DNA from: Spongospora subterranea f. sp. subterranea
Taxonomy: Eukaryota
Length of the DNA: 64,000 bases
Assembly: GCA_049724395.1 (NCBI GenBank)
Contig: JAUGWO010000030.1
Coordinates: 1 to 64,000 of the forward strand
Direction: 5' to 3'
The position numbers and the translations under genes were made by a program. This document shows, piece after piece, positions 1 through 64,000 of this stretch; position 1 is the stretch's first letter; the number at the start of each line of letters is the position of its first letter. Under the pieces are notes generated by a model. The model saw nothing but the letters and a program-made list of their open reading frames with translations, was not told the origin of the DNA and did no database searches.

Positions 1-109
1 CCTGCAATCTGACGACTATGCGCTGTCTATTGCATCAGATAAAATGACTCAGGATGCTTGAGTAATGTCGGAGATACCCAACGATTTTCAATTTCAACAT
101 AATTTGGGA

Positions 110-680
110 TTATTCCTCAAAACTTGTACACCGGCACTTGAAGTTGACAACTGGACCGAAGGCGTCGCCCATCGATAACGGGGAGTTGGATTGGTTCACT
201 GAGTGATTTTGATGGAATTTGATTTGCATGGGCGAACTTCCGATCGGTGAACAATGAGGTAGCGCCACAGTTATTAATGGGAACGGAATGTGAGTAGGTG
301 ACAGAACATGGCGCACAGGAACATTGATGTTGTCGTGTTATTGAACAGAGCAGTAGATGTGGACTGATTAGTGATCGAGAGATAGGGATAACCTTGCTAG
401 CGGTGTAGAATATTTGAAGCATTGCTGGATCATCGTGGTAAATTACGAGCTGAACCGTGTGTCCCGGTTCGCCGCAGTAGAGACAGAGCCCTGCAAGACG
501 ACGACGAGTCGTTTCCTCCGAAGTAAGAGCAGGACGTGAGGTATGGAGTGAAGCGATTATTCTGTAGACGAGTAGAACCGCGTTAGTCACCATCGGAACC
601 CGTTCCCAACACCAAAATTGAAGGGCGCTCTTAAACAAAACAAGATGATACGAGATAACTACTGTATCCGCCATTATTCG
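110..680 (-). mobile_element. Degenerate Ty3/gypsy LTR-retrotransposon gag-protease relic
   Basis: ORF 117..674 contains a gag zinc-knuckle-like RRRLAGLCLYCGEPGH and a decayed aspartic-protease segment (INNCGATSLFTDRKFAHANQIP...IQLPVIDGR, compare ALIDSGAT). The catalytic Asp is lost and no LTR was seen. Confidence 0.7.
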
Positions 681-2138
681 CTCTCAAAAAACAGTTTGCA
701 CCAAACATGGCATTTGCAGTGTCCCTCTTTCCTACGACATTGGCTTCGATAAGCAGCCAAAACGTGATGCAGCATGTAGTAGAACAACGGACATACCAAA
801 TACAGAACTAGATCACAGCAGGAAAGTTGAATAGGTGGGAGAGGATAATCGGGTAATTTTTACCCTGGTGTATAACACATGGAACTGTCCCCGTTCTCAT
901 CTTTGACTCTGAAATCATCCTTGAACGATGGCGAACCGCGCTACTATTGCGCCACATCCCATTCCTCCAATGTTTGTCCTCAACTTGCTGATATTGCTGC
1001 TGGTGGCGACCAGACCGACTCGATCTGTGACAACCGAACTTGGTCATGGTCGGGGTGAACCTCCTGGCTCCGGTCAGGCCAATGCCGCCACAACAATCGC
1101 CTCCTCGACATTCTCGGTATGGATGGCGGAATATCGCTCCAAAGAATTGCCAAATCCTGAGAGCATTGGTCCTTGCAGGACATCGTGTCGCCATCGCTGG
1201 AGTTGGCAAGTCGCCGTGACAAGACCAATGGTTCACACTCTCCAAGATTGGAATGTTCGACATTGGAGTCAAATTTGCTGCAAAGCAATTCCGTGCTGGC
1301 GTTTGATTGTTCCAATAACAATCGTGTCCACCAGTCTGGTGAAAGTTTTTCGATGATTGTGGTCGTTCAGGTCATCTTCATACAGAAATTCGGCTTGTTA
1401 AGTGCGTTTTTAGGAATGGGGCTCGGGCCCGGGTTCGAAAATTGACGCGTCCCATATCAGTATCGATTCTCAACAATTGAGTCAAGAGGGCAAGAACCTT
1501 CATTACCTTATCGATCTAAATCGAATTCCTATTGATTCGGAAATGTTGCCGTCAACAGACTTTCCCAAGAATCTCGTGCCCGATCACAGAAACGCCAACC
1601 AGTTTGGTGACAGTTCTTCCAGAAACTTAGCCGTTCAGTCCATGTCCAACTTGTGATTCGGTTTGCTAATATCGTGTTTAGGATTGGACCGCGAGCACGA
1701 GTTCAAACCTTGATGAATCCCGTATCAGCATTGATGGTCAACAGTCATTAGAAAGCATCGAGGGCAAATCTTTCGATTGCCGCATGGAAAATACGATTAA
1801 TTCACAAAATCAGCCTCTTGACGTTCGTGAGAATTTCGTGACAGTAAGCGATTGTCGAGAATCGTGATCACCAATATCTGCTGATGGCGTACTAGAATGG
1901 ATTTCCGAAGCGCTCTCACAAAATCGTCAAATTTCGTAATGCCAAGTACTTAATGGGATTAAGAACGCTTTATCGGCGCCTAAACTGGGACCTGGATGAG
2001 GTCAAAGACTTTGATAGCCTCTGTGTGTTTCTGGTCAGAACTCTGGTTCCCCGCTCTGTCTGGGGTTTGATGAGCGTATCGTCTGCTTAGGGAAAGGGGA
2101 CGAATCCAGAACAAGACGAGTTTCACAACACTGTCGCC

Positions 2139-3244
2139 ATGACGGAGCACATCATGAAACTACTGTTGCTCGGAAAGTCGAAGCGGGATAAGGTTGAGGT
2201 CGGACAAAACAACATCGAAGCTCCTGAAATTAGGCTAATTGCCAAGGCACCCAGCACCCTGCAAAAACTGATCCTAATTTCGAATCTTGTTCTGAAATTG
2301 GTCTCTGGCAGAAGATCGATCTGCACAATTCTTCAAACGGTGATTTATTTTTTCAAGAAAACCTGTATCCCTGTCCTTCAATGTCTTGTGAAATGTTGTG
2401 GCAAAGACATGGACCTGTTCCAGAATCGTTGGGGAACGTGTTTTAAGCACATTTTGTTTGGATCGAAATACTGCCCCGGTCCTGGATCAAATCATAACAT
2501 TTGCGGTTACCAGAGGATGAAAATCGTCAGAAACCCTGATAACAGGTTTTCATTCGCCTTTTTTTTTTAACACTGAGTAACAATTGTGCTTTCAGAGACA
2601 AAGACTCCGGTTTGTTATTGGATCTCAATGATCTTGTTGTCGCTATTTCAATGTCAAAAACCGCAAAAGAAAAACTCAAACTGTGTTTTGAATTCACCGA
2701 GAAATATGAATCATGTGGCCTCAAGGCTCAAACGGTTCTGCGACCGTATTATAACCAGTCTCCGAGACCCATCTGGGGGTGCTTTGTTCATCACTGTGGC
2801 CAAAATGCAGATGAGTGGATTCGAAAATGGGGCCCTGTATTCGCACATGCTCAATTCGGCAGGCGGAAATGTCACGGCTGGGAGTCCATTCAATGCGGAT
2901 GGAGCGACCGACGGTTTGATATTCCTGCAAGACTTGGTCTTCGCAGAAAATCAACCCGAGACTTCCTCTCAACGATTTCCAAAATTCAAGATCAGTATCA
3001 TCAGTTCTTGAATACGAAGACAGCATCACAGATGTCGCCTCATCCGGATTTAACCACTTTTGTCAGAAGGTGCCGTCCTATTTACAATTGTTTCTTTCGT
3101 CATTGTGCTGGAAGTGTTGAGGAATTTATTCGGAGATGGGGACAATCAGTACACTACTCCAGGTTCAGTCGCAATTGCTGTCCTGGACCAGACAAAAAGA
3201 AAGCTGATATCTGTCGATATGATTCTCGGTCATCGCAAGGTTAA
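2139..3244 (+). CDS. Hypothetical protein with three tandem ~115-aa Cys/His-rich repeats (2 exons)
   Basis: A GT-AG intron at 2546-2595 joins ORF 2139 to ORF 2612 in frame (..DNR|DKDSGLLLDL..). The motif P-[IV]-x2-C-[FL]-x3-C...[FW]-x2-[RK]WG...H...F-x4-C-x-G...C occurs three times. The start is uncertain. Confidence 0.65.
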
Positions 3245-4215
3245 AGAAGGGTTCACCCTCCACAGACTCAACCAATAAGTTAGATGAAGTCAAATAAACC
3301 TGATGCGTTTGATATAAACTTTTTTCGGTATAATTCCGTTGGATTCTTGGCCAACATTGGCCGAGATACATATGTGGATTCAACGCCTTCCTGCGCTATG
3401 GACTAGGTAGGCAACTCACGTTCGATTGATATCGATGGATTTTGTTGTTGAGTTTGATGAATAGGTGGCGTCGGCTACCATCAGATATGATGGTAGTGGA
3501 AGGGATGACAATAGATCCCAGCCAGGAATTTCGAAAATACATTATTCCTTATTTATTTCTTCCGACTATGGATACCAATAAATTATTCGCTAAAGAACAC
3601 CTGTAAATCAATCAATCTAAACCTGTAGCAGTATCAGATACATAATCTGAGCAATATCACAATACGTGGTTGAATAAATATCAGCAGCCCAACACCTTGG
3701 TCGGCCATGATTCTCACAGACTGTATTGACGGAAAGCGGCCGGGGCTGAGCTCGGACCGTTTCAAATAACCAATCGGGTTTTACATTGCGGACTACACAA
3801 CCCAAACCCATTGATATCTGATAAAAGGACAACCCATTTAGCCACGAATCCTGTGTCGTTTATAGGCAAGCTGCAGGCGCAGGGGCGCCAGCTCATGAGT
3901 CAGCATCTTGTCGTGAATCAAGGCAAATCGCCCAACACCAGACGAAGGGGGAACGCGTTTGGCCCGTATGGGCCTGGAGCGAATAACGCCCGAAATCGGG
4001 ATCGCCATCCCAATAGGCCATTTAATGATATGAGTATATGATTTTGTTCGGAAAATTGTCTGGTTTGAAGGTTTATATTTGGGGTGTTTTTGCAGGTTTT
4101 AATGACGACCTCTCCCGTGTTCTCATAATTGACCAAAACGTGCAAGTCAAGTTTACAGATGTATTCGACGATGACGTTTTTTGACCCATATTGAATCACG
4201 TATAAAGATAATGCT

Positions 4216-5165
4216 TCACTCTTGCATGAATATCGATCGCTGATGAGCTTTATCATATTCTCGATGGCTCTGTTCTTCGAGCATTCCAGATTGCCTGTCT
4301 TTCATTACAGTTAACTTGACTTCCGCACGATTTCTATGATGCCGCTCTTCGTCGACTTCGCGTTGCAATCGTAGCAATGCCTCTTCGACACTTTTGGGAT
4401 CTGCAACAGGATTTTGCATCAGGAACTGTGGGCTAATGGGGCAAACATGGATTACCTGAAATATCAATTCCAGCTACCGATTTTGATCTCAAAACTTGGT
4501 GCTGTTGAGAGGCTTCCTCCAACTCTCGTTCCGCATTGCCAAGCTCCCGATCAACAGAACTTGACTTCCTCAATTCGTCCTCGCATAACATTCGCTCCGA
4601 TATTTGCGAGTTCAAACGAGCATGGATACTTTCAAGCTCAGCTAGTTACAAAAAAGGTTGGCAAAAGTTGTCGGCGTACATGCTGGATAAAAACTACCTA
4701 TTCGGGATTCCGCCCTCAGTCTTGCCTGGCACTCAATTACCAAGTCTGTTTCCAGTTTTCGCACACGTAGTTTGGTCGCCCTCAATATATCAACGCCTGT
4801 TGAATTCCAGATCGGTTATGAAGCAAAGGGTATAGTGAAATGAACAAACCTGTCGCGTCAGCGGGATCTTTTTCGGGCCGAGGCTCTTCGTCAAACATTT
4901 CTACCAGTTCTTGCACTGCAGAATGCAAGTCGTTGTATTTTGTGTCAGTCACTTCGATAAGTTGCTCCGGATCTGTCGCAATTGGACTCCCGAAGACGTA
5001 GCGGAGACCGCTGGCCACCACACCGCGTACGAGGTTCTCCCCCCTCAGCAGCAGACTGCTTCCCGGCAGCTGCAAGATGATGGACCCGCCGGGGATGATG
5101 TTGAACAGGGAGGGAGGCGGCTCCGGTTCGCTCTGGATGGAGCTGGCGGCGATGCTGCTGCTCAT
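4216..5165 (-). CDS. Hypothetical multi-exon coiled-coil protein
   Basis: ORFs 4782..5204, 4433..4615 and 4216..4467 are separated by short GT-AG introns and have E/R/Q-rich heptad segments. The 3' end is uncertain. Confidence 0.45.
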
Positions 5166-6483
5166 CCTGCGGTCGTCCCCGATATTTGAACAATGAGAGA
5201 GCAATGGGGGTCTTAGTCGCGACTTGCGACTACCTATGACCGGTATCGTGGGGTTGCTGAGTTACCCCCTGTCTTTTAATTCAGACTGTGCTCCTGTTGC
5301 TCCCTTTAACGATACCACTTGTTCCCATATTATTGCGTGCATTCATCTCCATCTCAGATGTGACCGATGTCAACCCGGTCCCATCTCTCCGCGAGTTCAT
5401 CTCGAAAACGACCTGCACATCATATTTCGCAAGGTCCCATCATTGACGATTGATATTCTTTCTATGTTTGGTAGTGCTAACATGCAATCGGGTTCTGGTT
5501 CCACATTTCGTAACTTTATTGGACTCATTGGGATCAGGGCTGCCACAGGGTAGACTGGCAAACCCTGTGGTCGGCCGGACTCTAGGCAAGAGGTGACGAG
5601 GACTCAAAAGAAACAAGTGGATAACGTCCCAGCCAGTGGTGAGCGGAAAACCCGTTCCACATCAAGACACACAGCCAGACAGCCTTTCCTGTATGGGCAG
5701 TGCGGGTCGAACCCAGCCACGAATAATTATTTGTATGGTGCTCGGCAAGGACTACTACACTGTGCTATAGACCTTCGATCGATAGAATTCGTCTACACCT
5801 ACAACAACCCGACCATTCTTCCGTCATGAAGTCGAAAACAAGCACACATCTCCCTGCGCCTTTTTTCGTAAGCAGCTTTTTCGGTAAATCACACGTTGAC
5901 AATCAAACGGTGGGAACCCAAGAAATGTTGCCGGCGTACTTCCTCTTGGGTTTCCACCGTTTAATTGTCGACGTGTGATTTACAGAAAAAATATATTTGA
6001 ACTGTTCGCTGACGGCGGAGTCCGATTCCCAACTGTTGATCGCGTCCTCGGCATGTTGTTTCGTCGACACCGCTGCTTGACGGATCTTCAGCATCGCAAT
6101 TTATCGTTTCTGGATCAAATTCCGGTCCAGGTTCAAAATCAGGTTGCCGATGAGAATCCTGGCAGATGTCGCCATTCCGACTGGCGCGGCAGCGGATGCC
6201 GCCATTGCTTTCTTTGTGGCATCGACCAAGCGTTGATATCTGCTTAAATTTGTGTTTTAATCATTTCGAAAAACGAAAATTTCCATTGAAAATATTGGAA
6301 AAGCCTTGAAATAGCACGTTCGCCTTGTTTTTTCCACGCGCATCTGCTTTTACATTTGTAGGGTCCAGCTCGTCTGTGGGACTCGATAAGCTGTGAACCG
6401 TGACCTGTAGATGTTCCCCACTGTAGAAAAGACTGGATCAAAAAGCTGGATCAACAAGTGAAGGCCAGTCTTCGAATCCAGTT

Positions 6484-6857
6484 TGCATTTCTGGCAAAAG
6501 TTCGAAAGCTGATTGAGGTGTTCAATTCGGCGACCGAGAAATGTGAGTCTACGAGCTCTCGCTACCAAGGTCTGACCAGCAATTATTGTGGAATGCGGGG
6601 AAGTCCCGACCCGCACCGTCAAAGAGGCTGGATTCCGACCATTGGATTAAATCAGAGGCCCCGCCATACAAACTGACTCCGAGGGTTTTCTGCGAAGTGA
6701 ATGAACAGGGTTACTGTTACCGGACGGTGCGGGTCGGACTTCCCGCATTTCACAATAATTATCGATCAGACCTTTGTAGCGAGCGCTCGTATTCTCACAT
6801 CCCTCGGTTGCCGAATTGAACACATCAATCAGCTTTCGAACTTTTGCCAGAAATGCA
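6484..6857. repeat. Inverted (fold-back) duplication starting in a transposase fragment; arms 6484-6620 / 6723-6857, 102-bp spacer
   Basis: TGCATTTCTGGCAAAAGTTCGAAAGCTGATTGA...GACCCGCACCGTC and its reverse complement, about 15 differences in ~137 nt by eye. A related copy of 6810-6952(-) lies at ~7603-7768(+). Confidence 0.9.
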
Positions 6858-7269
6858 CCATTATCGTTCAGAGTAGTTGCGGTTGAGCCGTTCTGCAGAG
6901 CTGAGGAACTGGCATCCTTAACGAACCGGCTGGCTCTCTCACTTAAAGTTTCGTCCACTAGCATGGTCAATTGATGACTCGACCTCTGACGATTTCGATT
7001 TAACTCCCCACAATCACCCTGGTCACGAAATCGAGGTCATCGGGATACCCGATTTTTCCTGATGGAGATTGTCTATACCGGTTTGACAACAGTAAGGACA
7101 TTCCCAATCTACTTATTCGCTATCCCGGTGGCAGTTGCAAAGCACCAGGCCCTCTCCAGATCGGCATTGACGTGCGTTTCGTTGCAAAGAGGTGTGTCGG
7201 CGCTTCTTTATATTCTCTGCCAAGCTTTGCTTGTCGTATCTCAACGTTAAGATCGAAGCAGAACGACGT

Positions 7270-9170
7270 TAAGGATTTCGACATCAGGTACTTCAGACAT
7301 GGATATTTGCTGACCTCAGCAGTTTATTGTGTGTGTTAAAGCGGTGGGCTCCGGTGATGTTACGTGGACCTCGGTTTTCACTGTACAACATCACGAGGGT
7401 CATTTTCCCGCCTACCGAACATGATTGTGGAACGCAATCTGTCCACTGCAACTTTTAACTCTCGAACAGGAGCTGCAACGGATTAAGCGGTGCTTCGGTG
7501 CAATCATGGACTTTTCAGATACGAAAAGGAACGGATTCATCAAGTCGTATGTGGCCATCATTGGTTCATTTATGAACACTCATGGTCTCGAGCTCATGGA
7601 CGAACTCTGAGTGAGAGAGCCAACCGGTTCGTCAAGGATGCCAGGTCTCAGCTCTACAGAATGGTTCAACCGCAACTACTCTGTTGTCGGAAAGAACGAT
7701 AATGGTGCATTTCTGGCAAAAGTTTGATTGAGGGGCTAGTGATTGAGGTGATCAATTCGGCGATTGAGGAATTACAGTCCGAATATCCCAATGCCACCAA
7801 TTGGTTTGAATGGTGGCTTCGTGACGCGGTCGCTAGGCTTATATTTGCATGCAAATCGCAAGAATTCGAAGAAATGGCTCGCAGTGATTCGAACCCAATC
7901 GAGTCCATGCATTCGAGATTTTATCAGATTGCGGATCGCAAAAATTCGTTTGTGTATGGATTGGCAATCTTGACGATGTTCTCGGAGTCGTTGCGTCAAG
8001 ATTTCGAAGATGGCGCATCTGGCCTAACTTTTCATTACGGGCAAGCAGAAAGATGGAAAATGCAGATCGACAAATACGCCAGAGAGGCGCCGGTTGTCGT
8101 TCGCAACCGAAAACTTGCCAATGACGGGCGAGTCCCTGACACATCTAAAAATTTGATTGGCGCGAACAATGTAATATCGAAAGCTAAGTTAGGTCGCCCT
8201 AAAGGCAGCCGTTACCATTGATAGAAATGCACTTATCACATATCAAAGGTATTGCCATGACAATACATCACGTCCCTGTTGGAATGTCTATTTGCTTGTT
8301 TCAAGGCTTTTCCTGTACGTGAATTGTCGTTAAATTTGTGCGATTCTAATTCTCAACTCTATGTCACTCGGATGATTGCTTTGCTGTTTCCTGGCTGCTA
8401 TGAGCCTTTCATCCATACATTTAATCATTTTCAAATCAGGTCCAAGGCGTCGCCAGATACGAATATTACTGGGCTGCTCAAATCCGGTCTCAGTCAAGCT
8501 GTCGAGTTCGTGGTACATGACAGAAAACTTTTCCGTTTTGGCCAGTTTCGCAAGCCTGCCACCGTTTACAAGCACTGTTCCAAGTGGATGGATGATTACT
8601 CAGATATCTGTATCTTCCTTCATGTAATAAGGTCAACTGATTAGTGATTCACTGATTCGAATTGCGCCTAATTGGTTGTTTTTTAGCGCTCTCTGTTCTA
8701 TGACGCTGGGCATGAAAATAGTTACTCTAAAAAGGAGTTGCCTATTCTGGTATGTTGATTGGGAAGAGTGGCGATTATTGATGAAATTGCAATCTTCAGG
8801 AGATTTCTGCGTTGATGGTTGCGCCGTAATTCACTGCAACACTACAGTGAAGTTATCGAACAAGGTGCTGTTCATTGATATAGGCATGGATATTGAGAGT
8901 GTGCAGCTCCGATGTTCTGAAACCATGAGTGTGGGCGGTCGTAATTGGCAGTTGATGGGCCGCATTTCATCTAAGGACTGGGACTGCCGTTTTTTTGCAA
9001 TTGCTCGAAAAAATGACGTTCCGTTGAAGGGTTTATATATCTATGATGACCTCATCAACATGGAAGTTGAACGTATCATTCCCATAAATCTCCCGGAGCA
9101 GTGCGACCTGTCAAGATACCTCTTCTACACTCAACAAGAGGGAACTGCTGGTAATATTACTTGTATATGA
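7270..9170 (+). mobile_element. Degenerate MULE/Mutator-like DDE transposase followed by USP-like cysteine peptidase remnant
   Basis: Fragments DFDIRYFRHGYLLTSAVYC..RWAPV..HF (7274), GAIMDFSDTKRNGF, KGCQ (frameshifted), WFEWW..SDSNPIESMH..NDGRVPDT, then TSLLECLFACF and ..SVGGRNWQLMGRI..FFAIAR..LYIYDD. There are multiple stops and frameshifts. From memory it resembles the GCM-domain transposase-like proteins expanded in rust fungi (unverified). Confidence 0.6.
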
Positions 9171-9450
9171 TTGACATTTCTTCTCAGTCCCAGCCGTGGT
9201 TAAAGGTGGTAGAAATGTGACGTTTGACGAGGGGAAATGTCAATGGATTAGCAAAAACGGTTTTGCAAAAAGGCCTCAAGGGCAGGCACATCCAAGGCTT
9301 GCGCCGGATCATTCCGTATCGCGAGGCTTGCCCACGATGACTGTCACACCGATCCAGTTGGCGGAGGAGATCGCCGTCCGTTTAGGATGCCCGCTTCCGG
9401 TAGTTTTGTCTTTGGACATTTTAACCCCATGCATCTGACACGCTCTTAAG

Positions 9451-9732
9451 GTGGAACCGCAGTTGACACCTCTGGAACCATCTGTTCAGGAGTTGGCCGA
9501 GCGGGCAAGCCTCGCGATACGGAATGATCCGGCGCAAGCCTTGGATGTGCCTGCCCTTGAGGCCTTTCTGCAAAACAGCGAGTTGCGGATTAAGAACCCG
9601 CTACGCGCTGTTTGCAAATTGTGTTCACAGCCGTACCCGTCCAGCTACAAGGCCGCCCAGCATGTCCGGGCGACTCACCTGTCGCTCATCCAGGAGGCGC
9701 GACTCCAAATCCAACAGGACAATTGTAAGTGA
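9451..9732 (+). pseudogene. C2H2 zinc-finger-containing fragment, probably transposon cargo
   Basis: CKLC-x12-HVRATH motif; the flanking frames are broken. Confidence 0.35.
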
Positions 9733-10019
9733 CACCGCCGCTTTGATTCGGGATAAGTATCTCACATATCACAGGCGTTTACAGAGAAGAGGAGGATGCA
9801 GTTGAAGATGTCATCGCGAACAACGTACCCAGCCCGTTGTTTCATGATGGGGACGACTTCCCGACGCTGACACCCCAGGCAAGGCCCCTGGAAGGGGAAG
9901 CCTTGTTGACGTGTACACATTAGATGATTGGAGTTAAATATTTCCGGTTCATTGTTTTCGCGTATCCTCCGATCTGACTACGGAACCATTTCACCTCCAG
10001 ATCCGGTTGTCTTCTGATC

Positions 10020-10739
10020 ATGGATCATTGTGTGGAAATACGCCCAGAATCGTCAGTCCGAACAAGGCAAATGACAAGGACCGAGAATACCTCCGGTTCC
10101 TCCAACCCGCCTGTTGATGTCAATAGTGGAGCAGAGCAGATTGTGGATCTGGTCAAAGCATTGGTGCCAGAACCTTTGGACACAAGCCAACTCGATCGGC
10201 TGCTTAAATGCCTTCAATCTTCGGAGTTGTCAAAGAACGTCGAATCTCGGATGGCGCTAAATTTAACTATGAAGAGCGACTCCATGAACCCTGCAAATGT
10301 AGTCTCCATCTTGAATGACCTCTTGCCGTACGATCTAGACAGAGGTCAACGAATATTAATTCATCAGATTGTTAGCTATAAAACCCCAGGGCATATCTTG
10401 ATCCTACAAGAAAACCCGACATGGAGTTCCCGTCATGGACAGTCGAGGTACTATACTCTAATCGATGAGATCGCCAAGTTCAATCTGACCAAAAACGTTG
10501 GCACCCGCCGGGACGATATCGGATATCGTTTTATGTTTAGTTTCAATATGGTTCGTGACATCAAACGCTGTAAGAATGTCATGATGAAACTGATACCAGC
10601 AGCGTTCGCCCTAAGTCCACTTGCAATCGCTGCGGGTGCAGTTGGCCCATCTAGGGAGCCAGCAGCATTCTCTGCAATAGTCTTCAATAATCACAGTGGA
10701 GAAGCTGATGTAAGCAATGGCGAGTTCTTCTCACTTTAA
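10020..10739 (+). CDS. Hypothetical protein, 239 aa, intronless
   Basis: ATG-initiated open frame of 720 nt; no recognisable family. Confidence 0.35.
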   Translation: MDHCVEIRPESSVRTRQMTRTENTSGSSNPPVDVNSGAEQIVDLVKALVPEPLDTSQLDRLLKCLQSSELSKNVESRMALNLTMKSDSMNPANVVSILNDLLPYDLDRGQRILIHQIVSYKTPGHILILQENPTWSSRHGQSRYYTLIDEIAKFNLTKNVGTRRDDIGYRFMFSFNMVRDIKRCKNVMMKLIPAAFALSPLAIAAGAVGPSREPAAFSAIVFNNHSGEADVSNGEFFSL

Positions 10740-10955
10740 TTTGTTCACTGTTGACATCCCGCTCATGAGAAACCTGCAAAAATTCTACTGCAGTGATTGA
10801 TTCAGATAAATAATTCGCTAATAATTAATCATGACTATATTTGAAGCAATAGATAAAGGGGAATATGAGATCTAAACGGAATTTTGACACCACGAATTCA
10901 AAGGCAAAGAATAACCGTCGAATATTCAGCACAGACCCTGGCGTGAAGACGAAGA

Positions 10956-11685
10956 TTATCTCGTCGTATGATGCGTGCCTGATGCAGCGGCTTGCTGCTG
11001 TTCCATTCTAGCTTTCCTCCTTTGTCTTATAGCCTCAATCCTCTGTAATTGGGCGTCATCGTCAACAGAGGGACCGTCCTTAGGACCTGGAACAACTGGA
11101 GCTTGAACATTTGATTCTCGGACCATTCTGTCAGGAGTGAAGTCCCAGATACGACGACGCCTGGTGTCGTAATCTTCGTCGGTTTCGTTAACACCTTCGC
11201 TCCCTGCCTTCACAGATGTTTGAGGTCGTCGATATTGACCGACGTGATCCACACGAAGTATCCGTCCAGATACCTAAACAAAAGTATCGTCAAGTGAGAG
11301 ATTACCATACGACATGAGAGAAAACTCTTCACCTTGGCGCCATTAAAGTTATCAACAGCTAATACGGTGCTCCTCTGATCTTCATATGCAACAAATGCAA
11401 ACCCACGAGATTTGCCGGATTTTTCGTCTCTCATTAAATTCAAATCAACAATCTCCCCACACTGAGAGAACACGACAAGTAGATCGCCCTCTGATAAGCG
11501 ATAATCAAGTCCGGACGCGATGATATATCTGAAAACAGTGCCAATCAGGGCTGAAAACATCCCGACACCATTCAGCCAGGTAAATACGCGCTATTCTTAT
11601 GCTGGGCATGCCAAGATCCAGCATCGGATACTCCGGCTTCGGCTTCCTTTCTGTTGATCCGTTCGATCTCTCGTATTTGGTTCAT
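10956..11685 (-). CDS. RBMX2: RNA-binding motif protein X-linked 2 / Snu17 (RES complex), 3 exons
   Basis: MNQIREIERIN..SWHAQHKNSA|YIIASGLDYRLSEGDLLVVFSQCGEIVDLNLMRDEKSGKSRGFAFVAYEDQRSTVLAVDNFNG..RVDHV. Confidence 0.93.
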
Positions 11686-12214
11686 TGATGGCTAAACAAC
11701 TGTACAACTGATTGTGACAGTCCCCGGCACATCTTTTAGACGGGAATTGGCCCACGGAGAAACTGAGAGTTGACCTGGAGGAGTCCGACCGTCCGAGCAC
11801 ACATATTTCATACGTACACTCGGGAACGGTACTTGATTTCATCGAGGGGCGTCGAATCTGGCAAATGTAAAGCAATGTAGACCTGAAAGACTTTAACAAA
11901 ATTGGACAGTGTATAACACATACGCCAAGCATTAATTGGCGGCGATTGGTAAGTCTAGATTCTGCCAGAATGACACTAAGGCGTCACGAAGCTTAAACAT
12001 CTTAGCGTCCTGTTGAAATGCCCAACATGACACACTGGAAATGGTACACTTCATCACACAGGGATTGGGTTTCCCCAAACACACTTGAATCTGACTTTAA
12101 CACACACGAAGTGGTAATAACTAAACACACACGAATGGATAAACCTCGAACAGCATGAGTAATTGCTGGGCGGCATATCGTTGGGATGCCTCCTCCTGTT
12201 GCCAATGGCCTGGT

Positions 12215-12520
12215 TCGAGGGCCAGATGTTCATCGCGGGAACCTGGGCCAACTTGCTGGACCAGGTCGTCCAAGATTGGCAGGACCAGCGCTGAATTTTG
12301 CTCAGATCTTAACACACACGAATGGACAACCGAAACACACAAACTTTAATTATAAACCGTAGAATGATGAAAAATCGTCACTTCTTCTCTACAATTTCTG
12401 TCTGAGTGATTAGGGAGCCAAAAGGTGTTTTAGTCAAAATTCAGCGCTGGTCCTGCCAATCTTGGACGACCTGGTCCAGCAAGTTGGCCCAGGTTCCCGC
12501 AACGAACATCTGGCCCTCGA
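12215..12520. repeat. Near-perfect inverted repeat; 86-bp arms 12215-12300 / 12435-12520, 134-bp spacer
   Basis: TCGAGGGCCAGATGTTCATCGCGGGAACC...CGCTGAATTTTG versus its reverse complement, 2 mismatches. Weaker similarity extends to ~12185 / ~12630. Confidence 0.95.
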
Positions 12521-12707
12521 GCAGGTATTCCGCGCCCTCAAACCAGGCCGTTAGCATTTCTATGAACTCTGCCGCGACGGCGTCGATTCTCAGGAACCGA
12601 CCTGTTAACAAAACGCTCAGCAGGAGGAGGGGCCTCTTGCAGCCACAATGCGGGTGGGTCGCGCTCATCCGTATCGTTTTGTGTCAGGTGCACTGTTACT
12701 TGTAACG

Positions 12708-14371
12708 ATGCGGACGGTGCTGTGCAATATTGAGAGGGCGATAGCGTTATCACACCCAATTGATAAGGTCGAATGTCGCTGATTGATCGACCATGACCAC
12801 CCAATGATCATGTCAGGCCGATGTCGGACGGCTCTGTAAACACTATCAGAACGCGTCACATTCTGGTCGACTTAGTGGCCTGATCTGGGCGCACCGTCGT
12901 CTATCGTTGCCGGATAGAAAACGTGTTTACGCCAGAGCTACAGAACTGGTGAATAGCAGTTTACGGGAAGATCGTCTTGTTGCTGCCATCAAACTACGAC
13001 GAACGTCAACTCCTCCTTTAACTTCTTTGATAATGTTCTGAGTCACATCGCACACAACACCCCTCTTCTTACGGTAACTCGTAGGTCTATTTTGTCTACC
13101 GAGGAATATGGTTTGGGTTTCATCATCGACGTTCGTGGCGATGTCATCAAATTCAAAGGCAGATTTCCAGTTATTGAGAATGAGTTACATTTAGCACTTT
13201 CATTGTGCCTGAACCCGGGGGTTTTGCGTATTTGTCGCATAACTACTGCATCACCGAAAAAGGTTCTCGATGCCATGTTTGAAAACGAAGCAGTATGTAT
13301 CGATTGATGAGCTGTAAGTGTTGACCAGTAAAAGAGTTAGTAAGGTCCACCCATATCAATCCGCAGTTGATTTTAACAGGCGGCTGGGTCATGGTAATTG
13401 AAAATTTTCGCATTTTTGTTAAGTCTCATTTTGCTTAGATCGGCGGGTATTTTGTTTGTTTCACCCTAGTTTGCTTGATTTGCCCTTGATCACTCTACAT
13501 ATCGCTCTCTGCAACAGTGGTAATCTACCCAAAACGATCAACGATGTAATTCAACCCGGATTATCTTCGAATCTCCAGCCAGGTCTATTTGATCGAATTT
13601 CTAACTGGTTTCTTCGTCTTACTTTCATTGCTGCAAGACGTTGCAGTTTGCTATTCAATAAGTATCGGTCACAGAGGGTTGAACAATCTCCATCTTGGTT
13701 TAACTATTATCGACAAGGCTAGCGGCCAGGTAGTATATATTCCGCAAAGATGTTTTCGGCTTTTGATGTTTTTATGCATAAGATATGTAGGGAATTTCCA
13801 GCTATTAGGCGTGTCATTACATTGTCCCCGATCACTGGGTTTCGCGCATGGCTAACCTCTCAGATCGCGGTTCAAGATGAACAGCTACATGCAGATTTAT
13901 CATCAATGTAATTCAATGCAAACTGTGAATCTGTACGCTGAAATTCATTCTAAAGAATAACTAATCGTGAAGTCAACGTCTTCGACGTAGTAAAGAACTT
14001 GGTCGAAAGAGATTGGGTAGCTCTCCCTCTTTCAAAAAACGAATCCCGTCTGCTGGCCAGTTTATGTGCTATTTACTTACTTCAAAGGAAAACCCCGAAA
14101 GGTTTACCACTCGAACCTGTATTGAGGTGAACGCTTTTTTCATCCTGTGCCGACCACTGAGTTGAACTCAAGGTTTCATATGGGTAATGGCGCGACATTG
14201 CAGGATATTCACGGGAATGCAGATAGATCTCCTCAAGGAATGAAGAACAGCTTCGGTTTAATGTGTCGTTTCGAATATCTTCCAAGCAGGAGCGGCGGAA
14301 TGTCTAGACAGCATTCGAGGCCTGATTTCATGCAAGGGGCTAAAAATATAAACTTCTGTAACATTCATTAA
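12708..14371 (+). CDS. MLYCD: Malonyl-CoA decarboxylase, multi-exon
   Basis: GLGFIIDVRGD, RITTASP..ENEAV, PLITLHIAL, YSISIGHRGL..LG, LSPITGFRAWL, LCAIYLLQRK, RFHMGNGA..ADRSPQGMKNSFGLM. The catalytic Ser and His motifs are retained. Confidence 0.85.
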
Positions 14372-15077
14372 CTCATCAGTTGATATCGTTCAGGAATGTC
14401 CTTTTCGTTAAGCCCCATATCAATGGAGTACATCTTTGCTAATGATCTATATCCTTGGATGTCTCCATAACGAAGTAAATTCCCTTAAGCGATATCAGAA
14501 AAACAACGATTCGTCGATGCATACTGTTATCACTACCGGCATCGCAATTTAGAGGGCTATCATGTTGGGGAGTCGAAAGCATGGCGAGGATCGCTCTGCA
14601 CGATGCCTGAAGCGTCCATGCCGGACTCCATTCCGTTTTCAGGATGTCAAGGCAAATTTCTCCAGTCTGCGAAAACATCACATTTCGTATTCCCAAATCA
14701 ATGCTCAAAGCTACCTTGAAATGGATATTCGGATGAAAAATTGGTGTAACAAACTATCAAACATGAGATTGATCGGCAGATTTTGAGTTCCAAATTCTAC
14801 CTTGATGTTTGGCGATTGAAGTGGATAGCTCCGAGGAACTTTGATCTCCAACTCAAAAGTAGCGCCCGTCAAATGGCGTATCCGGCGACCCTCTGATATA
14901 TGATTTCCAATCCTTGATATAAAGAAATTCAGATGTGCCCAGTGACCGAATGGGACCGACGTTTACATAGAGATCGTCGTCGTCAACGGGAGACAACATT
15001 ATACGGTCATGTTCGTGCCCAGGTTTTGATTTCCTAATCTCCCGAAGCTCTTTGAGCAAGCGGGATCTGGACGCCAT
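14368..15077 (-). CDS. PEX4: Ubiquitin-conjugating enzyme E2, peroxin-4 type
   Basis: MASRSRLLKEL..GSPDTPFDG..FHPNIHFK|TGEICLDILKTEWSPAWTLQASCRAI..DSPLNCDAG|NLLRYGDIQGYRSLAKMY, typical of the PEX4/UBC21 type. Confidence 0.85.
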
Positions 15078-15804
15078 CGTCCACCTGTGATGAGGGAAAG
15101 AATTGGCAACCTGTGACGTATTGGCCCGCAACCTCCAAGATGGAGATAAAACACCGGTCAGCTCTATCGCCAAAATAGATCCGCCGCCAGTCACAACTAT
15201 AGTCTGGGAGGAGGGACTTCTTCCAGCCAAAACCAATCTGGTCCAACTTCATTGGCGTTCAATCTCAACTGAACTTCGACTATTTGATGTGGCAGTAGAG
15301 ACAAAAACGAGAACCGAAGATGAAAATTGGACAAACTTAGAGCGGTTTGTAAATAAACAGGGATCTTTCAAGATCAGCGGGAGAAAGACGTGATTTGTTA
15401 TCTGTACAAAATCCTTCACAGGTTTTCCCAGGCTTTGGGGGGTTTCGTCACTAATTGGATGTCGCTGCATTTGGCGACCTCAAAAGAGTCATAATTTACT
15501 CCGCCGGTTTTACCCGCGATTGGTTGAATTTTGAGTAGGAAACCTCTGCAAACGGCTTGAAATTTCGAATTGTAGAATCGCCATCGGGACCGACAAACTC
15601 CTCAGATCCTAATTTGTTGCCCTATTGGAAACCGTGCTAAACCATCAGATCAAGAGAGAATGACATCAACAATTCCCATAACAGAAAAGCGTATTTTTGC
15701 ACAAAAAAGCGAAGTAGCAGGACGCGCCTCACTAATTGAAAATGATGCCATATTCAAGTTGCGTCAAAAAAAATTGACGAATCTTTTTACAAACAACAGG
15801 GATA

Positions 15805-17062
15805 TCATTCATTATTGTGATTAGGGCGAAATTCTGGAATTCTGTCCGAGACGGGCATTATAGACCAGTTAGGAGGTTGGCCATCGTGAAGCCATTTGAA
15901 ATCTTGGACCTGATCAAATAGATTTGGAGTTCGGAACGACGCGTTCTCCATGTCGGCGTCGATATTATCATAGACAAGGTTGTAGGGGGCAACGACGATT
16001 CCTGTACAGTCTTCGATAATGGGGTTCGATTTCGCATAGATATATAAGTGTAAACCGTGCGAGTTATGGATACGTATCTGGCGAAGAATGGCTTAGCGAT
16101 CAACAATTCACAGATTCGATGGGCGGAACCTGACGAGAGGCAACGATGATAGTCGTATCGATGCAATCCTCAATATGAACAGAACCTTCAACCGGTCCAA
16201 CGGCGATCAAACTATTCTGAAAATCAGATAAAAAACTGAGATGGAAACAATACAGCGGTTGGTTTGAGCCCACCTTTACAGACACAACCCTTACGGCTGA
16301 CAAAGTGTGGCAGATGACAACTTTGCCATCCGAAACATGTTCAATCGTGATCGAGTTTACTGTGGAACCTCTACCACTACGCTGAATGGTCTGACTACGC
16401 CTGCAACGCGAAACTCAGAACGATTCGAACAAGCCAGGAACAACACCCAATTCCCACAGATCGGAAATCTTCAGCTCCTTCCCGGTTGCTCTACGCAGCA
16501 AAATGTCGTCTGAACAACGAGCGTCATAAGTAACAACGCTGAAATCTCCAACAGAAACTTCTCACATACCGATCTCGTCGCCATTGGAATCGGCTCCTCC
16601 TCCAGGAGATGCGACAGATTCTGGCACATTCCCAATCCTCTCCACCTTCTTGGCGTTGAAGCTGAACCTTTTCGCTGGCTGATGTAGCTGTAGTTTCTCG
16701 TTGATACATTTTTCGAACTCGTCTAACACCTGAGATTGGGAGTAATTGATTAGCGAAACACCCTGAAGGAGAACGTAAAACCCGACAGATTGGACTTTTT
16801 TCTTGGTGTATCCGGGTAGGTAATAATTTGACAGACTCAGATATTCGATCGCATTTTTGACTTCTGCCTGGGCCTGTTTTAGCGATGAATTCGCAATGTG
16901 CTCGCGAACCGCATCGTACTTTTCATTGATGGTCTTCTCGAACTGTTCGACGCTCTCTCCCGCTCCATCAGCCCTGGTTTTGAGCCTGGATTCCCGCTCC
17001 AGGCGCCTTTGATTGGCGAACTGGGCCTGTTTCTCCATCAGCCGGTTCAGTCGATCCGACAT
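15805..17062 (-). CDS. TBCC: Tubulin-specific chaperone C
   Basis: Helical N-domain (..YYLPGYTKK..KRFSF) and C-CAP/cofactor-C domain (GPVEGSVHIEDC..ASRQ|IRIH..SNPIIEDC..APY..VQDFKWL..PNW). Confidence 0.88.
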
Positions 17063-17779
17063 TTTGTGTTTGGTTTTTTCGTCGACGGGTGACGATGCGA
17101 AATGGCGCACGATCCGACCGACCGGCCTCTTCCCGTCATCAGTGTCAGTCAGGACTCCGGTGCTATCGCCATTCGTACCGTCCGTGGCCTCCTCACGGAC
17201 TATTTATTGTACACACTTTTGGAAATTTGAATATCATTGGGGATTCAGTTTGCTATCGCAACTTCAAGAGCTGATCTTCTGTAAGTTCTCGGGCTGTTGT
17301 ATTTCTATCCGCTTATTATCGACAGTCCCGGCCCAACCCGCATTATTGAAAACCAAATCAAATCTGGCCATGTCGGTTTGTTGTTTTTTCATCAATGACA
17401 GATCGTCGACTGCACTGATTACGTCAAAAAACAAGTACACTATTGGTTAATTTCATGACGCCCCCAGGGAACCTGTTTGTTTCGATAACTATCGGCAGGT
17501 ACTTCTCATTTTTGAAAGAAATGATTAAGATCATTGTCGTTTTTGTCGTATTCAGATGGTCGATCAGGCGCCGAGACGACCCGTCCCTAATGGGCTTCGG
17601 ACGATATCCGACTTCTGAAAACGCGTCGTCGACCCGCAGGACGGACCTGCAATGGCGTTTAGCGCCGTTCGCTCCCGACCTGGCGGTATGGGTCGACCGA
17701 ATGTCGTGTTCACCTCCGATCGCCTTGCTCCGATGTCCGATACACTCCATTCGCAAAACGGCGGCGGCACAACCCAAAC

Positions 17780-18133
17780 ATGGACCTGATCCTGGTGTGC
17801 ATCTACATGATCACCGCCTCGATATCCGCCTGGCTCTACAAACGCAGCACGCCGCTGGGGAAATGCACGTTGTGGCTGGCGGTCGTCGGGCTCATGATCG
17901 AGCTGGTGATGGCCAACAGCTACGCCCTGCGATGCATCAGGGTAGCCAACATGGCCCTGATCGCGGCCACCATCCTCGCCGATGTCGTCAGCCGGTACGA
18001 GCGAGCCCGCCAGCGCAAACGGTACATCAACAACCTGCCGCCGCCACCAGACAGCACCAACACCAAGGATCAGCCGACGTTCGTGAACGTTGACCCGGCA
18101 CCAGGACCAACGCTGGAGACCATCACTATTTAG
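17780..18133 (+). CDS. Small orphan membrane protein (3 predicted TM helices, Pro-rich tail)
   Basis: 117-aa ATG ORF with strong GC3 bias, three hydrophobic stretches and the tail LPPPPDS. Confidence 0.55.
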   Translation: MDLILVCIYMITASISAWLYKRSTPLGKCTLWLAVVGLMIELVMANSYALRCIRVANMALIAATILADVVSRYERARQRKRYINNLPPPPDSTNTKDQPTFVNVDPAPGPTLETITI

Positions 18134-18305
18134 CTTGGCCAGATCGTTGTCATAAAAAAATACGCCAATCTCAACACTTGTGTGTATCGCTGTAGAAATG
18201 CCTAAACCCCCTTCCGGTGGCCGAGACGACGCGCGATATCATCAGGCCAAAAAGTTTATTTTATGTTTATGCTTTTTCCAACAAAATTGGACGATCAGTT
18301 GTAGA

Positions 18306-19233
18306 TTACTGACAGCAGCCACTCTTCGTCTCGGTTAGACCCGTATTGTCGACCACAATGCTCCCTGTTTTTGGTTCTTGCGGGGGGAAAACCTATATAT
18401 ATATATCGACAACTCAACATTTAAGGGATTGGTCGACGACGAGCCGACACCCGACCTTGGGCAGTTTACGCGCGATCATCACGAACAGTTCGTTGACGTT
18501 TTCGGCGGTCTTCGCGGACGTTTCGGTGAAGAAAATGCCCTGATCGTCGGCGTACTCTTTGGCCACTTCTGGGCTGACCTGTCGTTGGGCTTCGAGATCC
18601 GTCTTGTTCCCGGCTGTGACCAGAACTCGATCAGATGCACTAGTTCCACAGTTTGTTGGCGTTGACCCACCCAATGCGATAACGATATCGGCACTGCCAG
18701 TTTGTCTGAGCTCTTCGATCCATTTCTTGGCCCGTTTGAACGAGTCTTCGCTGGTGATGTCGTAGACCACAACGGCAGCGGCTGCTCCCCGATAATACAT
18801 GGGCGCCAAGCTGTGATAGCGCTCTTGTCCGGCGGTATCCCACTAAAACCCCAACGAGAACATGTTCATTACGACAATACAACGATTGCGTCGTCCTTAC
18901 AATCTCGAACTTGACGGTGCAGTCTTGAACGACAACCGTCTGTGTTAAAAACGCGGCTGAACAAGAAACGACCATCAGATTTCAAATATGGGGTTAATGT
19001 CATTGTTCGCGGAACAACACACAACATGAGCGAAACGAGAACACAATCAGTTGCGAACCAAAAAACACCAACAAAAAAAAACTACCTCCGATTGTGCTCT
19101 CCTGATATTCAAAGAACTGCCCTCTGACAAATCGCAGGACAAGCGAGCTCTTGCCGACCGATGAATCGCCAAGAAGGACCAGTTTGGCTTGGCACGTTTT
19201 GTTATTGGCAATATTACTGCCAGGTACGCTCAT
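18306..19233 (-). CDS. RAB5: Rab5-family small GTPase
   Basis: [53 protein letters not shown], and a C-terminal SGCCQ prenylation site. Confidence 0.96.
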
Positions 19234-19982
19234 GATTGGCGTTCGCTAACGCCAAGTCTCACACTGCGATCCCTCGTGATTCGACCCGTTGGGCGCGTCC
19301 TATAAAAATGCCCCACGATCGGTGCTCTAATCCGGACCCGTAAACAGGTGCAATCAATCTGGCTTGGACCCTTGGCCGGGGCGGTGTCCGTCGGCTGGCC
19401 ACTGCGCACACCCGGAACACACACACACACCACAATCAGTGCCAATTATCGCCACCCGACCATCAATCAACCATCATTGATGGCGTTCACCGATGTGGTA
19501 CTTTGCTCAGATACTTTTGAATTAAACTGTGGCGATTTAGATCTCTCTGGAGTGTTTCCCCCGATTAGAGTGTTGTCGAAACGGGTTTCCGCGGGAACGT
19601 GCTGAACGCTGGGAATCTGGAGATTGATTCACGAAATGAACAAGTACACGAGAATTGCGCTGGATCTGGTGTGGTTCAATCACGTCAATAAACCCCATTG
19701 TGTTCTCTCTGTACTGTTGAACTGACAACGACGACGAACAACTCCCCGTCCTGTTATTGTGCCCCAAAATGGGTTTGCGATATGTGTTGGAATAACTGTT
19801 GAACCAGAGAGTGGTCAAATGAGCCAAATAGATATATCGGTGATGGCGCTTGACGGGTGGGTCAATCCCCCAACGATCACCCCCCTCATGGTCACAGAGC
19901 ACATGTGGTGTAGTGTGTGTGTGTCGTGTTCGGTCGATCGTAGCGCCATCCCCCAATCACCAAGCAGGTCGAGCAGCGAGCG

Positions 19983-22836
19983 ATGGAAGGGATGGCCCGA
20001 TTCCTGGTGAATATCGCCGAGATCGGTGCGAGCGGTCTGATCTGTTCACCACATCCGTTAGAGCTCCTCCCCCCTTCCCCCAATCCCATCTGATCCCCCG
20101 TTATTCCCAACCCCTTTCATATCAGGGACGCCCAACACACGATTATGCCGTTTTGCCGGGTCGATTTCGCCAACAAGTATCGCATCTTACAGACGGAATT
20201 CGTGGAGGAAGGTGATCGCCTCCCGCGTTCCCACAACACATCTCGCCATCGGGGTGTTCATTGCCGGGTGTTATCAGACGATGCGCCGTCCTGGAGTACC
20301 GCCTTCACCTTCATCTTCGAGACCGTTCACGATCTGCGCGATCTCTCCATGACGATGAGCGTGTTCGACCGCGGTCTCGACGGCCGCTGTGTCCTGCTGG
20401 GCGCGGCGTCCACCGATCTGCACACGATCGCCACCGGGCCGGTACGCCGTCCCCTGCTATCGCCATCATTGCCCCAAACAACCGACCGCCTCCCGCCACA
20501 GCCGATGCAGGACTTCCAGCTGGACGTACAGGCCCAGGTGCCGGCCGGGCGCATCGTGATGATGGTCGAGATGACCCAGATCTGCCCCCGCCTCCTCTGC
20601 TGCATCTCGAACCTGGTCCTCTCCAGCACCGCCCCCGTCGCCGCCCAGCCCTCGTCGCCCATCGCCGCCTATTCCAGGGCGAAACTCGCCGTGTCGTACT
20701 CGGAACGGTGCGAGCGCCCTCCGCCCGCCGATCGCGTCCCCGATACGCGTTTCTGATCGGACAAGTGTTCAGGGAAGATCGGATCGTTCACTCGGAGGTG
20801 GTCGACGTTGATGAAGGGCTGAAGGTTCGCTGGCAGGACGTCGATCCGATCACCATCTCCGGGACCGTTATCGATTTCGACATGGCGTTTATTCATATTC
20901 GCCTATTCGGATTATCGGCGGCGGCGGATCAACAGGTTTTGGAGGACGCGTGTGGCACTTGTTCTGTTGATATTCTGAGGCGGCGATCTGTGGTCAGGGG
21001 CCCGGTTCTGGCGAATGGCAACAGATTGGGAGCTGCCGTATATCGCTGCACGATCACCATCCGGCCCGGACCGATATTCAGCGATTCGCGCAGGCGCTCC
21101 ACGTCGGGTCGTCCACCGATCGCCACCAGCTCGACGGTAAATTCACTGTGCGGGAGCGATGACCTGAACATCGGGATGATTTTCGCCGTCAGGGACGATC
21201 GCGTTCGTCAACGGTCCGACCCTATTCCAGATGATTAGCGGCGCCAATACCGAACACGGTCTGGAATGTTTGGCGTTTGTTGTGCGGAAGTTGTGATGAA
21301 CGGGGTCGTCGGTTTTTCACAGGAGTGAATCCCGGTCCGGTCGGATGGGAACACGCCCCGCTCCCCGCCAACTATCGCGGTCCATCTGACACCGACTCCC
21401 CACCCCGCCGTCCGTATCTCCAACGCTGATCGTTGTTCAGGCGCCCCGGTTCAGCTCGTCCCGACCATGGACCGATTCGCGCCGCTGCGCGCGTCGATAT
21501 GTTGGCGAGCGCCAACCGCTCCCCATTCCGAACAACATCTTCTGACCGCCGGCACTCGACGAAAACCGTCTCCTGACGATTTCGTTGAACGTCAGTTTCG
21601 GGAGTCGTTTTTGCCGAACCCGAACGGTAATCTTTGACCCTGGTTGTGCAGCGCTTCCACGAGGATGGGGATTGAGCGTCGACGCCGACGGGTTCCTGTT
21701 CTTCCGGTACCACCCTACCAAGCAAACAACCTGGTCCGATCCACGTTATCTTCCACCGGGTTTGTTGTCGCCATCGAACCGGATCGGGTTTCGTTGTTGA
21801 CGAACGGGGGGCTGTGGATGGAAATACAGGTTGGGAGCAAAGTATGACCCTGGACGGGAACCTGTTCTTCTATTGCTATTCGGCCAATTGCAGCACGTGG
21901 ATCGACCCGCGAGGATTGCCCGCCGACTGGGATCTCGTCCTGGAATCGGGCGGCGCGTCCACCGCCCGACAGCTGTTCCGCCATCACGGCGCCATGACCG
22001 CGACCGACCCCCGGGGATTATCACCACGATATTCGCAGCACGTCGACGGGAACGGCGCCGTCTACTACAAGGATCACGTGGCCAAGACTACGACGTGGGA
22101 CGACCCACGCGATGGCGAAACATTGTCAGTTTGTTTGTGTTCGGGCGTGATCAAGTGCGCCCTAGTCTGAACCTGGGGCGACACCAGGGATGAACTGGTT
22201 GACGAGGTGAATCGCCATATCGACAATCATAATCGGGGACAATTCAGGTCCAGGAACCAATCGTCGCCAACCGGGGGGGATGTCAACAGGCCCGTCCAGG
22301 ACATCCTCATCGAAATGCAGAACGAGGTCGCCCAGTTTCAGATCTGGTACGTTCAGTCGGAGAAACGATGGGCGGCGGAGAAGGAGCAACGCGAGCGGGT
22401 CGATCGCGCCACGATCAACGCGGCGCAGGCGCAGCTGGCGGAGCTGCGCCAGAAGAACGCCCAATCGCTGGCGCGATACGAGGAGAAATGGCGACAAGAT
22501 ATCAGGGATAAGAGGGACGCCGTCATCGCCAATCACGAGTTCGCCGTCAACGAATCCAGGAGGCGGATCAGGGCGATCAAGGACGATATCGAACGGCAAC
22601 GACAGCAGTGGGTCGACGACATGATCGAGGTGAAGAAGTTCGCGTTCCGGGACGAGATGCAGAAGCGGATGGCGAAACGGCACCAGATGCAGAACAGGCT
22701 GGCCAAGATGATGCAACCCGATGAGGCAGCGATCGCCGACGCGGTCGAGAAACGCCAAGAAACAGATCTTCGAGACAAAGTTGACGGGATCGATTCAGAA
22801 ACCAACGACGGGGAATATGGGAAAACGACATCTTGA
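19983..22836 (+). CDS. C2-like + four WW domains + C-terminal coiled-coil protein, multi-exon
   Basis: C2-like PFCRVDF..QTE..PSW..FTF..MSVFD..LLG; WW repeats LPRGW..FF..HPTKQTTWSDPR, GWEQ..TWIDPR, LPADW..TDPR, YYKDHVAKTTTWDDPR; helical tail. Intron 20057-20125 restores the frame. Confidence 0.75.
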
Positions 22837-22951
22837 AATAAACACATTCAGTTCAACGAAAAGGAAAGGCGAGGCGGCTGGAGGAAACTTGGTAAATTAG
22901 CAATAAATTAGGTGTATTGTGAGAGAAAAAAAAATATAAAAATGGAGAGAA

Positions 22952-24107
22952 TTAGACAGGATCAAACGATGAGAGGTATTTGGATAAGTGGTCTTCCCGC
23001 GACTCTAGGTCTTTCTCTCGCGCCATCACTTTCTCGTTCAGTGATCGCAGCTCCTCATTCCATCTACCCAGTCTTCTCGATGTCTCTTCTTGTTCGGCCC
23101 TGGCGATGTCAATGTTCCTACGACAACGACGGATTCAGCCACCCAAACCAATTTCCGCCGACTGTCTTACCTGGATTTCTCGGCGATTTCTTTTTCTGAT
23201 TCCGCTAGTTCGGCACTCGCCTCTTCCAAAGATTTCGAGAACTCTTCGTCACGTCGAACCAGATCAGCTTCTCGTCTGGTTAGTTGCGACTCTCGATCTT
23301 CAAGCTGCGAGATCAGCTCGTCCAGCATCCGCGTCTTCTTCTCACAATCGTCCTTCTGCTTCAGCATCGCCTCCTCCTTCCTGTTCAAATCCTCCAAACA
23401 TCGCTCGCTTTCCCGTATTTTGCTCCGAAGATCTTCCCGCAATTCATCCGCCTCTTCCTCGCGTTTTTCCAGGCGGGTTTCGCGAGCGGCTAACGCCTTC
23501 GACACGCTTTTACATTCCTCCTCTTTGTCCTCTAACTTCGACTGTCGTTTGGATATCGTCGTCTCCCTCTCGTTCAGATTCGCTTGTCGTTCTTGCAGTT
23601 CGCGTTCCAATTTCTCACAGGCCGTCATTCGAGGTAAAACAGCGCTTTCCATTTCTTTGAGTTCTTTGGCCCTATACCTCAACAGACTCCCTTGTTCATC
23701 GTAATCACTAACCGCTTTCAGGCGACCCCTCCTGATCAAATCCTTCTCCGCTTGTAAGGACGCCTTTTCAGAGCGCATTCGCTCCTCGAATTTACTCACA
23801 TTCTCGTTATAGACCTTGAGCTTCTCTTGCAATATCCGCTCGCGAGACTGTTGCCTTTCGATAACCTGTTGCTTCCATTCATTTAGTTTCTTCTCCCAGC
23901 CTGTGAAATTTGATCTTCAAAACCAAAAAGTCGAGGACCAAACATTACGCTAATACCGTCCAATTCACTTCTATGAACTTCCAATAATTCAAGTTTCGAT
24001 TCGTATAGAGATTTGAATTTTGTATATTCTGAAATCTATAATCACAACAAATACTATTTCAGAAACAATAGTAGCTCTGACCATCGTTGATAGACCTTGT
24101 CGTCCAT
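22952..24107 (-). CDS. Long coiled-coil protein, multi-exon
   Basis: E/K/R-rich heptads in ORF 23167..23832 plus flanking exons joined by GT-AG introns. The start is uncertain. Confidence 0.65.
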
Positions 24108-24659
24108 TTTTCTGTTGCTTTGGGCCCATTCTGGCGGGGGCGTGGCCGCCCTAAAGGAATCGGACTCATCGAACGACGGGCTGATGCGCAAACGATTGAA
24201 CACCGGAAGACGGCGGAGTGAGATTCTCCCGTTCGCCCCTGCTATACCGCCGATCGCCAAGATTAATGGGTGTGCCCAACGCCCGCCCGTGCATCTGGGA
24301 ACCGGTCTGTAGCCCCCCGAGTACCGCTGCACGGCCCGAAATTCCCCCCGGCCAAAAAATTTCGAAAATGGCAATTTGCCGAACACGTTGGGCGGCGACT
24401 TAGATTGTACACACTTGATTGGGGCTGCGCCTCACTGTCGATCACTCATCTTAATATACACTCATGTGTACATATATCAAGTCATTTCTGGTTCAGTGCA
24501 ATTAGGACGCGGGCTTTTCGAAAATTTGGACATCCCGATGGCGAAAGTGGGGATTTGGTAAACCCAAAGAAAGGATCAAGGTTGACTATCATGTACAGAT
24601 TCTATTACAAAAAGATATTATACGATTTGCTTGTTGGAGGTATTATAAATATTGCTAGA

Positions 24660-26069
24660 TTAATTGGACCAAGCGTAGATCATACCATTTCGATTCCCAG
24701 TATAAACCGTTCCTGTTTGTTCACTGAAGCAAAGTGATGTGATATTATCCAGAGCTGCCCCTCTGGCAGAATGACCGTCAGAATCAGGACAAGAGATCTT
24801 GCCCAGAAGCGCTCCTGAAAATACGCTGGAGATGTTGATGCTTCCGCGTGTGCTGTTTTCACTAGTACAGTGAGATATAATCAAATCTTGTGATCGCGAA
24901 ATGAATATACTGTTCGAGTGAAAGTCTATCGCGAAATTTTACATCAGAAACTGCAAAATGAAATTGCTCGTAATTACCGGGTGTGAATAGGCAATGATCT
25001 TCAAACTTTGTGACAATTTGGCCTTTGAAATTCCAAGCATAGACCTGATTGCCCCGAAATGTCAAGAAAAGCTGGTTCTCATACAAAAATATGAAGGCAG
25101 AAGGAGTGGGAAAATCCGTTTGAGAGACTTCAATAAAACTGCCTTTGCAAACATCGACAATGATGAGATTTTCGCCGGCTTGCTTGATTAGAAGTTTTTC
25201 ATTGAACAGCTCGACAAAGTCAATCTTCCTATTCCTCTTGATTAGATGGTTGAATGTCTTAAGTTCTTTTCCATTTTCGATGTCGATGAGCTTCAATGGA
25301 AGATTTGACTTCGTATGTTGAATAACCAAGAGCATTATGCCCAGACTGACACGAACGGTTAGAAAACTATAATCATAGAAGTAAGGAAGGCATTAGACAG
25401 ACCTAACTTTGACTTCAGCGATCCTTGAATCGCAGAATGAATGGAGTGGAGAGTAATTGATAAGGTCCCAAACCTTATAATGGCTGATGAGATTACAATG
25501 TGAGAACACTTTTAGCCAAGAAAATAACGAGATACGAACCAGTTGCTGGCAGAATATGTTAAAATCTTGGAGTTGACTTCGTCGAACTCAATGAACCCAG
25601 GATATCGCAGAGATTCAGATTGGAACACCGGTATGCCAGATAACGGATTGCCTTCTTCTAAGGCGGAGATGGGAGTTGATCGGCATTTGAGGGAGCTGTA
25701 ATCATCATTACGGTAGACAGATACTGTAATGACAGTCCTATTGGCCTTGTTGTAGAAAAGGCTCCTGATGATCTCATCTTCGGCGATGTTCAGATAGCAA
25801 ACGCGCTGCAGCGTGTGAATCTTGAACGCAACACAAACGCCGGTCTGAGTCAGCGCTAACAAGAGATTCCCTGCAACCATCATCTCCGTAATATCAGATC
25901 GGCGCCTTAGCAGCGGCAGCTTGATCGCCGTATCGGGATCGTGCGTATCAGCGTCCGCATGCAAGCGCATATTGCAGAACCGTTTACGGTCCGTTTTCCT
26001 TCCAACCTGCCATGGGCATTCTAGCGTGCCGGTTTCCCTCGCTCGCAGGCGCCTCGTCAAGCACCTCAT
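24660..26069 (-). CDS. Conserved WD40-like protein (At3g54190-type family)
   Basis: IRSLFYNKAN..ITVSVY..SSLKCRSTP, FQSESLRYPGFIEFDEVNSKILTYSA, FPTPSAFIFLYENQLFLTFR, C-terminal TGNRNGMIYAWSN. Confidence 0.85.
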
Positions 26070-26834
26070 CTATAATGACGACACGACTATGACCACGACC
26101 CAATCGATAATTTCGAGCGATTTTTTCTCGTCACAGATCGTGTATGAGGTGTGTTCTGAATCTTGCGCCTTGTGGTGCGGGGCTGGGTCCATGGCTAAAG
26201 TCTGATCAGCGCAACGGGGGGCACTGGCCATCACACTCACGCATGTATACAGCACAGTCGACGACGATGCAGTATGGCTCCAGTGATGGGTGTACAATCC
26301 TCGGACTGGTTTGGACGGCGCAACCCGTACCCAGGGAACCTCAGTGGACGTGCTGGGGTCAGGCACTGTGTAGCGCCATTCCCAATTTCCCATACATCTC
26401 TGCATTAGCGCTGCATCACGTCTGCTGTCGATCTGTCGCTAGGTGACGGATCAGGCAGGTTGAGAACCCCTGGGCATTATTTCTAAAAGCCCCTTCCACC
26501 GTACGCGGCTTGTGGCAGCTTAGCTTGGGCGCAAACCCACCGTGACCGAAATGGCAGTTTCCTGGATGTGATTCATTTTTCCACCTGTCCAGTTTTGATA
26601 AATACTCGATATTACACACAGTCACAAGTTATGAACCTTTTGTTGCCGTTGCCGCCATTCCGGTGACCATTCCGTTGATATCCCTTGAACAACCAATGGT
26701 CTTCCACAAAGAACGAAATCATAAGAGAGAAGGTCGTCCAGACATTCTGTTCGTCCATTGTAGGTTCTTGTTCCCCTGTGTCCGCTGATCTCTGCGCTTT
26801 TTTTAGCTCCCTACAGAGATCTGTCGATCATAAA

Positions 26835-28019
26835 CTAAAAATATTTTATTTCGAAAACTTTTGGAGTCTGAAAGGCTTCATCCAACAGAGGCTGTGAGCA
26901 TTTGGCCTGGATCCTTGCAATGATGGCTGACAGTTCTTTGGTCGAATCGATCAACGGCCCAAACGCCAACCATTCCACATATAATCGGCAATCTCTCGGC
27001 AGCTCCGACAGCGCATTCGCCGCCTCGATCAGCAAGATTACTCGTATGTGGTTTTGCCGCTCCCTATTGATCATCTCTTTTCCCCTGGCTAGCATTTCCC
27101 TACTCGACCTCCCATCCTCCACCAGCATTCGAGAAATCTGTAGATGCCGATTCGACGTGGCGCTACACAGCGCATCGGAATCGTTGGCATGGGGTGAACA
27201 GCGCCCGTCTTTCAGCAATAGTTTCACGACATTCCGGTGACCCCTTCTGGCGGCATCCACCAACGCGCTCGACTCGATGGAATCGGGTTTCGCCCTACCA
27301 TCACTCAGCAGCAACATCACGATATCATCATAACCACCGGCAGCCGCCTCGCGCAGCGCCTCCGAACTCGAGGCGTCAGGATCGGACCGACCGTCCGCCA
27401 ATAAAAGTTTGACGACATCGGTGTGCCCGCAAGCAGCTGCCAAACGAAGAGCGGCTGAGTTCAAGGCCGACGGATCACTGCGGCCGTCGTGCAAAAGTAA
27501 TTCGACGAATCGGACATCGTTTCGTGAAGCCGCTTGACGAAGACAATATGATTCCAGGGCGGTCGGGTCACCACCGCCTTCCTTGAGAATGTACTCGACC
27601 ACGTTATAGTGCCCGTTCTTGGCCGCTTCGCGAAGTATTCCAACTGAGTCGATGTCGTCGGCGCCCGCCTCGTGCAGAAGGCGAACGATGTCACGGTGGC
27701 CATTGACAGCGGCGACTCTGATGGAGGATACCGCATTGGGATGACAATGCCGACTATGAAGGAGTAGACGAACTAGGTCGATATCGCCCTTCTCGATGGC
27801 GATAATCATTATTCCGTCAAGGCTGGTTGTGGCGCTCGAATACCCGTCAAGTATCGATTTGATACCTTCCAGGGATCCTATTGGCGATCAGTTGACGAAT
27901 GTTGGCGATGATTAGCATTGAATACCTTGTTGAACTGCCGCTATAAGCGGTGATAATTCTCCCAAATCATGATCTTGACAGCGCCCTCTGTCACTGAATA
28001 GATCTTTAAAGAATCTCAT
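26835..28019 (-). CDS. Ankyrin-repeat protein
   Basis: About 7 repeats of the type DP..S.ALR.AA..GH..VV.LLL.DGR; one intron near 27880-27925. Confidence 0.9.
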
Positions 28020-28280
28020 GCGACCGCTATGTCAAGCAACGAATTTGAATATGGAATCTGATTGACCCTTTCATCTTTTCCCGTCATGACCTAAACCCTT
28101 GTCAGGGTTTGCTGCCGAAGCCCTAACCATCACCAGTCCTTTGGTCAATGCACATGACATATTGATTGTGTTGCGTGTTTCACCCTGTTTGACCACCTTT
28201 CCCGGCGATTTCGACTTTGGCGCAATATTCCGGGTCCGGGTTGGAGAGTGACAGAGTCAAGGGGAAGGAGGGACCTGGCA

Positions 28281-29355
28281 ATGGTTATCAACCTATCTTA
28301 CCCTGATAATCATCGCCTCCAACATATATATAACATCTGCACAACCCGTTGGCCCAATATTATTCGCCATTGCCGCCACGACGATATTGCACAAAGTTGT
28401 TCGTTGCGATTTTTTCGGGGGCTTTCCAGTATCTGAACGATGACCTGGTACAGAGACGCTATTCTGCTTATCGCATGCTGGAATCTGCTCGCCCAACGAT
28501 CTATCGTTATTGACTGGGGAAGGTGAATCCTCCGAAGCAATATCGTTATTTGATCGACAACTGCAATTTCATGTCGACCATAAGTCAGTGTTCATATTCC
28601 TTTTCCCCAACAGCGTGTTGAATTGATACAGCAATGCGTTTGACATTTCGACTCATCTATCGTTCATTGCCGATGTCGCCACCCCTGAGGCTTATCGGAA
28701 GGTGTTAACAGGTTATTTATCGTTCATCCGCTCGAAAATCTATCCATATCTGATTATTAATCTTCACTGTTAGGAAAACGAATTGTCTTCCCGTGTGATA
28801 TCATCGTTGATCCTGTAAACAGTTCTACTGCTCCGGAGGACTCTTTAGAATATTTGTCGACACAACTTTCTGAGCTATTGGACAAGGTCGGGCCCGAGAA
28901 TATTGGAATTCCAGATATCGTACCTTCTCACGATAATATTGATCGGCTGATGGAGGTTCTGGAGTTGTTCAATGGCCAATATGATGAATCTTTGTGTCCG
29001 CTTATTGATTCTTCTAACGCTCATCTCAATCCCGACGATCCCCAGTCTATAGGTAGAACATTACTTTATATTGGATTACATTAGAATGGCATGATTTATA
29101 ACAAATTTACAGGGAATATTGGCTCTGTTGTTGAAAATATTGACGGGCACCTGGTCTGATTTTCAAGAAATCATGGGATCACTGCAGCAATTACGTCAGG
29201 GATTAACCGATCTGGCCAAGTTTGGTCAGGGGGGCCAGAACGATGGTGACGATACTGTCGTCAACCCCGCTACAATTGAGCGCCTTCGTTGTGAACTGGA
29301 CATATTATCAAAAGCTAGCCAGCACGCTCGTCGTCGTCAACATGGTGACAGGTAA
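28281..29355 (+). CDS. Hypothetical multi-exon protein
   Basis: Successive short ORFs linked by GT-AG introns, with a helical C-terminal exon. No family recognised. Confidence 0.45.
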
Positions 29356-29478
29356 TTTGCCTGAACCGATCACCATTGTTATTTTGAAAACTGAGCAGTC
29401 GCCGTACTTCCGATTGATACACTACAAACTATATATCATACAAACTTTAATAAATAAACTGTTTCGTTCAAATAATAA

Positions 29479-31065
29479 TCAGGTCGGTCTTGCTTTTTTA
29501 CTCGCGGCGGAATCTGATTGTTCACTTCGCCTTTTGGCATCTTTTTTCTTCTCAATAATCGTGGTGATTTGCTGCCATTGAGTGTTGAGCTTGGATTTTT
29601 CTTTTGACTTGATCTTATTCATCTTTCTGGCAGTTGGGCCCGACGAAGGTGCTTCCACCGGACGTTTGACATCATCATCGCTATCATATCCCATCTGGGC
29701 TCCAGCTGTATACTCGTCATAATCATAATCAAACAGTCGTTCAGCTTTGGATTTTTCTTCGGCGACAAGCTCCGGTTTATCGGACACCCCTGCTTGAGCT
29801 GCTGTCGCTTTCGCTAATAATATAACCCGATTCATGTCAACTTTAGCAACGTGTGCTGGCTGTGCGACTTCTTGTGGCTCATCTTCTTTCTCGAACATGA
29901 TTCGGCCTTTCTTAACATCTGCCGAATCGGCAGCTCGAGGTTCACATACATAGTCATCCAACCCTTCGAATATACTGCACAGCATGTCAGCTTTTACAAG
30001 ACAGTGAAAGCCAGCACAGACTCATCATCATCAGCAGGAATTGCTGTCGGTGGCTCAACGGGCGGGATTACCGAATCAGGAATCGGCTCATATTTGAGAG
30101 GCTTAGCACCTGATCTAATGAACCTCATCGCCTCGTTTAGCTTCGATCGGGTATCGTCAGGGAGTCCTATTATTAAGCGCTGTTAGAACAAGCTCGGTCA
30201 TCAGATTGGGAACCTCCATACTCGTGTTAACTAGGGGAGCCGTCATCCCACAATCTTCATGGCTACGCCGCAGTATAGTCGGCATCGATGCTGAACTCAA
30301 AGCATCGGTATCAAACTCATAAACCATTCGGCCTAAACATTTTGTCTTTAAGTTTTTGCCCGATAAAACCTATCACGCTTCGTACCTGGCAAGAATGTGG
30401 CTAACTGCGATCGTTGTCTGTTTACTCGCTTAGAGACTTGCGATATACATTTGTTGTAAATATTCCTAGCCATTTCCGAATTGAATCTCAACGATTCAGA
30501 GACAGCGACATCATTGCCAAGCTGGAAAACAAAACTTCAAAATTTTTAGTTTAACGAAACTCAGGCCCTCTTACCTTCGACTGATCGGCAGCTTCAGCCA
30601 TGGCTTGCTCTAGTTTTAACTCCTCTTCTTTAAGTTTCGCCTCACGGGAACGTTGGAGTAATAAATAATCGAGACCTTTGACAAGATGTGATCGATCCGC
30701 GTCACCTCCCAAATATTTACTGAGATGTTCAGGCAACGCCTCAACATCGATATTTGTCAACCCATCTTTCTCGGCTATTGCGTTATCGCCGGCAAGCTCA
30801 AGATATCTCGACGCTCTGTGCAATTGTAAATATAGTGCTTCGTAACCGTTTATCGATCTGGTTACAAACCTTGAGCTCTATCTCTGTATCCGGATGGAAG
30901 CAGACTGGGCGTTGTGGTTTTCGAGTTCCCTCTCGATTTATTAGGCCTCGGCAATGACGGCTTCGGAAACTTGGAGGTTTTCCTGGGCGTGTCTTCAACA
31001 TCGACACGCCTCGGTGTGGCAGCAATTCTCCTGAAATCCTCATTGGATAACCCTCCATTATCCAT
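29479..31065 (-). CDS. IK: Protein RED / IK spliceosomal B-complex factor
   Basis: LSNEDFRRIAATPR, YRDRA, SKYLGGDADRSHLVKGLDYLLLQR, C-terminal KLNTQWQQI. Confidence 0.9.
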
Positions 31066-32251
31066 TATAATGTAAATGGCCCTCAGAAGGCCGCTCGTGT
31101 GGTACTCACTTCCGTAACGAGATGTTACACCGACTCCCTGCACGTTACCAGCCGCAGCAGACCCCAGGCTCGCTCTCAACCGCACGGAGTTCTGGTTGAA
31201 CGAGCCGTGTCGACTGGCGGAAGACGGATCCGATCCTTTGGGCGCCGCAATGGCCCGCACCGCCAGTTGCGTCAGGGACGTGGTTTCTGGTGTGTAACAG
31301 CCAGTTGGACTGGGTTTCGAATTCTCTAGACTACGTTTCATCGCTCTTTAACAGATGGACCAACACGCTTGACCACGATACTGTGTTTAAAATGGGTTGC
31401 TGTTAGTGCCCCCCCCCCTCGAATTAGTCAGAGTACTGCGAGCCATTATGATACTCTTTGAGAGCTGCTGTGAGACCTCTGAAACCCATTTTGTTTATTC
31501 CCTTGTTGGAAGTATTGTTTTGTTTGTTGGAGAAAGATGTGGCGGAGCGGGCCACAGCACCGTCTGATGAAAACGGGGTTTCTCCCTGTCAAACAGCGGC
31601 GCTGTCGTGTCTGCAGCGAAACAATTGGCCAGATCATTTGGCCAGAGTCACGTCGTCAGTTTTTTGAAGTTCGGTTGTTCGGGTGGCTGTCCTTCCCTGG
31701 CAGGTGCTGGCAACCCCCCCCCCCTGATGAGAACTTCATTTCTCTCTGGTTTCAAAAATACGTGTAGCAGCGGTTTAGGGTTTAGCGCCATTGATTGGCA
31801 TGCTCTAAGTGAGAGGGGTTCTGTTCTGTTCCCAGTTTATCGTTGTGTATCGTGAAATGAGGAAAACCACCAATTTCTTCTCATTCTACTTGACACATTT
31901 CTGATGCCAAATACAAGTGTACAATGTCAAATCCTGAGTTCATCTTGGTTCCGGCATTCATGAAACCATTAAGAACGACTTTTGCCACAATTTTTTATAG
32001 AACAATTGAAAGCAGTGTTAGTTTCTGAGTATGACCTTCACAAGGTGTTGAACATTTATCGAAAATTGCAATAACACATATTCCTCTGTTATATCCCTTG
32101 CCTTGAACTGATTCTCGTTTCTCTCAATGTCGTATCAGCCTATCCGAGAAAAAACCCATTTGTCCCCGATTCTGTCCTGTAGTCTGTCCAAACTGGACAC
32201 ATTTGGCGAGTATTAAGCATGCGTCTAACCCCATAAGTACATGAGTCATCG

Positions 32252-35200
32252 TTGCCTTCTTCGAATGACTCACAACTGGGATTCCGGAAGTCAATGATTT
32301 CGGAAGTTCATCGTTGGTCACTGAAAATTTCATCCCTCGTCGGTGAAGCTGTCCTACCAAACCATCGATGGGGAATGAAGATGACAACCCCCCGAACGTC
32401 GTTGTCAGCGGTTTGGATCGCGATCCGACTGTCAACACGCCAAACTTTTCCAAAATGGGAATCGATGGATTCCGAAGCCGTTTTATCCAATTTAGAAACG
32501 TCGCCCAATGGTCTCAGCAGTGATGAAGCGGCAGATAGGTTATCGAAAAACGGCTACAATGAGATCAAAGTCCCGCGACCTCCTCGTTCGCGTCGCCTGA
32601 TGACATATCTATGGAGCCCATTGTCGTGGATCTTGGAGCTGGCGATCCTGATCGCGCTCATCTTTAGCCAGTGGTTTGACGCCGTCGTAATATTCGTCCT
32701 GCTCATGGCCAATGCGCTGATCTGTTTCTATGGCGAGCAAGCTTCAGGCAACGCCAGCGCTCTGGTCAAGGATCAGCTCGCCTTGAAATGCCACGCGAAA
32801 CGCGATGGGGAATGGGTTGAGCTCTACGCCGTCAAACTGGTTATTGGGGATATCGTTTCAATTCAAACTGGCGACGTTATCCCGGCGGATGTCAAGCTGT
32901 TAACCAATGGAATACTACGAGTGGATCAGACCGTATCCACAGGGCAGATTGAAACACAGAACAAAAAACAAGGGGATGTTTGCTTTGCTGGATCAGCTGT
33001 AAAATCAGGGACAGGTGATGCCGTTGTCGTTGCCGTTGGCGACGATACGGTATTTGCAGAAGCCGTTAATCTACTGTCGATTACCCACTATTCACGGTTC
33101 TCTCAAGTATTCGCCGCTATATGCAAAGTCGTGGTCGCGTTTATCGGCGTTGTGATTGTGCTGGAACTGGTGACGCAAATGGGTCTCCGAGGGCAATCGT
33201 GGAGGAGTGCGGTCGCCAATACCCTCGTCCTGATCATTGGCGCTGTTCCCATCGCAATGCCAGCGGTGCTGTCGGTGATCATGGCTTGTGGTACCATCGC
33301 CCTATCAAAGAAGGATATCATCGTCCGGCGTCTAACGGCTGTCGAGGAGTTGGCGTCAATGGACATTCTTTGCGCCAATAAATCAGGGACGATCACCTCG
33401 GGACGTCTTGACATAATCGGATCGGAGACGGCAACCTTCAATGGACATACAGCTGAAGAAGTCTTGTTTTATGCCGCCGTTGCTGCACTAACCGATTCTG
33501 ACGATGAAGTTGATAAAGCCGTGATCAAGGCGTGTCCTCAAAGCGATTCGTTGTGGACAGAACTGGAGCTATTGCATTATATTCCATTTGATCCTTTGCA
33601 AAAAAAGACGGTGGCGTCAGTTCGGGTTCGTGCTAACGGAAACACATTACGAGCTGTGAAAGGCGCTCCATGGATATTATTGACGATGGACAAGTATTCA
33701 GAGGCGATGCAAGCTGAAGTGTCAAGCAAGATCGACGATCTGGCCGGAAAAGGGTATGGAACTCTTGGTGTGGCGATTTCTCGTGATCCCGCCGATATGC
33801 CCATCGACCAGGTCCATTGGGAGATAATCGGTCTATTGGCTTTACAAGACCCCCCTCGTGAAGACTCAGTTCAATCGCTGATCGATGCGGAACAGGTCGG
33901 GGTGACCGTGAAGATGGTCACATCGGATCAGCTTTCTAGTGCGGTCGAGACGTGCGCCTTGTTGGGATTATCGTCATCGCTCAAGACTGGGTCTGATCTA
34001 GATTCCAACCCGGACCCGGAGTTCGTTGAAAACGCCGATGGATTCGCACAACTCTATCCTAAGCATAAGTTCGAGGTTGTGAATCGGCTTCAAAAGAAGG
34101 GACACGTTGTCGCGATCACAGGCGATGGAGTTCATGACTGTGCAGCTCTTCAAATGGCGAATATTGGCATTGCGGTCGCTGGCTGCTCGGAAGCATCGAG
34201 AGCTGCATCCGACATCGTTCTGTTGATGCCCGGATTAGCCGTCATTATCGACGCAATTCGTTTGAGTCGTGAAATATTCAGTCGAATGTATTCCTATGCG
34301 ACATACAGCTTGACGGTCTCGTTTCGAATAGTGCTGACGTTCGGATTTCTCACCATCTTCTACGATTGGTATTTCCCGGCTGTGGTGATCTTGTTCCTGG
34401 TCCTGATCAATGACGGAACCATGATAGCGGTTGCTCGTGACGACGCGGTTGGCAGTAAAACCCCTGATAGTTGGAACCTACGAGATCTGTTCATCAGGTC
34501 AATGGCGTTCGGTAGTTGGCTCGCGTTCGGCACTCTATTGCTGTTTCTCATTGCTCGCCATACCCCCATTCTGTCCGGCGCCCTCACCTTGGATTCTCTA
34601 CAATCGTTCGGGGGCTCGTTCAAAGTGGGAAAGAACTCGGACCCTTATTGCAACTGGGAGCTACATTTCCAGAAAAGCACCGCTCTAGGTGTGTGTAATA
34701 ATCTGATGGTTGAACCCAGACAATTTGAAGCTTCAGTTTGGAGGGAATACGTCAGGACCTACTCGATCGAAGGAGATCCTGATTGGCCATGTCATTTCGC
34801 ACTTGGCCAGGAAGTGTGCAATATTCAGCAGGTTCGCCTAGCTAAGCTTCGAAGTCTGATATATCTCGTGGTGTCCATCACTGGCCATGCGACCATTTTC
34901 GTAGTGAGGACGCCAGGATCGATGTGGAAGTCGCGACCCAGCAACGCGCTGATATTGGCGTTCGTGTTTGCCCAATCCATCGCCACCGTCATCGCTGTTA
35001 GTGGTTTCGGTAGAGTGTTCACAGCTCGTACCATCTTCATCGGAATTGGAGTGAAAGCCGCGGTGTTTGCTTGGTTCTGGTCAATTCTTCTAATAATTCC
35101 ACTTGACTTAATCAAGTTCATGATGGCAAAGCGTATGCAGCGTACTGGAGATGGTTCTGCAGGACAAGTTCAAGAGCAAGATGGTGAGGCGACAACTCCA

Positions 35201-35353
35201 CCAAGACAGTCAAATGCCTCGAATACAACAGGTGACGATACGAAAGATAGTGAGGCGACAACTCCACCAAAACAGTCAAACGCCTCGAATACAGCAGATG
35301 ACGATACGAGAAGAACCAGAACGAGCAAAGATATCAACAATAATCAAAAGTGA
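32252..35353 (+). CDS. Intronless P3A plasma-membrane H+-ATPase-like protein with degenerate catalytic motifs (candidate pseudo-ATPase)
   Basis: GLSSDEA, PIAMPAVLSV, KGAP, DPPRED and INDGT plus ~10 TM segments, but CANKSGTIT, TGQI, VTSD and TGDGVHD. The true start is uncertain (in-frame ATGs at 32294, 32375, 32465). Confidence 0.92.
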   Translation: MPSSNDSQLGFRKSMISEVHRWSLKISSLVGEAVLPNHRWGMKMTTPRTSLSAVWIAIRLSTRQTFPKWESMDSEAVLSNLETSPNGLSSDEAADRLSKNGYNEIKVPRPPRSRRLMTYLWSPLSWILELAILIALIFSQWFDAVVIFVLLMANALICFYGEQASGNASALVKDQLALKCHAKRDGEWVELYAVKLVIGDIVSIQTGDVIPADVKLLTNGILRVDQTVSTGQIETQNKKQGDVCFAGSAVKSGTGDAVVVAVGDDTVFAEAVNLLSITHYSRFSQVFAAICKVVVAFIGVVIVLELVTQMGLRGQSWRSAVANTLVLIIGAVPIAMPAVLSVIMACGTIALSKKDIIVRRLTAVEELASMDILCANKSGTITSGRLDIIGSETATFNGHTAEEVLFYAAVAALTDSDDEVDKAVIKACPQSDSLWTELELLHYIPFDPLQKKTVASVRVRANGNTLRAVKGAPWILLTMDKYSEAMQAEVSSKIDDLAGKGYGTLGVAISRDPADMPIDQVHWEIIGLLALQDPPREDSVQSLIDAEQVGVTVKMVTSDQLSSAVETCALLGLSSSLKTGSDLDSNPDPEFVENADGFAQLYPKHKFEVVNRLQKKGHVVAITGDGVHDCAALQMANIGIAVAGCSEASRAASDIVLLMPGLAVIIDAIRLSREIFSRMYSYATYSLTVSFRIVLTFGFLTIFYDWYFPAVVILFLVLINDGTMIAVARDDAVGSKTPDSWNLRDLFIRSMAFGSWLAFGTLLLFLIARHTPILSGALTLDSLQSFGGSFKVGKNSDPYCNWELHFQKSTALGVCNNLMVEPRQFEASVWREYVRTYSIEGDPDWPCHFALGQEVCNIQQVRLAKLRSLIYLVVSITGHATIFVVRTPGSMWKSRPSNALILAFVFAQSIATVIAVSGFGRVFTARTIFIGIGVKAAVFAWFWSILLIIPLDLIKFMMAKRMQRTGDGSAGQVQEQDGEATTPPRQSNASNTTGDDTKDSEATTPPKQSNASNTADDDTRRTRTSKDINNNQK
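35180..35311 (+). repeat. Two-copy 66-bp in-frame tandem repeat in the ATPase-like C-tail
   Basis: Units start at 35180 and 35246 and encode D[GS]EATTPP[RK]QSNASNT[TA][GD]DDT. Confidence 0.95.
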
Positions 35354-36472
35354 AGAACATTTCAAATCGATCTCCTCCTGAATAAAACCATTGTAGTGTC
35401 TTCATCATTGGTTTATTGGTTGGCAGTGACTTTTTTTGTGCACCCTATTATAATTCGATGACAAACTTTCTGAGGGTATGCAGTTACCAAAATTACTTAT
35501 CAAATCGCGTTTGTCCAAGATGAAAGCGAGAGGCGTCAATCTTGTATTGACGCCTACGTACCTGATGTGGTCGGAAAAGCAGTGCCTAATCATAAAACGG
35601 ATCCTTAAGTTTTGGTAAAGTTACAGATAATCCCCATAAAAATCGATTGGTTTTCATATCTTTAAGAAACGTTTGTGTGAAAATAACCTGTTTGATCACC
35701 TAGTCGTGAACGATGCTCCTCCATATATATCCAGGGCTCTGAATTTAGGTGTTTCAAAGTTTGAAGAACCCCTTTTTTTGTAAATAGCCCTAAACAATAA
35801 TCAAATCTATCGTTTTTCATGGGTTTTTGCTACAAATGCCGTCCAGATAGCCTTAGAGCCTGTTGACAGAGATTAACTGGACTTTGGATGGCGTTTTTAC
35901 GACATTTATGACCGATTTCATGGCTATAATCATTTTGGAAAAAATGACAAAACTAACTTAATTCATGAAATGAACTCTTCATAAATTTGATTAGTGAGTC
36001 AAATTAAAAAATCGCCCCAAGCTAATTCAGTTCTCCAGCACCTTCAGAAATCCAGCTGTCACGATATCACCACGATACAAGGCTATCACAGGGAAAATAG
36101 ACATCGCCATTATCGCGACAGCGCCATGGGAGACGATAGACACAGTGATATGCTTGAGCCAGCCACTTGATTGGAAAAATCAATGATTCTTCAACGATAG
36201 AAGAACGGAAGGATATTCAAATGATGAGGTAGATGGAAGCTACGTTATCGGCCATCCCCCGACGATGTAGCCATATCAGGCAACGATGTTCTTGGCCTGA
36301 ATGGTCGGGCACTGTCAATCACAATGCACTGTCATGAAGAAAAACGAGACCATCCTGATACGTGTCAAAATAGGGAATGAACGCCGAATGCGGAACGATC
36401 CTCAAAACAAATGCAGTCTGAATGATGAACCTGACACTCAATTAACGTAACCCGAATATGCACGACACGTAA

Positions 36473-37102
<630 letters not shown>

Positions 37103-37142
37103 CTTGACTGAATATTTTAGCTGCATTATCTTCCACTGTTTA

Positions 37143-38778
37143 TTACGTCCATTCACATCTCCAACGTTCGTCAGTAAGATGAATTTCCTCTAATGTCCAT
37201 TGCTTCTCTTTTAACGATTGGATAAACAAATGAAACGCCTCCTCGGTTTGGGTCTGCAGCTGAGCGTGTTTTGTCCCGATCGATATTACGAAATGACTTT
37301 CGAAGTATGCCTGCAGCACGTGCAATGGTGTTGCAAAACGATGAATCAGCACTTGAGCAGACTGATCCGGTTGTAAACTAATAAGGTATGGTGGTGCTTG
37401 ATGATGCCCAGCTAACTGTTCCGATAACCATTCGTAAGATGATTGACCGGTCCTGAGTAGAATGCATCCGTAATTGAAAATATATTTTATCAACATGCGA
37501 TATCACTTACACAATAGAATGCAACGGCACTCCTAGCTTGATAGCTGGCTCTGTGTTCCACCCCCAAACTGATTCTTTTGAAGCGACTTGGCCAGGGGTC
37601 AGAACTTTGTTGAATCGTGCGAAATGTCGGATCAAGATTGACGCGCGTTGATCATTTAAGGTTGATAGACAAAGTGACGTGACGGCGATGTAGTTGGCGA
37701 CAATATGAAGTAACGTCAACGCGATGAATACCATCCATCTACTGATTTGTGATTGAAGAAAGAGCGACAATCCTGATCCTAGAGCGAGTCCCAGTAGCGA
37801 CACGATAGTCTCCTGTGTTCCCTCCTTCGAGTAAATATCCGATATCAGAGCGCTGTTGCCTCTCTGTTTCACGAAGTGCTGGGTTATGGACGCCTTACTG
37901 GCCCCCGCTGCCACACCGCATACGGCAGAACAAATCGCGCCAAGACATGCCACAAGAAGAAACAGGTCGCCTGCTAACGGTGCTGCCATTGTTAATGTCA
38001 GCCCGACATCGTTCATACAACTATCAGACACAGCATGAGTAAAAAATCGGTGATATCAAAAGTAAAAGGTTTTATACTAACTCTGCAAAGAGACGCCATC
38101 GCTTGGGATTTGCACCAATATCGGATGACGTGCGGAAGGCGAATAAAACACCTCCCAACATGGACATGCCGGCTGTAGAATAGAATTTGCCCATGAAAGA
38201 TTGGGGATTCCAAGACGAACTGCTTACACAATAACGTCCACGATAATGCCGCTGATGTGACACTAGCTGATGCATTGCCGACACCGAAACCCGTCATCAA
38301 TGATTGCTGGCCTACGTAACTGTTCAGAGACCGAACAAGGAACGGTGCCGATTCTCATTCATCAACAGACTGACAGAGAATGCCACGAAGATATGATGAT
38401 AGACCTTGAACGGTGTCCCAAATTTGGAAAACGGTGTAATCAGGGCTAACACTGTTGGGATATCCACGAGGAAGAATTAATGATAAAAACCCCTGTAAAA
38501 ACACATAGAAATTACGTGGGAAAATTCTATGGACAGCACTACTGGCCGGCAAAGATTTCAACGCAAATCAAAAAAACATTTCTACCGAAGAACAAAATCT
38601 GAGAAACTGCATATTTTACCTGCAGTACTGACTGAGGCTTCATTCTCAATGGCTCTCCGACAGTAAAGCTATGCGATTGTTTCCACAGCCCCTCTCCGTA
38701 CGTCTCCCGCAACCGAACCCGCTGGGGAACGGGCCGTTCCGGTTTACTGCTGCGCCTCAAACCGGCCCTCGACTTCAT
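37143..38778 (-). CDS. RUS1 / root-UVB-sensitive family (DUF647) protein
   Basis: LPRGYPNSVSPDY..FQIWDTVQGLSSYLRG, GFGVG, PKRWRLFAE, GASKASITQHF..SKEGTQETIVSLLG, LSTLNDQR. Confidence 0.9.
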
Positions 38779-39102
38779 GATTTCGGGTCTGGTGTTGGGG
38801 TCGGCGGGGGGTTCGAAATCATTGACTGCACATTATCACGTGGCCGATTTCGGTTACGTTGGCAGTCGGCAAAGGGTGTGTATCGTTTTTATTCGATACA
38901 TGGGCGATACGTAGTAGTAGGGGTCCCGCCATTTTCAACTCATGTCGCCAGGCTGCGCCAGAACCCTTCACAAATCTAATCGGCCGGGGAGGTTAAGCTT
39001 GGCTTTGCTGCTGTTGGTCGAGCTACGAACAGGGGCAGTACGACGGTGCGCGATCGGCTGTGTCGCGCGCTTGGGGTCACGCTTGGGGGCAACTGCCTGA
39101 AA

Positions 39103-39864
39103 ATGGAGGGAGAACGCATCAAGAGTATAATATAGGAGTACGCGAGATTCGCTTGTTGTATTGGATTATCCGTTTTAAGACTCTTCAAGAAAATCCATTT
39201 TCAGAGTGTATTCACAGCCATGATCACCTCGATCTCGTAGACGTCGTTGATCAATCACTGCATGCGACTCTAGAATTATTGGTGTCGCTTTTGACGTGGT
39301 AATTGCATCCACCGGTACATCAAGTCGCACATGCTTGATGAAGCGTCCAACTTTGAAGTTGTTAACTTGACTCCAACATCATCGAACCTCTTTGAAGTAC
39401 CCTCAACACGCCGGGTACAACAACTCAAGCATAACGGTTTATGCTGGAACCGATACATCTTTGTCGTTATCCCGGCCGGAACCGCTTCCTTTTTTTAGAA
39501 AGTTTCAAACAATTATAGTTTGACGTTCAGTTGATCTGGGCGATCTCCCTGCGGAAGAATTCTCTACAAACCGGCTGAAATGTGGAGGGCCAGTCGTCGT
39601 TGTCTCGAGAAAACCAAAATCTCCATTGCGGCTGTTTGCACCTATAATACATCTGACGGTTTACGACGCTTAGATCATGAAATGCCAGGAACGGCCTGCG
39701 TTGATCCATTCGATGCGATCCAGATCCAGGACCCGAACGGGTATCAAAGATGGGCGGATTTGGCACATGGCGCGGAATTCACAGTGTTTAGAGGTCGCTT
39801 CTGGTTAAACGAGGGCACATCAGCACTAATCGTTTTCGGAAAACGTTGTCGTATCAACTTCTAG
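39103..39864 (+). CDS. Possible hypothetical multi-exon gene
   Basis: Short ORF segments with plausible splice sites, divergent from RUS1. No family recognised. Confidence 0.25.
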
Positions 39865-40373
39865 TAAAACTGAGATTTGAGATAATGGGCTTTGCAATAA
39901 TGCTCGTCGTTTCTGTCACCAACCAAATTGTTTCAGTCCAACAAGGCCGTTCAAAAAACCTACTGCCGGTTCTGAGCAATTGCCGCAGATTACCTCGTTG
40001 ACCCAAGTGTCATCTCCCGGATTGGAATCTCGATATTTACGGGAGCGGTGGAGACGGCGCGCACGAGATCAGGGTTTGGGGGGGGGGGTGAGGAGGAGGA
40101 TGGATCGTTGGACGAGATATTATGGGTGAACCCAGGCAATCCTTGGATTCCATTGGGGTATCTAAAACCCTCATCGACTGGGACACTGACCAAAGGCGAT
40201 TGGCTAGCTGTCTCTGCCCGTTAGGCTGAACGGCATCCGACGGCTGCCCGGCGACCATCATAACTTCCCCCACAACCGCATACGCGACACCATATGCCGA
40301 CGGCTCAACCGTCGTTGGAATAAGACCACGTTCGCCGCCGTCCATCCGCGCCTGGTCCACCGGTGTCGCCTCC

Positions 40374-41651
40374 ATGGTTGGATTATGTGGAATACCGTGT
40401 CTGGCGACAGATTGGATGAAGGAGCAAGCCGTGTCGAAAGAGATTGAGGTGGCGGCTGCCAAGGAGATCGCGGCGATGTCGGAGATCAAGAAGCTGCTGT
40501 TGCTAGGGGCCGGGGAATCCGGCAAGAGCACGTTATTCAAGTGAGTTGATTGCCAACACCGCCAACAGCCATCAACCGGTCCTGATGCGGCTTGTGCAGG
40601 CAAATGATCAAACTATACGGGGCTGGATATTCGCAGGAAGAGCGACAGAAGTTCGACCACATCATATTCGCGAACGTGATCTCGGCGATCCAGGCGCTGG
40701 TTCGGAACACGGAGCGGCTGAAGGTGAAATACCCCCATCTCGATACTCAGATTAAGGTGCAGAATCGGGACCACGCCCACGCCGTCATGGTGCTCAAGGC
40801 CGACAGCGTCCTGACCGCCGAGATCGGCGAGCACATCAAGCAGCTGTGGAACGATCCCGGCATCCGATGCACGTTCGTCAACAGGAGCAAGTTCCAGCTC
40901 ACCGACAACTCGAACTGGTTCTTCGACAGGATCGACGAAGTGTGCAAGGCGGGCTATTGCCCATCCGAAGCCGATATACTCAGGTCGAGGGTTAGGACGA
41001 CCGGGATCGTCGAGACCGAATTCGAGCTCGAGAACAGCAAGTTTCAGATGTTCGATGTCGGAGGGCAACGAAACGAACGCAAGAAATGGAGTGAGTTTGG
41101 GCGTCGTTCGTCGCTTTTGTTGCTGATTCTGGTTCTGGCCTCCAGTTCATTGTTTCGACAGCGTGACCGCCGTAATATTTGTGGCGGCGATGAGCGATTA
41201 CGATCAGGTCCTGTACGAGGACGGCACCACGAACCGGATGCACGAGGCGCTGACCCTGTTCACCGATATCGTGAACTCCGAGTGGTTCCAGTCGACCCCG
41301 GTGATCCTGTTCCTGAACAAGAGCGACCTGTTCGCCGAGAAGATCAAGCTCGTCCACATCAACGTCTGTTTCCCTCAGTATTTTGGCCAGCAAGAGTTCG
41401 AGCCTTGCGCCCAATATATCAAACAGGCATTCGAGGTGATGATTGGCTGTTTCGGTGGTTCCCCGCCAAACTGACTCGTTTTCTGTTTTGTGTTGGCGCG
41501 ATTGATTGTTCAGTCCCGAAATATGAACGCCAACAAACCGGTCTATACACACATCACATGTGCGACAGATAGCGAGAACGTCAACCACGTGTTTACAGCT
41601 GTGAAGGATATCGTCATTCGGAGATCGCTAAGCGATATTGGTCTACTATGA
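40374..41651 (+). CDS. Heterotrimeric G-protein alpha subunit (4 exons)
   Basis: LLLLGAGESGKST, RVRTTGI, DVGGQRNERKKW, FLNKSD, TCATD, C-terminal DIGLL. Confidence 0.96.
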
Positions 41652-41974
41652 GAGACATAGCTTATTCATCCTGTTTTTGATGTTTAATTGCAAACATCCA
41701 AAAAAAAAACAAATACAAAATAGTACATTTACTTGGACAAATATCATTTTGAAGACGTTTTTAGCGGGCTGTTACCAGAGAATCAGTTCATAACTAGTTT
41801 CGAGCTCTTCTCAACTCAAAACAAACATTTTTATACCTGGTAGCGTTGTTTTATATGGAGATATATGGTCTGAAGCGCTAATATCAATATGATCACGGAG
41901 TCCGTGACGCATTGTCCACCCTCTGCGTCAGCATATCGCCATCCCGAGGGCTATCACAGGCTAGCGTACCGACC

Positions 41975-42691
41975 ATGAAGCTGAATATCTCGTACCCGGC
42001 AACGGGCCTGCAGAAATGCATCACGATCGAGGACGACAATAAGCTGGTCGCCCTGTACGATAAGCGCATGTCCCACGAGGTCAACGGCGGGGACCTCGGC
42101 GAGGAATTCTCCGGATACGTCTTCCGGATTATGGGCGGAAACGATAAGCAAGGGTTCCCAATGAAGCAGGGTGTTTTGACCAACGGTCGTGTTCGTCTTT
42201 TGCTTAAGAAGGGCAGCTCTTGCTACAGGCCCCGTACTAAGGGTGAGCAGAAGCGCAAATCCGTTCGCGGATGCATTGTCGGCTCCGATCTTTCCGTCAT
42301 CCACCTGGTCGTGACCAAGAAGGGCGACAATGAAATCGAGGGTCTCACCGATTCCATCAAACCTCGTCGTCTTGGACCTAAACGTGCCACCCGTATCCGT
42401 AAATTGTTCAACTTGGACAAGGAGGACGATGTTCGCTCATACGTCATCAAGCGCAAGATCGTGAAGGGCGACAAAACCTTCACCAAGGCGCCCAAGATTC
42501 AGCGTCTGGTGACCCCTCAGCGCCTGCAGCGCAAACGCCGCTGGGTCGCCGAACAGCGCCAGCGTATCGAAAAGAGCAAGGCGACCGCCGAGGAATACAA
42601 TACCCTGGTCAACCTGCGCCTCAAGGAGGAGAAGGACCGTAAAGCCCAGAGAAAGGCCAGCCGTAAAACATCCCGTATCTCGAACCAGTAG
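41975..42691 (+). CDS. RPS6: 40S ribosomal protein S6 (eS6), intronless
   Basis: [57 protein letters not shown]. Confidence 0.98.
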
Positions 42692-42859
42692 ACACCACAA
42701 TTGGCTCAAAAAGCCATGGACCTGACTCAATACAACGATATAGTTCCATGAAATTTCTCCAGTCTTTGGTTTGGCTTGGATGTTTGTTGAACATCCCCTA
42801 CGATATTTTGGGTGATTTTCATTTGAATATTGTTTAACTCGATAGCTTTATTAGAAAGA

Positions 42860-43942
42860 TCACATCAGAGTCCCGGTTGTGCGGAAATGATCTTCATCAC
42901 AGGTGGAATAGAGATGCCCTTCCTCAGCCATCCAAACCAGATCCCTCTTGACCTCGTCATGCGTGAATGAATGGCCGACCAGGCTATTGACTGCAGCGAC
43001 GGATAATCCATTCTCTTCAACGTGGTTCGTCCGGAATACATCCATGATAGCGCTTTGCAGTTTCGTCAATCCCGCTATATTCGCTGATGAACCGGATCCG
43101 ATAGGATCCGATTTCGCTGATTGATGCGAAGGAGGTCCTCTAACATTTGCTAAATGTGTCACTGCGCAGAGTGCTTTTTTGCAAAAAATCATCAGCGAAC
43201 GATTTGAGTGATGAACTGAGTCAATACCTAAATGACTAGCAATCTCGTTATAGTCTCGCAGAGGCCTCAAACAGAATCCACTTATAGTTTTGGTGCTATG
43301 AAATTCTTGGACCTTTCCAAACACCCTAACGTAGACTCCAGCAACAAGCTCCTGTCGCTGGCGCTGTTGATCGACGCTATCGTCTTCAGCCTCTCCTTGC
43401 CAAATTTTCACGTCAATCAGCCCAGTACTATCATCGATTGTGTAAGCGGATATTTGTGCTCTGAACCTGAACGGGAAAAACTGGATTGACATCGACGGCA
43501 TAAAAAATGAAAATACGATGCTTTACTTGAACATTCAGAATACACCCAACAATCTTGACTTGGTTTAGTTCACGATTGTCGACCAAGAATTTGGCTTAGC
43601 GGGAAAACGTCAATAAACACCATACAGATAATGGGCAAATATTACAATCATTGATCGGCGACGGCTGCGCATTATGTATTTGCTTGATTGTAAGGGCGGT
43701 CAGCGTTCGTTCGTTATTCGCCGGACGCCCGGCTTGGTTGTCCTGGGATAGCTTCGGGGCGCCACCACCCGAGGGGGACGTGAAGAACCCGCCGCCCCCG
43801 AACGACGACGCGTTGTCGTATTGGCCCCCGCCGCCCTGCGCAGTCGAAACACATTCAGGTTGGGCGGATCGGTTCCGAGCCAGGCCGCGGCCAACGGCGC
43901 GAATCACAAGACGACCTTATAGGGCGACGAATACGGTCCCAT
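42860..43942 (-). CDS. RPA2: Replication protein A 32-kDa subunit
   Basis: Gly-rich N-terminus GGGGF, LTIKQI, OB fold YTIDDSTGLIDVKIW..YVRVFG..DYNEI..H, winged helix EGHLYSTCDEDHF. Confidence 0.92.
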
Positions 43943-44023
43943 TGGCGCGCCCCCATAACCCTGCATTGCTAGACGCGGCGCCCCCACCACCGATCACCAA
44001 CAAATCAAACTGCGCATTGCTAC

Positions 44024-44127
44024 GCACCCGCTGGCACATCAGGGGCTGAGATACAGCACCCGCTGACTGCCCCTGGCTGAGAGAGATAGCACCCGCTGGC
44101 TGAAATAGCACACCCTGGATGAGACAG
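44024..44127. promoter_or_regulatory. Short periodic repeat in divergent RPA2 / H+-ATPase intergenic region
   Basis: GCACCCGCTG at 44024, 44056 and 44089, interleaved with GGCTGA(G/A)A. A regulatory role is inferred from position only. Confidence 0.35.
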
Positions 44128-44539
44128 GACTGCAATAACGGCCCCATCATTGACTCACCATTGCGAACTGGTCGGGTGGAACCGCTCGCCGATTCTCTCA
44201 ACCCGATTATTCTGCTGTCGATGCTGTTTACTGTTCGTTGTCGGCAGCGGCCTAATAAAAAAAAAACACCCAGCGGTGCGTTCAGCCCCGTCGCACCCGA
44301 CCGGCGTTCGACATGGTTTTCAGCGTTGGGTGGATGGAGTAGGCACATCTTGATACTGAGGGATATTACCGCAGGGAATACTCTATGTGTGACGAGTGCA
44401 GCGATCTGCAGTCGACAGACAGTGGTGTTGGTCACTGGTGTATCATCATCTCCTTAACTGGACTGAGAGAAACGAGACAGTTTAATATCGCAGAACGAAA
44501 TCGAGCTCGCCTTTTGACGATCTGTGAACGCGGGTGACC

Positions 44540-47500
44540 ATGGCCGACGACCAAGGTCGGGGCGACGATGTCGTCATCTATAAACTCAACCACAAGTCGA
44601 GCAAGTTCGACTTGATGGAGGAGCCGATCTCGGAACCTGCCGTACCCGAGGCAATGACCAGAACGGAGGTCGAAGATGAGCACGCGGTCCTCAACAGGGT
44701 GAAGACTCTGGAACTTCATGAAATTCATGAGACCTTTCACTCAGCACGGAATGAAAAGCATCGTTTATCGTCACCTTCGATATTCGCCGAAGTACATTCA
44801 ATTTTAGATTCTTGTATTGTTATTGATCAGGATTTTTAGCAAATCAAATATTCCTCCGGGATTTCATCTCTCGAAGCTAAGCGGCTTCTAGAGGAATATG
44901 GGCGAAACGAGCTCAAAGAGAACGTTAAACCAAAATGGAAGCTTTTTCTTGAACAATTCACTGCCCCAATGCCTTTGGGCATTTGGCTGGCTATCATCAT
45001 TGAAGCGTGTCTCGAAAGCTGGCTCGATGCCGGCGTCCTACTCTGTCTGCAAATGATAAACGGGATCGTTGGATTTACTGAGGCAAACAAAGCCGGGAAA
45101 CGCAGTTGCCGCTTTGAAAGCAACATTAAAACCCGGTAAGCCTGTCAATGGTGAGCTTGGCAACGAATAATTTGCTGCTTCGTGTTCTAGCCGCCCAAGT
45201 CAAACGAGATTCACAGTGGCAAACGATTGATGCAGCTCTGCTTGTTCCAGGAGACTGTGTTACCTTGTCAAGTGGGTCCGCAGTTCCAGCAGATTGCATC
45301 GTCAACGAAGGCACCATCAGTGTTGATCAATCTGCGCTGACGGGTATTGGTTTGAAATCGTCTCGGACGTGCCTTTCTGAATACGGTTTGAAACAGGAGA
45401 ATCATTGCCAGTTAGGATCACCAAAGGAATGCAAGCTCAAATGGGATCAACGGTGGCACGTGGTGAAGTTGAGGCTACAGTTGTTGCAACAGGAATGTCT
45501 ACGTTCTACGGCAAGACAGCTGCTCTTCTTCAGATCGGCGGAGACGAGCTAGGAGAGTTGCAAAAATTGTTGTTGCGGGTAGTCGTCACCCTGTTAGCCC
45601 TGTCCGTTCTCCTTTGCGGTACAACTCTGGCGTATCTTCTCCTTGAGGGGGAACCTTTCCAGAGTTCAGTCGGGTAGGAAGTAGATCGCTCGATTGCTGA
45701 GTTCATCAAATCATAACAGGTTTGTTGTTGTATTGATGGTTGCATCCATTCCAATTGCAATGGAAGTCGTTGTGACTGCCACACTTGCTCTTGGAAGTCG
45801 TGAGCTCGCATCGCATCAAGTCAGTGATTAATGTTGGTTGACGCGATCGGCCCTAATTCTGGTGCAGGCGATTGTTGCACATTTGTCTGCCATTGAGCGC
45901 CTTTCAGGAATGGATGTACTTTGCTCCGACAAAACTGGAACTTTGACTCTAAACAAGATGATGATTCAGCAAGAATGCCCAGTTTTCAGTGCAAACACTA
46001 CTCGAGACAATGTTCTATTCAGTGCAGCTTTGGCAACTAAATGGAATGAGCCAGCTAAAGACGCTCTAGATACGATGGTATGATTTGCCGAAGTCTCTTT
46101 TTGCCCCTAACCGTTCATTTTATTTTAAGATCCTTGGCGCTGCAAATATTGAAGATTGCAAAAAATACCAACAGATAAATTATATTCCATTTGATGCGTC
46201 TATTAAGAGGACCGAGTCTACCGTAATTGACCCAGAAGGTAATTTGAACTTGTCTGAAAAGTCCCATCTTTTACGTGATGTTTTCAGGAAATACTTTTCG
46301 CGTGACCAAAGGTGCTCCGCACGAGCTTCTTGAGCTCTGTCACAATAAAGCGAGTATAGAGGTAAACTGACCGGTTAATTCTGAATATATATGTAATGTC
46401 CCTGAGTTCATAGAAAGCCGTTGAGATGGGAGTCATTGATTTGGCAAGTCGAGGTGTTCGAAGCTTAGCGGTTGCCAAAACGGTCGCAGGCGACAAGTGG
46501 GAGATGCTGGGGCTCCTGGCATTTCTTGATCCACCAAGGTGACTTCTGTCAGCTTTGTTCTGTGATCACGTGCTCATTCAGTTTTCACAGACCGGATTCT
46601 AAAGCTACAATAAAGAAAGCAAAAGAGTTCGGTGTCGTAGTGAAAATGATTACCGGGGACCATCAACTGGTCGCTGTTGAAACGGCAAAGGCAATACAGC
46701 TTAGTTCAATTGAAAACGAAGCATTGAGCATTGCTTCTAGGCGATGGAGCTTGGCAACGCCCAAATCGTACAGTGCATAAATGGTGTATTGCCAACAATC
46801 GATCTCCAGGGCGAAAAGTTAAAAGTTCCGCTCACTCTCGGGGACGATTACGCCGAGTTCATTATGTATGCTCGTTGTTTGTCTGGCCCATCGTCACTTT
46901 CCTAATGTTGTCATTTTAAGGTCCAAAGATGGTTTCTCACAAGCTCTTCCAGAGCATAAATATATTATTGTCGAAGCGCTGAAGCAACATGGTTATATTT
47001 GCGGAATGACGGGTGACGGTGTGAATGACGCCCCTGCCCTTAAAGTAGCAAGCGTCGGAATTGTTAGTACTCGACTATATTACAATTGCGCTGCAATAAT
47101 TTAGAACACCTGCCAGGCTGTTCAAGGGGCTACTGATGCAGCCCGAGCTGCAGCACATATCGTGTTAACAGCTCCGGGACTAAACGCCGTTATTGAAGTA
47201 AGCGGATTGGTGTTGCAGCATGAAATGCACTCATGATAGAACTTCTGCAGGCCATTATTATTTCACGAAGGATATTTGTCCGCATGCACTCCTTTCTTGT
47301 ATACAGAGTTGCAGCGACGTTCCAATTGCTGGTGTTTTTCTTTGTTGCGGTTTTAGCGATTCATCCACATGGGTACAACGCTAGCTTTCCTAAATTCTGG
47401 TCTATGCCCGTGATTGCATTGATTGTTATAACCGTCTTAAACGATGGCACAATTGTATTGTGAAATTCTGCATCTGTATTACTGTTCTTTGATCACTTGA

Positions 47501-48223
47501 AGCCAGGTCAGCATTGCTTACGATAACGTGACGGCTCCGAAGACTCCTCAATCCTGGGACATGAGAAAACTCTGGACGCTCTCAACAGCATTGGGTTCTG
47601 TGGCGTGCCTTTCATCCCTTCTTCTTTTGCACTTGGCGTTAGACTCAAATGTGTAAGTTGCCCGTCTACGATATTCGATTGACCAACATTGACTTCTGTA
47701 TGTTGACGTAGTCCAAATTCAGTATACTCCTGGTTTGGGTTATCAGCCTTATCTTATGATCAAGTAATCACGTCTATTTACCGTAAGTACGCTTGAGAAC
47801 ATTGCGGAGTCATCATTGAGTTTTGTGAGAAGTCAAGGTTAGCTTATCGGATTTCTTAACCATTTTCGCAGCGCGAACTGGAACCCATCCATGCTTTTCC
47901 ACATCGCCAAGGTATATATTCTCTGTGAAAGCATAGTAGAGTGTGAGATTTATTTTTTTGAATATAGTCGCGTGTTATTTGGAGCTGCTCTGTTCGCAGT
48001 TTCATGTTCAACGATCTTATCATTGTTTTGGCCATTTGATCAAGGCGAAGCTCTTACATGGGATAGTGCCTTATTCGTCTGGATCTATTGTTTAATCTGG
48101 TTTGTGATTCAAGATGCATTTAAATTTTTTCTATTCAAAATAACTGGGGACGGACGGTGTTCGAGAAAAGTCGAACCTCAAGCAAAAGCCCTACAGAACA
48201 TTGTTGTTCAACCGGTACAGTAA
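44540..48223 (+). CDS. P3A plasma-membrane H+-ATPase with canonical motifs, intron-rich (one apparent +1 frameshift at 45095-45100)
   Basis: [54 protein letters not shown]. Confidence 0.92.
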
Positions 48224-48302
48224 TACAAAGAAATATTGAAACTCAATCAAAGGGTATTAAAGAGATGGAATTTATAGTAATTGACAAAAGTCCAGATTAT
48301 GT

Positions 48303-50025
<1,723 letters not shown>

Positions 50026-51321
50026 TATCGCCAACGATATTCAATTTGAAGTCACCGCTAGGACGACGATGGCGTTACAGCGAATGTGAAAAAAACAGAT
50101 AGCGCCCTATCTCCACTATTGCTTGTTAGCGGATTCAGTCGGACTACGGACTTCGGCTCATAACACATAGTCGCAATTGGTCATATTGCTCTGCCAAAGG
50201 TTTTAATCTCTCTCTCTTTCGCGCTCTGTCCCATTCTAACTGCGATTGCCATTTGTTTATCGCTCGTGATGGTGAATATTTTGATAATAAACCAGAAATT
50301 TTGCTTTCGTGGGCGCTCAAAACAGTTTGGTTTAGTAAAATGTTGAGAGATATGGATAGCGACGCGGGTTTTGTTTGATTCACGGTGAGATGTCACAAAG
50401 GTGTTGGGTTGCATGTGTTGTACAGGCAAGCGTGACCGGAGTTGCCAAGGATCGCAGTTTGGGTGACGAGTGACGACGCATTGCCCACACGTGGCAGTGA
50501 CGCGTCCCGACGGGTTTCCGCGTCAAGAGCAATGCCATCCTGTCTGACCAATCAAGGTTACACCATTCGTTTCACGGGGCGGCTCATTCACACTAATGTT
50601 TCCCTTCAACTCACGAGGTCATTCCCGCTCTGAACGCGCGTCTGTCTGTATCGCTCGCTTGCTGGATGTCCATTCCTCAATGGCGCTCTCTCAGACAGCA
50701 TCAACTTACGGGCCGCCGTCAGCCCCATTTGTCGCTACCATCTGGTCCTCGACTTTTTTTTTCCAAGGAGCTTACCCACATGTTGATGCAGAGCGAACAC
50801 CGACCCGATGGACGTATATTGGGATGGGCGGTATAGTGCCCTGTCGCGCCATTTGGGTGGTTGTATGTGCATCGATGAGGTTTGGTGCTGAAAATAGACC
50901 GTGCGAGTCACTGACCAGTGGGATAATCCCCGGAGCCCTCACTGGGACTGATTGACGTCAACAGTCCGCATATCGCAGGTCTTGCCAGTGACGGGATTGG
51001 GAATGACATATTTTATATGAGCGGGGTATCCCTATAGACCGTAACGGTGTTTAGATTGGGATTCCCGCCACTGTCATCCAGGACTTGATTAGAATATAAA
51101 CCGCCTGTGATTCGGCCGATACATGACATGCCAGATCGAGCCCTGCAAGGCCGATCCCGACCTGACCTTGAAACCGTTCGGTTGGGCGACGTTCCGTTGC
51201 CATCTGCTCCGCGGATTACTGACCACGCTGTGCAACTATAGACGGAGTGGAATGTGAGGGCGGTACATCCAAAGGAAAGGACACAGTGGGCGATGTGGAA
51301 TCTCAAGTTTTTACACTGCAG

Positions 51322-53267
51322 AAACCATGGGTGTTAATTTCAAGCTTTCTTGTCCTTTCAACGCTGTTGCAATCGGTAACTGCCAGTATCATGTCTATTA
51401 AAGCAGTTCCTAAATAGTGTGACAGATCAAACCGTCGGATCCGTACATGACCCATTTTATCCAGCAGGTGGGAAACCTTTCCAAAGATGAGATCAATGCA
51501 TCCAGTACGCAATATCAGCCAACCTCCGCTTTTAACCATGCTAACGCTATGGATTCTACAGTTTATCCATGGCGAACATACGTCATGACGGCCTCTTTGG
51601 TGCCAGTCACTTTCTTAGCCGAATATGTTGTCGGTTATGTCCCGTGTATTGGTATCTTATCTAGTTGAAAGCAGTCCCAGCTACCAATCTGATCAAACTG
51701 GTTCTCAGTTTTGGGGCTGTTCTGTCGCCTTTTTACCCAGTTTGGTATGTTTTACGGAGGCAGTTTGATAATGTTTCAACTTTCATATTCTATTTTCGGT
51801 AAGGTTTTGCGCATATTCCATTATCATCGAGATTTTCACACAATATCAACACATAGGCTTATCGCATGCCACGAAAGTTATTTATTCGGCGTATGTACTC
51901 GCCATCATATCCATTTCGCGTCACTTTTCATTGAATATTACTCAGATTCACGTATCAAATGGTACCGGAGCATGTATTTCATCGCATTACAGGATACATC
52001 AGAGGAGCCAATCTTCTTGCTCATGTGCTTGGTCCGTCTCGTTGTTCTCTGTTGTCATTTCTGTATGTAATTTATTTTGTATAATTTACAGGGGGAGCTA
52101 CTGGACAACTTCTATATTTTTGGAATCCTAACGATGATGGCTCTACTCGGTTCACATATCAGTTCTCCATTTCTCAGGTTGGTAATATTGTTCATCTCAT
52201 TGTTTCCTTACTCACTTCCATCGCAGTCAACAGTCAGTTTGGGTGTATTGTTGTTTCTGGCGGCTATATACTTGCATTTGCGGGATAGTAAAAAGTCTAA
52301 TGCCTCAACCATCTCTGCTCCACCTGTTAAATCATTCAAAGACCTGAAAACCCTTTTTCAAGTATGTCTTCACCTCACGATATTTTTTTGCAGCTGATTG
52401 ACCGGGTGTTTCACCTTAGGCTGTTTACTCAACCGCAGATGTCCGCATTTGGTTGGTTTTGTCTACCTTTTTGGTTGCCTATTGTTAATTATTGTAATCA
52501 GGTCTCTTTGGTCGTGTGTCTCTTTTGGCATCATGGAGATCCCCTGGGACTTTCAATCTATGCTGTTCATTGATTGCATTGACATGGCCAAGGAAAGTGA
52601 TCCGCAATATCCTGATTATACCGGAATCGTTATGTCGGTCAGTTTTTCCTGATGTTGCCCGGTTCCTTTTCTTAACTTACGTTCATGTACTTCTCAGGCG
52701 GCTCGTTTGGGCTGTGCTTTGTCATCTGTCTATGCTGGTCGATCTCGTATGCTGTTGGCTAAGCGGGGCTACATTATCATTACGATTGGCGCCGCTTTGC
52801 TTTCATCTATATTATTGTGCGCATATATACGTCCACTTTATCCCCTTCTGTTTTCTGATTAGCAATTAGTGCAAGCGCCGTAAATACTTCTGTCAATGTT
52901 TGTTATTTGCTTTTCATCGCGATGATGATGGTTAACGAGTTCTGTGCGTGTGCTGCTACTGCTCAAGTTGCCGTCAGAACTCAACGTAATCGTTGGCTTT
53001 GCTAGCTGTCGCAGTCAGGGCTAATTAATTCATTGTTTATCAGAATCTCTTCGAGGAATTGCTCTTTTGACTAACACAGTATTCGGTATGATCCTGCAGT
53101 CTTCAATCCATGGAATTTCCAAGCTATGTTCCTGGAGTATTCGGATGAAGTATATTGTCTGTTCACTGGGAATGTTGGTATTAGCAAGCGTCATTGGGGT
53201 TATTTTGTTGAAAAGGTTGTTCGCACGAAAAAAACGAAATGCTGGCCCCGCTGTCGTTAGACAATAA
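51322..53267 (+). CDS. Reduced-folate/thiamine carrier family (SLC19A-like), multi-exon; 5' end uncertain
   Basis: IKPSDPYMTHFI and VYPWRTY..LVPVTFLAEYV resemble RFC-family RPSEPF.. and YPVWTYS..PVFL.TDY motifs; many TM exons. Confidence 0.65.
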
Positions 53268-53589
53268 TTCGGAAATCATGGTTATCTATAAAGTTCATGA
53301 AAACTGTTTGCTGACTGTCTTTCAACAAACACTGTACCGTCGACTGGGGGTAGTAGTCGTTCTCGTGTTCGCTTCGTGACGCTTTTGTGGGAAATGTATG
53401 CGAGCAAACATAATTAATTTTTCAGCGGTGGTAATGCATTTCGACGACGGCGTTGAGGAGTTTATTGTGCTAATCGCCCCATGGGAACATTTTAGAGGCT
53501 GAGGAAGACGCTGACAATCGCGCCGCAGGTGGTTCTTAAACTGGAAGAGCATCCAACATCTATCGCCATCGATCAGGCCATATTCCGCC

Positions 53590-54270
53590 GATGAACGACT
53601 ATTTTGTACAAAATCCAATTTATAATGGGCAAGTTTTTCGGCGCAATCATAGGATGAGTCGGCAGCTGTGCCAAAAGATTCATGATTCGGTTCTCAAAAC
53701 GAACCACTATCTCGCACGACGACGTGATTTTACTGGTGGTTTAAGTCTCCTTCGTATGAAAAAGTGATATCCGCGTTGCGGATAATGGCGTACGGTTCCT
53801 CTGCAGAGTTTTGAGCGTCTAGGACGGTTAACCAGCGCCATAGTTTCAAAATAGTTGGTGACGAAAACCTGAGGTCGCCGTCTATGGAAGATGTGCAAAA
53901 TAATTCTGAATCGGATCGTGGGAATGATGGGAGCCGTAGATTGCACCCACTGGAAATGGCAAAACTGTCCCAAAGCTTGGGCTGGAGTTAAAAGGTCGCT
54001 CAAAAAACCCACGCTCATATTAGAAGCAGCCCCCGATCAGGAGTCATGGATATGGCATGCGTTTTATTGGAAAGCCAAGATCGAATTCGACTTCCAGAAC
54101 TTCATTATGTTATAATGATGGGCATTCACTAAAAACTCTAGGCGCGAATCTATCCATGAAATTTGGAAACAAAAACGAATATTGTTATTGGACCCTGGCA
54201 ATTTACAAAACGCATGCCATATCCATAGCTCTTGATCGGCGATTGCTTCCAACATATGATCGTGGGACAA
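53590..54270 (+). mobile_element. Degenerate PIF/Harbinger transposase, with an inverted second fragment
   Basis: DYFVQNPIY..FRRNHRMSR, SALRIMAYG, GMMGAVDCTHWKWQNCPKAWAG..PTLILEA..DQESWIWHAF on +; LEAIADQELWIWHAFCKLPGSNN on -. Confidence 0.88.
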
Positions 54271-55587
54271 GTTGGTCCGGATTACAGAGTGTATTCCCAA
54301 ATTACCCAACAGCTTTGCAATACGACAGGTTTCGCATAAGCTTTACCCGGTGAAAATTATACAATACAGGGTATGATACGGTAGCTGTACGCACTTTATA
54401 GGTGAACTGTGTAAACATTAAGTTTGGAATGTGGTCGATCAGCATTATGCAAATGGATGGTCGATAATCGCTTTCAACGATTTTGTTGGACGTTTTTTTC
54501 TGACGAGTAGCGCGGTGTTCTAAAACAATGATGAGCAGAAAAATATTTCGGGAAACGGCCCTGTCACGCCTCATCTTCTTTTCTAGATATGTGAATCTGC
54601 ATACCGTGAAGTCTGTGATTCAGGTCAATTAAGTTCGACACGAGTGAAAAGAGACTTCGTCCATATTGTTAATTTTTCAAGATTGCCCTTCGAAGTATGA
54701 CATATTCAAACATGGACTTGATCCTGACTTCACTTGTGAGATAAACTTGCATCTGCTAACGATTGTGGATTCAACAGAAGCGTGTCCAAAACTACGTTTG
54801 TGATGAAAAACGAACGGGCACAATTCACAGTCCTGTTGATCATGATGAACGACTCAAGTGTGGCCACTGAAATAGATTAGTGCAGCGTTGGTTCGAGCTC
54901 AAGGCCCCGCCCTTGATTCCTGATGCGGATAAAGGATAACTCGCGAAGGTCTTCATCTTACGCATGTAAAAGTAGGTAATCGATTGGAATAGATAGATAC
55001 ACTAACTTTGATCACACAATGCGAATCGAAGTCGGCAAGTAGATCAGGACGGCGCCGCGGGGTGCCTGGTGTTGGATAATTACTTCATTTAGAATCAAAA
55101 ATCCTTAACTCAAGCCTTCATCGTAGTGTGATGTCAGATCTCCAATAAGCGAGATGTGCCTCGTGTTTATCGATTAGCGTCTGCTGAACTGACCTGAGCA
55201 ATCCTACGGTCACTGGCTTGGGATTGACGATCGTTGTAAATCGTTGACTTCATGAACCCCTTTGGTACTTCATTTGCTGCGGATGGGGTGTTGGTAAAAT
55301 GGCGCCAATTTTTGCTTGTGCTGTTTCCTGGCGCGGCCTCGCCCTGTCGACCTGAGTGTACACACGTGATCAGTGTGACCTATGTGTCAAGTGAAGTTAC
55401 CGCTGTCGGACAAGAAGAGATAATAAGGGGGACGCAGGTCAGTGGTGGATCGATAACGGTGGAGATTGCCGCTGGACAATCAGGATAGGGCAAATCCCGG
55501 ACAGAACCAGATCATCTAGCCGGTACCCGGCGAATAAACCACTTCGATAGGAGCTGGGCGTTCAGGGTCCATTGTCCCTGACATATA

Positions 55588-57031
55588 ATGCCAAACCTGG
55601 ATCCAAGGAAAAAGTCAGTACTCATTTTGACAGCATAAATTCATGTTTTTTGGCACGAATTAATACTGCCGCCCAATGTATTTTTTATTTTACAATTATG
55701 GCGCATTCGCGTTTCAAATGTTGATACAATATCGTCAGGAACTATTTTGATACTCCTGGAAGTACCTCAAATGATGATTCTCCTGAAGACGGATCCAGTC
55801 AGCCAAGAAGAAAGAAGTATTTGCATTACAAATATGTTTTTTTTTTCGCGTTTTAATTCTTTCGTAGGCGACAGCGCAGGGTGAGCGCGGCGGCCATGTC
55901 TGTTCATACAACTGGAGACGGGTTCCAATATCGCAGGCGTGAAACCATCATTCGGCCTGTACGTTTTGGTTTCCGTTTTGATCGTTATTCTTAGAGTGGT
56001 ACGATATTTTCAGGCCGACATAGGCCTTGCTCCGAACGAAGATCGGCCAAGGACACAAGACCAGGTCGGAAAAATGTTACTTGTGTAAATCTAATCGTAT
56101 TCAATTTTCGCATTGAAGAAACCTCGGAAAAAATTGTCAAGAAGTGTGAAAGATAAAGTTTTGCCAACTAAGATTAAGAGCCCAACACCAGCCGAAGTTC
56201 GTTTTTTTATGATGACTTTTGTTTCGAAGTCGTTTAATTGTATTTTAGGTTTTCGTAACTCCACCGTCGTATCCTGACACGTCACATTGGGCGCCTCTCC
56301 TAACTGACGAGGATGGACCTGCTGAATCAACTTTAATTCATTTTTTGAAGCAACTTGTCGCGTTTGAAACAAGTGAATGTGCTTCTGTTTACGGTGCCGA
56401 GGAGTTCAAATATATCCAAGATCGGATCGAGGCAGTGTGCAAAACATTTCTTTCAAAAACAAATGAGCGCATTCTCAAACAACTTGATGAAGTTGGAGCT
56501 TTGAAGAAGCCTAAGGTTCTGTCTGTCTATTTACCTTTATTGAATTATGTTCATAATTTTAATTATAGATTCTTCCAAACCCTATGAACGAAGCTTTACG
56601 GGAACGAGAAACCACATGGAATGGTGTCATTGAAGCCACCATGGCAGAACTCGACGCTTGGGATAGCTTGAAAATGCGCCCTCCAGCAGTTGAGCATATT
56701 TGTGATGATTTGGATATGGACACATATTTTACGAATCAAAATCTAAGCACTGCTTTACAATCAACGAATCATCTGGTTTGTTTGTGTTCAATATTTTCTA
56801 CTATGAACTTATATAGTTTAGGAGGCGACATGTCAAAATTTCGTTGCACTATCCGTAAAAGCGGATGCGATTTACAGGGCAGCTCAAGTTGCATCCGACG
56901 TATTTTCCCGTGCTCACCAGAACCAGTTTCGGATAGCGCAGACAATCTCAAATCAAGCGTTACACCCGTTCCAGAAAAACTCGGAACCGAAATCATTAAT
57001 TCTGAATGTAGTCAACTCCAACCCAGCTTAA
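55588..57031 (+). CDS. Putative kinetochore Mis12-complex subunit DSN1/Mis13-like, multi-exon
   Basis: Basic RRKKRQRRVS, DGFQYRR, KKPK|ILPNPMNE..W helix, and a helical C-terminal exon ending PKSLILNVV. Family call from motif recall; start uncertain. Confidence 0.45.
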
Positions 57032-57191
57032 TATTGGAAATGTCAGATATATTAACCATGCCTCTTGGCAACATTGTTACAATGTGCGTTACCGAACGAG
57101 ACTCGTTTTTAATTTATTGCACGTGTTTGACGGGACATCTACACTTATCCAATCTGAGTCATTTAATAGAGCTTGGACATGATTTTTTATC

Positions 57192-59900
57192 TTATTTCTG
57201 GGTGCTTGGCCCCTTTAGACCATTTATTTCCGGCTGCAACAGCTCTTTGATCACTAATTCGGTCATGGTCTTCAAGACCTTGTCAGCTTGAGCCTTCGAT
57301 CGATCTGAGCATTCAATATAGTATTTCAACTTCGGCTCTGTTCCAGAGTTGCGCAAGGTGATCAGCGATTTGTTTTCCATCCTGTAGGTAATCATCTAGA
57401 GAATGTTTAGCAAAGGAAACTGAAAAGATCAACAACCAACCTGGTCGTTTGGCATCATTGGCAAAACCGACTCGCCATCAGGCTCTGACGTATCGGTTCC
57501 AAGAGTAACGTCCCGAATGGAACTGATTGGAAACTCGGATGATCCAAACGGCCCAAACTGGTCGCGATCAGATGACTTCGCAATTGTATAATGAAACCGG
57601 TACCTGATTTGCAGATCGAAGCCGTTTGAAAATGAGGTCCATCGTTGCCCGTGATTGACAAAAAAAATAGCTGGCTGCCGTAGAGAAGTGTCCATACCTT
57701 TTACGCTATTATTCAACGATTTGATGCTGATGGTAAGTGATTATCGTACTTATCATAAAGATATGATAATCGCTGGCTGCAGCTGATTGAATTTCGACTA
57801 TGAAAATTGGCAAGCTGCGCAAAAAGAGCACACATTCTGATTCCGTCCTAAACTGCAGTTGAGACCGTAATGAATTGTTGATTACACGTTGAAACTACCT
57901 TGTCATAGCTCATGTTGCCAGCTAAAAACCCGATTTCGACCTCATAGCCGAATAAGAAATGCATTCCCTTTTGCTCCATGTCGATAATAGTGTTGCCTAT
58001 CCATTTGAAACCCGTTAAGGTGTCCTATAATTACCAGTTACACGCATTGACAATATAAAATCAGATGAGAATCAACCCTGAACGCAAATCCTTCAACCCG
58101 AGCCATAGCGGCTAGAAATTTGCTGGAAACACAACTGGCGCACATAAACGCTTTAGATTTGTCACAATTGGGATAATTTTCCGTAAATCGGGCCTATAGG
58201 CGGATTCACAATCACGTTAACTGACATGTGTAAGCGACCAGTTAGCACAAACGAACCCATATATAATCCGCGAAAAGAGCGGCAATTTCATTGCCTGAAA
58301 AAAATTCTCCACTGACCATTGGGCCTGGATGTATGTCAGATGGATCATGATTAAAAACAAACTACCAAACTGTAATTCAGCGACTGCCAATCTATCCGCA
58401 TCCGGATCATTGGCAAGAATTAAGGTGGATTTAGTTCTGGCAGCACAATCAAACGAGAGCTGCAACGCGCCCGCTCCCTCTTCTGGGTTTGGATATTCAA
58501 CCTGCGACTCAATCACTAAATAGCGGCAGATGGGCATATTCCGTACTGTGGGAAAGTCTGGATCAGGGTGACATTGCTCTTCGACCTTTCCAGAAGCAAT
58601 GAGATGCATTGTGCAAGTCATAATGTGTGGACAACCTGGTTGAATGGGTTTAATTGCATAGATTGGAAGGCAGCTACTGCGGCTTTGAGTCCAACACCAT
58701 GCATTGCAGTGTAAGTAATCCTACAGTTGATTTAACGATGATTTCACGGTAGTTGAACAACTCACCTTAATTGGGTTTCTCGGGAATTAAGGGTATGGTA
58801 GAAATATGGAGGTTGAGAGATTCTCTTGAAATAATCGTTCCAAAGCATGACAGTTGGATCTTGCACTACATGGAGCGAATAAGTTTTTTGGTTTGCCGCG
58901 ATTGTTTGTGGCCATATCATACATTTACTACGTTCAAGACACATATCGCTCGATGAATACCATGGAGACAAATTTTGCATTATGGACGTAGCAACTTTTG
59001 CATCGGTAGGAGGAATAATCTGAAGCAAATGAGTCACGAAAAGACCAGAACACACCATCGAAAATTAACCTGAGCACCATTACACCAGTAAAGCTTAAAA
59101 CCGTTGTCCTGCTTCGGATTATGTGAGGCTGTAATCATTATGCCAACAGCAGCATTAAGCACAGAAACCCCTGCACAAAATACGATCTGTCAAAGCTTTC
59201 GAATTTAACCATGAAGCAAACCAAAAGGGACAAATGGAGTTGGAATCATGTTCTGCATCAAAAAAACTTTCACGCCCTGTTTGATGAACAATGCTGCAGA
59301 CAATTCGGCGAATTCCTTCCGGAGAAAAAAATTTAGAAATGAGCGCCAAAACAGGTATATCCTATACCTGTGAATGATGTCGCCCATCGAATCCTATCAA
59401 GACTCCCTTCGTGTTGAAGTCCGGAAACACGGTCTAAGTACGACAAAGGATGTTAAACAGTAGCTGTGAGTGTAGAATTATGATATACCTGAGCATAACG
59501 GCAGAGCCCTTGACATGTTTGGAGGATCACCAGGGGGTTAATTGACGACGTCCCAGCTATCGATCAGCCAGTGCGTTATGATTGTATTGCAAAGCTTTCC
59601 ATAATAAAATGTACCTCCCATAACAGCTCGTAGCCCGGCCGTTCCGAACGAGATCCTGCTTCCAAAGCGCGGCACCATCAGGGGATGTGTGCCTTTTGAA
59701 AATAAAATTTGACAATGAGTTTATGAATTGTCAACAGAGATGATCGAATGGATTTGCTGCGAAAAAGAAAAATACTGAGGGTGGCCTTTACCGTTTTCGC
59801 TCTCAAGTATGGACTGAGCCTCTCGCTTAGACCATTGGTCTGGAGCCCATTCTATATACTGCCTGCACTCCCGCCGAGCCGCTTCGACAACCGGATCCAT
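57192..59900 (-). CDS. PGM2: Phosphoglucomutase-2 / phosphopentomutase
   Basis: [76 protein letters not shown]. Confidence 0.93.
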
Positions 59901-60373
59901 CTCGTCGTTATCGCCACTTTACAGTAATGACAAGAGTGAAATGTGCGTTCACTCGCAATATCCAATGACGTCATCTGGGGATGGACCGCCATTACCTATA
60001 TCAGCGATAACTATTGGCCATCGGATTGGAGGTTGGTGGGCAGGAACGGATCACGACTCACAATCATCTGAAATTATCGGTCGCATTTATTGTCATCGTT
60101 GGCTCGTTGCGTTTGCTTTTGGAGCTATTCTACTGCCGGGAAAGCGGATTAGGATTCACATCGAAATGAATCGCATTCGATTTCGTCGATAACTTTTTGC
60201 GTATACCGTTGGAGGTATTCTCTTCTGGTGGGGAAACGCGAGCCGACTTTAAGCTCCAAGAACTCTGGAGACATGGAGTTTCTCCAAAACACAAAATACC
60301 GAATTTGCATTTTTTGTTCTCAATATCAGTAATCACCAGTTTATTTTAGCTTTAGATTACAGTGGGCTTCTGA

Positions 60374-60702
60374 CAAGTGTTGATAAACTGTGACTTGCGC
60401 CAACGCAGGAAGGTGACGATCGAAAGCAGAATTGTCCTGAGCCCAATGATTCTGACGCATATGTCGATAATTCCGATTTTTCGCAACTGGTTTGATACGC
60501 CGGCGTCGATCATCTCCGTTTACAGTTCCTCGTGAATACCTAGTGGAGATGATCGGAGGCGGAGTATGATGAAATCATTGGCGAAAGTCGGGAGCATTGA
60601 TCAGTTGCTAGTGCATGTAGCCAATGCGGTTGGAATGTGTGACTTCAGGCTGCTTTCGATCGTCAACTTTTTTCCTCGAAGGAATGCACAACTAAACACT
60701 TG
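60374..60702. repeat. Diverged inverted repeat; arms ~60374-60517 / 60545-60702
   Basis: Exact anchors in nested order: CGATCATCTCC/GGAGATGATCG, TGACGATCGAAAGCAG/CTGCTTTCGATCGTCA, CAAGTGTT/AACACTTG. Confidence 0.8.
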
Positions 60703-60789
60703 GCGGCCAGAACCAAACCTGAGGACGGACATGAAATCCAACGAGCGCCGCTCACACCTGCCATGACGTCTCCTTGCGCCGTTCTAGTT

Positions 60790-61333
60790 ACAACAATGTA
60801 AACAGTCCATGGAGATGCTGTAAATGGGCTGAATGCAATGAACAGTAATAACAAACTCAGAAAATGGTTGAAGATGGTGTCTCATCATTGTTTTAGTTAG
60901 AACACATCAAACTCCCCGGCGAAATTGCAAATGCACTCAAAGAAGTTGAAAGAAAAAACAATAACAAACTCAATCAGTTGTTGAGTTTTGTGTCTCATGA
61001 TTGTTTCAGTTAACTTGTTAGCTATGTAACTCCTTCCGAGTCGGAAGCACTACGTCTGGGCGTAACTTTTGCAACGATGTAAACAGTTCAAGAAGACGTT
61101 GGATGGACTGATCGGCAGGTAGGGTAATTAGGGTAGGGTAGAGCATTGTTTTGGTTAACACAACGTAGTATGTCCAGAGAGATGCTACTGTAGATGGGAT
61201 AAAAGCAATATCAAACTTAGTGGTTGACGATTGTTTTTTTCATCATTGCTGAGTTTGTTATTTCTTTCATTGCCTTTATCCCATCTCTCTCTGGACACCT
61301 TGTACCTGAAACAATGCTCTACATACCCTACCC
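60790..61333. repeat. Degenerate direct repeats plus inverted repeat 61131-61220 / 61249-61333
   Basis: Direct copies AATAACAAACTCA..GTGTCTCAT.ATTGTTT.AGTTA (~60848, ~60960). Inverted anchors GGGTAGGGTA, GTAGAGCATTGTTT, TGTCCAGAGAG, AGATGGGATAAA. Confidence 0.8.
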
Positions 61334-61515
61334 GAATTGGGGTCACACACACAGAAATTGTGTTTGGCGAAAAACTGCCGGAGTGTCAGTGTAATCGCTT
61401 GTTCAGTCAAGTGTATGTATCCCAGTCGACAACAGTGGCGCATCACATTGACCAGCACGAGAGCAGCCTTGAAGGACCGGGATAATTTGCCATCTGACAT
61501 TCACAATACCGCACG

Positions 61516-62080
61516 ATGGTAATATCTGTATAGCAATTGTAGGACAAAACAACCCTGATATATTCTGCTTGTTAGAGTAAGACTAATTCCCAGACTGCTG
61601 CGTCCAGACCGCTGAAGGAGCCGGCAATCCCCGAAGAAGATGACAATCTCACCGTCTTCGTACGTTCACGTTTTCGCGAACCCATCGATTAATTAACATT
61701 GCGCAACTTTGATAGGTTCAAGATCTTTTGGAGCAGATGGTAAGCCATACAGAACAAAATGTGGCCAATCGGCTCTCACATCCTCTACTATAGCAATCGA
61801 GGTTCCAGCAGATGACCGATACTATTGTCTCAAGAAGTCAGAAATACTTGTTTTTTGCTGATCATGTTTTCGGGCCAGTTTTCACGATTTTATTTCGCTT
61901 TTTTTATTGATGCTGAATACTGTGCCCTAATGTTGCCATGTGCTGATAGTTGACGACATGGGTGGCAGAATTGACGATCTCGAACGATCAATTGGAGACC
62001 TTATGTCCCAAGCAGGTATTACTGACGACCGTGAAGCACCGTTCGAGGCTGAAAACACTCGGGCCACCAAAAAGATCTAA
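61516..62080 (+). CDS. HSBP1: Heat shock factor-binding protein 1 (5 exons, the first being ATG only)
   Basis: NLTVF|VQDLLEQM|QSRFQQMTDTIVSR|IDDMGGRIDDLERSIGDLMSQAG. Confidence 0.9.
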
Positions 62081-62591
62081 ATACATCATGAACTCCTCAT
62101 TCAGATTCATCAGCCTTGAACACAAACATTGATCTGCAACGAATTCAGAAAAATTTGTTAGGTCGGGAACAGGGATGTGAACGGGCTCGACAAAGAAGAT
62201 GGGTTTCTACTCGAATCTGTCAAGCAATTGCAGTACTCTTTGGTTTTCGCAATGGTACAGTATGTATAAAATTAGAACAAAATAATTCTGGATCAGCTCC
62301 TGGTTTGGCTGCATTATCTATGAGGGAGTGTTGTTTCTTCTCACGTGTTTCTCAACTTCTCTCGTTCCGGAGTTGCTCCATCGTCGTCACTGTTGCACGT
62401 GATGGGCTGTGGCCGCGCTGAAAGGGAAAGGGTCACAGTCAGGAGTGGGCCGTAGCGTATAGTGACCCACTGGCCACACACAGTCAGTCAGTCAGTCCGG
62501 GCGCCCGGCCCGTCCGCCTGCTGTTACCGCCAGAGATGAGGTTTGATGGCGGAGCCCATTACTTTCCCAGTCTGTTCTCTGTAGATAGAGG

Positions 62592-63847
62592 ATGGCCCGT
62601 AAGACCTATTCCCATACACAAGATATATTGCATCTCCTCGGATGCTCGTCGGCCATCTACCTCTGCTTTCTGTCGTTCGCCATCGTTCAGGAAAGACTGT
62701 ATAGAACCTCGCATGGCCCAGACAATGAGCGATATACCTTCACTGTCTTTCTCGTATTCTGCCAATGCTTCTGTAATGCATTAGTTGCCGGTATTCTAAA
62801 AGTGGTGTTTGCTCGGACAAATAGCTCTAATCTTTCATCTTCTGTTCCGATCAAGTTAGTGTTCGAATTTGGGTTGCATTCATTTAGCGACAAATCTGAT
62901 CTGTTTTTTCATTAGAGATTATCTGATGATTTCATCAGCTTACATCGGCGCCATGCTTTCCAGTAATATGGCGCTCAGGTTTGTAAACTATCCAACTCAG
63001 GTCCTGGGCAAATCCTGTAAAATGATCCCCGTCATGTTGATGGTAATATCTTGGGTTGATAACGACCCCTGGCGCTCTCTCACTGTATTGTCATTCAGGG
63101 CGTGTTTATCAACAAGAAACGGTACCGTAAACGGGAATATATCCAAGTACTTCTCATATCTCTCGGCATTTCAATTTTTATGGGATTTCAAGGGTCCAGT
63201 GATAAGCGTGATGCAGTTCAACGTATAGAAGGTGTCGCATTATTGTTGATTTCTCTGTTTTTGGACGGGTTTACTGGACCACTTCAAGTAAGGAATCGAA
63301 GCGAGATATTGATGTTGATTTCAGAACGATCTCTTTTCTAGGAGCGAGTTATCTCGAATCACCGACCATCGGTGCATGGCATGATGTTTGGAACAAATGT
63401 CTACGCTATTCCTATCTGCCTGGGAATAATGATTTTTCAAGGTACGGCTCTCAACAATTACGCAGGCTTTTTTTAACTCGCTTTAGGAACGTTTGGGGAG
63501 GCGTTGAGTTTCGTTCAGAAATACCCCATGGTCCTGCGGGATATCGGCGAGTTTTGTATATTTAGTGCTTTGGGTCAAAACGTCATCTTTCTCACTATGT
63601 TTCGTTTTGATTCTTTAATTTTAACGGTAAACCGCAATGTGGACGTTCGAGTTTCCTCTTCAGTTGAATAATTTGTGCTCAGACTATTACCACCACTCGT
63701 AAATTCTTCACCATAATGTTTTCTGTTCTCTGGTTCGGGAACGCCATCAACGCAATGCAATGGGTCGGCGTTACTGGTGTCTTCGCGGGCCTCGGACTAA
63801 ACATCTACTCCAAATATCAAGCTAAGAAAGGCAGGAAGGAAGCTTAA
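62592..63847 (+). CDS. SLC35B1: UAA-family nucleotide-sugar transporter (SLC35B1-like)
   Basis: [63 protein letters not shown], basic C-tail. Confidence 0.9.
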
Positions 63848-64000
63848 AACGTCATTCGGATCTATACCTCCCAACAAAATCTATAAATCCAACCATCCAT
63901 TATATATCGTTGTCAACCAGTGGAAGTTACTTTATGTAAAATGTTCAAGAACCCACTTTGTCGGGCTCCTGTGTTCTGAAACAGAGAATGATAAACAAGG

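What the first reader, a model, noticed from the sequence alone, without database searches (positions are those of the whole stretch)
32252..35353. Intact P3A H+-ATPase homolog with both catalytic carboxylates amidated but the proton pathway kept: candidate pseudo-pump
Seen: in a ~3-kb ORF with no stops, the phosphorylation motif reads CANKSGTIT (AAT at 33377; normally CSDKTGTLT). The A-domain motif reads TGQI (32939; normally TGES), the P-domain TGD reads TSD (33920), and the hinge reads TGDGVHDCAAL (34118; normally [11 protein letters not shown]). The membrane features are kept: M2 Asn (LLMANAL), PIAMP, M5 Arg (SFRIV) and M6 Asp (INDGT, 34412), as are KGAP and DPPR. Established: the DKTGT Asp and TGES Glu are required for P-type phosphorylation and dephosphorylation, D->N and E->Q are classic inactivating changes, and the M6 Asp, M2 Asn and M5 Arg form the P3A proton site. 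Inference: selective loss of chemistry with fold and H+ site kept suggests a repurposed protein (passive H+ conductance, pH/nucleotide sensor or regulatory subunit) rather than random decay.
Basis: partly seen in the sequence, partly recalled or inferred. Interest (0 to 1): 0.88.

Follow-up and report, generated by a model that had tools for sequence, protein, structure and literature searches.

The report
Dead proton pump kept by parasites
The potato powdery-scab parasite transcribes an intact proton-pump gene that lacks the residues needed to split ATP, and the clubroot parasite carries an even more disabled sister gene, so this is likely an old non-pumping protein that would serve as a partner subunit or sensor rather than as a pump.

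Summary
The motif changes are real: all lie at the stated positions and stand in assembled contigs of several sequencing runs, two of them spliced RNA. The gene is Spongospora subterranea UniRef A0A0H5QW77 (994 aa, ATG at 32368). The decisive result is a sister protein in Plasmodiophora brassicae (PBRA_007898; full form P0291). It shares the TGE-to-Q change and has lost every other catalytic and nucleotide motif, yet is a full-length reading frame. Between the two, the P, A and M1-M4 parts have decayed below all 153 working-pump pairs, while the N domain, M5-M10, the M5 Arg/M6 Asp pair and a cysteine-rich outer M7-M8 loop are kept. So this is an old pseudo-pump lineage under selection, not a young pseudogene. 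Best guess (0.4): a non-pumping partner subunit of the working pump. Rivals: pH or ligand sensor (0.25), passive leak (0.15). No function was shown, and a working partner in the same genome could not be checked.

The parts
32368..35353 (+). Coding sequence of the pseudo-pump, 994 aa, no intron (P0002 = UniRef A0A0H5QW77 / CRZ06243.1, Spongospora subterranea)
   Evidence: the spliced RNA contig of X3 has no joint in 30870-35388
32452..32452 (.). Extra base in the window (assembly slip) that shifts the first 28 codons out of frame
   Evidence: absent in X1, X2, X3
32621..32737 (+). M1-M2, with M1 Glu90, M2 Asp104 and M2 Asn115 (32711) kept; L1-2 Asp is Gln101, one entry Glu is Gly122
32939..32950 (+). 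A-domain loop TGQI in place of TGES; the Glu-to-Gln change is shared with the Plasmodiophora sister (TSQT)
33371..33397 (+). Phosphorylation motif CANKSGTIT; Asn337 at 33377 in place of the phospho-Asp
33410..33838 (+). N domain: Phe407 and KGAP kept, invariant Arg is Gly464 (33758); lineage-specific stretches (ACPQ..LW.ELEL, VASVRVRANGNT, SRDP.DMP) shared with the sister and with P0003
33920..33928 (+). TSD in place of TGD
34118..34150 (+). Hinge TGDGVHDCAAL in place of [11 protein letters not shown]
34280..34564 (+). M5-M7, with M5 Arg653 (34325) and M6 Asn681-Asp682 (34409-34414) kept in both species
34565..34834 (+). About 90-aa M7-M8 loop (outer side by P3A topology) with four Cys and conserved aromatic residues; no Pfam or Atlas match
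34835..35143 (+). M8-M10
35144..35350 (+). Low-confidence (likely disordered) C-terminal tail with a 66-bp tandem repeat of 2.1 copies at 35178-35314
35354..35388 (+). Likely 3' end of the transcript: RNA contigs of two studies (X3, X17) stop at 35388 where DNA contigs go on; a weak hint only

Best explanation
This is a transcribed, full-length P3A proton-pump paralogue that lacks the phosphorylated Asp and the dephosphorylating Glu, so it is predicted not to pump, and it likely works as a non-catalytic partner subunit that would bind and anchor or tune the parasite's working pump. Shown: the sequence, transcription, the sister gene in Plasmodiophora, and which parts are kept. From established P-type chemistry: without Asp337 there is no phosphoenzyme and no ATP-driven cycle. 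Inferred: a duplicate lost catalysis before Spongospora and Plasmodiophora split; the parts that do chemistry (P, A) or move during transport (M1-M4) were released; the static M5-M10 block, the outer M7-M8 loop and an N-domain surface were kept because they make contacts. The retained Asp682-Arg653 pair may be structural or may make the protein pH-responsive. The core claim (dead pump kept by selection) I put at about 0.9; the partner-subunit mechanism at 0.4.
For: Sister gene: P0136/P0291 groups with P0002 at 95/89 on the full alignment, with three other degenerate long-branch pumps in the tree, and at 100/99 on N + M5-M10 + loop columns, where the alternative grouping is rejected at p=0.0002. 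Shared derived residues: 52, against 24 and 9 for the two other pairings. The Glu-to-Gln change is shared. Branch length after the split, relative to mean working-pump tips: P 11.5x, M1-M4 4.1x, A 2.8x, N 1.1x, M5-M10 1.2x. Ss-Pb identity is below all 153 working-pump pairs in P (26%), A (34%) and M1-M4 (35%), but not in N (40%) or M5-M10 (47%). The loop is the one part clearly more alike within the pair (42%) than to P0003 (25%, 35%). Neutral decay is rejected: at the rate giving about 30 changes at invariant sites, 0 of 400 simulations stayed stop-free and 0 of 400 were as conservative. 2 of 2 polymorphisms in the ORF are silent. Both AlphaFold models keep the P3A fold (pLDDT 80 and 77). Precedent: in Pma1 only TMH1/2/4B move and subunits pack through TMH7/10 against TMH3/4 (PMC8575881, passages); P3A pumps form oligomers (PMC10654040 section 9); PH1 does not pump H+ alone but boosts PH5 (same review, passages).
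Against: A working pump in the same genome was not shown: no genome is held and P0003 comes from an unnamed assembly. A supplement names a second S. subterranea 'plasma membrane ATPase' entry, A0A0H5QP08, whose sequence I did not see. A search with the C-terminal part of P0003 returned no Plasmodiophora or Spongospora protein among 11 hits from 1212 candidates; that word search also missed P0002, so it says little. M7 is only 33% identical within the pair and M3-M4 39%, and both lost the Cys loop between M3 and M4, so the Pma1-type interface is not specially kept. On the full alignment the AU test does not reject P0002+P0003 (p=0.137); the columns for the p=0.0002 test were chosen after I had seen the pattern. 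The working-pump pairs are mostly far more distant than Ss-Pb, so N and M5-M10 are 'least relaxed', not proven fully constrained. Only two species; synteny and protein expression were not checked.
Confidence: 0.4

Rival explanations
1. A pump turned sensor: the outer cysteine-rich loop and the buried Asp682-Arg653 pair would read outside pH or a host or soil ligand, and the conserved N-domain surface would pass the signal to a cytosolic partner, with no transport.
For: The loop is the part most specifically kept in the pair: 17 shared derived residues against 3 and 3, with four Cys and several aromatic residues. Asp682, Asn681, Arg653 and Asp104 survive in both species while their neighbours in M1-M2 decay. 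Arg at this M5 position is found in only 46 of 151 rows, so the family does not demand it there. Degenerate P-type modules occur in the P4-guanylate cyclase signalling proteins (PMC13466520, passages).
Against: No signalling domain is fused. The loop also exists, with Cys, in the working pump P0003. A buried Asp-Arg pair may persist because losing one charge strands the other (inference). The loop matched no known domain.
Confidence: 0.25
2. An uncoupled passive H+ or cation leak: the membrane domain would flip or stay open without ATP and let ions run downhill.
For: Asn115, Arg653, Asp682, Glu90, Asp104 and both M4 prolines are kept in S. subterranea.
Against: The helices that line and gate the path (M1-M4) are relaxed 4.1x. 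The sister has His for the M2 Asn and lacks the M1 Glu and both M2 entry glutamates. In Pma1 the gates move with the ATP-driven A domain.
Confidence: 0.15
3. A decaying pseudogene that happens to be still open and transcribed.
For: 42 of 179 near-invariant positions are changed, against 12 in P0003 and at most 15 in any other of 64 rows. No peptide evidence was found in three supplement searches (one file was cut when stored). At a low rate (11 changes) 7.5% of simulations stay open.
Against: Open frames of 994 and 1064 codons in two genera at 36% identity; decay is sorted by domain; simulation at the matching rate rejects it; silent polymorphisms.
Confidence: 0.05
4. Still an active pump by an unusual route, for example phosphorylation of another residue or RNA editing of the motif codons.
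For: Lys338, Lys567, Asp586, Asp590, KGAP and DPPR remain in S. subterranea; it passes the TIGR01647 cut-off (752 against 615.5).
Against: RNA contigs X3 and X8 read the same letters as DNA at the motifs, so editing is not seen (contigs drop rare variants). Four catalytic motifs are changed together, and the sister has none left.
Confidence: 0.03

Closest known systems
P3A plasma-membrane H+-ATPases (Arabidopsis AHA2, PDB 5KSD; yeast Pma1, 7VH5/7VH6; TIGR01647)
   Same: Sequence (E 2.7e-161 to 5KSD), fold (TM 0.71/0.84), ten-helix layout, M5 Arg and M6 Asp.
   Different: No phospho-Asp, no TGES Glu, TGD and GDGVND changed, N-domain Arg lost; long Cys-rich M7-M8 loop; sister gene with no catalytic motif left.
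Petunia PH1 (P3B) in the PH1-PH5 pump pair
   Same: A P3-type protein that does not pump H+ alone and boosts a P3A pump it binds (PMC10654040, passages): the model for the best explanation.
   Different: PH1 is P3B. From recall, it keeps the catalytic motifs and lacks the membrane Asp, the reverse of this case. No binding is shown here.
Degenerate P4-ATPase modules of P4-guanylate cyclases (Cryptosporidium, Plasmodium P4GC-beta, Tetrahymena)
   Same: Natural loss of the DKTGT Asp and the A-domain Glu with the fold kept (PMC13466520, passages).
   Different: Those are flippase-type modules fused to a cyclase; this is a stand-alone P3A protein with no fused output domain.
Engineered D-to-N and E-to-Q P-type ATPase mutants
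   Same: The same two substitutions, used to block phosphorylation and dephosphorylation (D-to-N in P4GC-alpha is lethal; the general use is recalled).
   Different: Here they are natural, fixed and come with further losses.

Membership tests
P3A H+-ATPase (by descent) | Best family model is TIGR01647 above its curated cut-off | tested here: met
   752.1 bits against 615.5; next family 265.7. The sister P0291 scores 390.2, best family the same but under the cut-off.
P3A H+-ATPase (by descent) | P-type fold with A, P, N domains and ten membrane helices | tested here: met
   AlphaFold models, Pma1 and AHA2 ranked first; the models lean on alignments of working pumps
P3A H+-ATPase (working pump) | Phosphorylated Asp in DKTGT | tested here: not met
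   Asn337; Thr in the sister
P3A H+-ATPase (working pump) | TGES Glu in the A domain | tested here: not met
   Gln in both species
P3A H+-ATPase (working pump) | TGD and GDGVND motifs of the P domain | tested here: not met
   TSD and GDGVHD; SAD and GTSGSH in the sister
P3A H+-ATPase (working pump) | Nucleotide-site residues of the N domain (Phe, KGAP Lys, Arg; roles recalled from AHA2 and SERCA) | tested here: inconclusive
   Phe407 and Lys431 kept, Arg is Gly464; all three lost in the sister
P3A H+-ATPase (working pump) | Membrane site: M6 Asp, M5 Arg, M2 Asn | tested here: met
   All three kept in S. subterranea; the sister has His for the M2 Asn
P3A H+-ATPase (working pump) | ATP-driven H+ export | not testable with these tools
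   needs biochemistry
Pseudoenzyme (dead homologue kept by selection) | Catalytic residues lost, frame intact and transcribed, constraint on other parts | tested here: met
   protein expression not shown
PH1-like partner subunit | Binds a working P3A pump of the same cell and changes its activity | not testable with these tools
   No genome is held, so the native partner is not in hand

The most novel reading that the evidence does not exclude
Plasmodiophorid parasites turned a proton pump into a surface pH or ligand receptor: the M6 Asp-M5 Arg pair and the cysteine-rich outer loop sense the outside, the dead cytosolic head serves as a docking platform, and the protein helps decide resting-spore germination or zoospore host-finding. 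Clubroot is known to depend on soil pH (recalled), which makes this testable. The other degenerate P3A proteins seen in fungi, a poppy and unnamed assemblies would then be repeated, independent births of pseudo-pumps.
Probability: 0.2. Interest if true: 0.88.

Novelty: new variant of a known kind. Interest (0 to 1): 0.72.

Why it matters
P-type ATPases are defined by a phosphorylated Asp, and databases name this protein an active 'plasma membrane ATPase'. A stand-alone dead P3A pump kept across two genera would add a pseudoenzyme class to the family and is a natural experiment in which parts of the pump matter without catalysis. It lies in two crop parasites whose membrane biology is little known. 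In eight paper searches I found no description of it or of a stand-alone dead P3A pump; the library lacks most subscription journals.

Tried and rejected
No whole genome is held, so paralogues and synteny could not be read. A JGI metagenome scan with P0002 gave 1 weak locus out of 80 pattern matches (L001, 54 residues); dropped. A scan of prokaryote genomes for the motif with Asn gave 4 loci; none showed the TGQ change, and the one full-length P3A-like gene (L005) has its other motifs intact, so no bacterial family of this kind was found by that exact pattern. Complex prediction of the P+N parts of P0002 with P0003 gave no verdict (score 0.01, alignments not used, stand-in partner); it is used neither for nor against. 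ESM Atlas gave only general P3A/P3B clusters and nothing for the loop. Supplement searches found no A0A0H5QW77 or CRZ06243 and no PBRA_007898. Transcripts named 'plasma membrane ATPase' that change on germination or in planta could not be tied to this gene. One proteomics paper is not held. Earlier scan findings: three look-ups empty, one gave unrelated prokaryote notes. My motif filter missed P0136 because its site did not align; the tree found it. Runs X7, X8 and X17 leave parts of the gene uncovered, which proves nothing. Rejected: sequencing error at the motifs, RNA editing, the 1019-aa reading from 32294, and nucleotide sensing as the shared role.

Full report
Observation. The protein is a P3A H+-ATPase homologue (TIGR01647, 752 bits against a cut-off of 615.5; best solved relative AHA2). 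It matches P0002, UniRef A0A0H5QW77 / CRZ06243.1 of Spongospora subterranea. The window has one extra base at 32452 that is absent in X1, X2 and X3, the 3 runs that cover it. Without it the frame starts at ATG 32368 and gives P0002 exactly, 994 aa.

Reads and transcription. I laid 6 of the 19 listed runs, all as Logan contigs. X1 and X2 (possible sources of this DNA) and X3 span the gene; X7 and X8 cover it in pieces, some motifs near piece ends; X17 covers only the 3' end. None shows another letter at a motif codon. X3 and X8 show GT..AG and CT..AC joints in neighbouring genes, so they hold spliced RNA, and one X3 contig carries both those joints and the whole gene without a joint inside it. 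X3 and X17 both stop at 35388, a weak hint of the 3' end. The two polymorphisms in the ORF are silent. X7 has a 1-base gap at 34457 at depth 3.2 that three other runs lack. No peptide evidence was found (one file cut when stored).

Extent of change. At 179 positions that are 95% invariant in 61 reference rows (mostly prokaryote-type), P0002 differs at 42, its closest working relative P0003 at 12, and no other of the 64 rows at more than 15. Under neutral decay at the rate that gives about 30 such changes, 0 of 400 simulations stayed free of stops and 0 of 400 were as conservative as observed; at a rate giving 11 changes, 7.5% stayed open.

The sister gene. A search of 50%-identity representatives (best 150 listed) and a tree of 160 of 167 rows (7 short rows dropped) placed P0136 next to P0002. 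It is Plasmodiophora brassicae PBRA_007898. P0291, from an unnamed Logan assembly, is 98% identical and 94 residues longer, filling a P-domain gap in the NCBI model. Its motifs read TSQT, ITSDGH, IGTP, EGDD, SAD and GTSGSH: nothing catalytic is left. Under a site-mixture model the pair has support 95/89 and joins P0003 at 100/99, with other degenerate pumps elsewhere. The AU test on the full alignment does not reject P0002+P0003 (p=0.137). On N, M5-M10 and loop columns, picked after I saw the pattern, the pair has 100/99 and the alternative is rejected (p=0.0002); shared derived residues over all domains are 52 against 24 and 9. The Gln for the TGES Glu is shared, so catalysis was probably lost before the genera split. 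Orthology rests on trees, not synteny.

What selection keeps. Branch lengths after the split, relative to working-pump tips, are 11.5x in P, 4.1x in M1-M4, 2.8x in A, 1.1x in N and 1.2x in M5-M10 (20 rows). Identity within the pair is below all 153 working-pump pairs in P, A and M1-M4, but above 90% of them in N and 67% in M5-M10. Those pairs are mostly more distant, so N and M5-M10 are the least relaxed parts, not proven fully constrained. The M7-M8 loop is 42% identical within the pair against 25% and 35% to P0003. Asp682, Asn681, Arg653 and Asp104 are kept in both; the M2 Asn, M1 Glu and M2 entry glutamates are lost in Plasmodiophora. Both models keep the P3A fold, with low confidence at the dead motifs, the loop and the tails.

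Mechanism. The Asp and Glu are required for the cycle (PMC13466520, passages). In Pma1 only TMH1/2/4B move, and subunits pack through TMH7/10 against TMH3/4 (PMC8575881, passages; bioRxiv 10.1101/2021.04.30.442159, passages). Here the moving and chemical parts are released and the static parts are kept, which fits a contact role better than a transport role. P3A pumps form oligomers, and PH1 is a precedent for a non-pumping partner (PMC10654040, passages and section 9). I therefore favour a partner subunit of the working pump (0.4), then a sensor (0.25), a leak (0.15), a pseudogene (0.05) and an unusual active pump (0.03); the rest is unlisted roles. Against the favourite: M7 (33%) and M3-M4 (39%) are not specially kept, the M3-M4 Cys loop is lost, and the partner's presence in this genome is unchecked. 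A supplement names a second S. subterranea entry, A0A0H5QP08 (PMC8256667, passages and supplement search), that I could not read.

Comparison and novelty. By descent it is P3A; as a working pump it fails three defining motif tests. Dead P-type modules are known in fused P4-guanylate cyclases, and PH1 is a non-pumping partner. Eight searches found no stand-alone dead P3A lineage and no mention of this gene; subscription papers and unseen supplements could hold one. Also seen: PMC8471823 (supplement search, passages), PMC7397026 (supplement search), PMC4471660 (supplement search, passages). Among 151 rows, 141 keep DKTGT, 2 did not align, and the others include unrelated degenerate pumps, so pseudo-pumps may have arisen several times; those were not checked for error or pseudogene status. 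Verdict: real, old, under selection, function open; new variant of a known kind; interest 0.72.

Noticed in passing
P0136 versus P0291: The NCBI model of P. brassicae PBRA_007898 lacks about 94 residues of the P domain that the Logan form carries; probably a falsely called intron.
   Followed up: partly
P0209 (cluster with P0282, P0283), P0189: P3A-like proteins from unnamed assemblies with decayed motifs. P0209 has NKTGT, TGQ and GSAVTD, the same two amide changes as here; it groups with a Streptomyces pump, so the change is independent.
   Followed up: partly
P0156, P0219, P0248, P0145, P0279: Further degenerate P3A proteins in Artomyces (EKTGT), Trametes (GKTGS), Papaver (NKTGV), Phalansterium and an unnamed assembly; not checked for error or pseudogene status.
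   Followed up: partly
window 29153, 31711, 32452, 35752, 45098: The window has extra bases relative to contigs of two or more runs at each place; other ORF calls here may be shifted.
   Followed up: partly
window 30870-32367: RNA contigs cover the stretch between the divergent upstream gene and this ATG, which suggests a long leader or overlapping divergent transcription.
   Followed up: no
window 32368-35353: The gene has no intron while its neighbours have many of about 50-60 bases; P0291 also reads as one frame. A retrocopy origin is possible but untested.
   Followed up: no
window 26835-42691: Neighbours are ordinary: ankyrin protein, RED-like C-terminal piece (under cut-off), EF-hand protein (centrin-like by recall), UVB_sens_prot domain, G-alpha, ribosomal protein S6. 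No link to the pseudo-pump is implied.
   Followed up: partly
L002-L005: Four prokaryote genomes carry the phosphorylation motif with Asn. L003 is split over two frames and L005 is otherwise canonical; likely errors or young pseudogenes.
   Followed up: partly
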